Program-made: the position numbers and the translations under genes | The notes under the pieces: generated by a model | What the model was told of the DNA's origin: nothing | The model's database searches: none | The model's input: the letters and a program-made list of their open reading frames with translations, nothing else | Assembly (NCBI GenBank): GCA_902570675.1 | Contig: CACFYZ010000001.1 | Coordinates: forward strand, 96,409-160,408 | Direction: 5' to 3' | Source of the DNA: an uncultured Pelagibacteraceae bacterium | GTDB lineage: Bacteria > Pseudomonadota > Alphaproteobacteria > Pelagibacterales > AG-422-B15 | DNA: 64,000 nucleotides | In this document: positions 1 through 64,000 of the stretch, piece by piece | Numbering within the stretch: position 1 is the first letter of the stretch | Layout of the letters: each line of letters begins with the position of its first letter

Positions 1-440
1 TTATCGGACGATCAATTAGGTCAGTGGTAGATTTAGAAAAGATAAGAGATTTGCAAATTATTATTGACTGTGACGTACTACAAGCAGATGGAGGAACAAG
101 AACGGCTTCCATCTCAGGTGCTTACGTAGCACTTGAACTTTGCATAAAAAAATTGCTAGAGAAAAAAATAATCAAGCATAACCCCATCAGAGAAAATCTT
201 GCAGCTGTGAGTTGTGGGATTGTTAATGGTGTTCCTTTATTAGATCTTGATTTTAATGAAGATCAAAATGCAGATGTAGATGCAAATTTTGTTATTACTG
301 AAAGTGGTAAAATTGTTGAAATACAGATGACTTCTGAAAAAGAATTATGTTCTGAAGAAGAATTTAATTCAATGTTTTTTTTAGCCAAAGAAGGCATAAA
401 AGACATAATTCAACAGCAAAAAAATATGAGATCAAATTGA
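1..440 (+). CDS. rph: Ribonuclease PH, C-terminal part (5' end is upstream of the window)
   Basis: The frame of ORF 24..440 stays open back to base 3 (IGRSIRSV...). The DGGTRTASISGAYVAL motif is typical of RNase PH. Confidence 0.9.
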   Translation, partial: IGRSIRSVVDLEKIRDLQIIIDCDVLQADGGTRTASISGAYVALELCIKKLLEKKIIKHNPIRENLAAVSCGIVNGVPLLDLDFNEDQNADVDANFVITESGKIVEIQMTSEKELCSEEEFNSMFFLAKEGIKDIIQQQKNMRSN

Positions 441-1039
441 AAGATATTTTAATTGCGAGCCATAATGAGGGAAAGGTAAAAGAGATAAGTTCACTGTTGA
501 TTCCCATGGGTTATAAAGTTTATTCCGCTAAAAAATTTAATATAAACGAACCAAGAGAAGATGGTAACTCGTTCATTGAAAATTCATTAATAAAATCAAA
601 AAATGCAGCCTTGAAATCTGGTATACCATCTATCGCAGATGATAGTGGACTTTGTATCGCATCTTTAGGAAATCAGCCAGGCATTTATTCTGCTCGTTGG
701 GCTGGACGAAAAAAAGATTTTGATTTAGCGATGAATAAAATTGAATTAAAAATGTTAAAAAATAATTTAATTCATAAGTATCAAAAAAAAGCTTTCTTTT
801 GTTGCGCTTTATCAATTTATTTTCCAAATGGCAAATACCGTGCATTTGAAGGTAAAATTTATGGATGCATTCAATTTCCTCCAAAGGGAAAAAATGGTTT
901 TGGTTACGATCCTATTTTCGTACCTAATGGGTATAGGAAAACATTTGGGGAAATGAATTTTCGTTATAAAGAAAGTATTAGTCATCGTGCTATTGCGTTT
1001 CGAAAAATGTCGAAATTTTTAAAAAAAATGTCTAATTAA
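437..1039 (+). CDS. rdgB: dITP/XTP pyrophosphatase (Ham1/RdgB family)
   Basis: Motifs SHNEGKVKE and GFGYDPIF. rph-rdgB synteny. TTG start overlaps the rph TGA stop (TTGA). Confidence 0.9.
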   Translation: MKDILIASHNEGKVKEISSLLIPMGYKVYSAKKFNINEPREDGNSFIENSLIKSKNAALKSGIPSIADDSGLCIASLGNQPGIYSARWAGRKKDFDLAMNKIELKMLKNNLIHKYQKKAFFCCALSIYFPNGKYRAFEGKIYGCIQFPPKGKNGFGYDPIFVPNGYRKTFGEMNFRYKESISHRAIAFRKMSKFLKKMSN

Positions 1040-2313
1040 TTAATTGGAATAAATTTTTGATTTCTTATTTGAAAAATTTTTGGGTCCCGAATTACTTTTC
1101 CTGTCTCAGTAAATTGAAACCATCCATTTATACCAATAAAACCAGAATTTTTGTTGAGAATAGTACTATTAAAATTTGTTTCATTTAAATTTAAAATACT
1201 CAATAAGCCTACAAGGTCATAACTTAATGAGGAAATAGAATGTGACTTTTCATTGAATACTTCACTATAATCTTTCTCAAATTTTTTTCTGCTTAAAATA
1301 TCTAGTGAACTAAAATACGATTTGTTAAGACCAGGTTCTTTCAGAGAGATTTCATGTGCCCAAACAGAAGTACCCATGTATTGTATATTTTTTGGGTCAA
1401 CGTCATAATACGGCAGTATTGAATTAAGATTTGATAAGTCACTAAACTTTTCAGTTATTATGATGATTGCTTCAAAGTCAAGTTCTCCATAGGTATCTAG
1501 CTTTTTCAATTTCTTGATTTCTTTAAGAGAATTGTCTGTTTTTAATTTTTCTAATTCTCTTATTTTTTCCTCAAGATTTAACTGTCTAGTCTCATAGTCA
1601 CTAATGGCTCTTGAGACTGCATAAAAGTCAGGGCTAACTGTATCGTAAAATTCATACTTAAATAAAATTGAACTGTCTTTATTTTTTTGTTCTTCAATTT
1701 TTTTCTTTACACGTTGCCCAAATTCATTTTCAGGCAATACAACAGCGTATTTCCGAAGCCCTCGATTTATAGAATAATTTAGTAATTTATTAATCTCATC
1801 CTCTAATGTAAGTCCAAAGACATAATAATTGTTTTCTTCAAGCTGAGAATTATTTGAGAAAGTAATGACTGTAATTTCTTCTCCATCAATAAGGTCTTTA
1901 AGTATTAGACAATTTTTAGTGAAAACTGGACCAATAATTATTTTTATACCCTTATTAATTAATTTGTATGTATTTTGAACTAACTCTTCATCATTGCCTG
2001 TATCGACAATATGAAAACGTATATTTTCTTGATTAGTTTTTGATAAAGCAAGTTGTGCTGCATTTAATAATGATCTTCCAATTTTATAATGTTTCCCAGT
2101 TAGTGGAAGCATAATACCAATATTAATTATCTCATTATTTTTTTTTGGCATGTTTGCATCCAATACTGTTATTTTATTTGTTTCACTATCTATAGTATTA
2201 GATTGGTTATAAGATAAGAAATCGTCTGATTTTAAAGGAGGTGTTTCACAATTAGTAAAAACGAACAAAGCCGTTGTAAGAATTATGAAAACTTTTATTT
2301 TACTTGATAACAT
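1036..2313 (-). CDS. Lipoprotein with a type-1 periplasmic-binding-protein-like fold; LpoA-like (penicillin-binding protein activator) candidate
   Basis: Signal peptide with lipobox VFTNC. Length and composition resemble the LivK/LpoA C-terminal domain. It is divergent from rsmI, as yraM(lpoA)/yraL(rsmI) are in E. coli. The family call rests on synteny and general similarity only. Confidence 0.55.
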   Translation of the reverse strand: MLSSKIKVFIILTTALFVFTNCETPPLKSDDFLSYNQSNTIDSETNKITVLDANMPKKNNEIINIGIMLPLTGKHYKIGRSLLNAAQLALSKTNQENIRFHIVDTGNDEELVQNTYKLINKGIKIIIGPVFTKNCLILKDLIDGEEITVITFSNNSQLEENNYYVFGLTLEDEINKLLNYSINRGLRKYAVVLPENEFGQRVKKKIEEQKNKDSSILFKYEFYDTVSPDFYAVSRAISDYETRQLNLEEKIRELEKLKTDNSLKEIKKLKKLDTYGELDFEAIIIITEKFSDLSNLNSILPYYDVDPKNIQYMGTSVWAHEISLKEPGLNKSYFSSLDILSRKKFEKDYSEVFNEKSHSISSLSYDLVGLLSILNLNETNFNSTILNKNSGFIGINGWFQFTETGKVIRDPKIFQIRNQKFIPIN

Positions 2314-2316
2314 TTA

Positions 2317-3201
2317 ATGCCATTAAATATAAATTATATTTCAGATTTATTAAATTACGAAAAATTGCAAAGTGGACTCTATATTGTATCAACTCCCATA
2401 GGTAATTTGAGCGATATTACTCTTCGCGCTTTGAAAGTTTTATCTAGTGTCGACATAATTTTATGCGAGGATACTAGGATTAGTAAAAGATTAACAATTA
2501 AATACGGTATTAACACAAAACTTATTTCTTTTCACAAATTTAATACAAGAAAAATAATACCAAGTATTATAACAAAATTAAGCAAGGGGTTTTCAATTGC
2601 TCTTATATCAGACTCTGGCACTCCGCTCATTTCAGATCCAGGTTCAGATTTAATTAATGAATGTAATAATAAAAATTTCAAAGTAACCTCAATACCTGGC
2701 CCTTCTGCAACAACAGCTAGCATAGTCCTATCATCGTTTTATAATTCATCTTTTTCTTTTCATGGTTTTTTTCCTAGACAAAAAAAAGAAATAAAAATTG
2801 TAATTCAAAATTTAAAAAAAAGTCTTTATCCATTAATTTTTTTTGAGTCGCCAAAACGAATAATTAAAACTTTAAAAATAATTCAAAATGAAATTACAGA
2901 TTGTCGTGTAACTTTTATTCGTGAATTAACTAAAAAATATGAGGAAATTTTTAATACAACACTTACTGATCTTATAGCAGAGTTAGAAAAAAGAGAAAAA
3001 ATTGTTGGTGAAATTTCGTTTATCATTGAACCTCTATATGAAAAAATAAATTCAGATTTAAATAATCAGGAAATCATTGAGCTTGCCAATAAATTATTAA
3101 ATCAAGGTGAAAACGTTTCAAATATATCAAAAGAACTATCTCAAAATTTTGGCATGTCTAAGCGGGAAATATATCAAATATTAATAAAAAATATGAAATA
3201 A
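2317..3201 (+). CDS. rsmI: 16S rRNA (cytidine1402-2'-O)-methyltransferase
   Basis: N-terminal LYIVSTPIGNLSDITLRAL...EDTR tetrapyrrole-methylase-like signature. An alternative TTG start at 2365 is possible. Confidence 0.9.
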   Translation: MPLNINYISDLLNYEKLQSGLYIVSTPIGNLSDITLRALKVLSSVDIILCEDTRISKRLTIKYGINTKLISFHKFNTRKIIPSIITKLSKGFSIALISDSGTPLISDPGSDLINECNNKNFKVTSIPGPSATTASIVLSSFYNSSFSFHGFFPRQKKEIKIVIQNLKKSLYPLIFFESPKRIIKTLKIIQNEITDCRVTFIRELTKKYEEIFNTTLTDLIAELEKREKIVGEISFIIEPLYEKINSDLNNQEIIELANKLLNQGENVSNISKELSQNFGMSKREIYQILIKNMK

Positions 3202-3229
3202 TTGAAAACTGTTATATCATTTAATTTTT

Positions 3230-3820
3230 ATGAGCAAAAAAAAAATATATTTATTAATAATATTTTTATGCGTTCCTTACCTTTTTAGTGCTTGTGCACA
3301 AGTATTAACTGGTACAGCCGCCAAAGTTATTACCGTTACAAAAGAAGACAGAACTATCGGAGAATTCGTTGACGATGCTTTAATTAAGACAATTATTAAA
3401 AATACATATTTTGATCAAAGCGGTAATTTATTCTTTAATGTTGACGTAGAAGTCTCTCAGGGACGAGTATTATTAACTGGAACTGTTGATAATATGGATT
3501 TAAAAATTGAAGCAACAAGAATTGCATGGGGTGTTGAAGATGTTAAGACTGTGATTAATGAACTTCAAATAAGTAATTCAGATAATATTTTTAATTTTGC
3601 TGATGACCTCGTGATCAGTACCAAAGTATCCGGTAGACTTATACTTGAAGAAGAAGTTAATTCACTAAATTATAATATCGAAACAGTTAATAAAGTTGTT
3701 TATATAATTGGTATTGCTAATAATGATGATGAACAAAAAAAGGTAATTGATATTGCAAGTGATGTATATGGCGTTGAAGGCGTTATTGATTACATTACTA
3801 TAAAAGCTCCATTAAACTAG
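3230..3820 (+). CDS. Lipoprotein with two BON domains (DolP/YraP-like)
   Basis: Lipobox LFSAC. There are two repeats of the BON pattern (DDALIK...V.V.V..G.V.L.G.V). Its position next to rsmI matches the E. coli yra cluster. Confidence 0.75.
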   Translation: MSKKKIYLLIIFLCVPYLFSACAQVLTGTAAKVITVTKEDRTIGEFVDDALIKTIIKNTYFDQSGNLFFNVDVEVSQGRVLLTGTVDNMDLKIEATRIAWGVEDVKTVINELQISNSDNIFNFADDLVISTKVSGRLILEEEVNSLNYNIETVNKVVYIIGIANNDDEQKKVIDIASDVYGVEGVIDYITIKAPLN

Positions 3821-3828
3821 TTATACTT

Positions 3829-4749
3829 ATGAATATTGGATTTCAAACTGACCCAGTCGAGAATTTTAATTTTGAAACAGATAGTACGCTCCCTATTATT
3901 CGTGAGTCTCAGAATAGAAATAATAAAAACTACGTATTTTTGCCTAATTCACTTACATATAAAAATAACAAAGTATATGGAGAAATTACTGAAGTAAAAT
4001 TCAAGAACCGGCACTTAAACTCACTTGAATTAATAAAGACCCGACATGCCTGCTTAGATATATTTGATAAGATTTTTATTAGACAAGACCCTCCATATAA
4101 TATGGAATATATTTCATCTCTTCATATATTAGAGCAGTGTAAGCAAAAAATTAAATTTATAAATAGTCCAGTTGGTATTAGAAATGCGCCAGAAAAAATA
4201 TCAATGTTGCAGTTCAAAGAAATTATACCTCCGACAATTATTACACGTTCAGTGAGTGAAATTAAAAAGTTTACGTCGTTATATAGCAAATCAATAATTA
4301 AACCTTTGTATGGTAACGGAGGTGAGAGTATTTTTATGCTCGATATAAAGGATAAAAATTATAATCAGATTATTGAAAAATTTTTAAAGTCAAATAAAGA
4401 ACCCTTTATCATCCAAAAATTTTTAAAAGAAATTAAGAGTGGAGATAAGAGAATAATTCTTGTGGACGGGGAACCAATTGCAGCTGTAAAAAGAATACCA
4501 AAAAAAGGTGAAATAAGATCAAATATTCATGTGGGAGGGGAATGCGAAAAAGTCGAGCTGTCCATTAATGACACAAAAATTTGCAAAAGAATAAGTGGCT
4601 ATCTTAAAAGTGAAGGTCTTTTATTTGTTGGAATTGACATAATTGGTAATTATTTAACTGAGATTAATGTGACATCACCGACCTGTATTCAAGAAATAAA
4701 TAGACTTCATAAGATTGATATAGCTAAAATAATTTGGGATAAGATTTAA
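3829..4749 (+). CDS. gshB: Glutathione synthetase (ATP-grasp)
   Basis: N-terminus MNIGFQTDPVENFNFETDST and the ATP-grasp core IIKPLYGNGGESIF match prokaryotic GshB. Confidence 0.88.
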   Translation: MNIGFQTDPVENFNFETDSTLPIIRESQNRNNKNYVFLPNSLTYKNNKVYGEITEVKFKNRHLNSLELIKTRHACLDIFDKIFIRQDPPYNMEYISSLHILEQCKQKIKFINSPVGIRNAPEKISMLQFKEIIPPTIITRSVSEIKKFTSLYSKSIIKPLYGNGGESIFMLDIKDKNYNQIIEKFLKSNKEPFIIQKFLKEIKSGDKRIILVDGEPIAAVKRIPKKGEIRSNIHVGGECEKVELSINDTKICKRISGYLKSEGLLFVGIDIIGNYLTEINVTSPTCIQEINRLHKIDIAKIIWDKI

Positions 4750-4754
4750 AAACT

Positions 4755-5717
4755 ATGAGTATAAGATCAAATTTATTAAATTATATATTAAAAAAATATA
4801 TCAAAAACGTTCAGCCTCCTGTAGAAGAACGCTCATATCTAGAAGCTAGAAAAATGATGAACCAAAAAGGTTATGTCGATTCTAACCAGCCTGTGGTTGC
4901 AAAATTTTTACAGCAAATCATCTTTAATAAAAAGAAAAGCAAAATCTCAATCAATGAAATTAAACTAGGCTCAATTAGAACCCTAGACTTCTATCATTCA
5001 GACTTTAACTCTGAAAAATGTATTTTATATTTTCACGGAGGAGGATATGTTGCTGGATCACCAGAAACGCATCAGAATTTATTAATAAGCTTAGCCAAAA
5101 AATCTAATATTAGAATTTTTGCCATTGACTACTCATTATCTCCTGAAAGTACTTATCCTGCAGCAATCGAGGATGCTATTGAAAGCTATCAAGCTCTTTG
5201 TGCAATGGGTTATGAAAGTAAAAATATTTATTTTGGTGGTGACTCAGCTGGAGGTAATTTAACTTTAGTAACTATACTAAAACTACAACAGATTTCAGAA
5301 GATTTACCTGGTAAATCATTTCTGCTCTCACCATGGACGGACTTAACTGGTGAAGGTAGAAGTATTAAAGAAAATTCTTTAACTGATCCATACTTATCTT
5401 ATGATGACTGGCTAAATACTGCCAGGTCAATGAAAAAAAATGTTGAAGAGTGGTATGCTCCTAACGAAGATTATCATAACCCTTTGATATCACCTGTCTT
5501 TGCTGAATTTAAGAATTTTCCAGAAACTTTAATTCAAGTAAGCGATATAGAAATATTACTTGGTGACTCAGTAGACGTTGCAGAAAGAATGAAGAAAGGG
5601 AACAATAATGTACATCTCAGTATCTATAAAAATTTACCGCATGTTTGGCAAATATTTAGCTTTCTTCCAGAAGCTCAAAAAGCTGTAGATGAAATTGTTA
5701 CTTTTTTAAAAAATTAA
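4755..5717 (+). CDS. Alpha/beta hydrolase, hormone-sensitive-lipase-like esterase family
   Basis: Oxyanion-hole motif HGGGY and nucleophile elbow GDSAGG. Substrate unknown. Confidence 0.8.
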   Translation: MSIRSNLLNYILKKYIKNVQPPVEERSYLEARKMMNQKGYVDSNQPVVAKFLQQIIFNKKKSKISINEIKLGSIRTLDFYHSDFNSEKCILYFHGGGYVAGSPETHQNLLISLAKKSNIRIFAIDYSLSPESTYPAAIEDAIESYQALCAMGYESKNIYFGGDSAGGNLTLVTILKLQQISEDLPGKSFLLSPWTDLTGEGRSIKENSLTDPYLSYDDWLNTARSMKKNVEEWYAPNEDYHNPLISPVFAEFKNFPETLIQVSDIEILLGDSVDVAERMKKGNNNVHLSIYKNLPHVWQIFSFLPEAQKAVDEIVTFLKN

Positions 5718-7982
5718 TTTTTATAGGCAGCTAATGCTGCAAGGTTAACAATATCAGATACGTTCGCGCCTAATGGTGCAATTTGAATACTTTCCTTAAA
5801 GCCAACTAAATAAGGTCCGACTAAATTACCATCACCCAGTTCTTGTAACATTTTTGTAGATATACTAGCGCTGTGTATGGCCGGCATAATCAATAAATTT
5901 GCAGGACCAGATAATTTACAAAAAGGATAAAGTTTCATTAAATTCTGATTAAGTGCAGTATTAGCCCCCATCTCACCATCATATTCAAAATCTACATTCC
6001 TTTCATCGAGAATTTTTATAGCGTCTCTGATATAAACAGATCTCTCAGTAAAGGGCTTGCCAAAATTAGAATATGATACAAGAGCAGCTCGTGGTTCAAT
6101 TCCAAATATCTCTTTTACAACCTCGGCACTTCCTTGAGTTATGTTTGCAAGTTGCATAGCATTTGGCATATCATGTACATTCGAGTCAGCAACAAAAATG
6201 GTTCTTCCATTACATAACATCACTGTCATACCAAGAATAGTTTTGTTAGGAATTGGATCTAAAACATATTCAATACTTTCTAATGATGCAGCATAACTTC
6301 TTGTCAATCCACATATCATCGCATCAGCCTCTTTGAGAGATACCATGCATGCAGCAAAGACATTTCTTTCTTTAATAAGAAGTTCAAGACAATCTTTCTT
6401 GAGAAACCCTTTTCTTTGCAATCGATCATAAATATGATTTGCGTATCTATCATGCTCAGTTTTATTTCGAGTACTATGTATTTCCATTTGTTCAAAAAAG
6501 TCTAGACCCATTTCGTTCATTTTATTTTTGATGATTTCTTCTCTGCCAATTAATATAGGTGTTCCCATTCCATTATTTAAAAAAATAGCAGCAGCTCTAA
6601 TCATGTCTTCTTCTTCACCTTCAGTAAATATAACTCTTTTTGGGTTTTCTTTAACATCTTGAAAAATTTTTTGAAGCAACCCTGCAGACGGATTAAGCCG
6701 AGCTGATAGCTCGTTGGAATATCGTTCCATGTCAACTATTGCTCTTCTCGCAACTCCTGTATCCATCGCGGCCTTTGCAACTGCTGGCGGCACCTTACTT
6801 ATTAACCTTGGATCAAAAGGTGATGGAATAATATATTCAGGTCCATATTGAGGTCTTTCTCCAGGGTAAGCATTAGCAACTTCGTCTGGAACATCTTCTT
6901 TAGCTAACTCAGCAATAGCTTTTGCAGCAGCTATTTTCATTTCAAGATTAATTGTTGTAGCCCTCACATCGAGTGCACCTCTAAAAATATAGGGAAAACC
7001 TAGTACATTATTAACTTGGTTTGGATAATCTGATCTACCTGTAGCTATTATTGCATCCTTTCTACAATCCATAACATCTTCAGGTAATATCTCAGGTTCT
7101 GGATTTGCCATAGCAAAAATTATTGGATTTTTAGCCATTGATAAAACCATTTTTTGCGAGATAATATTACCAACTGATAGTCCAAAAAATATATCGGCAT
7201 CTTTAAGAGCGTCTTCTAATGACCGACAATCTGTTTTGATTGCATGAGCAGACTTCCATTGGTTCATATTTTCTTTTCTTTCAGAGTGTATTACACCTTT
7301 TGTGTCACACAAAATTGCATTTTCATTTGGTAGGCCCATTGCTTTTAAGAGTTCCAGACATGCAACACCAGCTGCACCTGCTCCATTAACAACAATTTTT
7401 GCTTCTGAAATTTTTTTTACCTGATAAGTCAAGAGCATTTATCAATGCAGCTGCTGAAATAATAGCGGTACCATGTTGATCATCATGAAATATTGGAATA
7501 TCCATTAACTCTCTCAGAGTATCTTCAATAATGAAACACTCTGGTGCTTTAATATCTTCTAAATTTATACCACCAAATGATGGTCCCAAATGTTTTATGG
7601 AATTTATAAATTCTTCAGCATCTTCGGTATCAACTTCAAGATCAATCGAGTCGATGTCAGAAAATCTTTTAAATAAAACAGACTTTCCCTCCATAACAGG
7701 TTTTGAGGCATGAGCACCAAGATTTCCCAAACCTAAAATTGCTGTACCATTTGAAACAACTGCAACAATATTACCTTTACTTGTATAATCGTAAACAGAA
7801 CTTATATCCTCAGCAATTGCATTCACAGGAGCTGCAACACCAGGAGAGTAAGCGAGCGATAGATCTCTCTGCGTTTCAAGCGGCTTTGTAGCTTTGATTT
7901 CAATTTTTCCTGGCTTTCCCCGCGCATGGAAAACTAGTGCTTCTTTTTCACTAAAATGTTCATTTCTTTGTTTTTTTGTCAT
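5714..7982 (-). pseudogene. maeB: NADP-dependent malic enzyme (malic enzyme plus PTA-like domain). The reading frame is broken by one extra base in an A8 run, so the ORF track shows it as 7386..7982 and 5714..7438.
   Basis: The N-terminal ORF has [22 protein letters not shown] and HDDQHGTAI. The second ORF continues with [11 protein letters not shown] and a PTA-like C-terminal half. Removing one A from GGTAAAAAAAATTTC restores ...[22 protein letters not shown].... This could be a real frameshift or a sequencing error. Confidence 0.85.
7411..7418 (-). other. T8 (A8 on the coding strand) homopolymer at the maeB frame break
   Basis: Counted directly: the plus strand reads gaaa-tttttttt-acctg. 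Confidence 0.95.
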
Positions 7983-8104
7983 AAATACTTTTTTGAGACC
8001 TTATATAGTTTTTTACCTGCTATTCAAATTCAAAAGATATATATTGAGTATGCACTTATTTTTGACGTGATTTAGAACGAAATATAAGAGTAAATAGCAA
8101 GAAT

Positions 8105-9643
8105 ATGAATGTTTTAAGGTCATCATTAATATACTCATTTTTTACTTCAATTAGTAGAGTGCTTGGATATGTAAGAGATATCTTAATCGCTATTTTTTTA
8201 GGAACTGGTGTACTAGCAGATATTTTTTTTGTTGCATTTCGTCTTCCAAACACATTTCGAAGAATTTTTTCTGAAGGAGCTCTTAACTCAGCTTTTGTAC
8301 CGATTTACTCAAAACTTCTTTTAAACAAACCCAATGACAGTGCAAAAATTTTTGCTGGTAATACTCTTTTAGTTTTTTTTATTTTTACTTCACTAGTTGT
8401 AATAGTCGTCGAAGTATTTATGCCTTACTTTGTTATGATACTAGCACCTGGCTTCTTAAATGATGAAAATAAATTTCAAGAGTTAATTAAGGTTTCAAGA
8501 ATTGTTTTTCCTTTTTTAATTCTTATTTGTCTCTCTTCTCTTTACTCTTCTATTTTGAATTCTCACAATAAATTTGCACTTTCTGCATCATTGCCAATAT
8601 TTTTAAATATTGCACTAATAGCATCTTTAATATTAGCATTTTTTTACTCTAGTAATTTTTTACTCTATTTATCGTGGGGTGTAATAATTGGTGGGATGGT
8701 GCAATTAATTTTATTAATTTGTGCACTAACTTATAGCAAAATTGAAATCAAATATTTTTCAAAAGTTGTGAAAAATAATATGAAAAAATTTTTTCAATTA
8801 TTTTCTATTAGTTTCTTTTCCTCTGGATTATTGCAGATTAATATTTTAATAGGAACTATTATTGCTTCCTTTGAATCTGGGGCAATTTCATACTTATATT
8901 ATGCTGATAGAGTATACCAATTACCATTGGCATTGATCGGAATAGCAATAGGTATTGTTCTGCTTCCTGCAATTTCACTTAAAATTGAAAATAAAATGAA
9001 GGATGAGATCAGTCAAACAATTGAAAATACTTTAATTTTTGCACTTTTAGTGGCAATTCCAGCGTCAATAGGCATATTCATTCTACCTGAGCTAATTGTA
9101 GAGGTACTTTTTAAAAGGGGAGAATTTAATGAACTTTCGACATTAAATACTTCTTTGGCACTTAAATATTATAGTTTTGGGCTTGTAGCTTTTATATTAA
9201 TGAAAATCTATAATCCTATTTTTTTTGCATACGAAGATGCCAAGCCAGCATTATATGTGACATTAACTAACTTAATTTTTAATACGATTATAAGTATCAT
9301 TTTATTTTTAAAAATGGGGTTTATTGGTATTGCAATTGGTACTAGCGTATCAGCATGGCTGTCAGTAATTATGATGCAATATTTTTTAAGTAAAAATAAT
9401 TACTATAAAATTTCCCATAATTTTTTTAAGCCTTTGTTTATTATTTTTCTCTCTTCAATTATTTTATATTTTTATCTGACTTATCTAGAAATATATTCAT
9501 CTGAAATATTAGAAAAATTTGAATTAAATAAAATTATATTTCTTTTATTTTCAGTACTTTCTTCGATATTTCTTTATTTCTTTGTTATTTCATTTTACAA
9601 GCCTTTCTCATATACAGAACTTAAGAAAGTCATAATTAAATGA
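8105..9643 (+). CDS. murJ: Lipid II flippase MurJ (MviN)
   Basis: N-terminus SRVLGYVRDILIAIFLG, a polytopic membrane protein of about 510 aa. murJ-trpS synteny. Confidence 0.9.
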   Translation: MNVLRSSLIYSFFTSISRVLGYVRDILIAIFLGTGVLADIFFVAFRLPNTFRRIFSEGALNSAFVPIYSKLLLNKPNDSAKIFAGNTLLVFFIFTSLVVIVVEVFMPYFVMILAPGFLNDENKFQELIKVSRIVFPFLILICLSSLYSSILNSHNKFALSASLPIFLNIALIASLILAFFYSSNFLLYLSWGVIIGGMVQLILLICALTYSKIEIKYFSKVVKNNMKKFFQLFSISFFSSGLLQINILIGTIIASFESGAISYLYYADRVYQLPLALIGIAIGIVLLPAISLKIENKMKDEISQTIENTLIFALLVAIPASIGIFILPELIVEVLFKRGEFNELSTLNTSLALKYYSFGLVAFILMKIYNPIFFAYEDAKPALYVTLTNLIFNTIISIILFLKMGFIGIAIGTSVSAWLSVIMMQYFLSKNNYYKISHNFFKPLFIIFLSSIILYFYLTYLEIYSSEILEKFELNKIIFLLFSVLSSIFLYFFVISFYKPFSYTELKKVIIK

Positions 9644-10659
9644 GTTTTAAAAATCATACAGTTTTATCTGGTGTTCAACCTTCCGGTAATTTACATATTG
9701 GGAATTACTTGGGTGCAATAAAAAATTTTATTAACATGCAGGATGATTTTAATTGTTATTTTTGTGTCGTAGATCTCCACGCCATAACCGTAAAACAAGA
9801 TCCAGAGTCATTACGTAGTAATACACTTGAAGTAGTTGCTACTTATCTAGCTTCTGGAATAGATCCAAAGTTAAGCGTAATATTTAACCAAAGTAGCGTC
9901 TCAATGCATGCTGAGCTTTCATGGATCTTGAATTGCGTAACAAGAATGGGCTGGTTAAATCGGATGACACAATTTAAAGATAAGGCAGGAAAAGACCGAG
10001 AAAATGTAAGCTCAGGACTATTTATATATCCTAATTTAATGGCAGCTGATATTTTACTCTATAAGGCAACACATGTACCTGTAGGAAATGATCAGAAACA
10101 ACACTTGGAATTAACTCGAGATATAGCTGAAAAGTTTAATAGAGATTATAATTGCGAGAATTTCTTTCCAAGCCCCGAACCAATAATTGATAATGATATA
10201 TCAAGAATCATGTCACTTAAAAATGGTTTACAAAAAATGAGCAAGTCTGATCCCTCGGAGTACTCAAGAATTTGCTTAACTGATGACAATGATACAATTA
10301 TAAAGAAAATCAAAAAAGCTAAAACTGCTGATGTACAAATGCCAGACAATTTAAATGATGTTCTTGTATTGAGTGAAATTAACAATTTATTAAATATTTA
10401 CTCAGGATTTTCTGGTATGAAAAAAGAACAATTAATCGATAAATATAAAGGTGAAAATTTTTCTAATTTTAAGTCTGAACTTTCAGACTTGCTCGTTTCT
10501 AAAATTGAACCTATTGCAATAGAAGCAAAAAAATTAATGAATGATAAATCGTTTTTATTTGATGTTTTAAGTGATGGAAAAAAAAGGGCTAGAGAAATTG
10601 CCACAAAAACGTTAAATGATGTTTACGATATAGTGGGGCTTGTAAGATATGATTCATAG
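9640..10659 (+). CDS. trpS: Tryptophan--tRNA ligase
   Basis: GVQPSGNLHIGNYLGA (HIGH region) and KMSKS. ATGA overlap with murJ. Confidence 0.95.
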   Translation: MSFKNHTVLSGVQPSGNLHIGNYLGAIKNFINMQDDFNCYFCVVDLHAITVKQDPESLRSNTLEVVATYLASGIDPKLSVIFNQSSVSMHAELSWILNCVTRMGWLNRMTQFKDKAGKDRENVSSGLFIYPNLMAADILLYKATHVPVGNDQKQHLELTRDIAEKFNRDYNCENFFPSPEPIIDNDISRIMSLKNGLQKMSKSDPSEYSRICLTDDNDTIIKKIKKAKTADVQMPDNLNDVLVLSEINNLLNIYSGFSGMKKEQLIDKYKGENFSNFKSELSDLLVSKIEPIAIEAKKLMNDKSFLFDVLSDGKKRAREIATKTLNDVYDIVGLVRYDS

Positions 10660-11125
10660 ATCGAAATTTTTAGTTATTGTAGATGATTCAGATGAGCTAA
10701 ATGTTGCAATTAGATTTGCCGCAAAGAGAGCTCAAAGTACCAGGGGTGGTGTTATACTCCTTAATATAATCGAACAATTTGACCCGCAACAATGGCAATC
10801 TATTGAGGAAATAATTCTTCAAGAGGCAAGGGACAAGGCACAGGAAAAATTACAAAAATGGTCAAAAGTTATTCATGATTTAACAGATATTGTTCCTGAA
10901 GTAATTGTTAAAGAAGGTATACCAAGTGAAAAAATAATCGAAACGTTAGAGTCTGATAATGCTATTAGGTTTTTAGTTTTAGCTGCCGCTAATAGTGAAC
11001 AGCCAGGTCCGTTAGTTTCACTTTTAGCAGGACAAAAAGCTGGTAAATTACCTGTCCCCCTAGTTATTATTCCACAAGGTCTCACGGATGATTTGATCGA
11101 CGATTTAGCGTCAAGATCAGAATAA
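10649..11125 (+). CDS. Universal stress protein family protein
   Basis: About 158 aa with a UspA-like alpha/beta pattern (LVIVDDSDE...VLAAA...). It lies between trpS and the NifU-like gene and overlaps trpS by 11 nt. Confidence 0.65.
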   Translation: MIHRSKFLVIVDDSDELNVAIRFAAKRAQSTRGGVILLNIIEQFDPQQWQSIEEIILQEARDKAQEKLQKWSKVIHDLTDIVPEVIVKEGIPSEKIIETLESDNAIRFLVLAAANSEQPGPLVSLLAGQKAGKLPVPLVIIPQGLTDDLIDDLASRSE

Positions 11126-11210
11126 AAAAAACAATAGTTTCAGTTACTTATTATAATAATAATTGAAATCTTTAAAATTTAATGAATCTATCTATATAAA
11201 TCTCTTAATT

Positions 11211-11771
11211 ATGTTTATACAAACTGAATCAACGCCAAATCCTAATTCTCTTAAATTCATACTTGAAAATTACAAGCTATGTAACGAGTCAAGGGAATTC
11301 AACAAATTGACAAGTAGTAATTCAAAACTTGCGGAAAAACTTTTTAAAATCGAAGGTGTTGAAAAGATTTTTTTTAATGAAAATATCATTTCCATAAATA
11401 AGAACAAATACAATTGGGATCAATTAAAAGCTTCAATCCTTCAAGTTATCTCTGATTTTATACATTCGGGTCTACCTCCAGTTGGAGATAGCGATCAAGA
11501 AATTAAAAATGATAATGAGATTAAGTTTAACGACATTGACAAAGAAATTGTAAGTAACATAAATACTATTTTAGAAACAAAAGTCAGACCAGCGATTATG
11601 CAAGACGGTGGTGATATAAAATTTAAGAGTTATGATGAGGGTATCGTTTACTTAACACTACAAGGAAGTTGCGCTGGATGTCCTAGTGCTACATTAACAC
11701 TAAAAAATGGAGTTGAAAATTTACTAAAACACCATATACCAGAAATTAAAAAAGTAGAACAAGTTGTATAG
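11211..11771 (+). CDS. NifU/Nfu-type Fe-S cluster scaffold protein (Nfu_N plus NifU C-terminal domain)
   Basis: MFIQTESTPNPNSLKF (Nfu_N start) and GSCAGCPSATLTLKNGVENLL (CxxC). The ATG at 11211 is preferred over the track's TTG at 11163. Confidence 0.85.
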   Translation: MFIQTESTPNPNSLKFILENYKLCNESREFNKLTSSNSKLAEKLFKIEGVEKIFFNENIISINKNKYNWDQLKASILQVISDFIHSGLPPVGDSDQEIKNDNEIKFNDIDKEIVSNINTILETKVRPAIMQDGGDIKFKSYDEGIVYLTLQGSCAGCPSATLTLKNGVENLLKHHIPEIKKVEQVV

Positions 11772-11773
11772 TA

Positions 11774-12736
11774 GTGAGTAAGATTATTAATTTTTTTAAA
11801 AAAAATAATAATATTAACTTGGTGATAAATATATATTACCAAATTTTCTTTTTGATAACGTTTCTCGTGTTACTTTCATTAATTTTTAGCCAAAAAATTT
11901 ATGATCTTGATACTAGTGGAGTATTTTCTGGCAAGGTCTTAAAAATAAAAAAAGAAAGTAACTTATATTCAGTAAAACTTTTAGAGGGCAATTATTCAAA
12001 TAATAATTTTAGTATTAAGAAAATTAGAGAAACTAATTTAGTTCCTAATATCATTATACCAAAACTTCCAAATGATTTAAAAGAAATTAGGTCAACAAAA
12101 AATAGAAAAGAACTTTTTATTAAAATAACTCTGCCAATTATCATCAAAGAAAATGAGAGATTAATTTTTTTAAATAAAAAAATTAGTCGATTAAAAAATC
12201 AATTTAATTCAACTTCTAGAAGTGAAGCTATTTGGCTTAAAAATACAATGAACGCTTATAAGGTAAACACCATTGATAGATTATTAATTAAGGTAGATGC
12301 GGTTCCAGTTTCTATTGCTCTTGCTCAAGCAGCGATAGAGAGTGGTTGGGGAACGTCAAGATTTGCCTTTGAGGGTAATGCTTTATTTGGGCAATATATA
12401 TGGAGCAAATCAGCAAAAGGTATTATTCCTAACGATAGAAACTCAAATGCAACATATAAAATTAAATCATTTGACAGTTTGAGAGACTCTGTTGCTTCTT
12501 ATATGAAAAATTTAAACACAAATTCTCATTATGAAGAATTTAGGCTTCATAGATTCATTATGAAAAATAATAATGTAAAACCTATTGGAAATATGCTTGC
12601 AACGTATTTATATAATTATTCTATTGAAGATGATTATCCCAGCAAAATTCAAGATGTAATTAGAGTTAATAAGTTTGAAGATTTTGAAACTGTCAAAATT
12701 ATAAAAAAACCAATAATTACGTTTGAAACTATTTAA
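11774..12736 (+). CDS. Bax-like protein with a mannosyl-glycoprotein endo-beta-N-acetylglucosaminidase domain
   Basis: AQAAIESGWGTSRFAFEGNALFGQ glucosaminidase signature. N-terminal membrane anchor. GTG start. Confidence 0.75.
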   Translation: MSKIINFFKKNNNINLVINIYYQIFFLITFLVLLSLIFSQKIYDLDTSGVFSGKVLKIKKESNLYSVKLLEGNYSNNNFSIKKIRETNLVPNIIIPKLPNDLKEIRSTKNRKELFIKITLPIIIKENERLIFLNKKISRLKNQFNSTSRSEAIWLKNTMNAYKVNTIDRLLIKVDAVPVSIALAQAAIESGWGTSRFAFEGNALFGQYIWSKSAKGIIPNDRNSNATYKIKSFDSLRDSVASYMKNLNTNSHYEEFRLHRFIMKNNNVKPIGNMLATYLYNYSIEDDYPSKIQDVIRVNKFEDFETVKIIKKPIITFETI

Positions 12737-13775
12737 TTGTAAATTGATATCCAAACCAGTGCCATTTGTCTTCAATTTTGGTTGTACAATTTAGTCGCCC
12801 TCTGCCACTACTATATGCTTCAGCGAGTTGGATTTGAATACGTTTACTTGTTATTTTGTTAATGATTTGTTTGTTCCATTTACCCCCTGGATTTGAAAAA
12901 CAGTTCAAATCGTTATTTTTCAAATCATCAATTATTGTGAATTCTATATTAGGTTTTTTATTTTCAACTAAATACATTTCACTTGGAATAAAATCTTCAA
13001 TCCTTAGAGAATATGCTTTAGCCGCAAAAATAAAACGATCAATTGTACCAAAATTTTCATTTAAAGAAAATCGTGGAAGATAATAATGATTGCTATAACT
13101 TGATGTAACCCCAGAGTGTTGTCCAAAAGAATGGTCTATACCAAATTCCTCTAATACATCAATAACTAGTTTGCTTGTTTCTCCATAGGGATAAGCAAAT
13201 AATTTAGGAATAAATCCTAAGTGCTTAACAAAGCTTTTATGGGATTTTAAAATATCTGATTTAATCGTTTCTTTATCATTTAACGGTAAATGAAGATGAG
13301 TTGATGTATGCTGGCCAACTGTCCCGCCTTCGTTTACAAAACTACTTATTTGATCCCAGCTCATATACCCCTTCATTTGATTGTCTACACTGTCTGTAGA
13401 AACAAATAATGTTACAGGAATATTGTTTTCTTTAAATATAGGCCAAGCAATATCATAAAATGATCTGTACGCATCATCAACTGAAAATGCAATGAATTTC
13501 TCTTCAAAAGTATCATCACTCTTCATAACCTCAATTAATTTTTCTAAACTTATAACCTCAATTTCGTTTGTAATGACAAAGTTGATATGATCTAAAAACT
13601 GTTCCTTTGTCACACTTGTTGACGGGTATTTATTTTCATCAAAACGGTGATACATAAAAGTTGAAACCCCAGGTTCATTATCTGCAAAAACGTTTGAAGA
13701 AAATATATTTACTAAAAAAATAAAAAATAGTAGGAGGAAACGTCTAAAAAAAAATGAAAAATACCTATTCATCAA
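12729..13775 (-). CDS. Polysaccharide deacetylase (NodB-homology) family protein, secreted
   Basis: Signal peptide. NodB-like motifs FSVDDAY and HTSTH. Substrate unknown. Confidence 0.7.
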   Translation of the reverse strand: MMNRYFSFFFRRFLLLFFIFLVNIFSSNVFADNEPGVSTFMYHRFDENKYPSTSVTKEQFLDHINFVITNEIEVISLEKLIEVMKSDDTFEEKFIAFSVDDAYRSFYDIAWPIFKENNIPVTLFVSTDSVDNQMKGYMSWDQISSFVNEGGTVGQHTSTHLHLPLNDKETIKSDILKSHKSFVKHLGFIPKLFAYPYGETSKLVIDVLEEFGIDHSFGQHSGVTSSYSNHYYLPRFSLNENFGTIDRFIFAAKAYSLRIEDFIPSEMYLVENKKPNIEFTIIDDLKNNDLNCFSNPGGKWNKQIINKITSKRIQIQLAEAYSSGRGRLNCTTKIEDKWHWFGYQFTIK

Positions 13776-13813
13776 ACTTTATTTTTAATCTATATGTTTA
13801 AAATATCAATAAT

Positions 13814-14437
13814 ATGTTCTTAATATTAGACTTTACACGCAATATGAATATGGCACTGGTGACTAACAACCAGTTTTTTTATAAAAAAAGATCAGCCCAA
13901 AATCAAATATCTGAATTACTTATCAACGATATAGAAAAATTTATTTTACGTTCAAAAAGAAAACTGGAGGATCTTACTGCAATATATGTGATCACTGGTC
14001 CTGGTAGCTTTACCGGAGTAAGATCAGCTCTAACTTATGCCAAAGTACTAAAACTCACTCTTCAAATAAAAGTCTTTGGTGTATCAAAGTTTGAGATACT
14101 TAATAATATTGCTAAATTAGATAATAGGAAAAATAAATATATTATTATTCAAAATAGAGAAAAAGATTTCTTTATTCAAAATTTTAATTTTAATAATCCC
14201 TCTGGACCTCCACAATTAAGTAACTTTGACCAAGATATTTTAAAATTGAAAAAAGACTCAACAATAATTTGTGATAGTGAAAATTTTAGAGTAAAATTAA
14301 ATAAAATAGGATCTAGCACTACTCAAATAGATGTTAATTATGTGAAATATAATTTAAAGATATTGTCTCGAATATTAATTAATGTAAAAGAGATTAAAAA
14401 TGATCCAAAGCCACTGTATATTTCTAATTATTATTAA
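13814..14437 (+). CDS. tsaB: tRNA threonylcarbamoyladenosine biosynthesis protein TsaB (YeaZ)
   Basis: ITGPGSFTGVRSALTYAK motif and an N-terminal ILDFT start typical of YeaZ. Confidence 0.8.
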   Translation: MFLILDFTRNMNMALVTNNQFFYKKRSAQNQISELLINDIEKFILRSKRKLEDLTAIYVITGPGSFTGVRSALTYAKVLKLTLQIKVFGVSKFEILNNIAKLDNRKNKYIIIQNREKDFFIQNFNFNNPSGPPQLSNFDQDILKLKKDSTIICDSENFRVKLNKIGSSTTQIDVNYVKYNLKILSRILINVKEIKNDPKPLYISNYY

Positions 14438-14445
14438 GTAGTAAT

Positions 14446-14859
14446 ATGGTCGATGTAAAAAAAATGTGCCAAGACAAGGGCCTTAGAATGACTGAGCAAC
14501 GTAACATCATTGCCGATGTTATAAGTCAAATGAGTATAGAGGGTCATCCAGATGTAAACGAAATTTTTCTAAACGCCAACGCAAAAGATAAAAACATAAG
14601 TATTGCTACTGTTTATCGTACGGTGAAGCTATTTGAAGAATATAATGTAATAGAAAAACATGAATTTAAAGACGGAAGATCAAGATATGAAGCAATTGAA
14701 GAACATCATCATGACCATCTTATAGATATTGAGTCAGGAGAGATTCATGAATTTACTAATAATGAAATTGAGTCAATTCAAAAAGCTGTTGCAAAAGAAC
14801 TAGGCTACAATCTTGTTGATCATAGACTCGAATTATACGGTATTAAAATAAAGAAATAA
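14446..14859 (+). CDS. fur: Fur-family metalloregulator (Fur/Mur-type, cysteine-poor, HHHDH motif)
   Basis: Winged helix LRMTEQRNII...SIATVYRTVKLFEE and the EEHHHDHLIDIESGEI metal-site region. Sits in the conserved tsaB-fur-plsC-miaB string. Confidence 0.85.
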   Translation: MVDVKKMCQDKGLRMTEQRNIIADVISQMSIEGHPDVNEIFLNANAKDKNISIATVYRTVKLFEEYNVIEKHEFKDGRSRYEAIEEHHHDHLIDIESGEIHEFTNNEIESIQKAVAKELGYNLVDHRLELYGIKIKK

Positions 14860-14860
14860 A

Positions 14861-15634
14861 ATGTCAGCACTAAGACTAATTCTCATTTTATTTTTACTGA
14901 CAATTTTCATATTTATTTCGATACCTTTACAAATCATCTTTAATATTATTGGATTTAAGTTACGAAGAATATATCCACTATTGTTTTATAGAATAATCAA
15001 ATTTATTACGGGAATTCAAATTAACTTTGATAAGAATTCTTATAACAAAAGAATAAAAGGAACCCTTTTTGTTGCCAATCATGTATCTTGGTTTGATATA
15101 ATATGTCTGGGCACAATACTGAATGCTAGATTCATTGCCAAAAAAGAAGTTTCTGAAATGGGAATATTTGGATTTTTAGCAAAGCTTAGTAATACTTTTT
15201 TTATTGATAATTCTGATAAAAACAAAATTATTGAATACAACAAACTAATTAAAAGTAAATTAGAGAAAGGTGAAAATTTTATAATTTTTCCTGAAGGTAC
15301 AACTTCAGATGGCAATGGTGTAAATCAATTTAAATCATCTATGTTAGAATGCGCATTTAACAATAAAAATGACACCTTTGTGCAACCTATATCCATTTGT
15401 TATTCAAAAAAAAATAATATACCAATGGGTTTATTTTTGAGAAGAAATATAGCATGGGTTGGAGATACGCCCATGGTTGAAGCTATGTGGAACTTTTTAA
15501 GCAGTGGTCCTATCACAGTAGATCTCGTATTTCACCATGTTCTCGATATTAAAAAATTTAATAACAGGAAAGATTTAACTTCATTTTGTGAAGAACAAAT
15601 CCTTCAAGGTCTTAATAAAAAAATAAAAATTTAA
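14861..15634 (+). CDS. plsC: 1-acyl-sn-glycerol-3-phosphate acyltransferase family protein
   Basis: HX4D motif NHVSWFD and the FPEGTTS motif. N-terminal membrane helix. Confidence 0.8.
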   Translation: MSALRLILILFLLTIFIFISIPLQIIFNIIGFKLRRIYPLLFYRIIKFITGIQINFDKNSYNKRIKGTLFVANHVSWFDIICLGTILNARFIAKKEVSEMGIFGFLAKLSNTFFIDNSDKNKIIEYNKLIKSKLEKGENFIIFPEGTTSDGNGVNQFKSSMLECAFNNKNDTFVQPISICYSKKNNIPMGLFLRRNIAWVGDTPMVEAMWNFLSSGPITVDLVFHHVLDIKKFNNRKDLTSFCEEQILQGLNKKIKI

Positions 15635-15639
15635 AAATT

Positions 15640-16947
15640 GTGAAAAATTCTAAATTTTTTATTAAATCGTATGGTTGTCAAATGAATTTCTATGACAGTC
15701 AAAAGATAACCACAATACTTGAGAGCAAAGGTTATCAATTACAAGATAGTGCAGATAATGCTGACTTAGTTGTGTTTAATACATGTAACATAAGAGATAA
15801 AGCAGCTCACAAAGTTTATTCAGATATTGGAAGGATTAATAAATTTGATAATAAAAAAACAATTGCAATAGTTGGCTGTGTTGCTCAGGCGGAAAATAGC
15901 GAAATGTTTAAAAAGAATCATGCAATCGATATAGTACTTGGACCACAAAGTTACCATCTGTTGCCTCAAATGATCAAAGATCTTAATAAAAAATCAAAAT
16001 TAATAAATACAGATTTTATTGTTAATGAAAAATTTGACTACCTATCCGAGCAGCATAGACCTCAGGGTATTTCTTCATATATAACCATTCAAGAAGGATG
16101 CGATAAGTTTTGCTCGTTTTGTGTTGTTCCTTATACTCGTGGACCAGAATATTCAAGATCAATTGAAGCTATATCAAAAGAAGCAGATTTGTTGACAAGT
16201 AAAGGAGCACGAGAAATTGTTTTGCTGGGTCAAAACGTAAATGCTTATCAGGATTTATCTTCGAACAAAGTAAAAAGATTAAGTCATTTAATTGAAAATC
16301 TGAGTCAAAATGAGAATCTCAAACGGATAAGATACACAACCTCACACCCCATTAATATGAATAAAGATTTAATAGATTGTCACGCTGAGAGCTCAAAGCT
16401 TATGCCATTCTTACACTTGCCTGTGCAGTCTGGTTCTTCAATAATTTTAAGAAAAATGAACCGAAAATATGACTCAAATTTTTATAGAGAAATAATTTAT
16501 AAGTTAAAAAAAGCTAAACCTTCAATTCAAATTTCATCTGATTTTATTGTTGGCTACCCAGGTGAAACGGACAAAGATTTTCAAGATACACTTGATTTAG
16601 TTGATGAAATGGAATTTACTCAATCATATTCATTTATTTATAGTTCAAGACCTGGAACTAAAGCTGCATCAGAGACTGATGATACACCTCTTCATGTAAA
16701 AAGAGAGCGCTTAAAGATTCTCCAGGAAAAATTAAAAAATATTCAGCTAAAATTTAATCAAGGGTTCTGCAATAAAAATATTGAAGTATTAATTGAAAAT
16801 AAAAGCGCAAGTAACCCAGAATATTTTTTTGGACGAACACCATATATGCAATCGGTCTATATAAAATCGTCTAATCTCAAAGACGGTGATATTAAAAATG
16901 TAAGTATTTCGACTTGCAACCATAAGAGTTTGTATGGTAGTTGTTAA
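15640..16947 (+). CDS. miaB: tRNA-2-methylthio-N6-dimethylallyladenosine synthase
   Basis: SYGCQMN, radical-SAM motif CDKFCSFC, and a TRAM-like C-terminus. GTG start. Confidence 0.93.
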   Translation: MKNSKFFIKSYGCQMNFYDSQKITTILESKGYQLQDSADNADLVVFNTCNIRDKAAHKVYSDIGRINKFDNKKTIAIVGCVAQAENSEMFKKNHAIDIVLGPQSYHLLPQMIKDLNKKSKLINTDFIVNEKFDYLSEQHRPQGISSYITIQEGCDKFCSFCVVPYTRGPEYSRSIEAISKEADLLTSKGAREIVLLGQNVNAYQDLSSNKVKRLSHLIENLSQNENLKRIRYTTSHPINMNKDLIDCHAESSKLMPFLHLPVQSGSSIILRKMNRKYDSNFYREIIYKLKKAKPSIQISSDFIVGYPGETDKDFQDTLDLVDEMEFTQSYSFIYSSRPGTKAASETDDTPLHVKRERLKILQEKLKNIQLKFNQGFCNKNIEVLIENKSASNPEYFFGRTPYMQSVYIKSSNLKDGDIKNVSISTCNHKSLYGSC

Positions 16948-16966
16948 TTAAGGATATTTACCACTT

Positions 16967-17986
16967 TTGAATAATAAACTTATAAAAAAATCAGTTATAG
17001 ACAATAATCTACAGAAAGATATTACAACAGTTATTAACGTTGGAAATAATGAAGTAGTTGAGATATTTGGTATTAATAATGAAAATATAGACTATTTTCA
17101 AAAACTTCTATCTATCAAAGTTTTTCAAAAAGGTAATCAACTAAGTCTGAAAGGTAGTAGAAAAAATGTAAATATTCTTCGCGATGCAATATCAAAAACA
17201 CTTTATGAGAAAAAAATATATAAAGCTAAAAATATTCACAACCAAATAATGGAGAACTTAAGAATGCAAATTATTAATGAAAAAGAAAAAATTAAAAACA
17301 TTAACGTTACCAAAACACAAAAATTAGATGTTATAGGTAAAAGTAAAATGCAGAATACTTATCTTGATATTTTGCAAAAAAAGCAAATTATATTTGCAGT
17401 TGGACCAGCTGGTACAGGAAAAACATTTTTAGCTGTTGCTGCAGCCGTTTCACAATTACTAGAAAATAAATTTGATAGAATTATTTTATCTAGACCTGCT
17501 GTTGAAGCTGGAGAAAAGCTTGGTTTCTTGCCTGGTGATTTGAAAGATAAAGTTGATCCTTATTTAAGACCTTTATATGATTCGCTTTATGATTTGATGC
17601 CTGCAGATTTGGCAATTAGGAAAATTCAGTCCGCAGAAATTGAAATAGCTCCACTCGCATTTATGAGAGGAAGAACTCTAAACAATGCATTTGTTATTTT
17701 AGATGAAGCTCAAAATGCTACACATAATCAAATTAAGATGTTTCTTACAAGATGTGGAAAGAATTCAAGAATGGTCGTAACTGGAGACCCTTCACAAACT
17801 GACCTTAACAAAAGAAGCGATTCAGGTCTTTTAAAATCAATCCATATTCTTAAGGAGATCGACGATATCGCTGTAATTAATTTTGGTCAAAAGGATATTG
17901 TCAGAGATGAAATGGTGACTAAAATCATAAATGCCTACGACTCATATGACGATCAAATAAAAGATTTATTTGACCAAAAATCCTAA
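16967..17986 (+). CDS. phoH: PhoH-like ATPase (YbeZ)
   Basis: Walker A GPAGTGKTFLAVA and ILDEAQN. miaB-phoH-ybeY-corC-lnt synteny. TTG start is uncertain. Confidence 0.9.
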   Translation: MNNKLIKKSVIDNNLQKDITTVINVGNNEVVEIFGINNENIDYFQKLLSIKVFQKGNQLSLKGSRKNVNILRDAISKTLYEKKIYKAKNIHNQIMENLRMQIINEKEKIKNINVTKTQKLDVIGKSKMQNTYLDILQKKQIIFAVGPAGTGKTFLAVAAAVSQLLENKFDRIILSRPAVEAGEKLGFLPGDLKDKVDPYLRPLYDSLYDLMPADLAIRKIQSAEIEIAPLAFMRGRTLNNAFVILDEAQNATHNQIKMFLTRCGKNSRMVVTGDPSQTDLNKRSDSGLLKSIHILKEIDDIAVINFGQKDIVRDEMVTKIINAYDSYDDQIKDLFDQKS

Positions 17987-17988
17987 AA

Positions 17989-18435
17989 ATGGTTAGCTTA
18001 AGTTATAATGTTGATGATAAAAAATGGCAAGAATCGTTTCCTTTATTCAAAAAATATATTAGTAAATCGGTAATCGAGACAATTAAAACTGTAAAAGTAA
18101 ATTTAAGTGAAAATTCTGAAATAAGTTTCCTTTTAACATCAGATAAAAAAATTCAAAAATTAAATTATAAATATAGAAATAAAAACTTGTCCACAAATGT
18201 ATTATCATTTCCGATGATGAAAAAAATTAATGGAGTAATGTTAATTGGTGATATTGCAATATCTAATGAAAAAATACTCAAGGAGTCAAAAAATTTTAAA
18301 ACAAATAAATATTCTTACTTATCTAAAATAACAGTACATGGTGTTTTACATTTACTTGGATTTGATCATCAAACAGATAATGAATTTCAAATAATGAATA
18401 GATATGAAAAAAATATTTTAAAGAAATTACAATAA
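17989..18435 (+). CDS. ybeY: rRNA maturation endoribonuclease YbeY
   Basis: HGVLHLLGFDH zinc motif. Confidence 0.92.
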   Translation: MVSLSYNVDDKKWQESFPLFKKYISKSVIETIKTVKVNLSENSEISFLLTSDKKIQKLNYKYRNKNLSTNVLSFPMMKKINGVMLIGDIAISNEKILKESKNFKTNKYSYLSKITVHGVLHLLGFDHQTDNEFQIMNRYEKNILKKLQ

Positions 18436-18441
18436 AAAATA

Positions 18442-19281
18442 ATGTTAAAAAAAATATTTAATAAATACATTTCAAAAAAAAACGTAACCAATGGATCATT
18501 AAAAGAAAGTATTGAAACCGTATTAGATTCTCAAGGTAAGGGAACCGATGGTATTTCAAGACAAGAACGATTAATGCTATCTAACATACTGAAAATTGAT
18601 CAAATTAGATCATCAGATATTATGATCCCACGTGCAGACATAGGGGCAGTTGAGGTTAACGATAACTTTAATAAAGTTCTTGAAGTTTTTATTAGAGAAT
18701 CACATTCTAGGGTTCCGATATATGAAAAGAATTTAGATAATATTGTTGGTATGATTCATATTAAGGATCTCGTGAAATACCAGAACAGTGAAAATAATAA
18801 AAGTAATTTTTTAAGTTCAATTAAAAGAGAAATATTAAAAATACCACCATCAATGCCAGCTCTTGATTTACTACTAAAAATGCAAATTACTAGGTTGCAC
18901 ATGGGGGTCGTTATTGACGAATATGGATGCACTGACGGCTTGATTACAATAGAAGATGTTATCGAGGAAATTACAGGAGAAATTGAGGATGAGCATGATG
19001 AAAAAACTCTACCTATGTTAATTAAAACATCATCAAATACCCTTGAAGCAAGCGCCCGAGTTGAAATTAATGAGCTTCAAAAAATAACAAATATAAACTT
19101 TATAGCTGATTTAGAAAATGATGATATCGATACTCTAGGTGGTTTGATATTTTCAATTGCAGGCAGAATCCCCCAAAGAGGTGAAATAATTAAACATCAT
19201 TCAGGAACTAATTTTGAGATTAAGGATGCAGACCCAATGAAAATAAAGTCTGTTAAAGTAGTGATGCCAAAGCTGAAATGA
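18442..19281 (+). CDS. corC: CBS-pair plus CorC/HlyC-domain protein (Mg/Co efflux-associated, TlyC/CorC family)
   Basis: A CBS pair (DIMIPR... VGMIHIKDL...) followed by a CorC_HlyC C-terminal domain. Synteny. Confidence 0.85.
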   Translation: MLKKIFNKYISKKNVTNGSLKESIETVLDSQGKGTDGISRQERLMLSNILKIDQIRSSDIMIPRADIGAVEVNDNFNKVLEVFIRESHSRVPIYEKNLDNIVGMIHIKDLVKYQNSENNKSNFLSSIKREILKIPPSMPALDLLLKMQITRLHMGVVIDEYGCTDGLITIEDVIEEITGEIEDEHDEKTLPMLIKTSSNTLEASARVEINELQKITNINFIADLENDDIDTLGGLIFSIAGRIPQRGEIIKHHSGTNFEIKDADPMKIKSVKVVMPKLK

Positions 19282-20711
19282 GTTTTTCGGATATCAACCC
19301 CCCAAAAAAAAAATATCTTTTTATTATTTCGTTTCTGTTAGGGATTTTACATTCATTAAGCTTTGAGCCTTTCACTGTACCTTTTTTTGCATTAATTATT
19401 ATTGGAATATTTTTTTCTCTAAATGACTATGTCTTCAAAAACTTTGCACGTGTAAGCAGCATTTTTTTTGTAAATGGTATTTTGTTTGGTTTTGGTTTTT
19501 TCATTTCAAGTATGTATTGGGTTTCAAATTCAATATTAGAATTTGATTATAATCTTCGTTATTTAATCCCAATACCACTAATCATACTTCCAATGTTCCT
19601 ATCTCTATTTATTGGCTTAATGCAAATTATCAATTCTTATTTATGGAGTACATCTAACTCAAGGTTATTTATTTTTACATCAACATGGATTATATTTGAA
19701 CTACTAAGAAGTAATTTATTTACTGGATTGCCTTGGAATTTAATTGGGTACAGCTGGTCCTGGTCACTTAATTATTCTCAAGCAGTATCTATTTTTGGAG
19801 TTTATGGTTTAGGTCTAATCACAGTCTTTTGTGCTGGAAGCATATCTTTATTTTTTAATAATATGAGTGAAAAAAAATATATTATCATCCCAGCCTTAAT
19901 CCTTATTATTATAAATGTTTACGGTTATATTAGAATTAATAACTACGAAGAAGTTTATTTAGATCAAACAATTAGAATTATTCATACTCATTACGATCAA
20001 GATAAAAAGTGGCTTAAAGAGTCAATCGATAAAACTGTAGATTTAGGTTCAACAGATCTACTAACTATTTTTCCAGAGTCTTCATTAGGTATTAATCCTA
20101 ATACACCAATCAATTGGATATCAGGTTTCATAAGAAAAAATGAAAACAAATTTTTTAATTCCCTTAAGTATAATGGCTATATTTATGATAAAAAAATTCT
20201 GGTTCCATTTGGAGAATATTTTCCTTTTTCGAATATCTTAGTGAAATATTTTCCAAACAATCCCTTAATTCAAAGCTCTCTAACTAAGGGAAAAAATGAA
20301 CAAGAGTTTCCCTCAAATATAACCCCATTAATTTGCTATGAGGTAATTTTTCCTAGTTTTGTAAGATCCGGTGTTTCAAAAGACACAGTTCTTTTGGTTA
20401 ATATAAGTAATGATGCTTGGTTTGGTAAATTCAGTGGACCAAAACAACATTTTGTACAAGCTTGGTTTAGATCAGTGGAGCTTGGAATTCCGATGGCTAG
20501 GTCATCTAACAGAGGCTATTCAGGATTAATAAATCCTATAGGAAAAGTAATATCTGAAACTTCTTCAGACAAAAATATGTATATAGATGTTGAAATTCCT
20601 CAAAAAATAGAAAGTACGTTTTATCGTAAACATGGTGATTTATTGACGTATTTTTTAATAGTTTTATTTTTTATAATTGGCTATGCTGTTAGAGAAAGCA
20701 AGGACAACTAA
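19278..20711 (+). CDS. lnt: Apolipoprotein N-acyltransferase
   Basis: Multi-TM N-terminal half, then a nitrilase-like domain with CYEVIFP (catalytic Cys). ATGA overlap with corC. Confidence 0.9.
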
Positions 20712-20712
20712 T

Positions 20713-21870
20713 ATGAAAAAGACATACCTTTTTACAAGTGAGTCAGTTTCTGAGGGCCACCCGGATAAGGTTTGTGATATTATTTCTGACTCGATAGTTG
20801 ATGATTTTCTCTCTCAAGAAAATCCTGAAAACTCAAGAGTTGCAATGGAAACACTTGTCACCACTAATAAAGTCGTGATGGCAGGAGAGGTCAGAGGACC
20901 TGATAACTATTTTTGTAATTATGAAGAACTTGCGAGAAATGCTGTGAAAGAAATAGGATATGAGCAAGAGGGCTTTCATTGGGAAAAATTTTCCTTTGAC
21001 TGTTCAGGCGTTCATAGCCAGTCAGCAGATATAGCGATGGGTGTAGATGCTTCAGGAAATAAGGATCAAGGTGCTGGAGACCAAGGTATTATGTTTGGTT
21101 ACGCATGTACAGAGACCCCGTCCTTAATGCCTGCTCCAATTTATTATTCTCATAAAGTTCTTGAACAAATGGCCTCAGACAGAAAATCAGGTAAAACTCC
21201 TGGCATTCAACCTGACTCAAAAAGTCAAGTAACATTAAAGTACAATGACGGCAAACCCGAATATTGTACGAAAATAGTTGTTTCAACTCAACACGATGAA
21301 AAATTAGATCAACAAGGTGTGAGCGAAATAATTGTCCCAATCATTAAAGAGGTTATACCTGAAGAATGGATGAATAGTGAAACAGAGATACTAATAAATC
21401 CAACTGGCAAGTTTGTGATTGGAGGCCCAGATGGTGACACTGGACTAACAGGTAGAAAAATAATTGTGGATACATACGGTGGTGCTGCTCCCCATGGTGG
21501 TGGTGCATTTTCAGGGAAAGATCCAACAAAAGTAGATAGATCAGCAGCATATATATCGAGGTATATTGCTAAAAATATTGTTGCTTCAAGACTCGCTGAA
21601 AAATGTACACTACAACTTGCCTACGCAATAGGGGTGTCGGATCCACTATCAATTTATATTGATACGCATGGGACTTCAAAAATGTCAGACGATGAACTAA
21701 TTAAAAAAATTTCGTCAAATGTCGACCTTACTCCTCGTGGTATAAGAGACCTGCTTAATCTTCATAAACCAATATACAAAAAAAGCGCTGCTTATGGTCA
21801 CTTTGGTAGAGAACCTGGAGATGATGGATCTTTTTCCTGGGAGAAAACTGATATGGCCGAAAATTTATAG
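20713..21870 (+). CDS. metK: S-adenosylmethionine synthase
   Basis: [16 protein letters not shown] and GAGDQG. The ATG at 20713 is preferred over the track's upstream start at 20677, which lies inside lnt. Confidence 0.95.
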
Positions 21871-21876
21871 AATTTT

Positions 21877-22584
21877 TTGTTTACTCTAAAAGAAGAATTT
21901 CCTCAGTATTACAATTATCAAGGTAGAAGAATATCAAAAAAGTTGTCAAATACTAATATTAACTTATTAAATAACCATTATTACAAGTATACATTAGATA
22001 AGAAAATTATCGATTATCATAAAGTTAAGGACGAAAAAAAAAAAATTAATTTTAATAAAAGTAATTTTAGTCAAATAAATCTTGAAATTGGTTTTGGTGA
22101 TGGCGAATATTTGTTGAGAAGTGCATATTCAAAGCCAAAGGAACTATTTATTGGTGTTGATGTATATATAAATGGAATTGTAAAGGTTTTAAAAAAAATT
22201 TTAGAACACGGCATAGAAAACATAATGTTGAGTAATGTTAATTGCTTATTTTTTTTAGACTCTTTAGCATCTAAATCCATAGATAACTTAGTAATCATCA
22301 ACCCTGATCCCTGGACGAAAAAAAAACACCACAAGAGAAGGTTAATATCATTTCAAAATATTCAATTATTTAATCATGTCATAAAATATAAGCATTCAAT
22401 AAAAATTACTACTGACTCGCCTTCTTACGTTGAAGCAATACAGGAAATATTTAACGAAAAAAAAGAATTCCTAGATGAATTAAAATTTGAAATACTAAAT
22501 AAGAGCGATGATTTATATGGAATTTCTCGTTATCAGAGAAAAGCAATAGAAAAAGGGCAAAATATTTATCTATTAACGATATGA
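21877..22584 (+). CDS. trmB: tRNA (guanine46-N7)-methyltransferase
   Basis: SAM-binding LEIGFGDGE and DPWTKKKHHKRR motifs. TTG start is uncertain. Confidence 0.85.
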   Translation: MFTLKEEFPQYYNYQGRRISKKLSNTNINLLNNHYYKYTLDKKIIDYHKVKDEKKKINFNKSNFSQINLEIGFGDGEYLLRSAYSKPKELFIGVDVYINGIVKVLKKILEHGIENIMLSNVNCLFFLDSLASKSIDNLVIINPDPWTKKKHHKRRLISFQNIQLFNHVIKYKHSIKITTDSPSYVEAIQEIFNEKKEFLDELKFEILNKSDDLYGISRYQRKAIEKGQNIYLLTI

Positions 22585-22605
22585 AATAATTGTACTTTTC
22601 TCTAC

Positions 22606-22634
22606 TTGATTTATTGAATTTTGAAGTGTATAGA
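22606..22634 (+). promoter_or_regulatory. Candidate sigma70-type promoter: TTGATT, 17-nt spacer, TATAGA
   Basis: Hexamers and spacer read directly from the sequence. The -10 is preceded by TG. Such matches are common by chance in AT-rich DNA. Confidence 0.3.
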
Positions 22635-22660
22635 TCATTTAAATTTTTGCAAAATATGAC

Positions 22661-22688
22661 AAAAGTGGGCGTAGCCCACTTTTTTTTT
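22661..22688 (+). terminator. Intrinsic terminator hairpin (AAAAGTGGGC-gta-GCCCACTTTT) with a T-tract, between trmB and nusA
   Basis: GC-rich perfect stem with a 3-nt loop, followed by T8. It ends 16 nt before the nusA start. Confidence 0.75.
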
Positions 22689-22704
22689 ACTTACAAGGAA
22701 TGCT

Positions 22705-24240
22705 ATGGTCAGTGCCAATAAAATTGAAATTTTAAGAATTGCTGAGGCGGTTGCGCAGGAGAAAATGATTGATAAATCAATTGTTATTTCTGCATTAGAG
22801 GAAGCAATAGCAAAGGCAGCTAAGAGTAATTATGGCGAAGAGAATGAAGTAATTGTAGAAATTAATCAAGAAAATGGAGATATTTCAGTTTCAAGAAAAT
22901 TGCTTGTTGTCGATGAGGTAAAAAATAAATTCTTAGAAATAAATTTAAAAGCTGCAAAAAAAATCAATGGTGCTGCCGAACTAGGTGATGAATTGTTGGA
23001 TCCATTACCTCCTATGGATTTTGGTCGTATAGGTGCGCAGTCTGCAAAACAAGTAATTAATTCAAAAGTTAGAGAAGCAGAAAGAGAAAGGCAGTTCAAT
23101 GAATATAAAGATAGAGTAGGTGAAATTGTAAATGGAATTGTTAAAAGAATGGAGTTTGGAAATATAATTTTAGATTTAGGAAAATCTGAGGGTGTGATAA
23201 GAAAAGATCAGACTATTCCAAGAGAAAATTTAAGAAACGGAGATAGAGTAAGGGCGTATATATATGATGTGCGATCTGAATTAAAGGGACCACAAATATT
23301 CTTATCAAGATCTCATCCCCAATTCATGGCAAAACTATTTACGCAAGAGGTTCCAGAAATTTATGATGGCATTATATCAATTAAAAGTGTTGCGAGAGAT
23401 CCAGGTAGTAGAGCTAAAATTGCAGTATTTACAGAGGATGGTTCAATTGATCCAGTAGGTGCATGCGTAGGAATGAGAGGCAGTAGAGTTCAAGCTGTTG
23501 TTAATGAACTACAAGGTGAAAAAATTGATATAATTAACTGGTCAGAAAATGTTGCTAATTTAGCAATTTCATCTTTATCACCGGCTGAAGTTCTAAAGGT
23601 CGTACTGGATGAAGATCAGAATAAAATTGAAGTTGTAGTATCTGAGGAACACTTAAGTTTAGCAATAGGAAGACGAGGCCAAAACGTTAAACTTGCAACA
23701 GAGTTAACAGGGTATGAAATTGATATTCTTACAGAAGATGAGGAGTCATCTAAAAGACAAGAAGATTTCTCTAATAAAACAAATATATTTATTTCGTCTT
23801 TAGATGTAGATGAGACCTTAGCACAATTATTAGTTAGTGAGGGTTTTGGAAGTGTTGAGGAAGTGTTGGATGCTGAAGAAAGTGAACTTTTAGCCATCGA
23901 AGGCTTTGATGAAGAAATTGTTACAGAACTTGTTGATAGATCAAAAAAGTACCTAGCTGAGAAAGAGGAAGAGAATCAATCAAAAATTAATAACTTGCAT
24001 GTTTCCAAAGATCTAATTGATTTCGAATTATTGTCGAAATCAATGTTAGTTAAACTTGCTGAAAATAATATTAAGTCATTAGAAGATTTTGCAGGATTAA
24101 CAACTGATGATTTAATTGGTTATTTTGAAGACAAAAGTGATAAGTCTTCCAAGGTTGAAGGATTACTAGAAGAATTCAATCTTACTAAAGACGAAGGAGA
24201 CCAATTAATAATGGAGGCAAGAAAAATATGGCTTGAGTAG
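22705..24240 (+). CDS. nusA: Transcription termination/antitermination factor NusA
   Basis: S1 and KH domains (GACVGMRGSRVQAV) and a C-terminal acidic repeat region. nusA-infB synteny. Confidence 0.95.
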   Translation: MVSANKIEILRIAEAVAQEKMIDKSIVISALEEAIAKAAKSNYGEENEVIVEINQENGDISVSRKLLVVDEVKNKFLEINLKAAKKINGAAELGDELLDPLPPMDFGRIGAQSAKQVINSKVREAERERQFNEYKDRVGEIVNGIVKRMEFGNIILDLGKSEGVIRKDQTIPRENLRNGDRVRAYIYDVRSELKGPQIFLSRSHPQFMAKLFTQEVPEIYDGIISIKSVARDPGSRAKIAVFTEDGSIDPVGACVGMRGSRVQAVVNELQGEKIDIINWSENVANLAISSLSPAEVLKVVLDEDQNKIEVVVSEEHLSLAIGRRGQNVKLATELTGYEIDILTEDEESSKRQEDFSNKTNIFISSLDVDETLAQLLVSEGFGSVEEVLDAEESELLAIEGFDEEIVTELVDRSKKYLAEKEEENQSKINNLHVSKDLIDFELLSKSMLVKLAENNIKSLEDFAGLTTDDLIGYFEDKSDKSSKVEGLLEEFNLTKDEGDQLIMEARKIWLE

Positions 24241-24260
24241 TCATATAATAAAGCTTTATT

Positions 24261-26645
24261 ATGCCTGAAAAAAAAGATGAAAATAAAAAGAAAAAAACTT
24301 TAAGCCTGAAGCTTGGCGCAAAACCTAAACTATCTCCAAAAAAAAATATTGAAGCAGGAAAAACTGTTATAGTTGAAAAGAAACGATATAAAAGAAACCC
24401 TGTTCCTGAAGAATCAAGAGTTAATACATCCTTTAACAACGTCGAAGAAAAAAAATTACCTGAAACTAATAGTGAATCTATAAAAAGTAGATCAGGAGTG
24501 GTTCTAAAACCTTTATCAAAAGATGAACAAAAAAAGATTTTACAAGCTGGTAATAAAAAAGATGCTATTAACAAAATTAGACTCGGAAATGAAACTAAGA
24601 ATATAAAAAATCAAATTGAAAAAAATGAAGAAATAATAATAGAAAAACCTGCTGCAAATCTGGATTTTAAAAAAGAGACAGAAAGGAAAAAGACTTCTTT
24701 AGAGAATTTAAATGATTACAAGGATCAAAAAAGGCCTCAAAACACATTTGGAAGAAAAAAAATAAGAGAGAGAAAAGTTACGATAGTCACCGCCTTAAGT
24801 GATGCCGACGAAAGGACAAGAAGTTTAGCTGCATACAAAAGAGCTAAACAAAAAACTAAAAAAAATCAAAGTGAACTAGAACCAGCAAAAAAAATTATTA
24901 GGGATGTTTATATTCCAGAGCATATAACAGTAAAAGAACTTGCAAATAGGATGACTGAAAAGTCTGGTGATTTAATCAAATCTCTCATGAAAATGGGAAT
25001 GATGGCAACTATAAATGAGTCTATAGATGCAGACACAGCTGAGATCCTAGTTACTGAATTTGGACATAATTTCAAAAGAGAGAATATTGAGGATCTTGAA
25101 AAAGGCTTGATTTCTCTTGATAAAGAGGCAGTTAAAAAAGATGCTCGCTCGCCAATTGTCACAATTATGGGTCATGTAGATCATGGAAAAACTTCCCTTT
25201 TAGATAAAATCAGAAATTCAAATGTAGTTTCAGGTGAAAGTGGAGGTATTACCCAACACATAGGAGCTTATGAAGTTAAGCACAAAAAAAATAAGATTAC
25301 ATTCATTGATACTCCAGGCCATGCTGCATTTACGGATATGCGTGCAAGGGGTGCAAATGTGACCGATATCGTTATTTTGATTATTGCTGCAGATGATGGT
25401 GTCATGCCGCAAACAAAAGAAGCAATTTCACATGCGAAATCAGCTAAGGTACCAATAATTGTCGCTATCAATAAGTGTGACAAACCTGAGGCTGATCCTC
25501 AAAAAATAAAAGAGCAGTTACTATCAGAAGAGATAATAGTCGAAGACTTGTCAGGTGAAATCCAATGTATTGAAGTATCAGCTGAGACAGGCAAAAATCT
25601 GGATAAGCTATTAGATTCTATAGTCCTTCAATCTGAACTAGCTGAACTTAAAACTAACAATACAACATATGCAGAAGCAACTGTAGTGGAAGCAAACGTC
25701 GACAAAGGCAGAGGGCCAGTTTGTAATATTATTATAACAAATGGTAAACTAAATGTTGGGGATATCGCCGTTGCAGGCAGTGAGTACGGTAAAGTAAGAG
25801 CGATTCTAAATGATAAAGGGGAAAATTTAAAAGAAGCGGTATCATCAATGCCTGTACAAGTACTTGGCCTCAATAATCCTCCTGATGCAGGTGATAGCTT
25901 TGTTACTGTGGAAAGTGATGAAAAAGCAAGAGAATTGTGTGATTTAAGAAGTCGGGCAAAAAAAAATAATTCATCACCAAAAAAAATCATAAATTTAGAT
26001 GGTGAAGCTACTTTTGGTGCATTAGACAAAAAGGAGATCTTAGAGGTAGTTGTGAAGTCAGACACGCGAGGTTCCTCTGAGGCAATCGTATATCAAATTG
26101 AAAGTATCAAAAGCGAAAAAATAACTATTAAGGTTATTCATTCTGGCGTAGGTTTTATCAATGAAAGTGATGTTGCTCTTGCTGCGGCATCAAATGCCCT
26201 ACTTTTATCTTTCAATTCTGCAGCTACGAAGGAAGCTAAATTAAAAGCTAAAATTAATAATTTAGATATAAAAGACTTTAATATTATTTATGAATTGATT
26301 GAGTATGTCTCAGATTTTGCAAGCGGTAAGTTAAAACCAACTATAAAAGAGAGCTTCATTGGGAAAGCTGAAGTTTTACAAATATTTAAAGTTTCAAAAA
26401 TTGGAGCAATAGCAGGCTGTAGAGTTATTGAGGGAACTATTGAAAAAAATGCCAAAGTTAGAGTCATGCGAAATGAAGAGGAAGTATTTGATGGGGATAT
26501 TCTCAGTTTAAAAAGAGAGAAAAATGAAACAAATGAGGTAAAATCAGGAACCGAGTGTGGTATTAGTATAAAGGAATTCAGTGATTTTAAAGTCGGAGAC
26601 TTTATTGAAGTATTTAGTACAGAGGAAGTTGCACAATCATTGTGA
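24261..26645 (+). CDS. infB: Translation initiation factor IF-2
   Basis: Lys-rich N-terminus. G domain motifs [17 protein letters not shown] and NKCD. Confidence 0.97.
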
Positions 26646-27031
26646 TATTAAAAAGGCAGAAGGAAAAGTCAAATAGATCATTAAAAGTTTCCGAAACTAT
26701 TAGAAAGGCAGTAAGCGCTGTCTTGGTAAGGAATGAGCTTCCTGTGGACTCTCCATTCATATTTCCATTGAGTGTTATTAAAGTCGAAATGAACACTGAT
26801 TTAAAAATAGCCTATATATATGTAACAACACATGAGAAAATTGAAAAAAAAGAAATTTTAATTAAGTTAGAGGAATGCAAAAAATATATTGCGAATGAAG
26901 TTGTAAAACTTATTGATCTTAAATTTTCTCCAAAATTAATTTTTCGCAATGATGTAACAATTGATCAAGTCAACAGAATTGATCAAATTTTAAACTCTGA
27001 AAAGGTATTGCTTGATACTCAAAAAAAATGA
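26642..27031 (+). CDS. rbfA: Ribosome-binding factor A
   Basis: About 129 aa with the N-terminal R...VSETIRKAVS pattern. Its position between infB and truB is conserved. GTGA overlap with infB. Confidence 0.88.
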   Translation: MILKRQKEKSNRSLKVSETIRKAVSAVLVRNELPVDSPFIFPLSVIKVEMNTDLKIAYIYVTTHEKIEKKEILIKLEECKKYIANEVVKLIDLKFSPKLIFRNDVTIDQVNRIDQILNSEKVLLDTQKK

Positions 27032-27906
27032 TTATGAATGGATGGGTATTTATAGACAAACCAAATGGCATAACCTCATTCCAGGTTGTTAATCAAATAA
27101 AAAAAGCCTTGGGCGTAAAAAAAATTGGTCATTCAGGAACATTAGATCCCTTCGCAACGGGTGTTTTAGCAATTGCTATTGGAGAGGCAACAAAAACTAT
27201 TGAATTTTTCAACAAAAGTAAAACATACGAATTTTTGGTAAGCTTTGGAAAATTAAAAGATACAGATGATATAACTGGCAAAACTATTCGAGTTTCCAAG
27301 AATATTCCCACAAAAAAAGATATTGGTAGATGTTTAATTAATTTTTTATCTAACTATAAACAAGTACCACCAAATTATTCTGCGGTTAAAGTAGACGGAG
27401 TTCGTGCTTATAAACTTGCCAGAATGAAAAAACAATTTTCTCTTAAAGCTAAAAAAGTTCAAATCTCAAATATGAATTTTTCTGAAACAAATAAAAATAA
27501 CGAATTTAAATTTATTGTCGATTGTTCAACAGGTACCTATATTCGCTCAATAGCAAGAGATCTTGGAGCAATGCTAGATACTTACGCGTATGTCAAAGAG
27601 TTAAGAAGAACAAAAATTGGCTCAATCTCTGAAAAAGATATTATTTTACTAGATAAATTTCTAGAATTAGTACATATTGGCGATCATTTTGAAGTGATTA
27701 ACTCTATCCGAAAAGTACTGGACGACATCCCAGCAGTATTAATGGACAATGAGTTAAGTCGAAGTTTTCAAAATGGTTTAGGCTTTAATTACTTTGATAA
27801 TGATTTGTCAATAAATGAACTCCTTTTCGAGGACAAAAATAAATTGCTTGGAATTGGTTCAGTAGAAGAAGGTAAAGTAAAGCCGAAAAAAGTTTTTAAT
27901 TTGTAA
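27028..27906 (+). CDS. truB: tRNA pseudouridine55 synthase
   Basis: GHSGTLDPFATGVL catalytic motif. ATGA overlap with rbfA. Confidence 0.93.
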   Translation: MIMNGWVFIDKPNGITSFQVVNQIKKALGVKKIGHSGTLDPFATGVLAIAIGEATKTIEFFNKSKTYEFLVSFGKLKDTDDITGKTIRVSKNIPTKKDIGRCLINFLSNYKQVPPNYSAVKVDGVRAYKLARMKKQFSLKAKKVQISNMNFSETNKNNEFKFIVDCSTGTYIRSIARDLGAMLDTYAYVKELRRTKIGSISEKDIILLDKFLELVHIGDHFEVINSIRKVLDDIPAVLMDNELSRSFQNGLGFNYFDNDLSINELLFEDKNKLLGIGSVEEGKVKPKKVFNL

Positions 27907-27921
27907 CTATAAGGAATAGAG

Positions 27922-28191
27922 ATGTCGATTAAAAAAGAAAGTAAAACTAAACTAATAGATGAATATGCCAGATCTGAAAAAGATACTGGTTCTCCAGAGG
28001 TTCAAATTGCTATTCTTACTGAAAGAATAACAAATCTGACTGGACATTTTCAATCACACAAAAAAGATAATCATTCTCGAACTGGTTTAATGAGACTTAT
28101 TAATCAGAGACGAAGTTTGTTAGCGTATTTAAAAAAGAGCAACAAAGACTCTTATGAAAAGTTAATAGATAAGCTGGGAATTAGAAAATAA
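27922..28191 (+). CDS. rpsO: 30S ribosomal protein S15
   Basis: 89 aa with [16 protein letters not shown]...HLKxHKKDxHSRxGL-type sequence. Confidence 0.96.
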
Positions 28192-28227
28192 TAATGAATA
28201 ACAAAAATTTAAAAGGAATATACGAAT

Positions 28228-30297
28228 ATGAAAAAAGAAATTTCGAGAGAAATGAATTGGGGAAACCAAGTTTTAAAAATAGAGACTGGAAAAATTGCAA
28301 AACAGGCCACAGCCTCAACAATTGTTAGCTACGGAGATACAGTTGTCATGGCTAATGTTGTGGCGGCAAAGGAACCAAAACCAGATTTGGATTTTTTTCC
28401 ATTAACAGTTAGCTATCAAGAAAAATTTTATGCAGCTGGTAAAATTCCAGGTGGTTTTTTTAAAAGAGAAGGACGACCCACTGAATTTGAAACACTTACC
28501 TCAAGATTAATTGATAGACCAATTAGACCATTATTTCCAGAAGGTTTTAAAAATGAAACGCAAGTTATATTGACAGTATTGTCTCACGATGGTGAAACTA
28601 ATCCAGATGTAGTTGCCATGGTTGCTGCATCAAGTGCTTTAACATTATCTGGGATCCCTTTTATGGGCCCAATTGGAGGATGCCGAGTTGGATATGATGG
28701 TAAAAATTATACACTTAACCCCAAAATCAATGAATCAACTGAATTAGACTTAGTTATTGCAGGTACGGGTGAAGCAGTCTTGATGGTAGAGTCTGAAGCT
28801 AATCAACTATCTGAGGATATAATGTTAGGAGCAGTAAAATTTGGTCACGAATCAATACAAGAGGTAATAAAAACAATTATTAATTTAGCAGAAGAATGTG
28901 CAAATGATCCTTGGGAATTTGAATACTCCATAAATGATACACTTTTTAAAGAGATCAAAGACAGTTGTGAGAGTGATATTAAAAACAGCTATTCAATTGT
29001 TGATAAGATGGAAAGACATCAATCTATAAATCAGATAAAAAACAGCTTAGAGGAAAAATATAAAGATAACGAAGATTGTAACCTAATAGAAGTGATGGGT
29101 TATTTTAAAAAAATCGAGAAAGATGTGGTCAGATCACAGATATTAAATAATAAAACTAGAATTGATGGTCGTAATCTCGATGAAGTTAGAGATATTAGTT
29201 CGGAAGTTTCATGGTTACCGAGAACTCACGGTTCCGCACTTTTCACAAGAGGTGAAACGCAAGCAATTGTAGTCGCTACCCTTGGCTTTGGGGAAGACGA
29301 ACAAAGAATAGAAGCCCTTCAAGGGTCTTATAAAGAGAATTTTATGCTTCATTATAATTTTCCACCATACTCTGTTGGAGAAGTTGGTAGAATGGGCTCT
29401 GCTGGAAGACGAGAAATTGGACATGGCAAGCTTGCATGGCGTGCTCTAAAATCTGTGTTACCTAATAAAGAAGAATTTGATTATACAATAAGACTTGTAT
29501 CTGACATTACTGAGTCCAACGGGTCTTCATCAATGGCCACTGTATGTGGTTCATCTCTTGCATTAATGGATGCAGGTGTGCCAATAAAGAATTCTGTTTC
29601 TGGTATTGCTATGGGACTAATCAAAGAAGGTGATCAATATGCAGTTTTATCTGATATTCTTGGAGATGAAGATCATTTAGGTGATATGGACTTTAAGGTA
29701 GCTGGAACTAAAGAGGGAGTCACATCTTTACAAATGGATATTAAAATTACAGGTATTACATTTGAAATAATGGAAAAAGCACTTGAGCAAGCTAAAGGCG
29801 GTAGAAATCATATATTAAGTGAAATGGATAAAGCGTTATCTAGTCCTAGAACAGAGCTTGGTCCCTACACTCCAAGAATAGAAATGATCAAAGTGAAAAG
29901 AGACAACATTGGCGAAATTATTGGTAAAGGTGGAGCAACTATAAAAGATATAATTGAAAAATCCGGTGCAAAGATTGATATAAGTGATAATGGAAATGTT
30001 AAAATTGCAGGAACAAGCAACGAGTCTATTCAATCAGCAATTGAATTGATTAACTCTATCATTGAAGAACCAGAAGTTGGTCGGGTATATGAGGGTAAAG
30101 TTGTTAAAGTCATGGATTTTGGTGCATTTGTTAATTTTTTCGGTAAGCGTGACGGGTTGGTTCATATTTCTCAGCTTTCAGATGAAAGAGTTGAGAAAGT
30201 TACTGACGTAATTAATGAGGGTGATATAGTAAAAGTCAAAGTCATTGGCTTTGATAAAGGCAAAGTAAAACTATCGATAAAGGATGCCGAAAATTAA
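28228..30297 (+). CDS. pnp: Polyribonucleotide nucleotidyltransferase (PNPase)
   Basis: Two RNase PH-like domains, a KH domain ([11 protein letters not shown]) and an S1 domain (FGAFVNF). rpsO-pnp synteny. Confidence 0.97.
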
Positions 30298-30312
30298 TTT
30301 TCTAGATACATA

Positions 30313-31764
30313 ATGCAATACACGGTTTCTTCAGAAGATAAACTTCATGAAGAATGTGGTGTATTTGGGGTATTTGGAAGTCCAGATGCCTCTACACTGA
30401 CTGCATTAGGTTTGCATGCATTACAACACAGAGGTCAAGAAGGCGCAGGTATAGTTTCATTTGATGGCGAAAAATTTCATGGTGTAAGAAGACCAGGATT
30501 AGTTGGTGATCATTTTAATAAGCAAAAAGTTATAGAACGACTAGAAGGCAGTAATGCAATTGGTCATGTGAGATATTCAACAACAGGCGACACAATATTA
30601 AAAAATATACAACCACTTTATGCCGATTTATCTACAGGTGGCTTTGCTTGTGCGCATAATGGAAATTTAACTAATGCTTCTATTTTGCGAGATCATTTAG
30701 TAAGTGAGGGGGCAATTTTTCAATCAACTTCAGACACTGAAACCATTCTGCAACTAGTTGCAAGGTCTTCAAGAAAACAAACCGTAGATAAACTCATTGA
30801 TGCTCTATTCAAGATACAAGGAGCGTATTCTCTAGTGATTCTCACTAATAAAAAATTAATTGGAGTTAGAGATCCTTTGGGAATAAGACCGTTAGTTCTA
30901 GGTGACCTTAACGGTGCTCCTGTATTAGCTTCAGAAACCTGCGCATTTGATATCATTGGTGCAAAATACATAAGAAATATAGAAAATGGTGAAATAATTA
31001 TTATTTCTGAAAGTGGTATTGAAAGTATTAAACCTTTTCCAAAAGTAAACGAAAGACCATGTATTTTTGAAAGAATATATTTTGCAAGACCAGATAGTAT
31101 TGTTGATGGAAAGACAGTTTATACATACAGAAAAAATTTAGGTGAACAACTAGCAAAAGAAAATCCAATTGATGTTGATGTCGTAATTCCTGTTCCTGAC
31201 TCAGGCGTACCAGCAGCTTTAGGATATTCACAAGCATCAAAAATTCCATTTGAGTTAGGAATTATAAGAAATCATTATGTAGGAAGAACATTTATTGAAC
31301 CGACACAAAGTATTAGACAATTTGGAGTAAAACTAAAGCATAATGCAAATTTATCATTTATTAAGGGAAAGAAAGTTCTTCTTATAGATGACTCAATTGT
31401 ACGTGGAACAACTGCAAAAAAAATAATTAAAATGATATTTGATGCAGGCGCTAAAGAAGTTCATCTTGGTATTGCGTGCCCACCAATTACTCACCCCGAT
31501 TTTTACGGAATTGACACGCCAGATTATAATGAATTAATAGCCTCCAAGATGACTGTAGATGAGATTAATCAAACAATTGGATGTAATACTTTATTTTTTT
31601 TATCACTAAATGGAACCTATAAAGCTATGGGTCATAATGAAAGAGATGACAAAAATCCTCAATTTACAGATCATTGTTTTACTGGTGACTATCCAACAGG
31701 TCTTTTAGATCGAGAACAGGGAAGTGTCTCAAAGCAGTTTTCTCTTCTATCAGAAAAAAATTAA
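30313..31764 (+). CDS. purF: Amidophosphoribosyltransferase
   Basis: N-terminal nucleophile HEECGVFGVFG. PRTase motif VLLIDDSIVRGTT. Confidence 0.95.
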   Translation: MQYTVSSEDKLHEECGVFGVFGSPDASTLTALGLHALQHRGQEGAGIVSFDGEKFHGVRRPGLVGDHFNKQKVIERLEGSNAIGHVRYSTTGDTILKNIQPLYADLSTGGFACAHNGNLTNASILRDHLVSEGAIFQSTSDTETILQLVARSSRKQTVDKLIDALFKIQGAYSLVILTNKKLIGVRDPLGIRPLVLGDLNGAPVLASETCAFDIIGAKYIRNIENGEIIIISESGIESIKPFPKVNERPCIFERIYFARPDSIVDGKTVYTYRKNLGEQLAKENPIDVDVVIPVPDSGVPAALGYSQASKIPFELGIIRNHYVGRTFIEPTQSIRQFGVKLKHNANLSFIKGKKVLLIDDSIVRGTTAKKIIKMIFDAGAKEVHLGIACPPITHPDFYGIDTPDYNELIASKMTVDEINQTIGCNTLFFLSLNGTYKAMGHNERDDKNPQFTDHCFTGDYPTGLLDREQGSVSKQFSLLSEKN

Positions 31765-32540
31765 ATTTCTTTAGGTACGCCTACAACGTTATAACCACAA
31801 TCAACATAATGAATTTCTCCAGTGACGCCAGATGACAAATCACTAAGAAGATAAAGTCCAGACTTACCCACATCCTCAAGACTAATATTACGGTTCATCA
31901 ATGAATTTTTTTCTGACCATTTCATCATATCTTTCCCACCAGAGATCCCGGCCATTGCAAGTGTTTTCATGGGACCAGCTGAGAGAGCATTAACTCTTAT
32001 ATTCGAACTACCTAAATCAGCAGCTAAATATCGCACACTTGATTCAAGAGCAGCTTTAGCTACACCCATAACATTATAATTACGTATGAATTTTCGAGAA
32101 CCGTCGTAAGTCAGCGTTAAAATAGAACCCCCATTAACCATTAATTGACTTGCTTCACGGGCTACCTCAGTTAGAGAAAAACAAGAGATTAACATTGTAT
32201 TTTGAAAATTTTCTCGAGAAGTGTTTAGATACTTTCCTTTTAGTTCATTTTTATCGGAGAAAGCAATAGAATGTAAAACAAAATCAATTTTATTCCATCT
32301 TTCTCTAACCTGATTAAACGTATTTTTTACAGAACTCTCATTTAATACATTACATTCAATAATAAAATTATTTTGAATTGACTCTGCTAGAGGTTTAACT
32401 CGTTTAAAAAGCGCATCGCCTTGATAAGTAAAACAAAGTTCAGCTCCATTATCGGAAAGCTGTTTGGCGATTCCCCAAGCAATTGAGAGTTCATTAGCCA
32501 CCCCCATAATTACTCCTTTTTTACCAGCTAAATTAATCAT
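31761..32540 (-). CDS. fabI: Enoyl-[acyl-carrier-protein] reductase (NADH)
   Basis: [14 protein letters not shown]-terminus and an SDR fold. It is the last gene of the fabA-fabB-fabI string. Confidence 0.92.
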
Positions 32541-33751
32541 TTTTTAAATCTTTCAAATACTAAAGAAGCATTTGTTCCACCAAATCCAAAACTATTACTC
32601 ATCGCAGTATGAATTTTGTCATCAAGACGATTAGTGAGTATGTTCATATTTTCTGCTTCTTCGTCAAGTTCATCAATATTTGCTGATTCTGAGAGAAAAT
32701 TATCTTTCATCATAAGTAAAGTGTATATCGATTCATGAACTCCTGCTGCACCCAGAGAATGTCCACTTAATGATTTTGTTGAACTTATAAAAGGTATGGA
32801 ATCTCCAAAGACATTTTTTATAGCTTTAAGTTCAGCAACATCACCTACTGGAGTAGACGTTCCATGGGCATTTATATAATCAATTTTATCAATATTTTTG
32901 GTTGCCATCTTCATACAACGTACCGCTCCCTCACCTGAGGGTTGAACCATATCAAAGCCATCTGAAGTCGCACCATAACCAACAATTTCTGCATATATTT
33001 TGGCGTTTCTATTTAATGCTGTTTCTAAATCTTCAAGAACCAAAACACCACCACCACCTGCGATCACAAATCCATCTCTATTTCTATCAAATGCTCTTGA
33101 AGCTTTTTCAGGAGACTCGTTATATTTAGAGGATAAAGCTGGCATGGCATCAAACAAAGCTGATAGTGTCCAATCAAGTTCTTCACCACCGCCAGCAAAA
33201 ATTCTATCTTGCTTACCTAATTGTATTAATTCGTAAGCATTGCCAATACAATGAGCACTGGTTGAACATGCCGAGCTGATTGAGTAATTCACTCCTTTAA
33301 TTTTAAAATAAGTAGATAATGTTGCTGAATTTGTACTGCACATTACCTTAGGAACACTTGTAGGTCCAATTTTCTTTGGACCTTTCTCTCTTGTAATATC
33401 AAATGCTCTGAGCAAACTCTTCGTTGAAGGCCCACCCGAACCCATGATCAATCCAGTCATATTTTCTGAGACTTCATTTTCAGCTAGGCCAGCATCTTCA
33501 ATCGCCTCCTTCATTGCAATATAATTATAGCTTGCACCGTCACCCATAAATCTTAAAAATTTTCTCTCGATAATCTCTTCAAGATTAATTTTTATCTGTC
33601 CACTGACTTGACTTCTAAACCCCATTTCTTTCTGAGAATTATCAAAAGATATTCCTGAGGAACAATTATAAAGTGAATCTTTGACTTCTTTTTTATTGTT
33701 TCCAAGTGAGGAAACAATACCTATTCCAGTTACGACAACTCTTCTAATCAC
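32537..33751 (-). CDS. fabB: 3-oxoacyl-[acyl-carrier-protein] synthase I
   Basis: Active-site [12 protein letters not shown] plus HGTSTPVGD and GHSLGAAG. Downstream of fabA. Confidence 0.92.
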
Positions 33752-34248
33752 TTTATTAATCCTACTTTTAATCCTTCGGCTGAGTATATTTCTTTTCCAT
33801 CGACACTGACGACTCCATTACCTACTCCAACGATTACTCCCCGTTTAATAACTTTTTTCATATCAATTTTATAATTTACTAGCTTAGACTCTTTTAATAT
33901 TTCTCCACCAAATTTTACTCCTGCCGAACCTAACGCTCTTCCTCTACCTGGGTTACCAATCCAACCTAAATAAAATCCAACAAGTTGCCACATTGCATCA
34001 AGTCCTAGGCAACCTGGCATTACAGGATCCATTTCAAAATGACAGTCAAAAAACCACAAATCAGGTTTTATATCCAATTCCGCATGAATTTCACCTTTGC
34101 TAAATTGCCCAGTATTGTCAGTAATTTTTGTGATTCGATCAAACATTAACATAGGAGGAAGTGGTAATCGAGCATTGCCAATTCCAAACATTGTTCCATG
34201 CGCGCATTGAAGCAGTTCTTCTTTGGTATAGCTAGATTTTTTTTCCAC
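33748..34248 (-). CDS. fabA: 3-hydroxydecanoyl-ACP dehydratase/isomerase
   Basis: [24 protein letters not shown] signature. Confidence 0.94.
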
Positions 34249-34303
34249 TGGAATTATCTATCTTATTGTATTATATGAAGTTTATTAAGATTAAAGTATT
34301 ATC

Positions 34304-34318
34304 ATTGTAAAATACAAT
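34304..34318. promoter_or_regulatory. Perfect 6-3-6 palindrome ATTGTAaaaTACAAT in the fabA/irr divergent spacer (candidate operator)
   Basis: Read directly from the sequence. No known regulator is assigned. Confidence 0.3.
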
Positions 34319-34341
34319 AAATTTTATTAAAAAATAAAATT

Positions 34342-34734
34342 ATGAAAGATATCAAGGATTTTTTAAGATCGAATTCTCTAAGGCCTACTAAGCAAAGAGT
34401 GTTAATAGCTGAATACTTATTCGATGGTGAAAATAAACACGTTACTGCTGAAAAACTCTCAAACGAACTTAATAGACGTAGAACAGGAATCTCATTAGCA
34501 ACAGTTTACAACACCTTACATGATTTTTACGAGAGAGGTCTCTTAAAAAAATTATCGCTAGGTTTAGATAGAGTGTATTTTGATACGAATACCGACCATC
34601 ATCATCACTTCTATTCTGATAAAGAACAACTGCTAATTGATATTAATAATAAGTTAAAGGTATCAGGTTTACCGAAGTTACCAAAAAATAAAAAAACAAA
34701 TAAGATTGAAGTCATAGTTCATCTAGATAATTAA
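34342..34734 (+). CDS. irr: Iron response regulator Irr (Fur family, cysteine-free, HHHH motif)
   Basis: Fur-type wHTH (RPTKQRVLIAEYL...SLATVYNTLHDF) and a DHHHHFY His cluster. No Cys. Divergent from fabA, as in many alphaproteobacteria. Confidence 0.8.
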   Translation: MKDIKDFLRSNSLRPTKQRVLIAEYLFDGENKHVTAEKLSNELNRRRTGISLATVYNTLHDFYERGLLKKLSLGLDRVYFDTNTDHHHHFYSDKEQLLIDINNKLKVSGLPKLPKNKKTNKIEVIVHLDN

Positions 34735-34735
34735 T

Positions 34736-34750
34736 TGATAATAGTTATCA
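34736..34750. promoter_or_regulatory. Fur-box-like palindrome TGATAAtagTTATCA
   Basis: Perfect 6-3-6 inverted repeat. Close to the classical Fur 7-1-7 box TGATAATnATTATCA. Starts 2 nt after the irr stop. Confidence 0.5.
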
Positions 34751-34757
34751 CTATCAG

Positions 34758-34774
34758 TTTAGAATGATTCTAAA
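34758..34774. promoter_or_regulatory. Irr-binding iron control element (ICE) TTTAGAAtgaTTCTAAA
   Basis: Exact match to the published ICE consensus TTTAGAA-N3-TTCTAAA. It ends 3 nt before a TTGACA hexamer (34778..34783), upstream of rubrerythrin. Confidence 0.6.
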
Positions 34775-34835
34775 CTATTGACAATTTCCAAAAATACTAT
34801 ATTTATAACATCGGTTATTTATTGAGGAGAAAATT

Positions 34836-35255
34836 ATGACTGAATTAAAAGATAGTAAGACACTAGACAATCTAAAGGCTGCTTTCGCAGGTGAAAGTCA
34901 AGCAAACCGTAGATATCTATATTTTGCACAAAAAGCTGATGTAGAAGGACACAATGACGTCGCTGCAGTATTTAGATCAACTGCAGAAGGCGAAACTGGA
35001 CATGCTCACGGACATTTAGAATTTATGGAAGAAGTTGGTGACCCTGCAACTGGAGAGCCAATTGGTTCTACAGAAGAAAATCTAAAAGCTGCTATTGCAG
35101 GTGAAACGCATGAGTACACAGATATGTATCCTGGAATGGCAAAGACTGCGCGAGAGGAAGGCTTTGATGAAATTGCTGATTGGTTTGAAACATTAGCTAA
35201 AGCAGAAAAATCCCATGCGGGTAAATTTCAAAAAACACTAGAGTCTATAGACTAA
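34836..35255 (+). CDS. rbr: Rubrerythrin-family diiron protein without a rubredoxin domain
   Basis: Ferritin-like four-helix pattern with E...ExxH pairs ([10 protein letters not shown]; GETHEY...AEKSHAGKF). 139 aa with no cysteine, so it has no rubredoxin module. GGAG RBS upstream. Confidence 0.88.
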
Positions 35256-35262
35256 ATAACAT

Positions 35263-35290
35263 AAGGGACTGTTCGCAGTCCCTTTTTTTT
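35263..35290 (+). terminator. Intrinsic terminator: 9-bp stem AAGGGACTG/CAGTCCCTT with a TTCG tetraloop and a T8 tract
   Basis: Read directly. It starts 8 nt after the rubrerythrin stop and ends 5 nt before the next start codon. Confidence 0.8.
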
Positions 35291-35295
35291 AATCT

Positions 35296-36636
35296 ATGGA
35301 CAGTAAAAAAGAGGGCAGTTTAGCTGCTCCTACAAGAGATATAATCGATTGGAATTCAGATGAATACTTAGACAAAGCATCTCTGGATACTGAGATGCGC
35401 AGGCAATTTGAAGTTTGTCATAGTTGTCGAAGGTGCTTTAATTTATGCGATAGTTTTCCCACTTTATTTGATTTAATCGATGACTCACCTAATGAGTCAG
35501 TTGATGATTTAACAAAAAAAGATTTTGAAGACATTACTGACAAATGCACATTGTGTGATATGTGTTTTATGACCAAGTGTCCCTATGTTCCCCCTCATGA
35601 GTTCAATATTGATTTTCCACATTTAATGCTTAGATACAGAACTTATCAAGATAAACAAAAAAAATTACCAAAATTTCCTAAAGAGCTTGCAAAAATTGAT
35701 CGTAATGCATCAACTGCAAGGCTAGCACCAAGTATAGCGAATTGGTCATCAGGTAAGAAAAATAAATTAACGCGTAAGCCTCTAGAATTATTAAGTGGAA
35801 TTGATCAACATGCTGAACTCCCCAAATTTGAAAAAAAAACGTTTCATGATCAATTCAATAATCTTGAAAATTTAATTAACAAAAATGCGCCAGCTTATGG
35901 AAGAAAAGTTGCTATTTATTCAACTTGTTATGTCAATCACAATAATTCAAAGGTTGGTATAGCTGCTAACAAAGTATTAAACCATAATGGTGTTGAAACC
36001 ATCTCAACATATCCAGGTTGTTGTGGAATGCCGCATTTAGAGCAGGCACAACATGAAAAAGTTAAGACCCAATCAGAGAAAGTTTCAAAAGAACTCTGTA
36101 ATTTGATTGATCAGGGATATGATATTATAACACTTACTGCTAGTTGTGGTCTAATGCTTAAATTTGAATGGCAACTTATTAACCCTAGCAACGAAAATGT
36201 TAAAAGATTATCAAAGCATGTGTTTGATATTGATGAGTATATTGTTGATATTGCTAAGAAAGAGGGTCTTGTTGATGGACTAACACCCTTTGATGAAGGT
36301 GTAACAGTACACAACGCTTGTCATGCTCGAGCCCAGAACATGGGAAATAAGGCTCTTGAAATGCTAAAGAAAATACCTGAAACAAAAGTAGATGTTATTG
36401 AAAAATGTGCAGGTCATGGAGGTACATTTGGAGTGATGAAAAAAACAAGAAAACATGCTGTTAAGTATGGCAAAAGTACTGCAAGACAAATAAAAAATAA
36501 AAAAAATAAATATATGGTTTCGGACTGTCCGCTTGCCTGCAAACACCTAAATGAGTTTTTAAATCAAGACAAAGAAGCAAATTATATTTCTATGCACCCA
36601 ATCGAGGTGATTGCTAAATCTTACAATATATCTTGA
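35296..36636 (+). CDS. (Fe-S)-binding protein of the HdrD/GlpC/GlcF type (two ferredoxin-like 4Fe-4S motifs plus two CCG-type cysteine-rich domains)
   Basis: CHSCRRCFNLC and CTLCDMCFMTKCP cluster motifs. The CCG-like motifs are PGCCGMP and a second Cys-rich region (NACHARAQ, CAGHGG). Physiological substrate unknown. Confidence 0.75.
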   Translation: MDSKKEGSLAAPTRDIIDWNSDEYLDKASLDTEMRRQFEVCHSCRRCFNLCDSFPTLFDLIDDSPNESVDDLTKKDFEDITDKCTLCDMCFMTKCPYVPPHEFNIDFPHLMLRYRTYQDKQKKLPKFPKELAKIDRNASTARLAPSIANWSSGKKNKLTRKPLELLSGIDQHAELPKFEKKTFHDQFNNLENLINKNAPAYGRKVAIYSTCYVNHNNSKVGIAANKVLNHNGVETISTYPGCCGMPHLEQAQHEKVKTQSEKVSKELCNLIDQGYDIITLTASCGLMLKFEWQLINPSNENVKRLSKHVFDIDEYIVDIAKKEGLVDGLTPFDEGVTVHNACHARAQNMGNKALEMLKKIPETKVDVIEKCAGHGGTFGVMKKTRKHAVKYGKSTARQIKNKKNKYMVSDCPLACKHLNEFLNQDKEANYISMHPIEVIAKSYNIS

Positions 36637-36666
36637 TAAGCAATATTTAATTACTATTTAAATAAG

Positions 36667-37260
36667 ATGCCCATACAAAATAAAAAAATTGACAGTTCAG
36701 ATCTATTAGATCTCAACACATATGCCAAAGAGCGTAAGGCAATTAGAAGTGAACTTGTTGAAATGAAAAAAAATAGAAGAGTAGAATTGGGTCCTCACTC
36801 TACATTTTACTTTGAGAACTTTTTCACAATGAAGGCGCAAATACAAGAAATGCTATACATTGAAAAGGGAGGCGACGAACAATTAAAAGATGAACTTGAT
36901 GCTTATAATCCTCTTATACCTCAAGGTACTGAGCTAGTAGCAACATTCATGTTCGAAATAGATAATCCGGTTACTAGAAAAAAAGTTTTGTCTTCATTAG
37001 GAAATGTCGAAAACAAAATATTTATTAGTGTTAATGGAAATAAAATATTTGCAACGCCTGAGAGTGATGTTGATCGCACTGATGACTCTGGCAAAACATC
37101 TTCAGTTCACTTTCTGCATTTTAAATTTGAAGATCAACATATCAAAGATTTCAAAAATATGGAAAATCGTGTTGAAATAGGAACTGATCATAAGAATTAT
37201 CCGCATCTATCTATTTTCACAAATGAAGTTAAGGCAGCATTAATAAAAGATTTTGATTAA
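36667..37260 (+). CDS. Uncharacterised protein, DUF3501-like (recalled family; usually found next to rubrerythrin and HdrD-like genes)
   Basis: 197 aa, soluble, with no Cys and no recognisable catalytic motif. The family assignment is from memory of the conserved neighbourhood and needs an HMM check. Confidence 0.5.
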   Translation: MPIQNKKIDSSDLLDLNTYAKERKAIRSELVEMKKNRRVELGPHSTFYFENFFTMKAQIQEMLYIEKGGDEQLKDELDAYNPLIPQGTELVATFMFEIDNPVTRKKVLSSLGNVENKIFISVNGNKIFATPESDVDRTDDSGKTSSVHFLHFKFEDQHIKDFKNMENRVEIGTDHKNYPHLSIFTNEVKAALIKDFD

Positions 37261-37718
37261 ATTTTTCCAGTTGAACCAAACCCACTATCGCCTCTTCTTG
37301 TTTTTTCTAGATCGTCAACTTCCTCAAATCTTACGTGTATTGTATTAGCAAATATCATTTGAGCAATCCTATCCCCAGGATTAATTGCAAATGAAGTATT
37401 ACTGAGGTTTATTAAAACTACTTTAATCTCTCCTCGATAATCACTGTCTATGGTTCCAGGGGTATTTAATATTGTAACACCATGTTTGAATGCTAAACCA
37501 GATCTTGGTCTTATCTGAGCTTCAAACCCTTTTGGCATTGCGATTGATATCCCACATGGAATGATTTCTCTTTCCCAAGGATGAATTTCTATTTGAGAGT
37601 TTATTGAAGCACTTAAGTCGACACCAGAAGCTTCATCTGATTGATAAGAAGGAATTTTAAAATTATCAAGTTTTGAAAGATTTTTAATTGATATCTTAAT
37701 TAAATGTGATTTTGTCAA
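37257..37718 (-). CDS. dut: dUTP diphosphatase
   Basis: RSGLAFKHGVTILNTPGTIDSDYRGE and the C-terminal RGDSGFGSTG motif. Confidence 0.95.
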   Translation of the reverse strand: MTKSHLIKISIKNLSKLDNFKIPSYQSDEASGVDLSASINSQIEIHPWEREIIPCGISIAMPKGFEAQIRPRSGLAFKHGVTILNTPGTIDSDYRGEIKVVLINLSNTSFAINPGDRIAQMIFANTIHVRFEEVDDLEKTRRGDSGFGSTGKI

Positions 37719-37728
37719 ACTATGTATA

Positions 37729-38925
37729 TCAATGATTTAATTGAGTAGTGATTTTTTCACAGAGTTTTTGAGCTACCTCTTTTTTTGACATCAATCCCCA
37801 TTTTTCTGTATATTGTTTAGTCACAAAAAATATTTTATTTGTTTCTTGATTAAATACATTGTTATCAGACACATTATTACCCAGGATCCAATCACAACCT
37901 TTTTTACCTAGTTTTTTTATCGCGTTATCCTGGAGATTTTCAGTTTCAGCGGCAAATCCTATCATGAGTTTTGGTCTTAAACTGTTTCTTTTGCTCAATC
38001 TTTCTAAAATATCTGGGTTCTCTTCTAATGTAATCTTTTGTTCGTCACCTGTTTTTTTTAATTTTGATGAGATTTTGTTTGCTATTTTATAGTCAGCTAC
38101 AGCAGCTGCACAAACAGCAATGTCAGCTGGAAGTGATGCTTCACAAGCATCTAGCATTTGATCAGCTGAGTGAACGTTTATTAATTTAGTAACCTTAGGC
38201 GCACTTAAGCTAGTTGGTCCTGAAATTAAGGTAGTTTTAGCTCCAAGGTTTTGTAGCATTTCTGCAATTGCGAAACCCTGTTTTCCTGAGGATTCATTAG
38301 AAATAAATCTGACTGGGTCTATCATTTCTCTAGTTGGACCCGCTGTTACAATCGCAGATCGATTTTCAAGAGGTTTAAAATTTTGTTTATCAATATATTT
38401 TTTAATACCATCGACTATTTGTTCTGGTTCTTTCATTCTACCCTCACCATACTCACCACATGCCATTTCACCACTTTCCGGCCCTATGAATTCAATACCA
38501 TCTTTTTTTAGTGTTTCAACATTTCGCTGGGTTGATTTATTCAGCCACATTCTTACATTCATTGCAGGCACGACTATTATAGGTTTATTTGTAGCCATCA
38601 ATACTGTAGATGCAAGATCGTCTGCTACACCATAAGCCATTTTTGAAATTATATTTGCCGTAGCAGGCGCTACTACGATCAGGTCAGACATTCTTGATAG
38701 TTGTATATGACCCATTTCGTGTTCTTCGTTAAGATTAAATAATTCAGAATACACTCTATTTCCTGAAATACTTTCTATAGATAAAGGAGTTACAAATTTT
38801 GATCCAGATTTGGTAAGTACGCATGTAACATCAAAGTTATTTCTTCTTAACTCTCTAATAGTTTCTAGAGATTTATACGCAGCAATTCCACCAGTTATAA
38901 TAAAAAGGATCTTTTTATTTTTCAT
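37729..38925 (-). CDS. coaBC: Bifunctional phosphopantothenoylcysteine decarboxylase/phosphopantothenate--cysteine ligase
   Basis: Flavoprotein N-terminus ILFIITGGIAAYK. C-terminal DFP/CoaB domain. dut-coaBC synteny. Confidence 0.93.
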   Translation of the reverse strand: MKNKKILFIITGGIAAYKSLETIRELRRNNFDVTCVLTKSGSKFVTPLSIESISGNRVYSELFNLNEEHEMGHIQLSRMSDLIVVAPATANIISKMAYGVADDLASTVLMATNKPIIVVPAMNVRMWLNKSTQRNVETLKKDGIEFIGPESGEMACGEYGEGRMKEPEQIVDGIKKYIDKQNFKPLENRSAIVTAGPTREMIDPVRFISNESSGKQGFAIAEMLQNLGAKTTLISGPTSLSAPKVTKLINVHSADQMLDACEASLPADIAVCAAAVADYKIANKISSKLKKTGDEQKITLEENPDILERLSKRNSLRPKLMIGFAAETENLQDNAIKKLGKKGCDWILGNNVSDNNVFNQETNKIFFVTKQYTEKWGLMSKKEVAQKLCEKITTQLNH

Positions 38926-38982
38926 TATTTGTAGAGTTATACTTTTTTAGTCTAGTTGAAAAGTAATATTTATACATCAAAC

Positions 38983-40557
38983 TTAAATTAATACTGAAAT
39001 AATCGCCAAACTTAGTAATATAGTAATACTACCCACAGCAATTCTACTATAGCTAATATTACTGGGCGCTTTTTCGTCTTCATGCTTTACGATAAGGTCA
39101 AAGGCTTGATCTGCTCTTGAAATAAAGTCTGGAATATCTGGAACTTTTCTTGCAATGCTTTGCAATGCTTCTTGTGTCTGTTGAAGTCTATTTTTTATTC
39201 CTAATTCATCTTTTAACCATGTTTCAATTTCTGGTTTTGATATTTCCCAAAAATTAATGTCAGGGTTTAATTTTCTTGCAACACCTTCGACTGTAATCAT
39301 AGTTTTTTGAAGAAGTAAAAGTTGAGGCTGTAATGACATATTGAATTGTTTTGTAATATCAAATAGCTGAAGTAAAACATTTCCCATTGAAATATTTTTT
39401 GCTTTTTGGTTTATAATTGGTTCACCTATTGATCTTAATGCTTGTGAAAAATCTTCGACAGATTGTTTTTGATCTATTAATCCTGCTTCTTGATGAATTT
39501 TTGCAATATGTAAATAGTCCTGTTTGATAAATCCATAAATAATTTCAGCTAAATAAGATCTATTTTTTTTATCAAGCCTTCCCATTATACCAAAATCAAC
39601 TGCTAAAAGTTCTCCATTGGGATTGAGAAATAAATTTCCTTGATGCAGATCTGCATGAAAATATCCATCCCTAATTGATTGTCTAAGAAAATTAACTATG
39701 AGATTTTCTGATGCTTTTTTAAAATCTACTTTCTTTTCAATTAATTCATCAATCTTATCCGCGGGTGTTCCAACTATTCTCTCCATTGTAAGTACTCTTT
39801 GAGTAACACTCTCCCAGTAAATTTTAGGGACATAAAAACTTTCATCCATATTAGTATTTTCTGAAAGTTCAGATGCTGCTGCAGCTTCGTATCTCAAATC
39901 GAGTTCAAATTTTATAACTTCCTTTGCTTTTTTTATTATTGAATTTGGCTTTAATCTTTTTAATTCTGTAAAATTTTCCATGAACATCGTTATCCACTCA
40001 AGTCTTTCCATCTCTAAACCGATAATTTTTTCAATTTCTGGTCTTAATACTTTTACAGCTACATTGATTTCATTACCCGAAATCTTTATCTTAGCAAAAT
40101 GAACTTGAGCAATAGATGCGGCAGCAATTGGCTCACTAAATTCTGAAAAAATATTCTCGATTTTTTCACCAAATTCTCTCTCGATTATTTCAATAGCTTT
40201 TGCTGTTGAAAATGGCGGTAAATTATCCCTAAGTAATGATAGATCTTCAGCTATAGTGCTACCAACAATATCTGGTCTTGTTGATATAAGTTGACCCAAC
40301 TTTATAAACGAAGGACCAAGCTCATTCAGTGCATGTGCTATTCTTTGCCCATCAGTATTATTTATTACAGATTTATTATAAGAAACACCAATAGAAAGTA
40401 AATTTGTTATAATAGTAAATATAATTTTATATTTTATATTTCTTCTGATTAATAATAAGACATTGTTTTTTTTCAAAACTCTGATGAGCTTTACCAAAAA
40501 AAATAAATTACTCAGCATTGACAGCTTTTGTTGCGAAGTGAATAGCAACGATTCCAT
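38983..40557 (-). CDS. ubiB: Ubiquinone biosynthesis protein kinase-like UbiB (ABC1/ADCK family)
   Basis: ABC1 domain (AAASIAQVHFA, HADLHQGNLF) and a C-terminal TM segment. The true start may be the Met at 40518 (MLSNLFF...). Either start overlaps ubiE. Confidence 0.88.
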   Translation of the reverse strand: MESLLFTSQQKLSMLSNLFFLVKLIRVLKKNNVLLLIRRNIKYKIIFTIITNLLSIGVSYNKSVINNTDGQRIAHALNELGPSFIKLGQLISTRPDIVGSTIAEDLSLLRDNLPPFSTAKAIEIIEREFGEKIENIFSEFSEPIAAASIAQVHFAKIKISGNEINVAVKVLRPEIEKIIGLEMERLEWITMFMENFTELKRLKPNSIIKKAKEVIKFELDLRYEAAAASELSENTNMDESFYVPKIYWESVTQRVLTMERIVGTPADKIDELIEKKVDFKKASENLIVNFLRQSIRDGYFHADLHQGNLFLNPNGELLAVDFGIMGRLDKKNRSYLAEIIYGFIKQDYLHIAKIHQEAGLIDQKQSVEDFSQALRSIGEPIINQKAKNISMGNVLLQLFDITKQFNMSLQPQLLLLQKTMITVEGVARKLNPDINFWEISKPEIETWLKDELGIKNRLQQTQEALQSIARKVPDIPDFISRADQAFDLIVKHEDEKAPSNISYSRIAVGSITILLSLAIISVLI

Positions 40558-41197
40558 TGAAAATATTTTTGTAATTTACGTCAGTAAATTCCGTGCTTTC
40601 AATTATTTCTTTAAACTCTTTTTGTGAGGGAAACTCATCAATTGTTTTTGTTAAATACTTATAAGGTTCTTCATCACCAACGATTACTTTCCCAATGACA
40701 GGTATAATTGAAGAGTACATATTATATATGCTGGAAACAGTTTTATTTTCTACTTTTGAGAATTCTAGACAGAAAAATTTACCTCCAGGTTTTAGTACTC
40801 TATATGCTTCTTTCAATGATCTTTTTATATCTGAAAAATTTCTCACACCAAATGAGACAAGATATGCATCAAATGTATTATCTGTGAAGGGAAGGTCTTC
40901 AGCAGGAGCTACAACCCATTCAATTTTACTTTTGAACCTATGATTTTTTTTACCTTCCTCAATCATGTATTCATTTGGATCACTTACAGTGGCAAATCCG
41001 TTACCTTTAATTCTATTTAAGAATCTTCTTGCAACATCACCAGTTCCACCCGCAACATCTAAAATATGGGTATCTTCACGTGGTGAAAGGAAGTCAATTA
41101 ATACTTCTTTCCAATATCTATGTGCACCAAGCGACATAATATCATTCATGAAATCATATCTGTAGGCAACCGTGTCAAAAACTTCTTTTGTTTCCAT
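40508..41197 (-). CDS. ubiE: Demethylmenaquinone/ubiquinone C-methyltransferase
   Basis: YDFMNDIMSLGAHRYWK and the SAM motif LDVAGGTGD. ubiE-ubiB synteny. Confidence 0.92.
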   Translation of the reverse strand: METKEVFDTVAYRYDFMNDIMSLGAHRYWKEVLIDFLSPREDTHILDVAGGTGDVARRFLNRIKGNGFATVSDPNEYMIEEGKKNHRFKSKIEWVVAPAEDLPFTDNTFDAYLVSFGVRNFSDIKRSLKEAYRVLKPGGKFFCLEFSKVENKTVSSIYNMYSSIIPVIGKVIVGDEEPYKYLTKTIDEFPSQKEFKEIIESTEFTDVNYKNIFNGIVAIHFATKAVNAE

Positions 41198-41252
41198 TAT
41201 AAGTTTTCTTTATTTGTTTAACATCTTATAAACTAAAAAGTATAATTTATAT

Positions 41253-42083
41253 ATGCCAGAGCTACCAGAAGTCCAAACCGTTGTAAATGGTATAAAAAGT
41301 AAAGTTATTAATCGTAAAATTTTACAATTTAAAAATTATACACACAAATTGAGATATCCAATTAACCGAAATGTAGCTCAACTAGTAGAAAATAGCAGGG
41401 CTATTAATGTAAGGCGAAGAGCAAAATACATTATCATTGAATTATCAAACAACAAATCGCTTGTTATGCATCTTGGTATGTCTGGAAGAGTCATCATTAC
41501 ACAAAATGGTTACCAAAAAAAAATAAAACATACACATATTTGTATATTTTTTGACAAAAATATTGTGCTTCAATTTATTGATCCTAGAAAATTTGGATAT
41601 ATCTTTGTAACAGCTACTAATTTGCTAAAGGATCACAAGTATTTCAGACATCTTGGAGTTGAGCCGCTTAAAAAGGAATTCAACCCTCAATATTTTTATA
41701 ACTTATTAGCTTCAAAAAAGTCACCTATAAAGAATATAATTATGAACCAAAAATATATTGTTGGTGTAGGTAACATCTACGCTTCTGAAGCACTTTTTAT
41801 AGCAGCTATATCACCGATGAAACTAGGTAATGAATTTACATTATTAGAGAGTGATAAACTAACTAAGGCAATCAAGACTGTTCTTAAAAAGTCAATTAAA
41901 ATGGGAGGATCCAGCATAAATGATCACACTATGATTTCTGGAAAGATGGGTTATTTTCAAAATAAACTGAATGTCTACGACAGAGAAGGCTTAAAATGTC
42001 GAAAAAGAACTTGTCAGTCCAACATAATACGAATAGTAATAGCAAAAAGATCAACATTCTTTTGTAAAGAATGTCAGAAATAA
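41253..42083 (+). CDS. mutM: Formamidopyrimidine-DNA glycosylase
   Basis: MPELPEV N-terminus, an H2TH region, and a C-terminal CxxC...CxxC zinc finger. Confidence 0.93.
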   Translation: MPELPEVQTVVNGIKSKVINRKILQFKNYTHKLRYPINRNVAQLVENSRAINVRRRAKYIIIELSNNKSLVMHLGMSGRVIITQNGYQKKIKHTHICIFFDKNIVLQFIDPRKFGYIFVTATNLLKDHKYFRHLGVEPLKKEFNPQYFYNLLASKKSPIKNIIMNQKYIVGVGNIYASEALFIAAISPMKLGNEFTLLESDKLTKAIKTVLKKSIKMGGSSINDHTMISGKMGYFQNKLNVYDREGLKCRKRTCQSNIIRIVIAKRSTFFCKECQK

Positions 42084-42098
42084 ATAAAGTAATAAAAT

Positions 42099-42362
42099 AT
42101 GGCTAATACTAAATCCGCAAAAGCAAAAGTACGAGAAATAAACAATAAGACAGAGATTAATAAGTCTGTAAGAAATAGATATCGTACATATATTAAAAAA
42201 GTTGAACTAAATATAGTTAAGAAAGATAAATCATCAGCGCAACAAGCACTGAAATCAGCTGAGTCTGAGATTATGTCAGCTGTTTCAAAAAAAATAGTTC
42301 ACAAAAATACAGCGTCTAGAAGAATTTCTCGATTAGCCAGTAAAATTAAAGCACTAAAATAG
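42099..42362 (+). CDS. rpsT: 30S ribosomal protein S20
   Basis: MANTKSAKAKVRE... basic 87-aa protein. rpsT-dnaA adjacency. Confidence 0.93.
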   Translation: MANTKSAKAKVREINNKTEINKSVRNRYRTYIKKVELNIVKKDKSSAQQALKSAESEIMSAVSKKIVHKNTASRRISRLASKIKALK

Positions 42363-42548
42363 AATCATCAAATTTTTCCGTAAGTTAAGACTTAAATTAA
42401 AAGCTGCATGGAAACAAAGTAGCTTAATTTAATTCTAAATTTTATAAGTATCTAAATTATGTTTCTTATTGCGATTCAAATTTATTAACGCTAACGTACA
42501 TCCAATTAAAAAAAATCATTTTTAATTATTCAAATAGTTTTTTTTTAC

Positions 42549-42574
42549 AAATTAAATTTTATTAAATTTAATTT
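42549..42574. repeat. Perfect 11-bp A/T-only inverted repeat AAATTAAATTT-tatt-AAATTTAATTT in the rpsT-dnaA spacer
   Basis: Read directly. It overlaps a TTAA-N7-TTAA (CtrA-box-like) string at 42562..42576. Function unknown. Confidence 0.4.
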
Positions 42575-42685
42575 AAAACTTTTTTGGCCTAATTTTTATT
42601 GTCACAAAAAGTTAAAGAAATAATTATGCTTTTTTTTTAATTTGATTAAGATTTTAGGTAAAATACAAAGGAGATTTAGGAAAAT

Positions 42686-44095
42686 ATGTATCAAGATTTA
42701 AATAGATCTCAATCATCAAATATTAGTGTTAAAGAAATATGGAATTCAGTCCTTAAAAAGCTCAATGTAGAATACGGCAATGAAGTTTTTAATAGTTGGA
42801 TCAAAAATATTGCAATTAAAAATTTAGATGAAGACATTCTTTATTTTACAGTACCTACACGATTTATAAGAGATTGGATAACTTCTCATTATTTAGATAA
42901 AATTATTTTCTTCCTCAACCAAGAGAATCCTCAAATTAAAAGAGTAAAAATAAACATAGACAACTCACTTACCGCCAACGTGTCAAATGTTGATAATTCA
43001 ATCAACGGCAATAATTCTGATAAAAATTTACCATTTACAAATAATTTCAGAGATGATTGGCCACTTGACGAACGTTTTACATTTGAAAAATTCATCGTAG
43101 GCCCCACTAATGAATTAGCATTCGCGTCAGCAAAAAGACTCTGCACTGAAGAACCTTATGATTTTAATCCCTTATTTATTTATGGAGGAGTGGGACTTGG
43201 AAAAACACATTTATTGCACGCAATAGCATGGGAAATTACAAAAAATTCGTTAAATAAAAAAGTATTATATCTTTCAGCTGAGAGATTTATGTTTCAATTT
43301 ATAAAATCATTAAGGCAAAAAGACACAATGTCATTTAAGCAAAAGTTTAGATCTGTTGATGTACTTATATTAGATGATATCCAATTTATGATAGGCAAAG
43401 TTTCTACTCAAGAGGAGTTTTTTCATACCTTTAACTCTTTATTGGATATGAATAAAAAAATCATTATTTCTGGTGACAGGTCCCCAAATGACCTGGGTAG
43501 CTTTGACGAGCGTATGAAATCAAGATTGTCGGGAGGATTAGTGGTTGACATTTTGCCTGCAGATTTTGAATTAAGGTTAACAATCATAAAAAATAAATAT
43601 TTTGATTTAAAGAGTAAAAACAAAAATACTTATGATCTGGATGAGAATATTTTAGAATTTCTTGCTAAAACTATAACCTCTAATGTCAGAGAACTTGAAG
43701 GTGCTTTAAATAAAGTTTTTACTTTCTCAAATATACTCGGAAAAAAAATTGATATAGATTTAACAAAATCAGTCCTCAAGGATTTACTTAAATCTAGTAA
43801 TCGACGAATTACAATTGATGAAATTCAAAATAAGGTTTCAGGCTATTATAATATTAAACTTGATGATTTAATTTCAAGCAGAAGAATTAGATCTTTTGCT
43901 AGACCTCGACAAGTCGCGATGTATTTATCAAAGAAACTTACAACAAGATCACTACCTGAAATTGGAAGAAAATTTGGAGGGCGAGATCATACCACAGTCA
44001 TACACGCGGTAAAAAAGATAGAAGAGTTAAAAGAGAGCCATCCTAAGTTTGACGAAGATATTAATCTCATTACTCAAATGATAACCTCCGTTTAA
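42686..44095 (+). CDS. dnaA: Chromosomal replication initiator protein DnaA
   Basis: AAA+ Walker A GGVGLGKTHLLHAI and the C-terminal DNA-binding helix (GGRDHTTVIHA). GGAG RBS. Confidence 0.97.
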   Translation: MYQDLNRSQSSNISVKEIWNSVLKKLNVEYGNEVFNSWIKNIAIKNLDEDILYFTVPTRFIRDWITSHYLDKIIFFLNQENPQIKRVKINIDNSLTANVSNVDNSINGNNSDKNLPFTNNFRDDWPLDERFTFEKFIVGPTNELAFASAKRLCTEEPYDFNPLFIYGGVGLGKTHLLHAIAWEITKNSLNKKVLYLSAERFMFQFIKSLRQKDTMSFKQKFRSVDVLILDDIQFMIGKVSTQEEFFHTFNSLLDMNKKIIISGDRSPNDLGSFDERMKSRLSGGLVVDILPADFELRLTIIKNKYFDLKSKNKNTYDLDENILEFLAKTITSNVRELEGALNKVFTFSNILGKKIDIDLTKSVLKDLLKSSNRRITIDEIQNKVSGYYNIKLDDLISSRRIRSFARPRQVAMYLSKKLTTRSLPEIGRKFGGRDHTTVIHAVKKIEELKESHPKFDEDINLITQMITSV

Positions 44096-44161
44096 TCGTT
44101 ACATATATCTTAAATTTCTTTATATTTATGTTATAGTATTTACTGATAGTATTATCTTTAA

Positions 44162-45289
44162 ATGGAAGTCAAAATAAATAGCTCGGAACTGCTAAAAGCA
44201 TTAAATCATGTTCATGGTATTGTTGAGGTAAGACATACTCTTCCTATACTCTCAAATATTATCCTTATTGCTAAAGATGATATCTTATCTCTCTCGTCTA
44301 CAAATCTTGATATTTACTGTTCGGATGTGATTAGTGCTGAAATACAAACTGCTGGCGAGATATCAGTATCCGCTATAACTTTTTTTGAGATCGTAAAAAG
44401 ATTGCCAGCTGGTTCAGATGTAATTATGAGCATGGAATCTACAGATAGTGAATTAGTTATAAAATGCGGAAGGTCTAAGTTCAACCTTTCAACCCTGAAA
44501 ATTGATGATTTTCCAACAATTTCAGATGCTGACTTATCTACGGCATTTGTGATGACTTCTGAAGAGCTTATCAGACTTGTTGATAAGACTAAATTTGCAA
44601 TTTCGAATGAGGAAACTCGTTACTATTTAAATGGTATTTTTTTTCATAAAGCGGAGAGAAATTCAATTCAATTTTTAAGAGCTGTAGCTACTGACGGTCA
44701 TAGATTAGCTCAATATGACATTCCACTTCCTCAAGGAGCTGAGGATATGACAGGAATTATTATACCTAAGAAAACTATCCAAGAACTTAGGAAAGTTTTA
44801 GATGACGCGGATGGGGACATTAATATTTCTCTAAATGAAAATAAAATTAAATTTTCATTTAATAATTTAAAAATTATATCCAAGGTTATTGATGGCACTT
44901 TTCCAGACTATACAAAAGTTATCCCTAAAGATAATGACAAAAAATTTAGCACAAAGAATACTGAACTCAAAAATGCAATTGATCGTGTATCAGCTGTTGC
45001 TGTAAATGAAGAGGCAAAATCTAAAGCAATTAAGTTAAGTATCGAAAATAATAAAATGTATTTAAAAGTAGAGAGTCAATCAAAAGGTTCTGCTGATGAA
45101 ACTATTGATATTAATTATAACAATGAAAAAGTTGATATAGGTTTTAATTCACGTTATTTAACAGATATATGTAATGAAGTCGATGGTGATGAAATTGATA
45201 TTAATTTGTATGACTCTATATCTCCTGCAATTATTCTAGATAAAACAGATGAAAATTTATTTTTTGTTTTAATGCCAATGCGTATTTAA
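44162..45289 (+). CDS. dnaN: DNA polymerase III beta sliding clamp
   Basis: 375 aa with a three-domain clamp pattern and a C-terminal LMPMRI. dnaA-dnaN-recF-gyrB synteny. Confidence 0.95.
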   Translation: MEVKINSSELLKALNHVHGIVEVRHTLPILSNIILIAKDDILSLSSTNLDIYCSDVISAEIQTAGEISVSAITFFEIVKRLPAGSDVIMSMESTDSELVIKCGRSKFNLSTLKIDDFPTISDADLSTAFVMTSEELIRLVDKTKFAISNEETRYYLNGIFFHKAERNSIQFLRAVATDGHRLAQYDIPLPQGAEDMTGIIIPKKTIQELRKVLDDADGDINISLNENKIKFSFNNLKIISKVIDGTFPDYTKVIPKDNDKKFSTKNTELKNAIDRVSAVAVNEEAKSKAIKLSIENNKMYLKVESQSKGSADETIDINYNNEKVDIGFNSRYLTDICNEVDGDEIDINLYDSISPAIILDKTDENLFFVLMPMRI

Positions 45290-45293
45290 CTGA

Positions 45294-46409
45294 ATGTATC
45301 CAAATGCGTTTATTGAGGAAATTTCAGTTATAAATTTTAGAAATCATAAAAATTTTTTTATTAATAATCTAAAACCATTTGTGGTTTTGAATGGTGAAAA
45401 CGGCTCAGGAAAAACAAATATACTTGAGGCAATATCTCTTTTTTCACCAGGTAAAGGACTCAAAAATGCTAGCTTAAGAGATATGCCCAATAAATATGAA
45501 ACCGAAAAAGGTTTCCAGATAAAAATCAATTTGAAGTATGATGCAGGAAAAATTGAATTAAAAAAATATTTTTTCACTAATGATAAAAAAAATAATTTAC
45601 TTTTATCTGATAATGAAAAAATAAATCAGTCAGAATTACTAAGTTTTATAAATATTTTATGGATTACACCTATTATGGAAAAGGTAATGTTACAGAGTAA
45701 TTCTGAAAAGCGTAATTTCTTTGATCGACTAATTTTTAACTTAAATAGGAGCCATTTAAAATTATATTCAGTTCTACAAAAATTATTAAGGGAACGACTG
45801 GCAATTTTACAAAATACTCAAATTGATAATGAATGGTTAAATACAGTTGAAGCCAAAATTTCAAATAGTTCTTACGAGATAATTCAAAATAGGAATCAAT
45901 TTATTGTTAATCTTAACAGTAGCTTAAAGATGATTGATAAGCCTTTTACAACATGTTTAATAGAATTTCGTCATGATATAAGCAAAATAATCAGTACTGA
46001 CAATAAAAACACATTTGTTGAGAGTTATAAATCCTATTTGGTAAATACAAGAAAAATTGATGCAGAACTAAACAAGACTTCACACAATATCAGCAAAGTC
46101 AGTATTGATATTTGGAGCAATATCCAAGATAAAATGGAGATTAAAAATTGCTCAACCGGAGAGCAAAAATCAGCTCTTTTATCGATTTTTATTTCAGTTG
46201 CTAAACTTATTAAGGAACAAAACGATGGAAGAAGCCCAATACTATTGATTGATGAAGCAACAGCTCATTTGGATCAGAATCATCGAGACTTTTTGTTTGA
46301 AGAATTAAAAAAACTTAACTCACAAGTCTGGTTTACAGGCGTTTCAAAAAATCTTTTTGAAAATATTTCTGATCAAACAGTTTTCCATGAGATTGAAAAT
46401 AATATATAA
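45294..46409 (+). CDS. recF: DNA replication and repair protein RecF
   Basis: Walker A GENGSGKTNILEAI, an SMC-like signature, and the LLIDE Walker B. Confidence 0.92.
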   Translation: MYPNAFIEEISVINFRNHKNFFINNLKPFVVLNGENGSGKTNILEAISLFSPGKGLKNASLRDMPNKYETEKGFQIKINLKYDAGKIELKKYFFTNDKKNNLLLSDNEKINQSELLSFINILWITPIMEKVMLQSNSEKRNFFDRLIFNLNRSHLKLYSVLQKLLRERLAILQNTQIDNEWLNTVEAKISNSSYEIIQNRNQFIVNLNSSLKMIDKPFTTCLIEFRHDISKIISTDNKNTFVESYKSYLVNTRKIDAELNKTSHNISKVSIDIWSNIQDKMEIKNCSTGEQKSALLSIFISVAKLIKEQNDGRSPILLIDEATAHLDQNHRDFLFEELKKLNSQVWFTGVSKNLFENISDQTVFHEIENNI

Positions 46410-46416
46410 TAAATAA

Positions 46417-49544
<3,128 letters not shown>

Positions 49545-49590
49545 TAAAAGACTATAGATTATTATTAAACTTATTTAACCATAAAAGAGA

Positions 49591-50901
49591 TTGACATTGA
49601 TTGACGAAATAAAAAAAATAAAAAACGAAGATATAAATCTTAAGTTAAGGACATTAAATCTCATAAGATGGATAGCAATATTTGGTCAATTTGCTGCAGT
49701 TATTATTGCTTATTTTTATTTTGAAATTTCTTTCAATATTTATTTTTGTATTCCATTGATACTTACAAGTGTAATACTGAATATAGTTGTCAGTATAATT
49801 TACCCATTAACAAAAATTTTGAACTATAAGGAAACATTTTTTTACTTAATATTTGATCTTATTCAATTGACTTCATTTTTATTTTTCACCGGTGGACTTA
49901 ATAATCCTTTTTGTATTTTTATACTTGCTCCATTAGTTATTTCAGCAACGTACCTTGATCTTAAGAGAATAATATTTATAACCTTACTGGCTATAGTATC
50001 GCTAAGTTTTCTCCAATTCTTTTATTACCCACTCGAAAGTAATATTAATCAAATTTCAAATTTTAGATTTACAGAATTTGAAATCTTTTCAATTTGGACA
50101 GCCTTAATAATAACTTCAATATTTATTACAGCTTATTGTTTTAGAGTAGCAGATGAGTCGAGAAAAACAGAAATGGCCCTAAAGGAAACTCAACTAGCAC
50201 TTTCAAATGAAGAAAAAGTATCAGCCTTAATGAGTTTAACAGCAGCAGCAGTTCATGAATTAGGCACCCCCTTATCAACGATTTCTATCATTGCCAAGGA
50301 ACTTGAGAATAATAAACAAGTTTCCGAATATTCAGAGGATATTTCCCTTATTCAATCTCAATTAAAACGATGCAGAGAAATACTTGAAAGGCTTCGATCA
50401 AATAGTCTTTCGGATAACAGTAACGAATTTATAAACCAACTAGATTTTGTTCGACTCATCAATGAAATTATTTCTACATATAGCACTCAAGATATAGACA
50501 TAAAGATTATGGCTGATCAGTCTTTTGATGAAGGTAAAGTTACTGTATCAAGGTCTGCTGAATTAGTTCAATCAATTACAAACATTATTGATAATGCCTA
50601 TAAGTATGCCAATTCATCAATTGACATAAACCTCGAAAATAAGAGTAACATTATTACTATTACGGTTGAAGATGATGGTCCAGGTTTTGCTCAGGAAATT
50701 TATCCATTCTTAGGGGAGCCCTATGTTCAAAATAGCAATAAATTTGCTAAGAAAGGATTAGGTCTAGGATTATTCATATCTAAAAACTTACTTGCAAAGT
50801 TGAAAGGGGAGATTAAATTTTCAAACAAAGAAGATGGTGGAGGATGTGTTATCATTAGTTTATTAAAAAGTGAAATAGGTTTTAAAAATGAACAATATTA
50901 A
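49591..50901 (+). CDS. regB: Redox-responsive sensor histidine kinase, RegB/PrrB/ActS family
   Basis: About six N-terminal TM helices. H-box AAVHELGTPL. Conserved redox-box cysteine in QLKRCREIL. HATPase domain. TTG start is uncertain. Confidence 0.85.
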   Translation: MTLIDEIKKIKNEDINLKLRTLNLIRWIAIFGQFAAVIIAYFYFEISFNIYFCIPLILTSVILNIVVSIIYPLTKILNYKETFFYLIFDLIQLTSFLFFTGGLNNPFCIFILAPLVISATYLDLKRIIFITLLAIVSLSFLQFFYYPLESNINQISNFRFTEFEIFSIWTALIITSIFITAYCFRVADESRKTEMALKETQLALSNEEKVSALMSLTAAAVHELGTPLSTISIIAKELENNKQVSEYSEDISLIQSQLKRCREILERLRSNSLSDNSNEFINQLDFVRLINEIISTYSTQDIDIKIMADQSFDEGKVTVSRSAELVQSITNIIDNAYKYANSSIDINLENKSNIITITVEDDGPGFAQEIYPFLGEPYVQNSNKFAKKGLGLGLFISKNLLAKLKGEIKFSNKEDGGGCVIISLLKSEIGFKNEQY

Positions 50902-51445
50902 TGAAGGATTAACAAAAATATCAGATCAGACCTTGATGATTGTTGATGATGATGATGTATTCAGGAATAGGTTAATCACAGCAATGAAAAGAAAAGGTTT
51001 TGATGCTTACGGAGCTTCGTCCGTCAAAGAGGCAAAATTATTATTGAGAGAAAATTCTCCTAAATATGCTGTAATAGATCTCAGGCTAAATGATGGAAAT
51101 GGTTTAGAAATTGTATCAATGCTGTCCGGTATTAGATCTGATAGTAAAATAGTTATGCTTACTGGTTATGGAAATATACCCACTGCTGTTGCGGCGGTAA
51201 AAGAAGGGGCATGTGACTATTTAGCCAAACCTGCAGATGCAGATGACATCGAGGCAGCTTTAAAGGCTCCCTATACCTCAACCCCTGAGCCACCAATCAA
51301 TCCGATGTCAGCTGATAGAGTAAAATGGGAACATATATTAAGAGTTTACGAATTATGTAACAGAAATGTCTCTGAAACTGCGAGACGGCTTAAAATGCAT
51401 AGAAGAACATTACAAAGAATACTTCAAAAGAAGTCACCTAGATAA
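50888..51445 (+). CDS. regA: Response regulator RegA/PrrA/ActR family
   Basis: Receiver domain (AVIDLRLNDGNG) and the near-invariant C-terminal HTH NVSETARRLKMHRRTLQRIL. Overlaps regB by 14 nt. Confidence 0.9.
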   Translation: MNNINEGLTKISDQTLMIVDDDDVFRNRLITAMKRKGFDAYGASSVKEAKLLLRENSPKYAVIDLRLNDGNGLEIVSMLSGIRSDSKIVMLTGYGNIPTAVAAVKEGACDYLAKPADADDIEAALKAPYTSTPEPPINPMSADRVKWEHILRVYELCNRNVSETARRLKMHRRTLQRILQKKSPR

Positions 51446-51477
51446 TTGCAACAATATTTAATTATGAATCTTTTGAG

Positions 51478-52689
51478 TTAAGCAACTTTCTTACTCTGGT
51501 TAATGCGTTCCAGGTTTGCTAATCCCTCGTTAGCAATATCAATACCAGCTACTTCATCGTCTTCGGCATTTAGCTCTTCCATATCAACAAATTCAGCGTA
51601 TGTTTTTTTGGTCCTTTTTGTAATGATATTTGCCTTGAGCAGAGTTTTACACAAAACTCTAAATATATTATTGCTCTCCATCATTTCTTCTCTAATAACA
51701 GAGTCACGATCAAACTCTTCCATAAAAGCCTTTGTTACAAATCTGTGATCTAGACCAACACTTTCATAGATAGCTTTCTTTTCCCACGGATTTACAAGAT
51801 TATAAAGTAAATCTTTGAAAATCATTGCTGACCAATCTTCAACTTTGTATCTTTCAGCCTCTGATAGCTTTGGTACAGTTCTATCAGCCCAAATTTTTCC
51901 AAATTTGTGGTGAAATGCTTCATCACTCATAGTGTATTTTAAAAGAGTCTTTAGCAATGGGTCATTAGTATCCTGATGAGCCATTCCAAAAGCTCCCATT
52001 GCAAGACCTTCAATCATCATTTGCATACCGACAATTTTTTTGTAAACTTCATCGGATGAAACAATCTGCTCTAGAGTTCTTCCTAGCGTAGGTCCCACAG
52101 GATATGGCGATCCCCATCTCGATTTAATATAGTTTGTAAAGCCAGTAACGTGTCTAGCTTCTTCTCTTGTTTGGTTTGCTGCATATTCTTGAGCGCCTGG
52201 ATCCTTCAATATATGACATAAACTAGCACTTAGAGATAATGCTCCTTGTTCTCCATGTAGAATTTGAGAGAGTACCCATCTAAAACTTTCATTATTTAAT
52301 TTTATCTTTTGTTTCTCAGTAAGTTTTTCTGCAATTGATGGAATCCTAAGCTCCATACAAAAGACTCTGGGATCAACGATATATTCGTTTTCCATATCGA
52401 ATGGTTGATCAAAATCTATATATTTTTTGTCATTTGGATCCCAAAAGTGTTTATGAGTAGCAGAGATCATTTGGTCAAAGCTCTCAACTCTTTCAATATA
52501 TCTATCTTGCTCAATCATTGGGATGAAATGATTAGGATTAGTAGCATTATAGGCAGGATCTTTATTCATGGCATTCTTACCATTTTGCGATAGTTGCCAT
52601 TTTCTCTTCAATTTGAAAAATTGATCTTTAATATAAATTTTTGCGAAATCTACTTTTTGACTAAATTCAACCATGACTAAATTATACAC
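51478..52689 (-). CDS. Ferritin-like diiron-carboxylate protein of unknown function (AurF/R2/desaturase-like ligand pattern)
   Basis: Two E...ExxH ligand sets with the spacing of class-I diiron proteins: HGEQGA ... REEARH and MIEGLA ... SDEAFH. 403 aa, soluble. I do not recognise a characterised ortholog. Confidence 0.6.
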   Translation of the reverse strand: MYNLVMVEFSQKVDFAKIYIKDQFFKLKRKWQLSQNGKNAMNKDPAYNATNPNHFIPMIEQDRYIERVESFDQMISATHKHFWDPNDKKYIDFDQPFDMENEYIVDPRVFCMELRIPSIAEKLTEKQKIKLNNESFRWVLSQILHGEQGALSLSASLCHILKDPGAQEYAANQTREEARHVTGFTNYIKSRWGSPYPVGPTLGRTLEQIVSSDEVYKKIVGMQMMIEGLAMGAFGMAHQDTNDPLLKTLLKYTMSDEAFHHKFGKIWADRTVPKLSEAERYKVEDWSAMIFKDLLYNLVNPWEKKAIYESVGLDHRFVTKAFMEEFDRDSVIREEMMESNNIFRVLCKTLLKANIITKRTKKTYAEFVDMEELNAEDDEVAGIDIANEGLANLERINQSKKVA

Positions 52690-52905
52690 GGTTATTTACA
52701 AAAGTTAAATAATTAGTGAACATATTCTCATTTTTTTTATATATTAAATCAATAAAATCAATTACTTAAAATAAAAAATAATTATTGTCATATTTTTTTT
52801 TAAAATATTTTGACTTATATTTTTTATTATTATGAAAATTTATTATTGTACAAAATGCTTATTTTCTCATATTTTTAGCCACTATTATTTATCCTGTTCT
52901 TAAAC

Positions 52906-55590
52906 ATGTTGCAAAAAATAGAAGATTGGTTTTTTAAATTTCGATTTCCAGTACTTATGAGCTTTGTCTTGCTCACAATTGTGATGGGATATTTTGCAGT
53001 TCAAATAAGAATGGATGCTGGATTTGCGAAGCAATTGCCTGGTAATCATGAGTTTGTAAAAACTTATTATGAATATCAAAATGATCTAAGTGGAACCAAT
53101 AGTGTCACTGTTGCTCTCAGAACAACTGAAGGCGATATTTTCAATAAAGATTATTTAAGCAGACTCTTTGAGCTCAATCAAACGATGAGATACTTACCCG
53201 GTGTCAATCAAGGATCATTACAATCATTATGGACACCAAATGTAAGAGTTTTAAGAGTAACTGAGGAAGGCTTTGAGAGTACCGAGGTTATACCTGGAAA
53301 CTTAACTCCAGACAAATTATCAGAAGATGAAATAAATAAAATTAGAGAGAGAATACTTACAGGTGGTCACGTCGGTAGTATTGTTTCAAATGATTTTACC
53401 TCTTCTTTAATTAAAGTTGAACTGACTGAATATAATCGTTCTACTGGTAAAAAACTTGACTATTTGAATCTAGGTCAAGAGATTGAAGTAATAAGGGATG
53501 AATTTGAAACAGGAATTTATAAGGTTGAAATAACTGGTTTCGCAAAAATGATCTCTGACATTGCAAACCAAGCATATAATGTAGTTATATTTTTTGGCTT
53601 AGCTTTTCTTTTAACAGTATTAGCTGTGTACTGGTACTCAAGATCTTGGACACTTACATTTTTGCCCCTTCTATGTTCACTGACCTCATTAATTTGGCAA
53701 TTTGGAATGTTGAAAATACTCGGTTTTGGTCTTGACCCTCTTGCTATACTTGTACCATTCCTGGTTTTTGCAATTGGTGTTTCTCATGGCATTCAACAAG
53801 TCAATCAAATTACTAAAGAAGTTATTGAAGGTGGAACTGCTGAATATGCTGCACGAGCTTCATTTTCAAGACTAATTATACCTGGTTCAATGGCATTGGT
53901 TACAGACTTGGTTGGCTTCGGAACATTAATCCTATTGCCGATAGGTATGATTCAAGAGCTTGGCATAACAGCGTCTATTGGAATAGCATTTAAAATCGTT
54001 ACTAATTTGATTATGCTTCCGCTTGCAGCATCGTATGCAAGGTATAATGAAAGTTTTGCTATAAGGGCTCAAGCAGCAATATCATACAGACAAAATCTAA
54101 TGGGCTTTTTTGCAAAATTAGCGAGACCCAAACAAGCAGTCATTACTCTCTGCACAAGCGCTGTTTTATTTGCAGGAGCTGCATATCTTGCTTCAGATAG
54201 ACATGTAGGTGACCTCCATGCGGGAGCACCAGAATTACGACCCGAGGCACGATATAACCGAGATATAACTGAGATTACAAAAAGGTACAATGTTACTACA
54301 GATATATTAGTTGTTATCACTGAAGCTGGTGAAACTTTTGGAATTAATCCATGCAGATCTAATTACGTGATAGACGCGCAAAATAATTTACATTGGTATT
54401 TAGAAAATATTCCAGGTGTTACAAAAGTCATATCTCTCTCAAGTGTGGCACAGACTGCCCTTAGTGGTTACGCTGAAGGAAATTTGAAATGGACTTATTT
54501 ACCTCATAACGAACCAGCTCTTGCTTTTGCAACAAGTATTGTAGATCCATCAACAGGACTAATAAATCAGGCATGCTCAATAATGCCAATCTACGTTTTT
54601 ACTGAAGACCACAAAGCAACTACCATTAGTCATTTAATTGAGAAGATAGAAGAATACAATGTGAAATTTAGAGAACTAGGTGAAACTATAACTTTCAAAA
54701 CACTAATTGCGCGACCTACAGAGGGCACAAATATTATTCCTCTTGTTGAAGCTTTAGGTGGCGAAGAAACAAATATTGAAGATTTACAAAATATTCAAAA
54801 TCCAAAGATATTTAACGACGATGAATTCACTGACTGGGCGTATGAACAAGGATTTAATTCTAGAAATTTATTTGTTGGAAATTTAGGTAATTACTACAGG
54901 GCTATAGATTCCTATGATGAAAGTGTTAATTTCAGAGTAAAAGATATTAAGCAATCTGATAAAGCAATAAAAAATTTCTTTAATAATAATCCTGAATTCC
55001 AAAATATTATATATGAGACGGATGAAATAAAACATCGATTGGCTAGTGGTACTGTTGGAATTCAGCATGCTACAAATGAAGTTATTGAAAAAGGAGAGCT
55101 CCCCATGATGATAATTGTATATATTGTCATCGTGATTTTAGTATTTGTTACTTATTTGGACTGGAGAGCAACAATATGTTGCACGGTTCCGTTAACTTTT
55201 GCGACTATGCTAGGTTATGCCTTTATGGATTTAGCTCAAATAGGATTAAAGGTATCAACTCTTCCAGTTATGGTTCTCGCTGTTGGAATTGGTGTAGATT
55301 ATGCTTTTTATATATACAACAGAACGCAATTACGACTTAAAGAAGGTATGAATATAACAGAGGCATTTGAACATACATTTGCAAATACTGGCGCTGCTGT
55401 GGTATTTACCGCTATAACGCTAGCGGTTGGAGTATCAACATGGTCATTTTCAGCTCTTAAATTTCAAGCTGACATGGGATCACTTCTAACTTTTATGTTC
55501 ATCATTAATATGATTTGTGCGATGACGACACTCCCAGCCCTAGCTGTGGTGCTTGATAAGTTATTTCCAAGAAAACAATCTAACTCTTAG
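52906..55590 (+). CDS. RND-superfamily exporter (MMPL/HpnN-like, 2 x 6 TM with two large periplasmic loops)
   Basis: 894 aa. There are two hydrophobic clusters (around VVIFFGLAFLLTVLAVYWY... and MMIIVYIVIVILVFVTYL...), each preceded by a long soluble loop. No adjacent membrane-fusion or outer-membrane component. Confidence 0.7.
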   Translation: MLQKIEDWFFKFRFPVLMSFVLLTIVMGYFAVQIRMDAGFAKQLPGNHEFVKTYYEYQNDLSGTNSVTVALRTTEGDIFNKDYLSRLFELNQTMRYLPGVNQGSLQSLWTPNVRVLRVTEEGFESTEVIPGNLTPDKLSEDEINKIRERILTGGHVGSIVSNDFTSSLIKVELTEYNRSTGKKLDYLNLGQEIEVIRDEFETGIYKVEITGFAKMISDIANQAYNVVIFFGLAFLLTVLAVYWYSRSWTLTFLPLLCSLTSLIWQFGMLKILGFGLDPLAILVPFLVFAIGVSHGIQQVNQITKEVIEGGTAEYAARASFSRLIIPGSMALVTDLVGFGTLILLPIGMIQELGITASIGIAFKIVTNLIMLPLAASYARYNESFAIRAQAAISYRQNLMGFFAKLARPKQAVITLCTSAVLFAGAAYLASDRHVGDLHAGAPELRPEARYNRDITEITKRYNVTTDILVVITEAGETFGINPCRSNYVIDAQNNLHWYLENIPGVTKVISLSSVAQTALSGYAEGNLKWTYLPHNEPALAFATSIVDPSTGLINQACSIMPIYVFTEDHKATTISHLIEKIEEYNVKFRELGETITFKTLIARPTEGTNIIPLVEALGGEETNIEDLQNIQNPKIFNDDEFTDWAYEQGFNSRNLFVGNLGNYYRAIDSYDESVNFRVKDIKQSDKAIKNFFNNNPEFQNIIYETDEIKHRLASGTVGIQHATNEVIEKGELPMMIIVYIVIVILVFVTYLDWRATICCTVPLTFATMLGYAFMDLAQIGLKVSTLPVMVLAVGIGVDYAFYIYNRTQLRLKEGMNITEAFEHTFANTGAAVVFTAITLAVGVSTWSFSALKFQADMGSLLTFMFIINMICAMTTLPALAVVLDKLFPRKQSNS

Positions 55591-56509
55591 TAAGTTTTAA
55601 AAATACGTCTTCAAGATTGGTCTCATTAATAGACATATCTTTTATTTGAATATCGGATTTATGAATTGCCTCCAATACTTGATTAAAATTAACCTCACTT
55701 GGCTTATAATTAATCTCTAAGATATTATTGTTAAAATTAGTTTCAATATTTAACTTTTTAAGTATTTCAAATTTAAAGTTTGAGTTGAAAGTATTTATTA
55801 CAATTTGTCTATTATCAATCATTGATTTGATATTATAAGTCGTATCTGACGCTATAAGATTTCCATCGTCGATGATCCCGATTTCTTTACATAATTCTTC
55901 TGCTTCATGCAAATAATGTGTTGTAATAATAATTGTTTTTCCCAACTTATTTAATTTATTAATATTTTTCCAAAGGTTTGTTCGTAACTCAACATCAACC
56001 CCAGCTGTTGGCTCATCAAGAATAAGTATATCAGGATCATGAACCATTGATTTAGCAATTAATAAGCGTCTTCTCATTCCACCTGATAATGTTCGTGCGT
56101 AAGCATGCGCTTTATCTTCAAGTGCAAGAAGCTTTAAAATACTCTCTGTTTTTCTATTTTTCTTTGGAATTCCATATAACCCGGCTTGTATTTCTAGTAA
56201 TTCATATGGTGAAAAAAAAGGATCAATATTTAATTCTTGAGGCACAATACCCATCAGTCCTTTTACTTTTTTTAAATTTTTTTCGTGATCGTATCCCATG
56301 ACAGAAATTTTACCTGAGGTCTTTCTGACCAGATCAGCCAATATGTTAATAAAGGTCGATTTCCCAGCACCGTTTGGACCAAGCAGTCCAAAAATAGAGC
56401 CTCTTTTTATACTCAAAGATATGTCATGTAGGGCTACTTTTTGATTAGGGGTATTAGAACTGTAAATCTTTTTTAAATTTTCTACAGATATTGCTATGTC
56501 ATTGTCCAT
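55580..56509 (-). CDS. ABC transporter ATP-binding protein (ABC-2/CcmA-like) with no adjacent permease gene
   Basis: Walker A GLLGPNGAGKST, signature LSGGMRRRL, and Walker B ILILDEPT. The 3' end overlaps the RND gene by 11 nt. Confidence 0.85.
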   Translation of the reverse strand: MDNDIAISVENLKKIYSSNTPNQKVALHDISLSIKRGSIFGLLGPNGAGKSTFINILADLVRKTSGKISVMGYDHEKNLKKVKGLMGIVPQELNIDPFFSPYELLEIQAGLYGIPKKNRKTESILKLLALEDKAHAYARTLSGGMRRRLLIAKSMVHDPDILILDEPTAGVDVELRTNLWKNINKLNKLGKTIIITTHYLHEAEELCKEIGIIDDGNLIASDTTYNIKSMIDNRQIVINTFNSNFKFEILKKLNIETNFNNNILEINYKPSEVNFNQVLEAIHKSDIQIKDMSINETNLEDVFLKLTKS

Positions 56510-56564
56510 TTAAATCAAAATTAAGGAGAACTTATAGTTTTTCAAACTAAATTCTTGTATCATC

Positions 56565-56747
56565 ATGCAAATGAATTCTCCAGAAATAAAAGACAATAAC
56601 GCGCAAGATGTTGAGCTTGTTGATTATAAAAAAGTAAGCTGCCATGGAATTGATGGTCCCTTGGGACATCCAAAGGTTTATTTGGATATGGGAGATAAGG
56701 ATTTTGTAGTTTGCCCTTACTGCAGTAAAATTTTTAAGCTTCGATAG
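56565..56747 (+). CDS. Small zinc-finger protein, zf-CHCC type (NDUFS6 C-terminal-like)
   Basis: 60 aa with VSCHG...HP.VYL......VCPYC pattern. Immediately upstream of polA. Confidence 0.7.
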   Translation: MQMNSPEIKDNNAQDVELVDYKKVSCHGIDGPLGHPKVYLDMGDKDFVVCPYCSKIFKLR

Positions 56748-59546
56748 ATGGCAACTGATAATCACCTTTTTTTAATAGATGGATCAGGATATATTTTTAG
56801 AGCGTATTACGCATTGCCACCACTATATCGAAAAAGTGACGGCTTGCCGACTGGTGCAGTTAATGGGTTTTGTAATATGCTCTATAAATTAATTGAGGAT
56901 ACAAATAAAAATATCAGCCCAACTCACTTAGCTGTGATATTTGATAGTGCACGTAAAACTTTTAGAAACGAAATTTACAGTGATTATAAAGCTAATAGAG
57001 GAGAACCACCTGAGGACCTAATACCTCAATTTAAAATTATTAAAGATTCAGTAAAAGCATTTGGTATTCAATCAATAGAATTAAGTGGATATGAAGCTGA
57101 TGATATTATTGCTACATACACCAATAAAGCTGTGCAAAACAATTGGAAGGTTTCAATTGTGTCTTCTGACAAAGATCTAATGCAGATGGTTTCAAAAAAA
57201 GTAAATCTCATTGATACCATGAAAAATAAAATCATTGGTCCTAAAGAAGTTGAAGAAAAATTTGGTGTAAAACCTGAGCAAGTAATAGATGTGCAGGCGC
57301 TTGCAGGTGATAGTTCTGATAATGTTCCAGGTGCACCAGGCATAGGTATTAAAACAGCGGCTCAACTTATAAATACTTTTGGATCTGTAGAAAAATTGCT
57401 AAATAATTTTCAAGAGATAAAACAAGAAAAAAGAAGAGAAACAATAAAAAATAGTAAGAAAAATATTCTTATAAGTAAACAATTAGTCACACTCAAAAAA
57501 GATGTGAGCAATATTCCGAAACTTGAAGAACTTAAGAAAAAAGGTCTATCAATTTCTAAATTGGTGCCATTTCTTGAGGAATTAGAACTTAAGAAATTGT
57601 CAGAGAGAATTAGAAAAAAAAATCCAGAAACTAATTTTGAAGAGGTCAAAACGAAAAAAATTGTATTTACAATCCCAAACGAAACAAAAAAAGCACCTAT
57701 GGTCGAGGTAATTGAAAATAAAAAAGGGAAATATCAATTAATTACTAAAATTGATGATCTGAAAAAAATAATTATTAATATCTATAATAAAGGTCATTTT
57801 GTATATGATGTTGAGACAGACTCATTGGATATTATTAATGCAAACTTAATTGGTATATCTATTTGTTTTGATAATGAGAGCTCATATTACATTCCACTTC
57901 AGCACACCGATGAAAATGGAAAAAAATCAAAGTCACAGCTAGATCTGAATATATTTTTATCATTAATAAAGCCAATTATGGAGGACGAATCGATAACAAA
58001 AATTGGTCATAATATTAAATATGATAATTGTATTTTATATAAATATGACATTGATGTGAAATCTTTCGAAGATACGATGTTGATGTCTTATGTTTTAGAC
58101 TCTGGTGTAAATAGACATAATATGGACGAACTTGCCAACATCCACCTCAAAAGAGATACAATTAAATTCAAAGATGTTGTGGGTAGTGGAAAATCACAAA
58201 TTACTTTTGATAAAGTTAAGATTGATGACGCACTAAATTATGCAGCGGAAGACTCAGAAATTACTTTTAAACTTTATAACTATCTGAAAAAGAGGATAAA
58301 TTTTGAAAAAAATAATTATATTTATTCACAAATCGAAAAACCACTAATTCATTCTATTCAAAAAATGGAATTAAATGGCATCAAAGTTGATGAAACTTAT
58401 CTTAAAAAGTTAACAAGTGATTTTTCAAAAAGAATAGATGAGCTGAAAAAGAAAATTTATAAACAAACTGGAGTTGAATTCAATATTGCATCACCAAAAC
58501 AATTATCAGAAGTTTTGTTTGATAAAATGAAGATTAAACCACCAAAAAAAACGAAAACAGGTGAAAAGTCTACTGGTATAGATGTCTTAGAAGATCTTGC
58601 ATATGAAGGTATTGAAGTTGCAAGCAGTATAATAGAATGGAGACAATTATCTAAATTAAAAAATACTTACACTGAGGCTTTGCAAAGTCACATAAATCAA
58701 ACAACAAGTAGGATACATACATCATATGCTATGGCATCGACAAATACTGGGAGACTCGCTTCCTCAGACCCAAATCTTCAAAATATTCCAATCAGAACAA
58801 ATGAAGGAAAATCAATACGTAAAGCATTTGTTGCTGATAAAAATTATACCATGTTAGCTGCTGATTATAGTCAAATAGAACTTAGAGTACTTGCGCATAT
58901 GGCTGATGTAAGTCAATTAAAACAAGCATTTATCAGCAATGAAGATATACATAGTATGACCGCATCAGAAATTTTTAATATAAAATTCAAAGATGTAACT
59001 AGTGACTTAAGAAGAAAAGCAAAAGCAGTAAATTTCGGAATTATTTATGGTATCTCAGCCTTTGGTTTAGCGAAACAATTATCAATTCCAAACTATGAGG
59101 CAAGTGAATTTATCAAGAATTATTTTAATAAATTTAAGGGCATTAGAGAGTTTATGGAAAACACAAAAGAAATCTGTAGAAGTAATGGCTACGTTGAAAC
59201 CCTTTGTGGGAGAAAATGTTTTTTTCCACGGATAAAGGATAAAAATTTTGCACTTAGATCTTTTCAAGAAAGAGCTGCAATAAATGCTCCAATTCAAGGT
59301 ACTGCAGCTGATATTATTAAATTAGCTATGATTAAAATTAATAATAAAATATCATCTACAATAGAATGCAAAATGTTATTGCAAGTTCATGATGAATTAA
59401 TATTTGAAATCAAAAAAAATAAATTGGATAAATATAACAAAATAATTAAAAGAGAAATGGAGACTGCACTTAAACCAAAATTTACTCTTTCTGTTCCACT
59501 TGTTGTTGACAGTAATCATGCAAGTAACTGGAGTGATGCGCATTGA
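56748..59546 (+). CDS. polA: DNA polymerase I
   Basis: 5'-nuclease N-terminus (LFLIDGSGYIFRAYYA), a 3'-5' exonuclease domain, and polymerase motifs DYSQIELRVLAH and QVHDEL. Confidence 0.97.
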   Translation: MATDNHLFLIDGSGYIFRAYYALPPLYRKSDGLPTGAVNGFCNMLYKLIEDTNKNISPTHLAVIFDSARKTFRNEIYSDYKANRGEPPEDLIPQFKIIKDSVKAFGIQSIELSGYEADDIIATYTNKAVQNNWKVSIVSSDKDLMQMVSKKVNLIDTMKNKIIGPKEVEEKFGVKPEQVIDVQALAGDSSDNVPGAPGIGIKTAAQLINTFGSVEKLLNNFQEIKQEKRRETIKNSKKNILISKQLVTLKKDVSNIPKLEELKKKGLSISKLVPFLEELELKKLSERIRKKNPETNFEEVKTKKIVFTIPNETKKAPMVEVIENKKGKYQLITKIDDLKKIIINIYNKGHFVYDVETDSLDIINANLIGISICFDNESSYYIPLQHTDENGKKSKSQLDLNIFLSLIKPIMEDESITKIGHNIKYDNCILYKYDIDVKSFEDTMLMSYVLDSGVNRHNMDELANIHLKRDTIKFKDVVGSGKSQITFDKVKIDDALNYAAEDSEITFKLYNYLKKRINFEKNNYIYSQIEKPLIHSIQKMELNGIKVDETYLKKLTSDFSKRIDELKKKIYKQTGVEFNIASPKQLSEVLFDKMKIKPPKKTKTGEKSTGIDVLEDLAYEGIEVASSIIEWRQLSKLKNTYTEALQSHINQTTSRIHTSYAMASTNTGRLASSDPNLQNIPIRTNEGKSIRKAFVADKNYTMLAADYSQIELRVLAHMADVSQLKQAFISNEDIHSMTASEIFNIKFKDVTSDLRRKAKAVNFGIIYGISAFGLAKQLSIPNYEASEFIKNYFNKFKGIREFMENTKEICRSNGYVETLCGRKCFFPRIKDKNFALRSFQERAAINAPIQGTAADIIKLAMIKINNKISSTIECKMLLQVHDELIFEIKKNKLDKYNKIIKREMETALKPKFTLSVPLVVDSNHASNWSDAH

Positions 59547-60322
59547 TGAAAGAAAAAATTGTTTTAGTAACAGGTGGCTTTGATCCAATTCACAGTGGAC
59601 ATATTGCCTATTTTGATGAAGCAAAAAAGCTTGGTGATAAATTAATTGTAGGTGTTAATTCTGATCAGTGGCTTGAGAAAAAAAAGGGTAGCCCATTTCT
59701 TCCAATTGATGAAAGATTAAATATTGTATCAAGTTTATCTGTTGTTGATAAAGTGATTGAATTTGAAGATGATGAGCATAACTCAGCATCGAATGCTATA
59801 CAAAAAGTTGTCGATATGTTTCCTGATAATATAATTATATTTGCAAATGGCGGGGATAGAACGTCAACAAATATTCCTGAAATGAAAAAGTATAGAGATA
59901 ATCAAAATATAATTTTTGAATTTGGAGTAGGGGGTGATTTTAAAATGAATTCCTCAAGCTGGATATTAAAGAATTGGAAAGGCTCAAAAGAATTTCGTCC
60001 CTGGGGATGGTATCGAGTCATTGACGATAGTACAGACCATAAAATTAAGGAAATTCAGGTTAATAGTAAGTCTAGATTAAGTTATCAATCTCATGCCAAG
60101 AGATCAGAGGTTTGGACTGTGATCAGCGGTGAAGCTCATGTTATTATTAATGATGTATCACATACATTGAATTTAAATGATTCAATATTTATACCAGCTG
60201 GTTCAAAGCATCGTTTAGAAAATAAAACTGATAAAGAATTAAATATTATTGAGATACAAACTGGCTCCTATTTTGGTGAAGATGATATTATTCGCTATGA
60301 AGATGACTACAACAGAGTTTAG
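59543..60322 (+). CDS. Fusion protein: cytidylyl/adenylyltransferase-like domain (HxGH) plus a C-terminal cupin of the mannose-6-phosphate isomerase type II kind
   Basis: The N-terminus VTGGFDPIHSGHIAYFDEAKKLGDKLIVGVNSD resembles RfaE-II/TagD. The C-terminus RPWGWY...LSYQSHAKRSEVWTVISGEAHV is a ManC-type cupin. The likely ATG start at 59546 overlaps the polA TGA. Confidence 0.7.
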   Translation: MMKEKIVLVTGGFDPIHSGHIAYFDEAKKLGDKLIVGVNSDQWLEKKKGSPFLPIDERLNIVSSLSVVDKVIEFEDDEHNSASNAIQKVVDMFPDNIIIFANGGDRTSTNIPEMKKYRDNQNIIFEFGVGGDFKMNSSSWILKNWKGSKEFRPWGWYRVIDDSTDHKIKEIQVNSKSRLSYQSHAKRSEVWTVISGEAHVIINDVSHTLNLNDSIFIPAGSKHRLENKTDKELNIIEIQTGSYFGEDDIIRYEDDYNRV

Positions 60323-60325
60323 TAA

Positions 60326-61594
60326 GTGAAAATATATTCACCCCATTTTTATTTAGCCTTTTTTTTGTTACTTAATATATTTAATTTTGTAGATAGAAAC
60401 CTTCTTATAGCTTTTGCACCTCAAATAAAAGCAGATTTCAATCTGACAAATGTAGAATGGGGACTGTTAACCGGCGTGTACTTTCTTTTCTTTTATTCTG
60501 TATTTGGCATATTTATGGGCGTTTTAGGTGACAAATTTAGTAGAATGAAGATTGCAGCAGCAGGTGTTTTTTTGTGGAGTCTCATGACAGCGTTTACAGG
60601 CATAGCTAAAAACTTTACTCATTTAATAGTTGCGAGAGCGTTAATTGGAGTTGGTGAGTCTGCTTTAACCCCAAACTCAATTTCAATGCTTTCAGATGTG
60701 TATGATCAAAGTAAAAGGGGTACTGCTTCAGCAATATACTATCTTGGTATTCCTCTTGGTGTTGGATTTGGGATGTTAATCGCAGCTTATTTTGGTCCTT
60801 TAGTTGGATGGCGTACTGTTTTTATTTCACTGGGCATCATAGGAATGATCTTAGGTGTAATTACATATTTTTTAATTGAACCCATAAGAGGCAAATTGGA
60901 TCATTCAATTCAAAATGATCATAAAATTATGAGTATTCGAGAAATTATAAGTCTTACAAAATCAACATTATATAAATCAAAGTCTTTAACATTTGTTATC
61001 GTAGGCAGTATTTTTTTACATATACCACTAGGGGCTGGTAATTTTGAGGTTTTGTGGGCTGTAAATGAAAGAGGTTTTTCATCAAGTGAATATAATTCTC
61101 TTTTTGGTATTTTTTTTATTTTGGGTGGTTCAGTTGGTGCAATTTTAGGGGGAGTACTTTCCGATAAATTAAGTCATTATTTTAAAGGTGGTGTCATGAG
61201 CTTTTTGACAATCTCTTATTTAATATTGACTCCTCTGACAATAAGTTATCGTTTTGTTGAACCCGATACGTTTATTTTTTATTTTACATTATTTTTTATT
61301 TCTTTAAATGTAACTTTTTTTTATGGTCCGGTATTTGCCTCAGTACAAGCTTTGACTCCAGTAAAAATAAGATCAACTATGGTTGCTATCTTTATTTTAG
61401 GAGTGAATATTATTGGAATGGGTGTTGGAAGTTTCGTTACCGGATATTTAGTTGATTATGTTTTTAATAATTCTTCTGCACCATATACATATTCATTAAT
61501 CACTATCGGTGCAACAGGAATAATTTCTATAATATGTTTTTATATTTCAGGGTATTCATACAAAAAAGATACCCATATTGTATTTAACAACTAA
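60326..61594 (+). CDS. MFS transporter
   Basis: About 12 TM helices and a loop 2-3 motif [12 protein letters not shown]. Substrate unknown. GTG start. Confidence 0.8.
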
Positions 61595-63171
61595 CTTGAA
61601 ACTGGACCTGACGCTCTTACGTTTTCTTCTACGTCTGACTCAAACTTTACAAAATTATCAATGAACATCTTAACTAATTTTTTAGCTTGAAGATCATATT
61701 CATTCTTGTCTTGCCACGTATTACGTGGATCTAAAATATTATTATCTATATTTTCTACTTCTAAAGGTACATGAAAACCAAAGTTGTTGTCTTTTCGCAT
61801 TTCTAGGTCTTCAAGTTCACCAGAAAGCGCTGCATTGAGAAGTGTTCGAGTATCTTTTATGGAAATTCTTTTCCCAGTGCCATACACTCCTCCAGACCAA
61901 CCTGTATTAACAAGCCAACAACTTACATCATATTTTGATATTTTTTCCTTGAGAAGGTTTCCATATTCTATTGGATTCCTTGGCATAAAGGGTGCTCCAA
62001 AGCACGTTGAGAATGTTGCTTGAGGTTCATTGGATAAACCCATTTCAGTACCAGCTACTTTAGCGGTATATCCTGACAAAAAATGGTACATAGCTTGATC
62101 TGGAGATAATCTTGCAATTGGAGGAAGAACACCAAATGCATCTGCGGTAAGCATTATAATATTTCTTGGATGACTTGTTTTTCCTGAGGCAGTGACACCT
62201 GGAATATATTCTAATGGATATGCTCCTCTTGTGTTTTCAGTTAACGTGTTATCATCAAGATCCAGCTCGCCCTTATCATTCATAACAACATTTTCAATTA
62301 CTGTTCCTTTCATTTTTGTAGTCTTATATATTTCAGGTTCCGCTTCTTGAGAGAGTCTTATTAATTTTGCGTAACATCCTCCTTCAAAATTAAAAAGTCC
62401 TCCATCAGACCATCCATGCTCATCATCACCTAAAAGAGCTCTATTTGGATCAGCACTTAAAGTTGTTTTTCCAGTACCTGAAAGACCAAAGAATATTGCT
62501 GAATCTCCATTTGCTCCTGTGTTAACAGAGCAGTGCATAGGCATAATGTTTTTCTGAGGTAATAAGTAATTTAAGAGTGTAAACACTGATTTTTTTGTTT
62601 CACCAGCGTATTGTGTACCTGCAATCAAGATAATTTTTTCATTTAAATTTACCACTATAGCTGTTTCGCTATTTGTCCCATGCGATGCTGGATCCATCTT
62701 AAGATTAGGAAAATTTACAATTGTATACTCAGAATTAAAAGTTTTTAATTCATCAGGTGTAGGTCGAACAAGTAAATGTCTAGCAAACAAACCATGCCAA
62801 GCAAATTCTGTAATAATAGAAACATTCAACGAATGATCTCTATCCGCACCACCCATTAAATCATGCTGAAAAAGGTTTTTATTTTTCGCATATTCTTTGA
62901 ATGAATCAGCAATTTTATAATAATATTCCTCAGATATTGGAACATTAGTTTCGCCCCAATGAATTTGGCTTTCATTTTTGTCTTCCTTTACAAAGAATTT
63001 GTCATTTGCAGATCGTCCAGTATGCTTTCCAGTTTTTACGACTAACGCTCCATCAACAGACGATTTACCTTCTTCTCTTTTTAAAGCTAAATCGTATAGT
63101 TGTTCAGACGAAAGGTTCGATTGAACCATTTTGGCATTTTTAATAATATGATTTTTTATAGAATTTTCCAT
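61591..63171 (-). CDS. pckA: Phosphoenolpyruvate carboxykinase (ATP)
   Basis: Kinase-1a motif [11 protein letters not shown]. 526 aa ATP-type PEPCK. Divergent from chvI, as in Rhizobiales. Confidence 0.95.
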
Positions 63172-63302
63172 CTCTAAGGATGTGATAAAAACATATAATT
63201 TAGTCTATGTTAAGTGCTAAAATCTATAATATTTAAATTATTGTGAGTTATATTTTTTTGCCTTTTTAAAGACACAACATATAATTATTTCTGGTAAAAT
63301 AA

Positions 63303-64000
63303 ATGAAGACTTTAATTGCATTAGTGGATGATGACAGAAATATTCTGATTTCTCTCGAAGAGTTACTTAGAAAAGAAGACTTTGAAATTCATACTTATGT
63401 TGATGGCTATTCGGCATTACAAGGAATGTTTAGATACCCACCATCTCTTGCAGTTATTGATATCAAAATGCCTAAAATGGATGGTTACGAACTATTCAGA
63501 AAAATAAGAGAAAAATTGAAAATACCTGTAATTTTTTTGACTTCAAAGGATCAAGAAGCAGACAAGTTAAAAGGCTTAATGCAAGGAGTAGATAGCTATG
63601 TGACAAAGAGCGGAAATTTCTCAAAAGAAATTCTTATTGAAACAATAAAAAATACGCTTAATAGAGTTAAGATTGATAGAGATGTAGAAGACAATAATTC
63701 TATTATTTCAGTTGGTAAACTTCGCTTGGATTGTTTAAGACATATTTGTGAATGGGATGAATATCCATTAGATGAGCCCCTTACGACCACAGAGTTTAAA
63801 ATTATAAAAGAGCTCGTTGAAAGACCGGGGATTGTTAAATCAAGAGATCGACTTATGGAAATTGCATACCGAGATGAACTAGACGTGGATGACAGAACAA
63901 TTGATAGCCACATCAAAAGAATAAGAAAAAAATTTAGAAAGTTAGATCCAAATTTTGAAGCAATTCGCACTTTATATGGAACAGGATATCAATGGAAATG
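63303..64000 (+). CDS. chvI: OmpR-family response regulator, ChvI-like (3' end lies beyond the window)
   Basis: Not in the supplied ORF track because no stop falls inside the window. My translation from the ATG at 63303 is MKTLIALVDDDRNIL...VIDIKMPKMDGYELF...TIDSHIKRIRKKF...TLYGTGYQWK, open to base 64000. The ChvI call rests on pckA synteny. Confidence 0.8.
   Translation, partial: MKTLIALVDDDRNILISLEELLRKEDFEIHTYVDGYSALQGMFRYPPSLAVIDIKMPKMDGYELFRKIREKLKIPVIFLTSKDQEADKLKGLMQGVDSYVTKSGNFSKEILIETIKNTLNRVKIDRDVEDNNSIISVGKLRLDCLRHICEWDEYPLDEPLTTTEFKIIKELVERPGIVKSRDRLMEIAYRDELDVDDRTIDSHIKRIRKKFRKLDPNFEAIRTLYGTGYQWK

Follow-up and report, generated by a model that had tools for sequence, protein, structure and literature searches.

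The 101-nt spacer between irr and the rubrerythrin gene (rbr) of this uncultured Pelagibacteraceae (SAR11) genome probably serves as a composite operator-promoter for rbr, an Fe-S oxidoreductase gene and a DUF3501 gene, forming a two-sensor switch that would be on when iron is sufficient. Two conserved palindromes underlie this reading: an exact iron control element (ICE), the operator of the regulator Irr, lying directly before the -35 hexamer, and a Fur-type box further upstream. By comparative criteria the elements are functional, and they fall within the known logic of Fur-family operators.

Architecture of the irr-rbr spacer

Positions refer to the window, the whole 64,000-nt stretch of DNA that was analysed, which has a G+C content of 31%. 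The minus strand carries fabI, fabB and fabA in succession; the plus strand then has irr, the spacer, rbr, a CCG-domain Fe-S oxidoreductase gene and a DUF3501 gene, the end of which meets the convergent dut. The adjacency of irr and fabA is shared with many Alphaproteobacteria. Read directly off the sequence, the spacer occupies 34735..34835, between the irr stop codon (34732..34734) and the rbr start at 34836. The features are as follows.

14446..14859, plus strand: fur, a Fur-type regulator of 137 aa and candidate binder of the Fur-type box (best NCBIfam matches are ferric uptake regulator models)
34285..34313, plus strand: likely irr promoter, TTAAGA, 17 nt, TAAAAT (promoter-like match in a scan)
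34342..34734, plus strand: irr, an Irr-type Fur-family regulator of 130 aa with no cysteine (Pfam FUR, E 1e-18)
34734..34752, unstranded: Fur-type box, the 19-mer ATTGATAATAGTTATCACT enclosing the core 15-mer TGATAATAGTTATCA at 34736..34750 (consensus match and conservation)
34751..34757, unstranded: linker CTATCAG, holding an extra TATCA half-site-like element (conservation)
34757..34775, unstranded: ICE, a perfect 9-1-9 (19-bp) palindrome, GTTTAGAAT-G-ATTCTAAAC (17-mer consensus match at 34758..34774)
34778..34783, plus strand: -35 hexamer TTGACA of the rubrerythrin promoter (comparative; five of six columns invariant in SAR11)
34800..34805, plus strand: -10 hexamer TATTTA, inferred (TAnnTn always 16 nt past the -35)
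34824..34829, plus strand: Shine-Dalgarno sequence GAGGAG (four of six columns invariant)
34836..35255, plus strand: rbr, an aerobic-type rubrerythrin of 139 aa without a rubredoxin domain (Pfam Rubrerythrin, E 3.5e-30, residues 11-134)
35296..36636, plus strand: CCG-domain Fe-S oxidoreductase (Pfam CCG; GlpC-like in NCBIfam, below cut-off)
36667..37260, plus strand: DUF3501 protein, the final gene of the operon (Pfam DUF3501, E 6e-61)

A rubredoxin-less rubrerythrin with a CCG-domain Fe-S oxidoreductase and a DUF3501 protein as neighbours constitutes the 'aerobic-type' rubrerythrin cluster, RBR-RFO-DUF3501, of Cardenas et al. (2016, PMC5114695), the source of the name RFO, and the window operon has the identical three gene types. 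A whole-word search of that paper found no mention of Fur, PerR or OxyR. The rubrerythrin itself is 83-99% identical across Alphaproteobacteria.

An exact Irr operator had been predicted in the spacer, and its presence is borne out: the 17-mer TTTAGAAtgaTTCTAAA at 34758..34774 is an exact match to the ICE consensus TTTAGAA-N3-TTCTAAA, and the site can be refined to the 19-bp perfect palindrome at 34757..34775. It is the only exact ICE in the window, where composition predicts 0.004, and an exact match appeared in none of 100 dinucleotide shuffles, which answers the objection that such sites might be equally dense by chance. Sites with two or three mismatches occur elsewhere in the window at background rates. 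The next best, with two mismatches each, lie at the start of miaB (15638) and in a coding region (19972); we rejected them as further ICEs, their number being at chance level. The ICE that some organisms of 40% G+C carry before an nfu-like gene is absent in front of the window's own (11211..11765).

Upstream, the 15-mer TGATAAtagTTATCA at 34736..34750 is the perfect palindrome that had been likened to a Fur box. Of the 14 positions that the 7-1-7 Fur box (TGATAAT-N-ATTATCA) specifies, it agrees with 13, and of the 18 in the classical consensus AATGATAATnATTATCATT with 15. Because perfect 6-3-6 palindromes are common in so AT-rich a window, which holds 54 of them, the case for a Fur-type box is one of sequence and conservation, not of palindromy. 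The window has a single instance of the exact form TGATAA-N3-TTATCA, which 4 of 100 shuffles also contained; a 7-1-7 box with at most one mismatch also occurs once, and in 8 of 100 shuffles. Fur boxes with two or three mismatches are found elsewhere in the window at background rates, and only this site stands out. Its centre lies 23 bp upstream of the ICE centre.

The TTGACA that had been noticed 3 nt past the 17-mer consensus is present at 34778..34783, 2 nt beyond the end of the 19-bp ICE, and is the -35 hexamer. TAnnTn follows TTGAC(A/T) after exactly 16 nt in every SAR11 locus examined, with the intervening 16 nt unconserved, and a spacing of 16 nt is also the sigma-70 rule in Caulobacter (PMC2724300). 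This would place the start of rbr transcription near 34812 and the core of the Fur-type box at about -76 to -62, upstream of both the ICE and the -35. A consensus-based promoter scan did not report the rbr promoter because its -10 is weak; we regard the comparative evidence as the stronger. The -10 of the likely irr promoter sits within a block, ATTGTAAAATA, kept in all nine aligned SAR11 fabA-irr spacers (9/9), and no ICE or Fur box was found at this promoter.

As originally proposed, the window most likely encodes both types of regulator. The irr product scores best against the NCBIfam models IrrA (138 bits, cut-off 150) and Irr (137 bits, cut-off 170), in both cases below the cut-off but about twice as high as against the next family, PerRB (69 bits). 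It carries HHHH at residues 86-89, which we take to occupy the position of the HxH heme site in rhizobial Irr, and a SLATVYN recognition helix at residues 51-57. This helix motif has been described as typical of Irr (PMC12748984), and the cluster to which a 78%-identity relative belongs has a member that NCBI names IrrA. Being free of cysteine, the protein can have no heme-regulatory motif; according to the main text of Rodionov et al. (PMC1698941), most Irr proteins are without one and the Irr of Pelagibacter is diverged. The product of 34342..34734 is thus most likely an Irr, though a diverged one. The fur product, with an IATVYR helix and an HHHDH motif, scores 82-91 bits against ferric uptake regulator models, all below cut-off.

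Conservation of the tandem and exchange of its cargo

For comparison, loci were gathered by protein rather than by DNA motif, and comprised 80 rbr loci from species-representative genomes together with contigs carrying Irr homologues 50-78% identical to that of the window; alignment statistics refer to seven non-redundant protein-anchored SAR11 sequences. Conservation is concentrated in the block 34735..34783, spanning the Fur-type box, linker, ICE and -35, which has a mean pairwise identity of 90% with 38 of 49 columns invariant. The corresponding values are 44% and 0 of 16 in the promoter spacer, 49% and 3 of 18 in the 5'UTR, and 69% and 20 of 57 in the adjoining irr coding sequence. Within the block, 15 of 19 columns are invariant in the ICE and also in the Fur-type box (mean pairwise identity 91%), as are three of the four scored columns of the linker (34753..34756), which in relatives reads AT(A/C)TCAG. 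The block consensus TTGATAATA..T.TCA.T.TCAG TTTAGAA..ATTCTAA..T.TTGAC recurs in all SAR11 loci that have an Irr 56-100% identical and a same-strand gene after irr.

The upstream palindrome is conserved in SAR11 and is no accident. In all relatives it retains TG...CA and the ICE retains TT...AA, and the comparison supports the Fur-type box as a site separate from the ICE. It likewise supports the ICE as a genuine conserved Irr-type operator ahead of the rubrerythrin operon. Fur-type matches within the 3' end of irr in three SAR11 loci (L072, L073, L078) were set aside as probable products of coding constraint.

Outside this clade the same arrangement recurs. Among the 80 rbr loci, irr lies directly upstream of rbr in 49, and an ICE with at most three mismatches is found in 46 of these 49 compared with 8 of the 31 loci without adjacent irr. 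TTGA[CA] follows within 12 nt of the ICE in 39 of the 46, with a modal gap of 3 nt (26/39), in genomes of 30-70% G+C. Since the spacing recurs over this range of composition, 'ICE, about 3 nt, -35' is, on comparative grounds, the ancestral layout of the rbr promoter. The 31 loci without adjacent irr come from Sphingomonadales, Caulobacterales and some Gamma- and Betaproteobacteria; a Fur-type box with at most two mismatches, for example TGAGAATTATTCTCA or TGCGAATAATTCTCA, precedes rbr instead in 12 of them (P ~2e-9 against the background rate, a value that ignores kinship among loci).

The two sites also occur together outside SAR11. In L015, L037 and L057 the distance from the start of a Fur-type box to the ICE is 18 nt, and in a separate AT-rich lineage with the gene order NMO, irr, rbr (L223-L229) a near-classical TGATAATCATTATCT starts at the same distance. 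We further took 108 non-redundant metagenome loci among the matches listed, chosen only for ICE-N4-TTGAC and hence unbiased for Fur; a Fur-type box 17-22 nt upstream is present in 16 of these 108 listed loci, compared with 0.24% expected per locus, kinship again being ignored. The predicted Fur-plus-ICE tandem is found in several distinct lineages, at least three of them outside SAR11, with 19-23 bp between centres. The stacking of sites had been regarded as unusual for this genome, a view that does not survive: ICE, about 3 nt and TTGAC form a standard alphaproteobacterial layout, and the tandem is not confined to one lineage.

SAR11 genomes either have both the rbr operon and its operator between irr and dut or lack the two together. 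Where irr is followed directly by dut (L081-L083, L210-L211) or by an oppositely oriented photolyase-related gene (L215-L216), there is no ICE at that position. In an abundant lineage (L084-L086, L217-L222), an identical Fur-type box, ICE and promoter stand ahead of a 61-aa ORF, so the Fur-type box is invariant even with its cargo swapped. This ORF matches no Pfam family and differs among these loci by synonymous changes only; in the window and a first set of loci its homologues were confined to L084-L086, and in a second set L217-L222 carry the identical ORF. In AT-rich loci of 26-36% G+C, with an Irr 37-47% identical, the operator drives a peroxiredoxin or KatG gene, and in many of them another ICE covers the -10.

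Among the 111 ICE-N4-TTGAC metagenome loci listed, the cargo is rbr in 63, a peroxiredoxin in 11, an Nfu-like gene in 10, KatG in 8 and another gene in 14, and in 5 the locus is cut; as selection was by an exact DNA pattern, these counts describe the sample only. Peroxiredoxin is iron-free, so iron sparing cannot explain its control. This pattern suggests that Irr is better understood here as a controller of peroxide defence than as an iron-sparing regulator.

Models for control of the rubrerythrin operon

In the mechanism we favour, RNA polymerase would engage TTGACA (34778..34783) and TATTTA (34800..34805) across their 16-nt spacer, and an Irr dimer sitting on the ICE would shut the operon down by masking the -35. 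Irr is expected to occupy DNA only when heme-free, a state tied to scarcity of iron or heme; plentiful heme and iron, and possibly peroxide stress, would take it off. With plentiful iron, Fe-Fur, the product of 14446..14859, would bind the upstream box, where it most likely aids expression or excludes Irr rather than repressing. The predicted outcome is a di-iron peroxidase system expressed at sufficient iron.

The repressing half of this mechanism follows from geometry. Footprints of Fur-family proteins reach past the core motif, and the ICE ends only 2 nt before the -35, so that bound Irr should block sigma-70 there. Promoters in related SAR11 and other AT-rich loci (L026, L036, L055, L090, L115) have a second ICE over the -10, from which only repression is possible, and this supports Irr as a repressor. 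The case for Fe-Fur as a helper lies in the placing of its box. In Caulobacter the sdh, nuo and acnA promoters, which Fur activates, likewise have their site upstream of the -35; Fur sites so placed there activate genes for iron-using proteins, whereas those over the promoter repress (PMC2724300). The dual Fur/Irr control originally envisaged is upheld to the extent that a conserved predicted Fur-type site and an ICE stand side by side, but the Fur-type box does not overlap the -35, -10 or start site and so does not take the classical position of a Fur repressor.

Expression in a cultured relative goes the other way from what a simple switch turned on by high iron would give. In P. ubique HTCC1062, whose irr-rbr layout may differ, rbr mRNA is up 1.57-fold under iron limitation (PMC2864753). 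The argument is weak in either direction, because mbfA of R. sphaeroides, which is repressed by Irr, also rises slightly at low iron (PMC3413700). Repression of an iron-consuming protein by Irr at low iron, as first proposed, is retained here as a prediction, against which stand this 1.57-fold rise and the iron-free peroxiredoxin driven by the same operator in relatives. A logic of peroxide defence would fit at least as well as one of iron sparing.

Such a logic is built into a second model, in which both regulators would lock the promoter: Fe-Fur would repress at high iron by extending out of its box across the Fur-like ICE to the -35, and Irr would repress at low iron. The operon would thus stay off whatever the iron level until H2O2 inactivates whichever repressor is bound, giving a PerR-like switch. 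Read as a 7-1-7 site, the ICE has the half-site TTAGAAT, one base per half-site away from the TTATAAT of the B. subtilis PerR box, and after the Irr models the best matches of the window Irr are PerR models. In relatives, the gene behind the operator nearly always encodes a peroxide scavenger (rbr, peroxiredoxin or KatG, as counted above among the 111 loci listed), including the peroxiredoxin that iron sparing leaves unexplained. The Irr target mbfA of R. sphaeroides goes up about 9-fold with H2O2 and only 1.5-fold at low iron (PMC3413700), and the small low-iron rise of rbr in HTCC1062 would fit relief from Fur repression (PMC2864753). Against this, alphaproteobacterial Fur activates from sites upstream of the -35 (PMC2724300), which is where the best Fur-type site is found, and the idea that Fur spreads across the ICE is speculative. 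We consider a double repression of this kind unlikely.

Activation by Irr is more doubtful still. Irr acts in both directions depending on site position, with direct activation described at many ICEs (PMC7762939; also the main text of PMC1698941), and an ICE just upstream of the -35 could in principle activate (PMC7762939). Bound near -46, Irr might then recruit RNA polymerase at low iron while Fe-Fur blocks at high iron, making rbr part of a low-iron stress operon. The window ICE is indeed clear of the -10 and start site, and the HTCC1062 rise under iron limitation (PMC2864753) has the expected sign. Sister promoters, however, have in addition to the upstream ICE the one over the -10, from which activation is impossible; ccpA of R. 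sphaeroides has the same geometry and its expression is higher in an irr mutant under iron limitation (PMC3413700); and induction of a di-iron protein at iron scarcity is counter-intuitive. Repression by Irr from the ICE remains the reading we prefer.

Fur is likely but not secure as the binder of the upstream box. A matrix built from 27 published Caulobacter sites, which avoids circularity in judging membership of the alpha-type, does not pick the box out: it scores 9.3 and ranks sixth in the window, while shuffled windows reach 12-17. The invariant G of the Caulobacter motif TGnGAA is a T in the window box, and relatives have alpha-type right halves, ATTCTCA. Given this negative result, the Fur assignment is based on the classical consensus and on conservation. 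Its security is further limited by the outline TGA-N9-TCA, common to Rrf2-type (RirA/IscR) boxes, which the site also fits; it is that of the RirA box, and the logos of Fur, RirA, IscR and Iron-Rhodo share TG-N11-CA according to the main text of Rodionov et al. (PMC1698941).

The outline and the unremarkable matrix score would suit a weaker second Irr site or an Rrf2-type (IscR) target, and the fold of the spacer RNA into two hairpins (-12.5 kcal/mol, z = -2.45) would suit a DNA or RNA hairpin ending irr transcription. At the inner positions, where the site fits the Fur box at 13 of 14, few agree with the IscR consensus ctTGActaanttacTCAgg, a gamma-proteobacterial one to which the comparison was confined. 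Irr is unlikely as the binder in lineages that retain a Fur-type box before rbr without adjacent irr. The fold simply mirrors the two palindromes; an intrinsic terminator was rejected, as the spacer has no terminator-like site and no U tract, and it matches no Rfam family. The arm substitutions (T.C in L001, L087 and L212; A.C in L084) are non-compensatory, breaking the pairing, yet the variants remain among known Fur half-sites (ATTATCA, ATTCTCA), which points to a protein site and not a hairpin. All of these non-Fur explanations together we hold to be very improbable.

Relation to known systems and to peroxide defence

Irr control of rubrerythrin was predicted for Pelagibacter ubique, as part of a minimal Irr regulon and iron network, in the main text of Rodionov et al. 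(2006, PMC1698941). Clade, regulator type, motif and target are all as in the window, which derives from a different, uncultured genome. The link between Irr, the ICE and rubrerythrin put forward in the original prediction is therefore not new: the Irr-to-rbr prediction is nearly twenty years old, and the ICE half of the present finding is a rediscovery. The same text credits P. ubique Fur with a single operon, that of the fbp iron transporter, so that the Fur-type box next to the ICE appears to be unreported; nor does that main text mention a fixed ICE/-35 geometry, a Fur-type box beside an ICE or the swapping of cargo. What appears new here, on comparative evidence, are modest extensions, namely that a conserved Fur-type box stands in tandem with the ICE, that operator and promoter keep a fixed geometry and that the cargo is exchangeable, and the gain over the earlier prediction is incremental.

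A broader reading, which we offer tentatively, is that Irr in SAR11 and related AT-rich marine Alphaproteobacteria may be, rather than mainly an iron-sparing regulator, the switch of an exchangeable peroxide-defence slot directly after irr, with a PerR-like role, and that the Fur site adds an iron input here. The slot would hold rubrerythrin, RFO and DUF3501, a peroxiredoxin, KatG or the 61-aa protein according to lineage, and is lost in some. If this is true, Irr would serve the most abundant bacteria of the ocean as a peroxide regulator in the manner of PerR. The comparison suggests that control of peroxide scavengers was the original job of Irr in these lineages; should that be so, transcript levels of rbr, the peroxiredoxin or katG in ocean metatranscriptomes might serve as indicators of iron and oxidative state. 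SAR11 bacteria have very few regulators, and their sensing of iron and peroxide is difficult to approach by genetics; the spacer offers a compact and conserved operator that lends itself to testing, with two sensors as candidates.

Several experimentally studied systems resemble parts of this arrangement. In B. japonicum, the rubrerythrin-like blr7895 and bfr are likewise ferritin-like di-iron targets of an Irr-type regulator and carry the exact ICE consensus; Irr represses blr7895, with a KD for ICE binding of 7 to 19 nM (as cited in PMC3413700). The position of the B. japonicum site relative to the start fits a repressor (PMC3413700), whereas the window ICE abuts the -35 from upstream; an N-terminal heme-regulatory motif is present in the Irr of B. 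japonicum (PMC1698941, main text), and the cysteine-free window Irr can have none. The Irr box of R. sphaeroides ccpA shares with the window a peroxidase target, and belongs to a minimal Irr regulon of two sites in which the effect of Irr is mild (PMC3413700); it differs in having no neighbouring Fur-type box reported and in that its target is a heme peroxidase, not rubrerythrin.

Joint control by Fur and Irr, with opposite iron responses, is known from the irr promoter of B. japonicum (Hohle and O'Brian 2010, as cited in PMC12748984). There, Fur is reported to repress and Irr to anti-repress, and it is the irr gene that they control, unlike the rbr of the window. For the Fur site, the closest likeness is with sdhCDAB, nuoA-N and acnA of Caulobacter crescentus, which combine a Fur site upstream of the -35, iron-using products and 16-nt promoter spacing, as in the window (PMC2724300). 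Caulobacter has no Irr and its Fur sites always read TG(C/A)GA, in contrast to the classical TGATAA found here; the sdhC Fur site lies 101 nt from the ATG (PMC2724300), and the window box about 102 nt.

The rbr operon and its replacements behind irr

Across SAR11 lineages, the operon of rubrerythrin (rbr), CCG-domain Fe-S oxidoreductase and DUF3501 genes forms, together with its operator (window 34735..37260), an all-or-none unit, as judged against SAR11 loci L081-L083, L210-L211 and L215-L216. In the operon-less loci L081-L083 and L210-L211, dut lies directly 3' of irr, and no iron control element (ICE, the Irr operator) was found near irr despite retention of the regulator gene. A photolyase-related gene in opposite orientation directly follows irr in L215-L216, and L215 has a remnant, GTCTCAG, at the expected ICE start.

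An abundant SAR11 lineage carries a 61-aa ORF (MIKEALIKKLEGQ...) in place of rubrerythrin behind an identical Fur-type box, ICE and promoter. The Irr of this lineage has 131 aa and is ~56% identical. No Pfam family matched the ORF and the window holds no homologue of it; its copies (L084-L086, L217-L222) show synonymous differences only.

Positions of the 61-aa ORF (locus-internal coordinates)
3003..3188, 61-aa ORF in L084-L086
2003..2188, 61-aa ORF in L217-L221
1019..1204, 61-aa ORF in L222

Other genes preceded by an ICE

Among the matches listed from a metagenome sample picked by the exact pattern ICE-N4-TTGAC, AT-rich loci (26-36% G+C) have a fabA-adjacent irr followed by an ICE and TTGACA. 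The cargo in these matches is either a Redoxin/AhpC-TSA peroxiredoxin (L090, L092, L113, L119, L140, L165, L180, L184, L197, L204, L207) or a catalase-peroxidase, KatG (L105, L109, L141, L153, L156), and a second ICE-like site (TTTAGAATAATTATAAA) frequently lies over the -10 of such AT-rich loci. The leaders of the peroxiredoxin mRNAs would be very short.

The listed matches also include an exact ICE with TTGAC before an Nfu/NifU-type Fe-S scaffold gene (L099, L117, L151, L168, L173), in organisms of ~40-44% G+C and with no irr near the scaffold gene in any of these five loci. The nfu-like gene of the window (11211..11765) lacks an ICE; in front of it lies a PerR-like box, the 7-1-7 palindrome TTATTATAATAATAA (11148..11162). 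Some GC-rich loci among the matches listed (L094, L126, L167, L171, L172, L198) carry two full ICEs per promoter, one just 5' of the -35 and the other just 3' of the -10.

Fur-type boxes and related palindromes

Lineages in which irr does not adjoin the rbr operon (Sphingomonadales and some Gammaproteobacteria) have a Fur-type box alone in front of it, ~120-200 nt upstream of rbr (L013, L018, L028, L039, L053, L060 and others; for example TGAGAATTATTCTCA and TGCGAATAAGTCGCA). The pattern suggests that Fur-type control of the operon is widespread.

The two window sites were compared as 7-1-7 palindromes (Fur-type box, 34736..34750; ICE, 34759..34773). The ICE, TTAGAAT-N-ATTCTAA, differs by one base per half-site from the alpha-type Fur box, TGAGAAT-N-ATTCTCA, so a single G/T position may decide between Fur and Irr. 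The PerR box of B. subtilis is TTATAAT-N-ATTATAA, likewise one base per half-site from the ICE.

Two further resemblances in the window fall within chance expectation: a Fur-matrix-like ACTAAGACTAATTCTCATT (14869..14887) at the start of the ORF directly 3' of fur, and an ICE-like TTGTGAAAAATTCTAAA with 2 mismatches (15638..15654) overlapping the start of a miaB-like gene.

The fabA-irr spacer of the window contains two overlapping features:
34304..34318, perfect 6-3-6 palindrome ATTGTAAAATACAAT
34308..34313, likely irr -10 (TAAAAT)
The palindrome lies within a block, ATTGTAAAATA, kept in all nine of the nine aligned SAR11 spacers, and could be no more than the promoter, or else a site that also serves the divergent fabA-fabB-fabI genes.

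Follow-up and report, generated by a model that had tools for sequence, protein, structure and literature searches.

The three genes at positions 34836-37260 of the window (the whole 64,000-nucleotide stretch of Pelagibacteraceae DNA analysed here) are the SAR11 copy of the aerobic-type rubrerythrin system, which consists of a rubrerythrin (RBR), a CCG-type Fe-S protein (RFO) and a DUF3501 protein. This trio is already known; it was named in 2016 by Cárdenas et al., who found the trio in 185 genomes and an almost exclusive co-occurrence of the three components (PMC5114695). All three proteins are coherently retained in protist mitochondria (Gray et al. 2020; PMC7050145), and the Rbr operon of Burkholderia pseudomallei is another described case of the system (PMC12154734). 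The original prediction, made from the sequence alone, that the module is uncharacterised is contradicted by these three reports. Its further statement that the trio as a whole has no biochemical description still appears correct within the literature searched: the biochemistry there covers the rubrerythrin component only, and electron transfer from RFO to RBR, a three-protein complex, and an activity of RFO or DUF3501 are not reported in it. Peroxide reduction at the diiron site is the most likely function. For the overall reading, in which this reduction is fed by RFO, coupled by DUF3501 and controlled by Irr, we estimate a probability of roughly 0.6.

The SAR11 locus contains the same three families as the published system, in identical order, and its rubrerythrin is also without a rubredoxin domain. 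Four features place it in the system: a rubredoxin-less RBR, an adjacent CCG Fe-S protein, an adjacent PF12007 gene and co-occurrence of the three across lineages. Nothing essential is different; the SAR11 copy has an irr-like gene and a perfect predicted ICE box ahead of it and a terminator-like hairpin between rbr and rfo. The three genes are co-oriented, with the open reading frames originally listed. The irr-like gene and the ICE box lie just beyond the three-gene stretch, yet are part of the unit, for which we propose the layout irr, ICE-promoter, rbr, partial terminator, rfo, duf3501 (see table).

Features of the rubrerythrin locus, in window coordinates
Feature	Coordinates	Strand	Evidence or remark
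irr-like Fur-family regulator gene, 130 aa, no Cys	34342-34734	+	Pfam FUR, E 1.1e-18
Predicted ICE / Irr box, perfect, TTTAGAA-TGA-TTCTAAA	34758-34774	.	Just upstream of TTGACA hexamer (34778-34783)
rbr, aerobic-type (rubredoxin-less) rubrerythrin, 139 aa	34836-35255	+	Pfam PF02915, E 3.5e-30
Intrinsic-terminator-like hairpin, 9-bp stem, 4-nt loop, then T8	35263-35292	+	Terminator scan
rfo, soluble, two ferredoxin-type motifs, two CCG domains, 446 aa	35296-36636	+	Pfam CCG PF02754, E 1.7e-13, two stretches
duf3501, cofactor-less alpha/beta protein, DUF3501 family, 197 aa	36667-37260	+	Pfam PF12007, E 6.4e-61

The rubrerythrin was predicted to be a 139-residue protein free of cysteine and of a rubredoxin domain; the HMM search and the residue count (0 Cys) agree. 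All seven diiron ligands are present (E20, E53, H56, E90, E93, E124 and H127, with ExxH motifs at residues 53 and 124) and are invariant across 73 homologues. RBR shows 77% identity to B. pseudomallei Rbr (PDB 4DI0/9ONM; E 4e-70) and 63% to Sulfolobus sulerythrin (1J30); by homology, it probably forms a domain-swapped dimer. It also matches 1B71 (E 7.6e-26). The classical rubrerythrins of Desulfovibrio vulgaris (1RYT/1LKM) and Pyrococcus furiosus have a diiron four-helix-bundle peroxidase domain in common with SAR11 RBR, with the same seven ligands. Unlike them, SAR11 RBR has no C-terminal rubredoxin domain; its electrons must come from outside. It scores 135.3 against the classical-rubrerythrin model NF045767 (RuberyRbr), below the cut-off of 200, and covers only positions 1-145 of the 194 in that model.

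Ferriperoxin of Hydrogenobacter thermophilus and sulerythrin of Sulfolobus tokodaii belong to the same rubredoxin-less subfamily. Ferriperoxin is a peroxidase which is essential for aerobic growth and is active in vitro with NADPH and FNR (PMC3317640); peroxidase activity of sulerythrin is cited in PMC12154734. In the work on these two proteins RBR was supplied with electrons by FNR/NADPH or by chemical reductants, and neither RFO nor DUF3501 was included. The activity of ferriperoxin under such conditions counts against reduction through RFO. The peroxidase reading of the SAR11 protein is supported by the activity of these homologues. As shown for them, an RBR dimer going from the diferrous to the diferric state would turn H2O2, and probably organic hydroperoxides, into water.

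RFO contains 17 Cys. The first ferredoxin motif is canonical (C41xxC44xxC47xxxC51), while the second is a CX2CX2CX4C variant (C84xxC87xxC90xxxxC95). CCG domain 1 contains C211, C242 and C243 (the CCG) and C284; CCG domain 2 contains C342, C371 (in CAG, not CCG) and C411. Across 74 alphaproteobacterial sequences fifteen of the Cys never vary; the two exceptions are C268 and C415. The seven CCG-domain Cys and H343 are also invariant in all six distant RFOs (from Archaea, Aquificota, Firmicutes, Actinomycetia and Tectimicrobiota), as are the eight ferredoxin-motif Cys in the five of these that have the N-terminus, which the Tectimicrobiota gene call lacks. RFO has no transmembrane segment by hydropathy (Kyte-Doolittle maximum 1.23 in a 19-residue window). 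The predicted anatomy of a soluble protein with two 4Fe-4S motifs and two CCG domains is thus correct in outline; CCG domain 2 is degenerate, and the distal CxxC is missing from both domains.

HdrD, GlpC and the soluble portion of EtfD have the same ferredoxin-plus-two-CCG architecture as RFO. HdrD and HdrB are defined by two complete CXnCCXnCXXC motifs of five Cys each, the ligands of noncubane [4Fe-4S] clusters; RFO is rejected as a member of either, as the second CC doublet and both distal CxxC pairs are missing. It is also rejected as an EtfD-type ETF:menaquinone oxidoreductase, having no N-terminal transmembrane cytochrome b domain and a length of only 446 aa. RFO lacks the membrane or heme domain that is seen in EtfD and HdrE-associated proteins, and it has no flavoprotein partner near it. 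Its CCG domains, with 4 Cys in one and 3 Cys + His in the other, differ in ligands from both HdrB (5+5 Cys) and EtfD (4 Cys; 5 Cys + His).

Neither a sequence nor a profile search with RFO gave a useful hit in the PDB. In a Foldseek search, the AF2 model of an RFO homologue matched EtfD (9OJN; 410 columns), LutA (9A6L; TM 0.80) and HdrB (5ODC/7BKB; TM about 0.6); in this model the likeness to LutA is limited to the CCG half. An electron wire has been described in EtfD (PMC13083937), and the fold which RFO has in common with EtfD, HdrB and LutA, all known Fe-S wires, supports a similar role. RFO would supply the two electrons that classical rubrerythrins obtain via their own rubredoxin domain, and would do so as a wire of two cubane [4Fe-4S] clusters and the CCG-domain cluster(s), like soluble HdrD, GlpC and EtfD. 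By analogy, the primary donor would most plausibly be a quinol or reduced ETF; a thiol is less likely. The idea of RFO standing in for the rubredoxin domain as electron source is already in print, and the gap around the activity of RFO and DUF3501 and the electron donor is likewise recognised in the literature.

The third protein was predicted to be a DUF3501-like protein of 197 aa with no cofactor motif, and this is what is found; it contains no Cys. It is a homologue of the solved B. pseudomallei protein 3FJV (E 2.4e-30 by sequence), the entry for which is titled 'novel protein of unknown function'. The AF2 model of DUF3501 (pLDDT 95.6) has 3FJV as its sole fold match in the PDB (TM 0.90-0.92), with no other significant neighbour in that search. 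At 50% identity the family falls into 2,096 clusters; R23, F49, E50, E61, E66, E76, Y80, E97, R104, H175 and Y178 are conserved. DUF3501, which has no redox cofactor, may serve as a docking or adaptor subunit that joins RFO, or another reductase in organisms without RFO, to RBR.

Of 80 alphaproteobacterial loci, 72 have the order rbr-rfo-duf3501, and contig ends truncate seven of the remaining eight. The related-locus scan yielded Alphaproteobacteria only, and distant lineages were reached by a sulerythrin-seeded protein search and contig look-ups. Identical order is seen in six of the eight distant look-ups (Sulfolobus, Thermoprotei, Hydrogenobaculum of the Aquificota, Alicyclobacillaceae of the Firmicutes, Actinomycetia and Tectimicrobiota). 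RFO is 25-31% identical to the RBR-adjacent CCG genes of Sulfolobus, Thermoprotei, Aquificota, Firmicutes and Actinomycetia, and the Cys signature is shared. These look-ups and the 185 published genomes (PMC5114695) confirm that the three genes co-occur beyond this lineage; as RFO is also no ortholog of a characterised enzyme (see below), the prediction of a conserved functional module holds.

Only a short gap separates rfo from duf3501 here, and in most of the other SAR11 loci it measures 1-2 nt. RFO and DUF3501 are naturally fused in P0271, which has the same irr-rbr setting; it lies on a single MAG contig, and the fusion may be due to a stop-codon error. The flanks of related loci contain no further conserved redox partner. 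The kept gene order, the tight rfo-duf3501 spacing, this fusion and the lack of another conserved redox partner together support RFO-fed, DUF3501-coupled peroxide reduction as the best explanation. A mirror-tree and partial-correlation test of co-evolution among RFO, DUF3501 and RBR did not discriminate them from the housekeeping neighbours FabA and FabB. A second RFO-DUF3501 fusion is P0316, and fusions have been reported in Nitrosomonas (PMC5114695).

Some carriers have an incomplete set. Thermoproteales have RBR with DUF3501 and no RFO (PMC5114695); among the distant look-ups, locus L083 has RBR and DUF3501 without RFO, and L088 has RBR alone. In some lineages, therefore, RBR can function without RFO, which counts against the main reading. 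The retention of DUF3501 with RBR where RFO is absent (PMC5114695; L083) is one point in favour of a different division of labour, in which generic reductases reduce RBR while RFO and DUF3501 maintain it, by iron (re-)insertion or by reductive reactivation of over-oxidised or mis-metallated enzyme, with DUF3501 as a carboxylate-rich metallochaperone. This would also fit the activity of ferriperoxin with NADPH and FNR only (PMC3317640), the dimetal site of B. pseudomallei Rbr, which is pre-formed and binds Fe, Mn and Co promiscuously (PMC12154734), and the conservation in DUF3501 of many Glu, one His and two Tyr, with no Cys. However, 15 conserved Cys and several Fe-S clusters would be costly for occasional repair, the fold of RFO is that of throughput electron wires, and the DUF3501 crystal structure entry 3FJV has no known metal site; we consider such a maintenance role unlikely.

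The best NCBIfam models for the irr-like protein are IrrA (138.2 bits) and Irr (137 bits), for which it is slightly below the cut-offs of 150 and 170, respectively; the HHH motif (H87/H88/H89) is conserved. An irr-like gene sits immediately ahead of rbr in 62 of 72 related loci, and the divergent fabA-fabB-fabI synteny beside it is kept in 46-52 loci. Synteny of this kind across the class is what the main irr should show, and it led us to reject a paralogue that serves this operon only. The ICE box upstream of rbr is the sole perfect match within the window, where about 0.004 would be expected from base composition. Allowing up to two mismatches, 52 of 62 loci have an ICE box between irr and rbr, compared with 0 of 290 control windows. 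The TTGACA promoter next to it was assigned by eye; the consensus scan made no call there.

The Irr/ICE regulon of Alphaproteobacteria likewise combines an HHH Fur-family regulator with TTTAGAA-N3-TTCTAAA at the promoter of a rubrerythrin gene. The rubrerythrin-like gene blr7895 of Bradyrhizobium japonicum is reportedly an example of this regulon, described by Rudolph et al. in 2006. In a prediction made for P. ubique in the same year, the rubrerythrin gene was the only Irr target in Pelagibacter (PMC1698941). P. ubique rbr mRNA increases 1.57-fold under iron limitation (PMC2864753); this runs opposite to canonical Irr repression at low iron and counts against the proposed control. Going by the position of the ICE box beside the -35 hexamer, Irr is predicted to control transcription of the operon, and this control would make the output of a peroxidase that is costly in iron depend on iron/heme and oxidative status. 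In four other phyla the module is adjoined by PerR-like regulators, and in Sideroxydans OxyR is found with it (PMC7852563). The regulatory context (Irr, PerR-like, OxyR) points to peroxide and iron stress.

Control by Irr would also be accounted for if the trio handled iron rather than peroxide, with RBR as a ferroxidase or iron buffer and RFO and DUF3501 reducing and releasing the iron, comparable to bacterioferritin and Bfd. P. ubique has no ferritin, and its rbr, annotated as 'hypothetical ferroxidase', is up under iron limitation (PMC2864753); Irr/ICE regulons consist mostly of iron-storage and iron-usage genes (PMC1698941); and RBR has a weak match to the Ferritin domain (PF00210, E 3.7e-08). 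This reading is nevertheless improbable. The closest structures are domain-swapped dimers that have one dimetal site per bundle and lack a storage cavity (PMC12154734, PMC3317640), the peroxidase activity of homologues is kinetically competent, and the PerR-like and OxyR regulators in other phyla indicate peroxide (PMC7852563). In addition, the rubrerythrin module and KatG are mutually exclusive across SAR11 genomes (preprint 10.64898/2026.08.15.744057). This exclusivity also favours the peroxide reading. In SAR11 the module appears to substitute for KatG, which makes it relevant to the handling of H2O2 by bacteria of the oligotrophic ocean.

The nearest NCBIfam model to RFO is GlpC, yet the scores are below cut-off (180.5 against 278 for NF008369; 110.4 against 279.9 for TIGR03379) and the neighbours include no GlpA- or GlpB-like genes; identity with GlpC was rejected. 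GlcF (37.8 against 333), LdhH (95 against 800) and LutA, all Fe-S subunits of lactate-glycolate oxidoreductases, were rejected as well, with no conserved GlcDE or LutBC partner genes. The expectation that the CCG protein is not an ortholog of a characterised enzyme is upheld by these scores, all of which are below the NCBIfam cut-offs, and by the lack of a conserved flavoprotein subunit nearby. One further proposal makes RFO and DUF3501 a substrate dehydrogenase of the LutA, GlcF or GlpC kind, with DUF3501 binding the substrate and RBR as its dedicated terminal acceptor; the trio would then be a substrate:H2O2 or substrate:O2 oxidoreductase and not a general defence. It would give the donor an explanation that is otherwise wanting, and it draws on the superposition of the CCG part of RFO, which is best on LutA, and on GlpC as the nearest sequence family. 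It is decidedly improbable, however, as known CCG-protein dehydrogenases all require a flavoprotein subunit and none is conserved near the module, RFO is under all equivalog cut-offs, and DUF3501 is an orphan fold with no flavin, nucleotide or metal motif.

Some rubrerythrin-family proteins have oxidase side activity, and the original prediction left room for O2 rather than H2O2 as the physiological acceptor, with the trio as a cytoplasmic oxygen-scavenging oxidase. This is highly improbable, since SAR11 is an obligate aerobe of fully oxic water with no obvious benefit from cytoplasmic O2 scavenging, the homologues are characterised as peroxidases (PMC3317640) and the neighbouring regulators are peroxide sensors (PMC7852563).

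The original interpretation is thus retained in part: the anatomy and the conserved module stand and are joined by a regulatory context of peroxide and iron stress, while the claim of novelty falls and that of a 'self-contained' electron-transfer system is unproven. The module is very widespread, occurring in Archaea, many bacterial phyla, protist mitochondria and the most abundant marine bacterium; the SAR11 locus adds a clean, minimal and well-regulated example to these and is not a discovery in itself. A tentative extension of RFO-fed peroxide reduction, possible although we would not favour it, is that RFO represents a new functional class of CCG protein, a soluble entry point for quinol or ETF electrons to a diiron peroxidase, with DUF3501 as an obligatory docking subunit of orphan fold. 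The CCG ligands of RFO (4 Cys; 3 Cys + 1 His), which are conserved from Archaea to SAR11, might then hold an undescribed cluster type or arrangement. If this is true, the trio would be an unrecognised H2O2 reductase linked to the respiratory chain, and many SAR11 cells that lack catalase would have it as their main sink for peroxide.

The hairpin between rbr and rfo has a folding energy of -13.4 kcal/mol. Comparable hairpins with a T-tract are found in 25 of 75 related loci and in several families; about 17 of these are strong. We infer that the hairpin is a partial terminator which raises RBR above RFO and DUF3501 in stoichiometry; this would allow a surplus of RBR over its reductase.

The rubrerythrin trio in the window belongs, with a probability of about 95%, to the aerobic-type rubrerythrin system, which combines a rubredoxin-less rubrerythrin (RBR), a CCG-domain Fe-S protein (RFO) and a DUF3501 protein; the locus shows every sequence-level feature of that system. 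The coordinates of the three open reading frames in the original prediction are exact, and Pfam profile matches confirm their families. The trio had been put forward as an uncharacterised module; however, it was already described in 2016 (PMC5114695), 2020 (PMC7050145) and 2025 (PMC12154734).

Cárdenas et al. 2016 found all three genes in 185 of 4,461 genomes and RBR with DUF3501 alone in 25. They also reported Nitrosomonas proteins with DUF3501-RFO fusions and suggested that RFO makes up for the missing rubredoxin domain (PMC5114695). Gray et al. 2020 described all three proteins as mitochondria-targeted in Andalucia and other protists (PMC7050145). A 2025 preprint on Burkholderia pseudomallei maps the same operon and treats the neighbours as electron-transfer partner as a hypothesis only (PMC12154734). 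The published biochemistry of the module covers the rubrerythrin alone (PMC3317640, PMC12154734); for RFO and DUF3501, a literature search turned up neither an activity nor a cofactor analysis nor an interaction. The proposed function, a peroxide- or oxygen-reducing electron-transfer system, is reasonable and attached to a real feature but not new, having been published in 2016 and again in 2020 and 2025.

Features of the window locus and of related loci (ICE, iron control element)
Feature	Contig	Coordinates	Strand	Details
fabA-fabB-fabI, divergent	window	31761-34248		beside irr
irr-like Fur-family gene, 130 aa	window	34342-34734		directly 5' of rbr
Perfect ICE, TTTAGAA-TGA-TTCTAAA	window	34758-34774		within 101-nt spacer before rbr
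rbr, rubrerythrin, 139 aa	window	34836-35255	+	Pfam Rubrerythrin, E 3.5e-30
Intrinsic-terminator-like hairpin	window	35263-35292		between rbr and rfo; 9-bp GC-rich stem then T8; -13.4 kcal/mol
rfo, CCG-domain gene, 446 aa	window	35296-36636	+	Pfam CCG, two stretches, E 1.7e-13
RFO residues 205-420	window	35908-36555		4 Cys (C211, C242, C243, C284) + 3 Cys/His (C342, H343, C371, C411)
duf3501, 197 aa	window	36667-37260	+	Pfam DUF3501, E 6.4e-61
Orphan DUF3501 gene	L062	5962-6591		flanked by DEAD-box helicase gene and glyA
SH3_4-domain gene	L044	6595-7329	-	just downstream of trio
One-mismatch ICE, TTTAGAATAATTATAAA	L012	3630		roughly 32 nt upstream of irr
One-mismatch ICE	L016-L029	about 3629		roughly 32 nt upstream of irr
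PerR-like regulator	L082	7217-7660	-
PerR-like regulator	L084	7396-7812	+
PerR-like regulator	L086	7370-7786	+
PerR-like regulator	L087	4514-4987	+
RBR-DUF3501 pair without RFO	L083, Haliangium-like	1348-2481
RBR alone	L088, deltaproteobacterial	2267-2686

The window RBR is cysteine-free, with ExxH motifs at positions 53 and 124; its diiron ligands E20, E53, H56, E90, E93, E124 and H127 are invariant among 73 homologues. It is 77% identical to B. pseudomallei Rbr (BpRbr; 4DI0, 9ONM; E 4e-70) and 63% identical to sulerythrin, both of which are domain-swapped dimers. E53 and E124 align exactly with the BpRbr residues whose mutation abolishes metal binding (PMC12154734). A classical rubrerythrin was rejected, as the rubredoxin domain is absent and the score is 135 against a cut-off of 200.

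RFO contains two ferredoxin-type motifs (C41xxC44xxC47xxxC51 and C84xxC87xxC90xxxxC95) and two CCG stretches, as first read from the sequence; the complete Hdr-type five-cysteine motif is missing from both. CCG domain 1 has C211, C242-C243-G and C284, while domain 2 is degenerate, with C342, C371 (CAG) and C411. This reduced ligand set, which differs from those of HdrB and EtfD, is common to the window RFO and loci L081-L087, from Archaea to SAR11; C268 and C415 are specific to the window protein and unconserved. Other assignments were rejected on NCBIfam scores: LdhH (95, cut-off 800), GlcF (37.8, cut-off 333) and GlpC (180.5, cut-off 278). True HdrD/HdrB was rejected due to the incomplete CCG motifs, and EtfD due to the absence of a membrane domain; no transmembrane segment was found in the window RFO sequence. 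RFO is therefore not an ortholog of a characterised enzyme with partners elsewhere, in agreement with the original prediction.

Sequence search detected no RFO relative in the PDB. Two natural fusions of RFO to DUF3501 were picked up by a consensus RFO+DUF3501 query. P0271 is encoded in an irr-rbr-fusion arrangement beside fabA and fabB; P0316 has a frame shift and is unreliable. In the AF2 model of P0271 (pLDDT 80, pTM 0.63), the C-terminal part matches 3FJV, and the N-terminal part matches LutA 9A6L (TM 0.80), HdrB of several Hdr complexes (TM ~0.6), and Mycobacterium smegmatis EtfD 9OJN over 410 aligned columns. The homologous module of EtfD is an electron wire with one linear [3Fe-4S], one noncubane [4Fe-4S] and two cubane clusters, running from ETF towards heme b and menaquinone (PMC13083937). 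As modelled, the architecture of RFO is that of a proven Fe-S electron wire.

By sequence, DUF3501 is related to 3FJV, a structural-genomics entry (E 2.4e-30). The AF2 model for the window copy has very high confidence (pLDDT 95.6); 3FJV is its sole significant neighbour in the PDB (TM 0.90-0.92), and the fold is therefore an orphan. Across 55 diverse members, no conserved cysteine was found, and the conserved acidic and aromatic set comprises E50, E61, E66, E76, E97, Y80, Y178, H175, R23 and R104.

A scan with a DUF3501 alignment, one genome per species, returned 80 loci, all from Alphaproteobacteria; the closest are Pelagibacteraceae single-cell genomes (85% identity), which places the window in SAR11. 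Order and orientation of rbr-rfo-duf3501 are kept in 72 loci; seven of the remaining eight are interrupted by a contig end and one is a genuine orphan DUF3501. The rfo-duf3501 spacing is 1-2 nt in most other SAR11 loci. In the window, housekeeping genes lie beyond the irr-like gene and the trio, with fabA, fabB and fabI at one end and dut, coaBC, ubiB and ubiE at the opposite end. Clustering of all flanking ORFs of the related loci found no conserved flavoprotein or other redox partner; class-wide synteny is limited to fabI-fabB-fabA, an SH3_4 protein, a thiF-like gene, dut and coaBC. Since the divergent fab genes beside irr are kept in 46-52 of 81 loci from many alphaproteobacterial orders, the irr-rbr-rfo-duf3501 block lies in an ancient syntenic neighbourhood.

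The trio is also not confined to this lineage. A distant search was seeded with the archaeal sulerythrin sequence (from the PDB alignment), and RBR-CCG-DUF3501 is present on six of the eight matching contigs inspected: Sulfolobus acidocaldarius, Hydrogenobaculum, Thermoprotei and Actinomycetia MAGs, Alicyclobacillaceae and Tectimicrobiota. The distant RFOs are 25-31% identical to the window RFO. The seven CCG-domain cysteines and H343 are invariant in all six, and the eight ferredoxin-motif cysteines in all five with an N-terminus; the 330-aa Tectimicrobiota gene call lacks it and was left out of this comparison.

The irr-like gene and the ICE lie beyond the stretch first predicted. The best NCBIfam models for the irr-like product are IrrA (138 bits, cut-off 150) and Irr (137 bits, cut-off 170). 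The perfect ICE is the only copy in the 64-kb window (~0.004 expected from base composition), and a TTGACA hexamer follows three bases beyond it. Of 72 alphaproteobacterial loci, 62 have the irr-like gene immediately 5' of rbr; the spacer carries an ICE with up to two mismatches in 52 of these 62, against 0 of 290 equal-length control windows. Predicted binding of Irr to the ICE, beside the putative -35 hexamer, would tie expression to iron/heme status. Such control of the SAR11 trio was specifically predicted by Rodionov et al. 2006, with the rubrerythrin gene as the minimal Irr regulon of P. ubique (PMC1698941).

Fur-family genes adjoin four distant trios (Thermoprotei, Alicyclobacillaceae, Actinomycetia and, preceding the trio, Tectimicrobiota); PerR models score best. 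OxyR occupies the same position in Sideroxydans (PMC7852563). Both regulators at the irr position support a role in peroxide stress. The four PerR-like proteins keep the CxxC Zn site and are 29-35% identical to the window Irr; alphaproteobacterial Irr possibly descended from a PerR-type local regulator of the trio operon.

An electron-wire peroxidase is a somewhat favoured mechanism. The diferrous RBR site would reduce peroxide to water, as shown for homologues: ferriperoxin of Hydrogenobacter is an NADPH/FNR-dependent peroxidase that acts on H2O2 as well as organic hydroperoxides, and aerobic growth requires it (PMC3317640); for sulerythrin, PMC12154734 cites both peroxidase and catalase activity. 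The diferric site would then be re-reduced by the RFO clusters in place of a rubredoxin domain. Candidate donors, judged from relatives, are quinol (as for GlpC and HdrD), ETF (as for EtfD) and thiols (as for Hdr); NAD(P)H is not directly usable due to the absence of a flavin domain. The simplest reading of DUF3501 is an adaptor that would dock a reductase onto RBR, because it is cofactor-less, shows translational coupling or, in occasional cases, fusion to RFO, and is found with RBR also where RFO is missing; the main alternative is a metallochaperone. The hairpin 3' of rbr, present in 25 of 75 related loci from several families, may set RBR:RFO stoichiometry and would yield RBR in excess over its reductase.

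Several observations fit the overall picture less well. Ferriperoxin requires neither RFO nor DUF3501 in vitro (PMC3317640), and RFO is missing from some genomes. Mean pairwise divergence is 0.11 for RBR, 0.28 for FabB, 0.36 for RFO and 0.39 for DUF3501; RBR conservation is far above that of its partners and of the neighbouring housekeeping genes. A mirror-tree co-evolution test did not separate the trio from the neighbouring FabA and FabB. In P. ubique, mRNA of rbr (SAR11_0399) goes up 1.57-fold, not down, under iron limitation (Smith et al. 2010, PMC2864753). In stationary phase under sulfur limitation, its mRNA falls to 0.17 while the protein rises 2.24-fold (PMC5069961). Neither result would be expected if Irr simply repressed the gene at low iron.

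According to a 2026 SAR11 atlas preprint (10.64898/2026.08.15.744057), KatG and a rubrerythrin-related defence module exclude each other across SAR11. The module seems to replace catalase in much of SAR11, which gives it ecological weight.

Rubredoxin-less rubrerythrins of 209-213 aa outside the window (P0393 and P0404; also P0392, P0396, P0402) have the first helix pair tandemly duplicated and so contain three helix hairpins. They derive from several independent sources; assembly artefacts and genuine variants of the domain-swapped architecture are both possible. Most other SAR11 loci have the one-mismatch ICE TTTAGAATAATTATAAA before irr itself and a weaker box before rbr, which suggests irr autoregulation; the window and its closest relatives, L001 and L002, have a strong ICE before rbr only. 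In 48 of 81 loci, a bacterial SH3_4-domain gene follows closely downstream, encoded on the opposite strand. It is missing from the window, where dut comes directly after the trio; an SH3 gene is present in one Blastocatellia rubrerythrin operon (PMC7852563).
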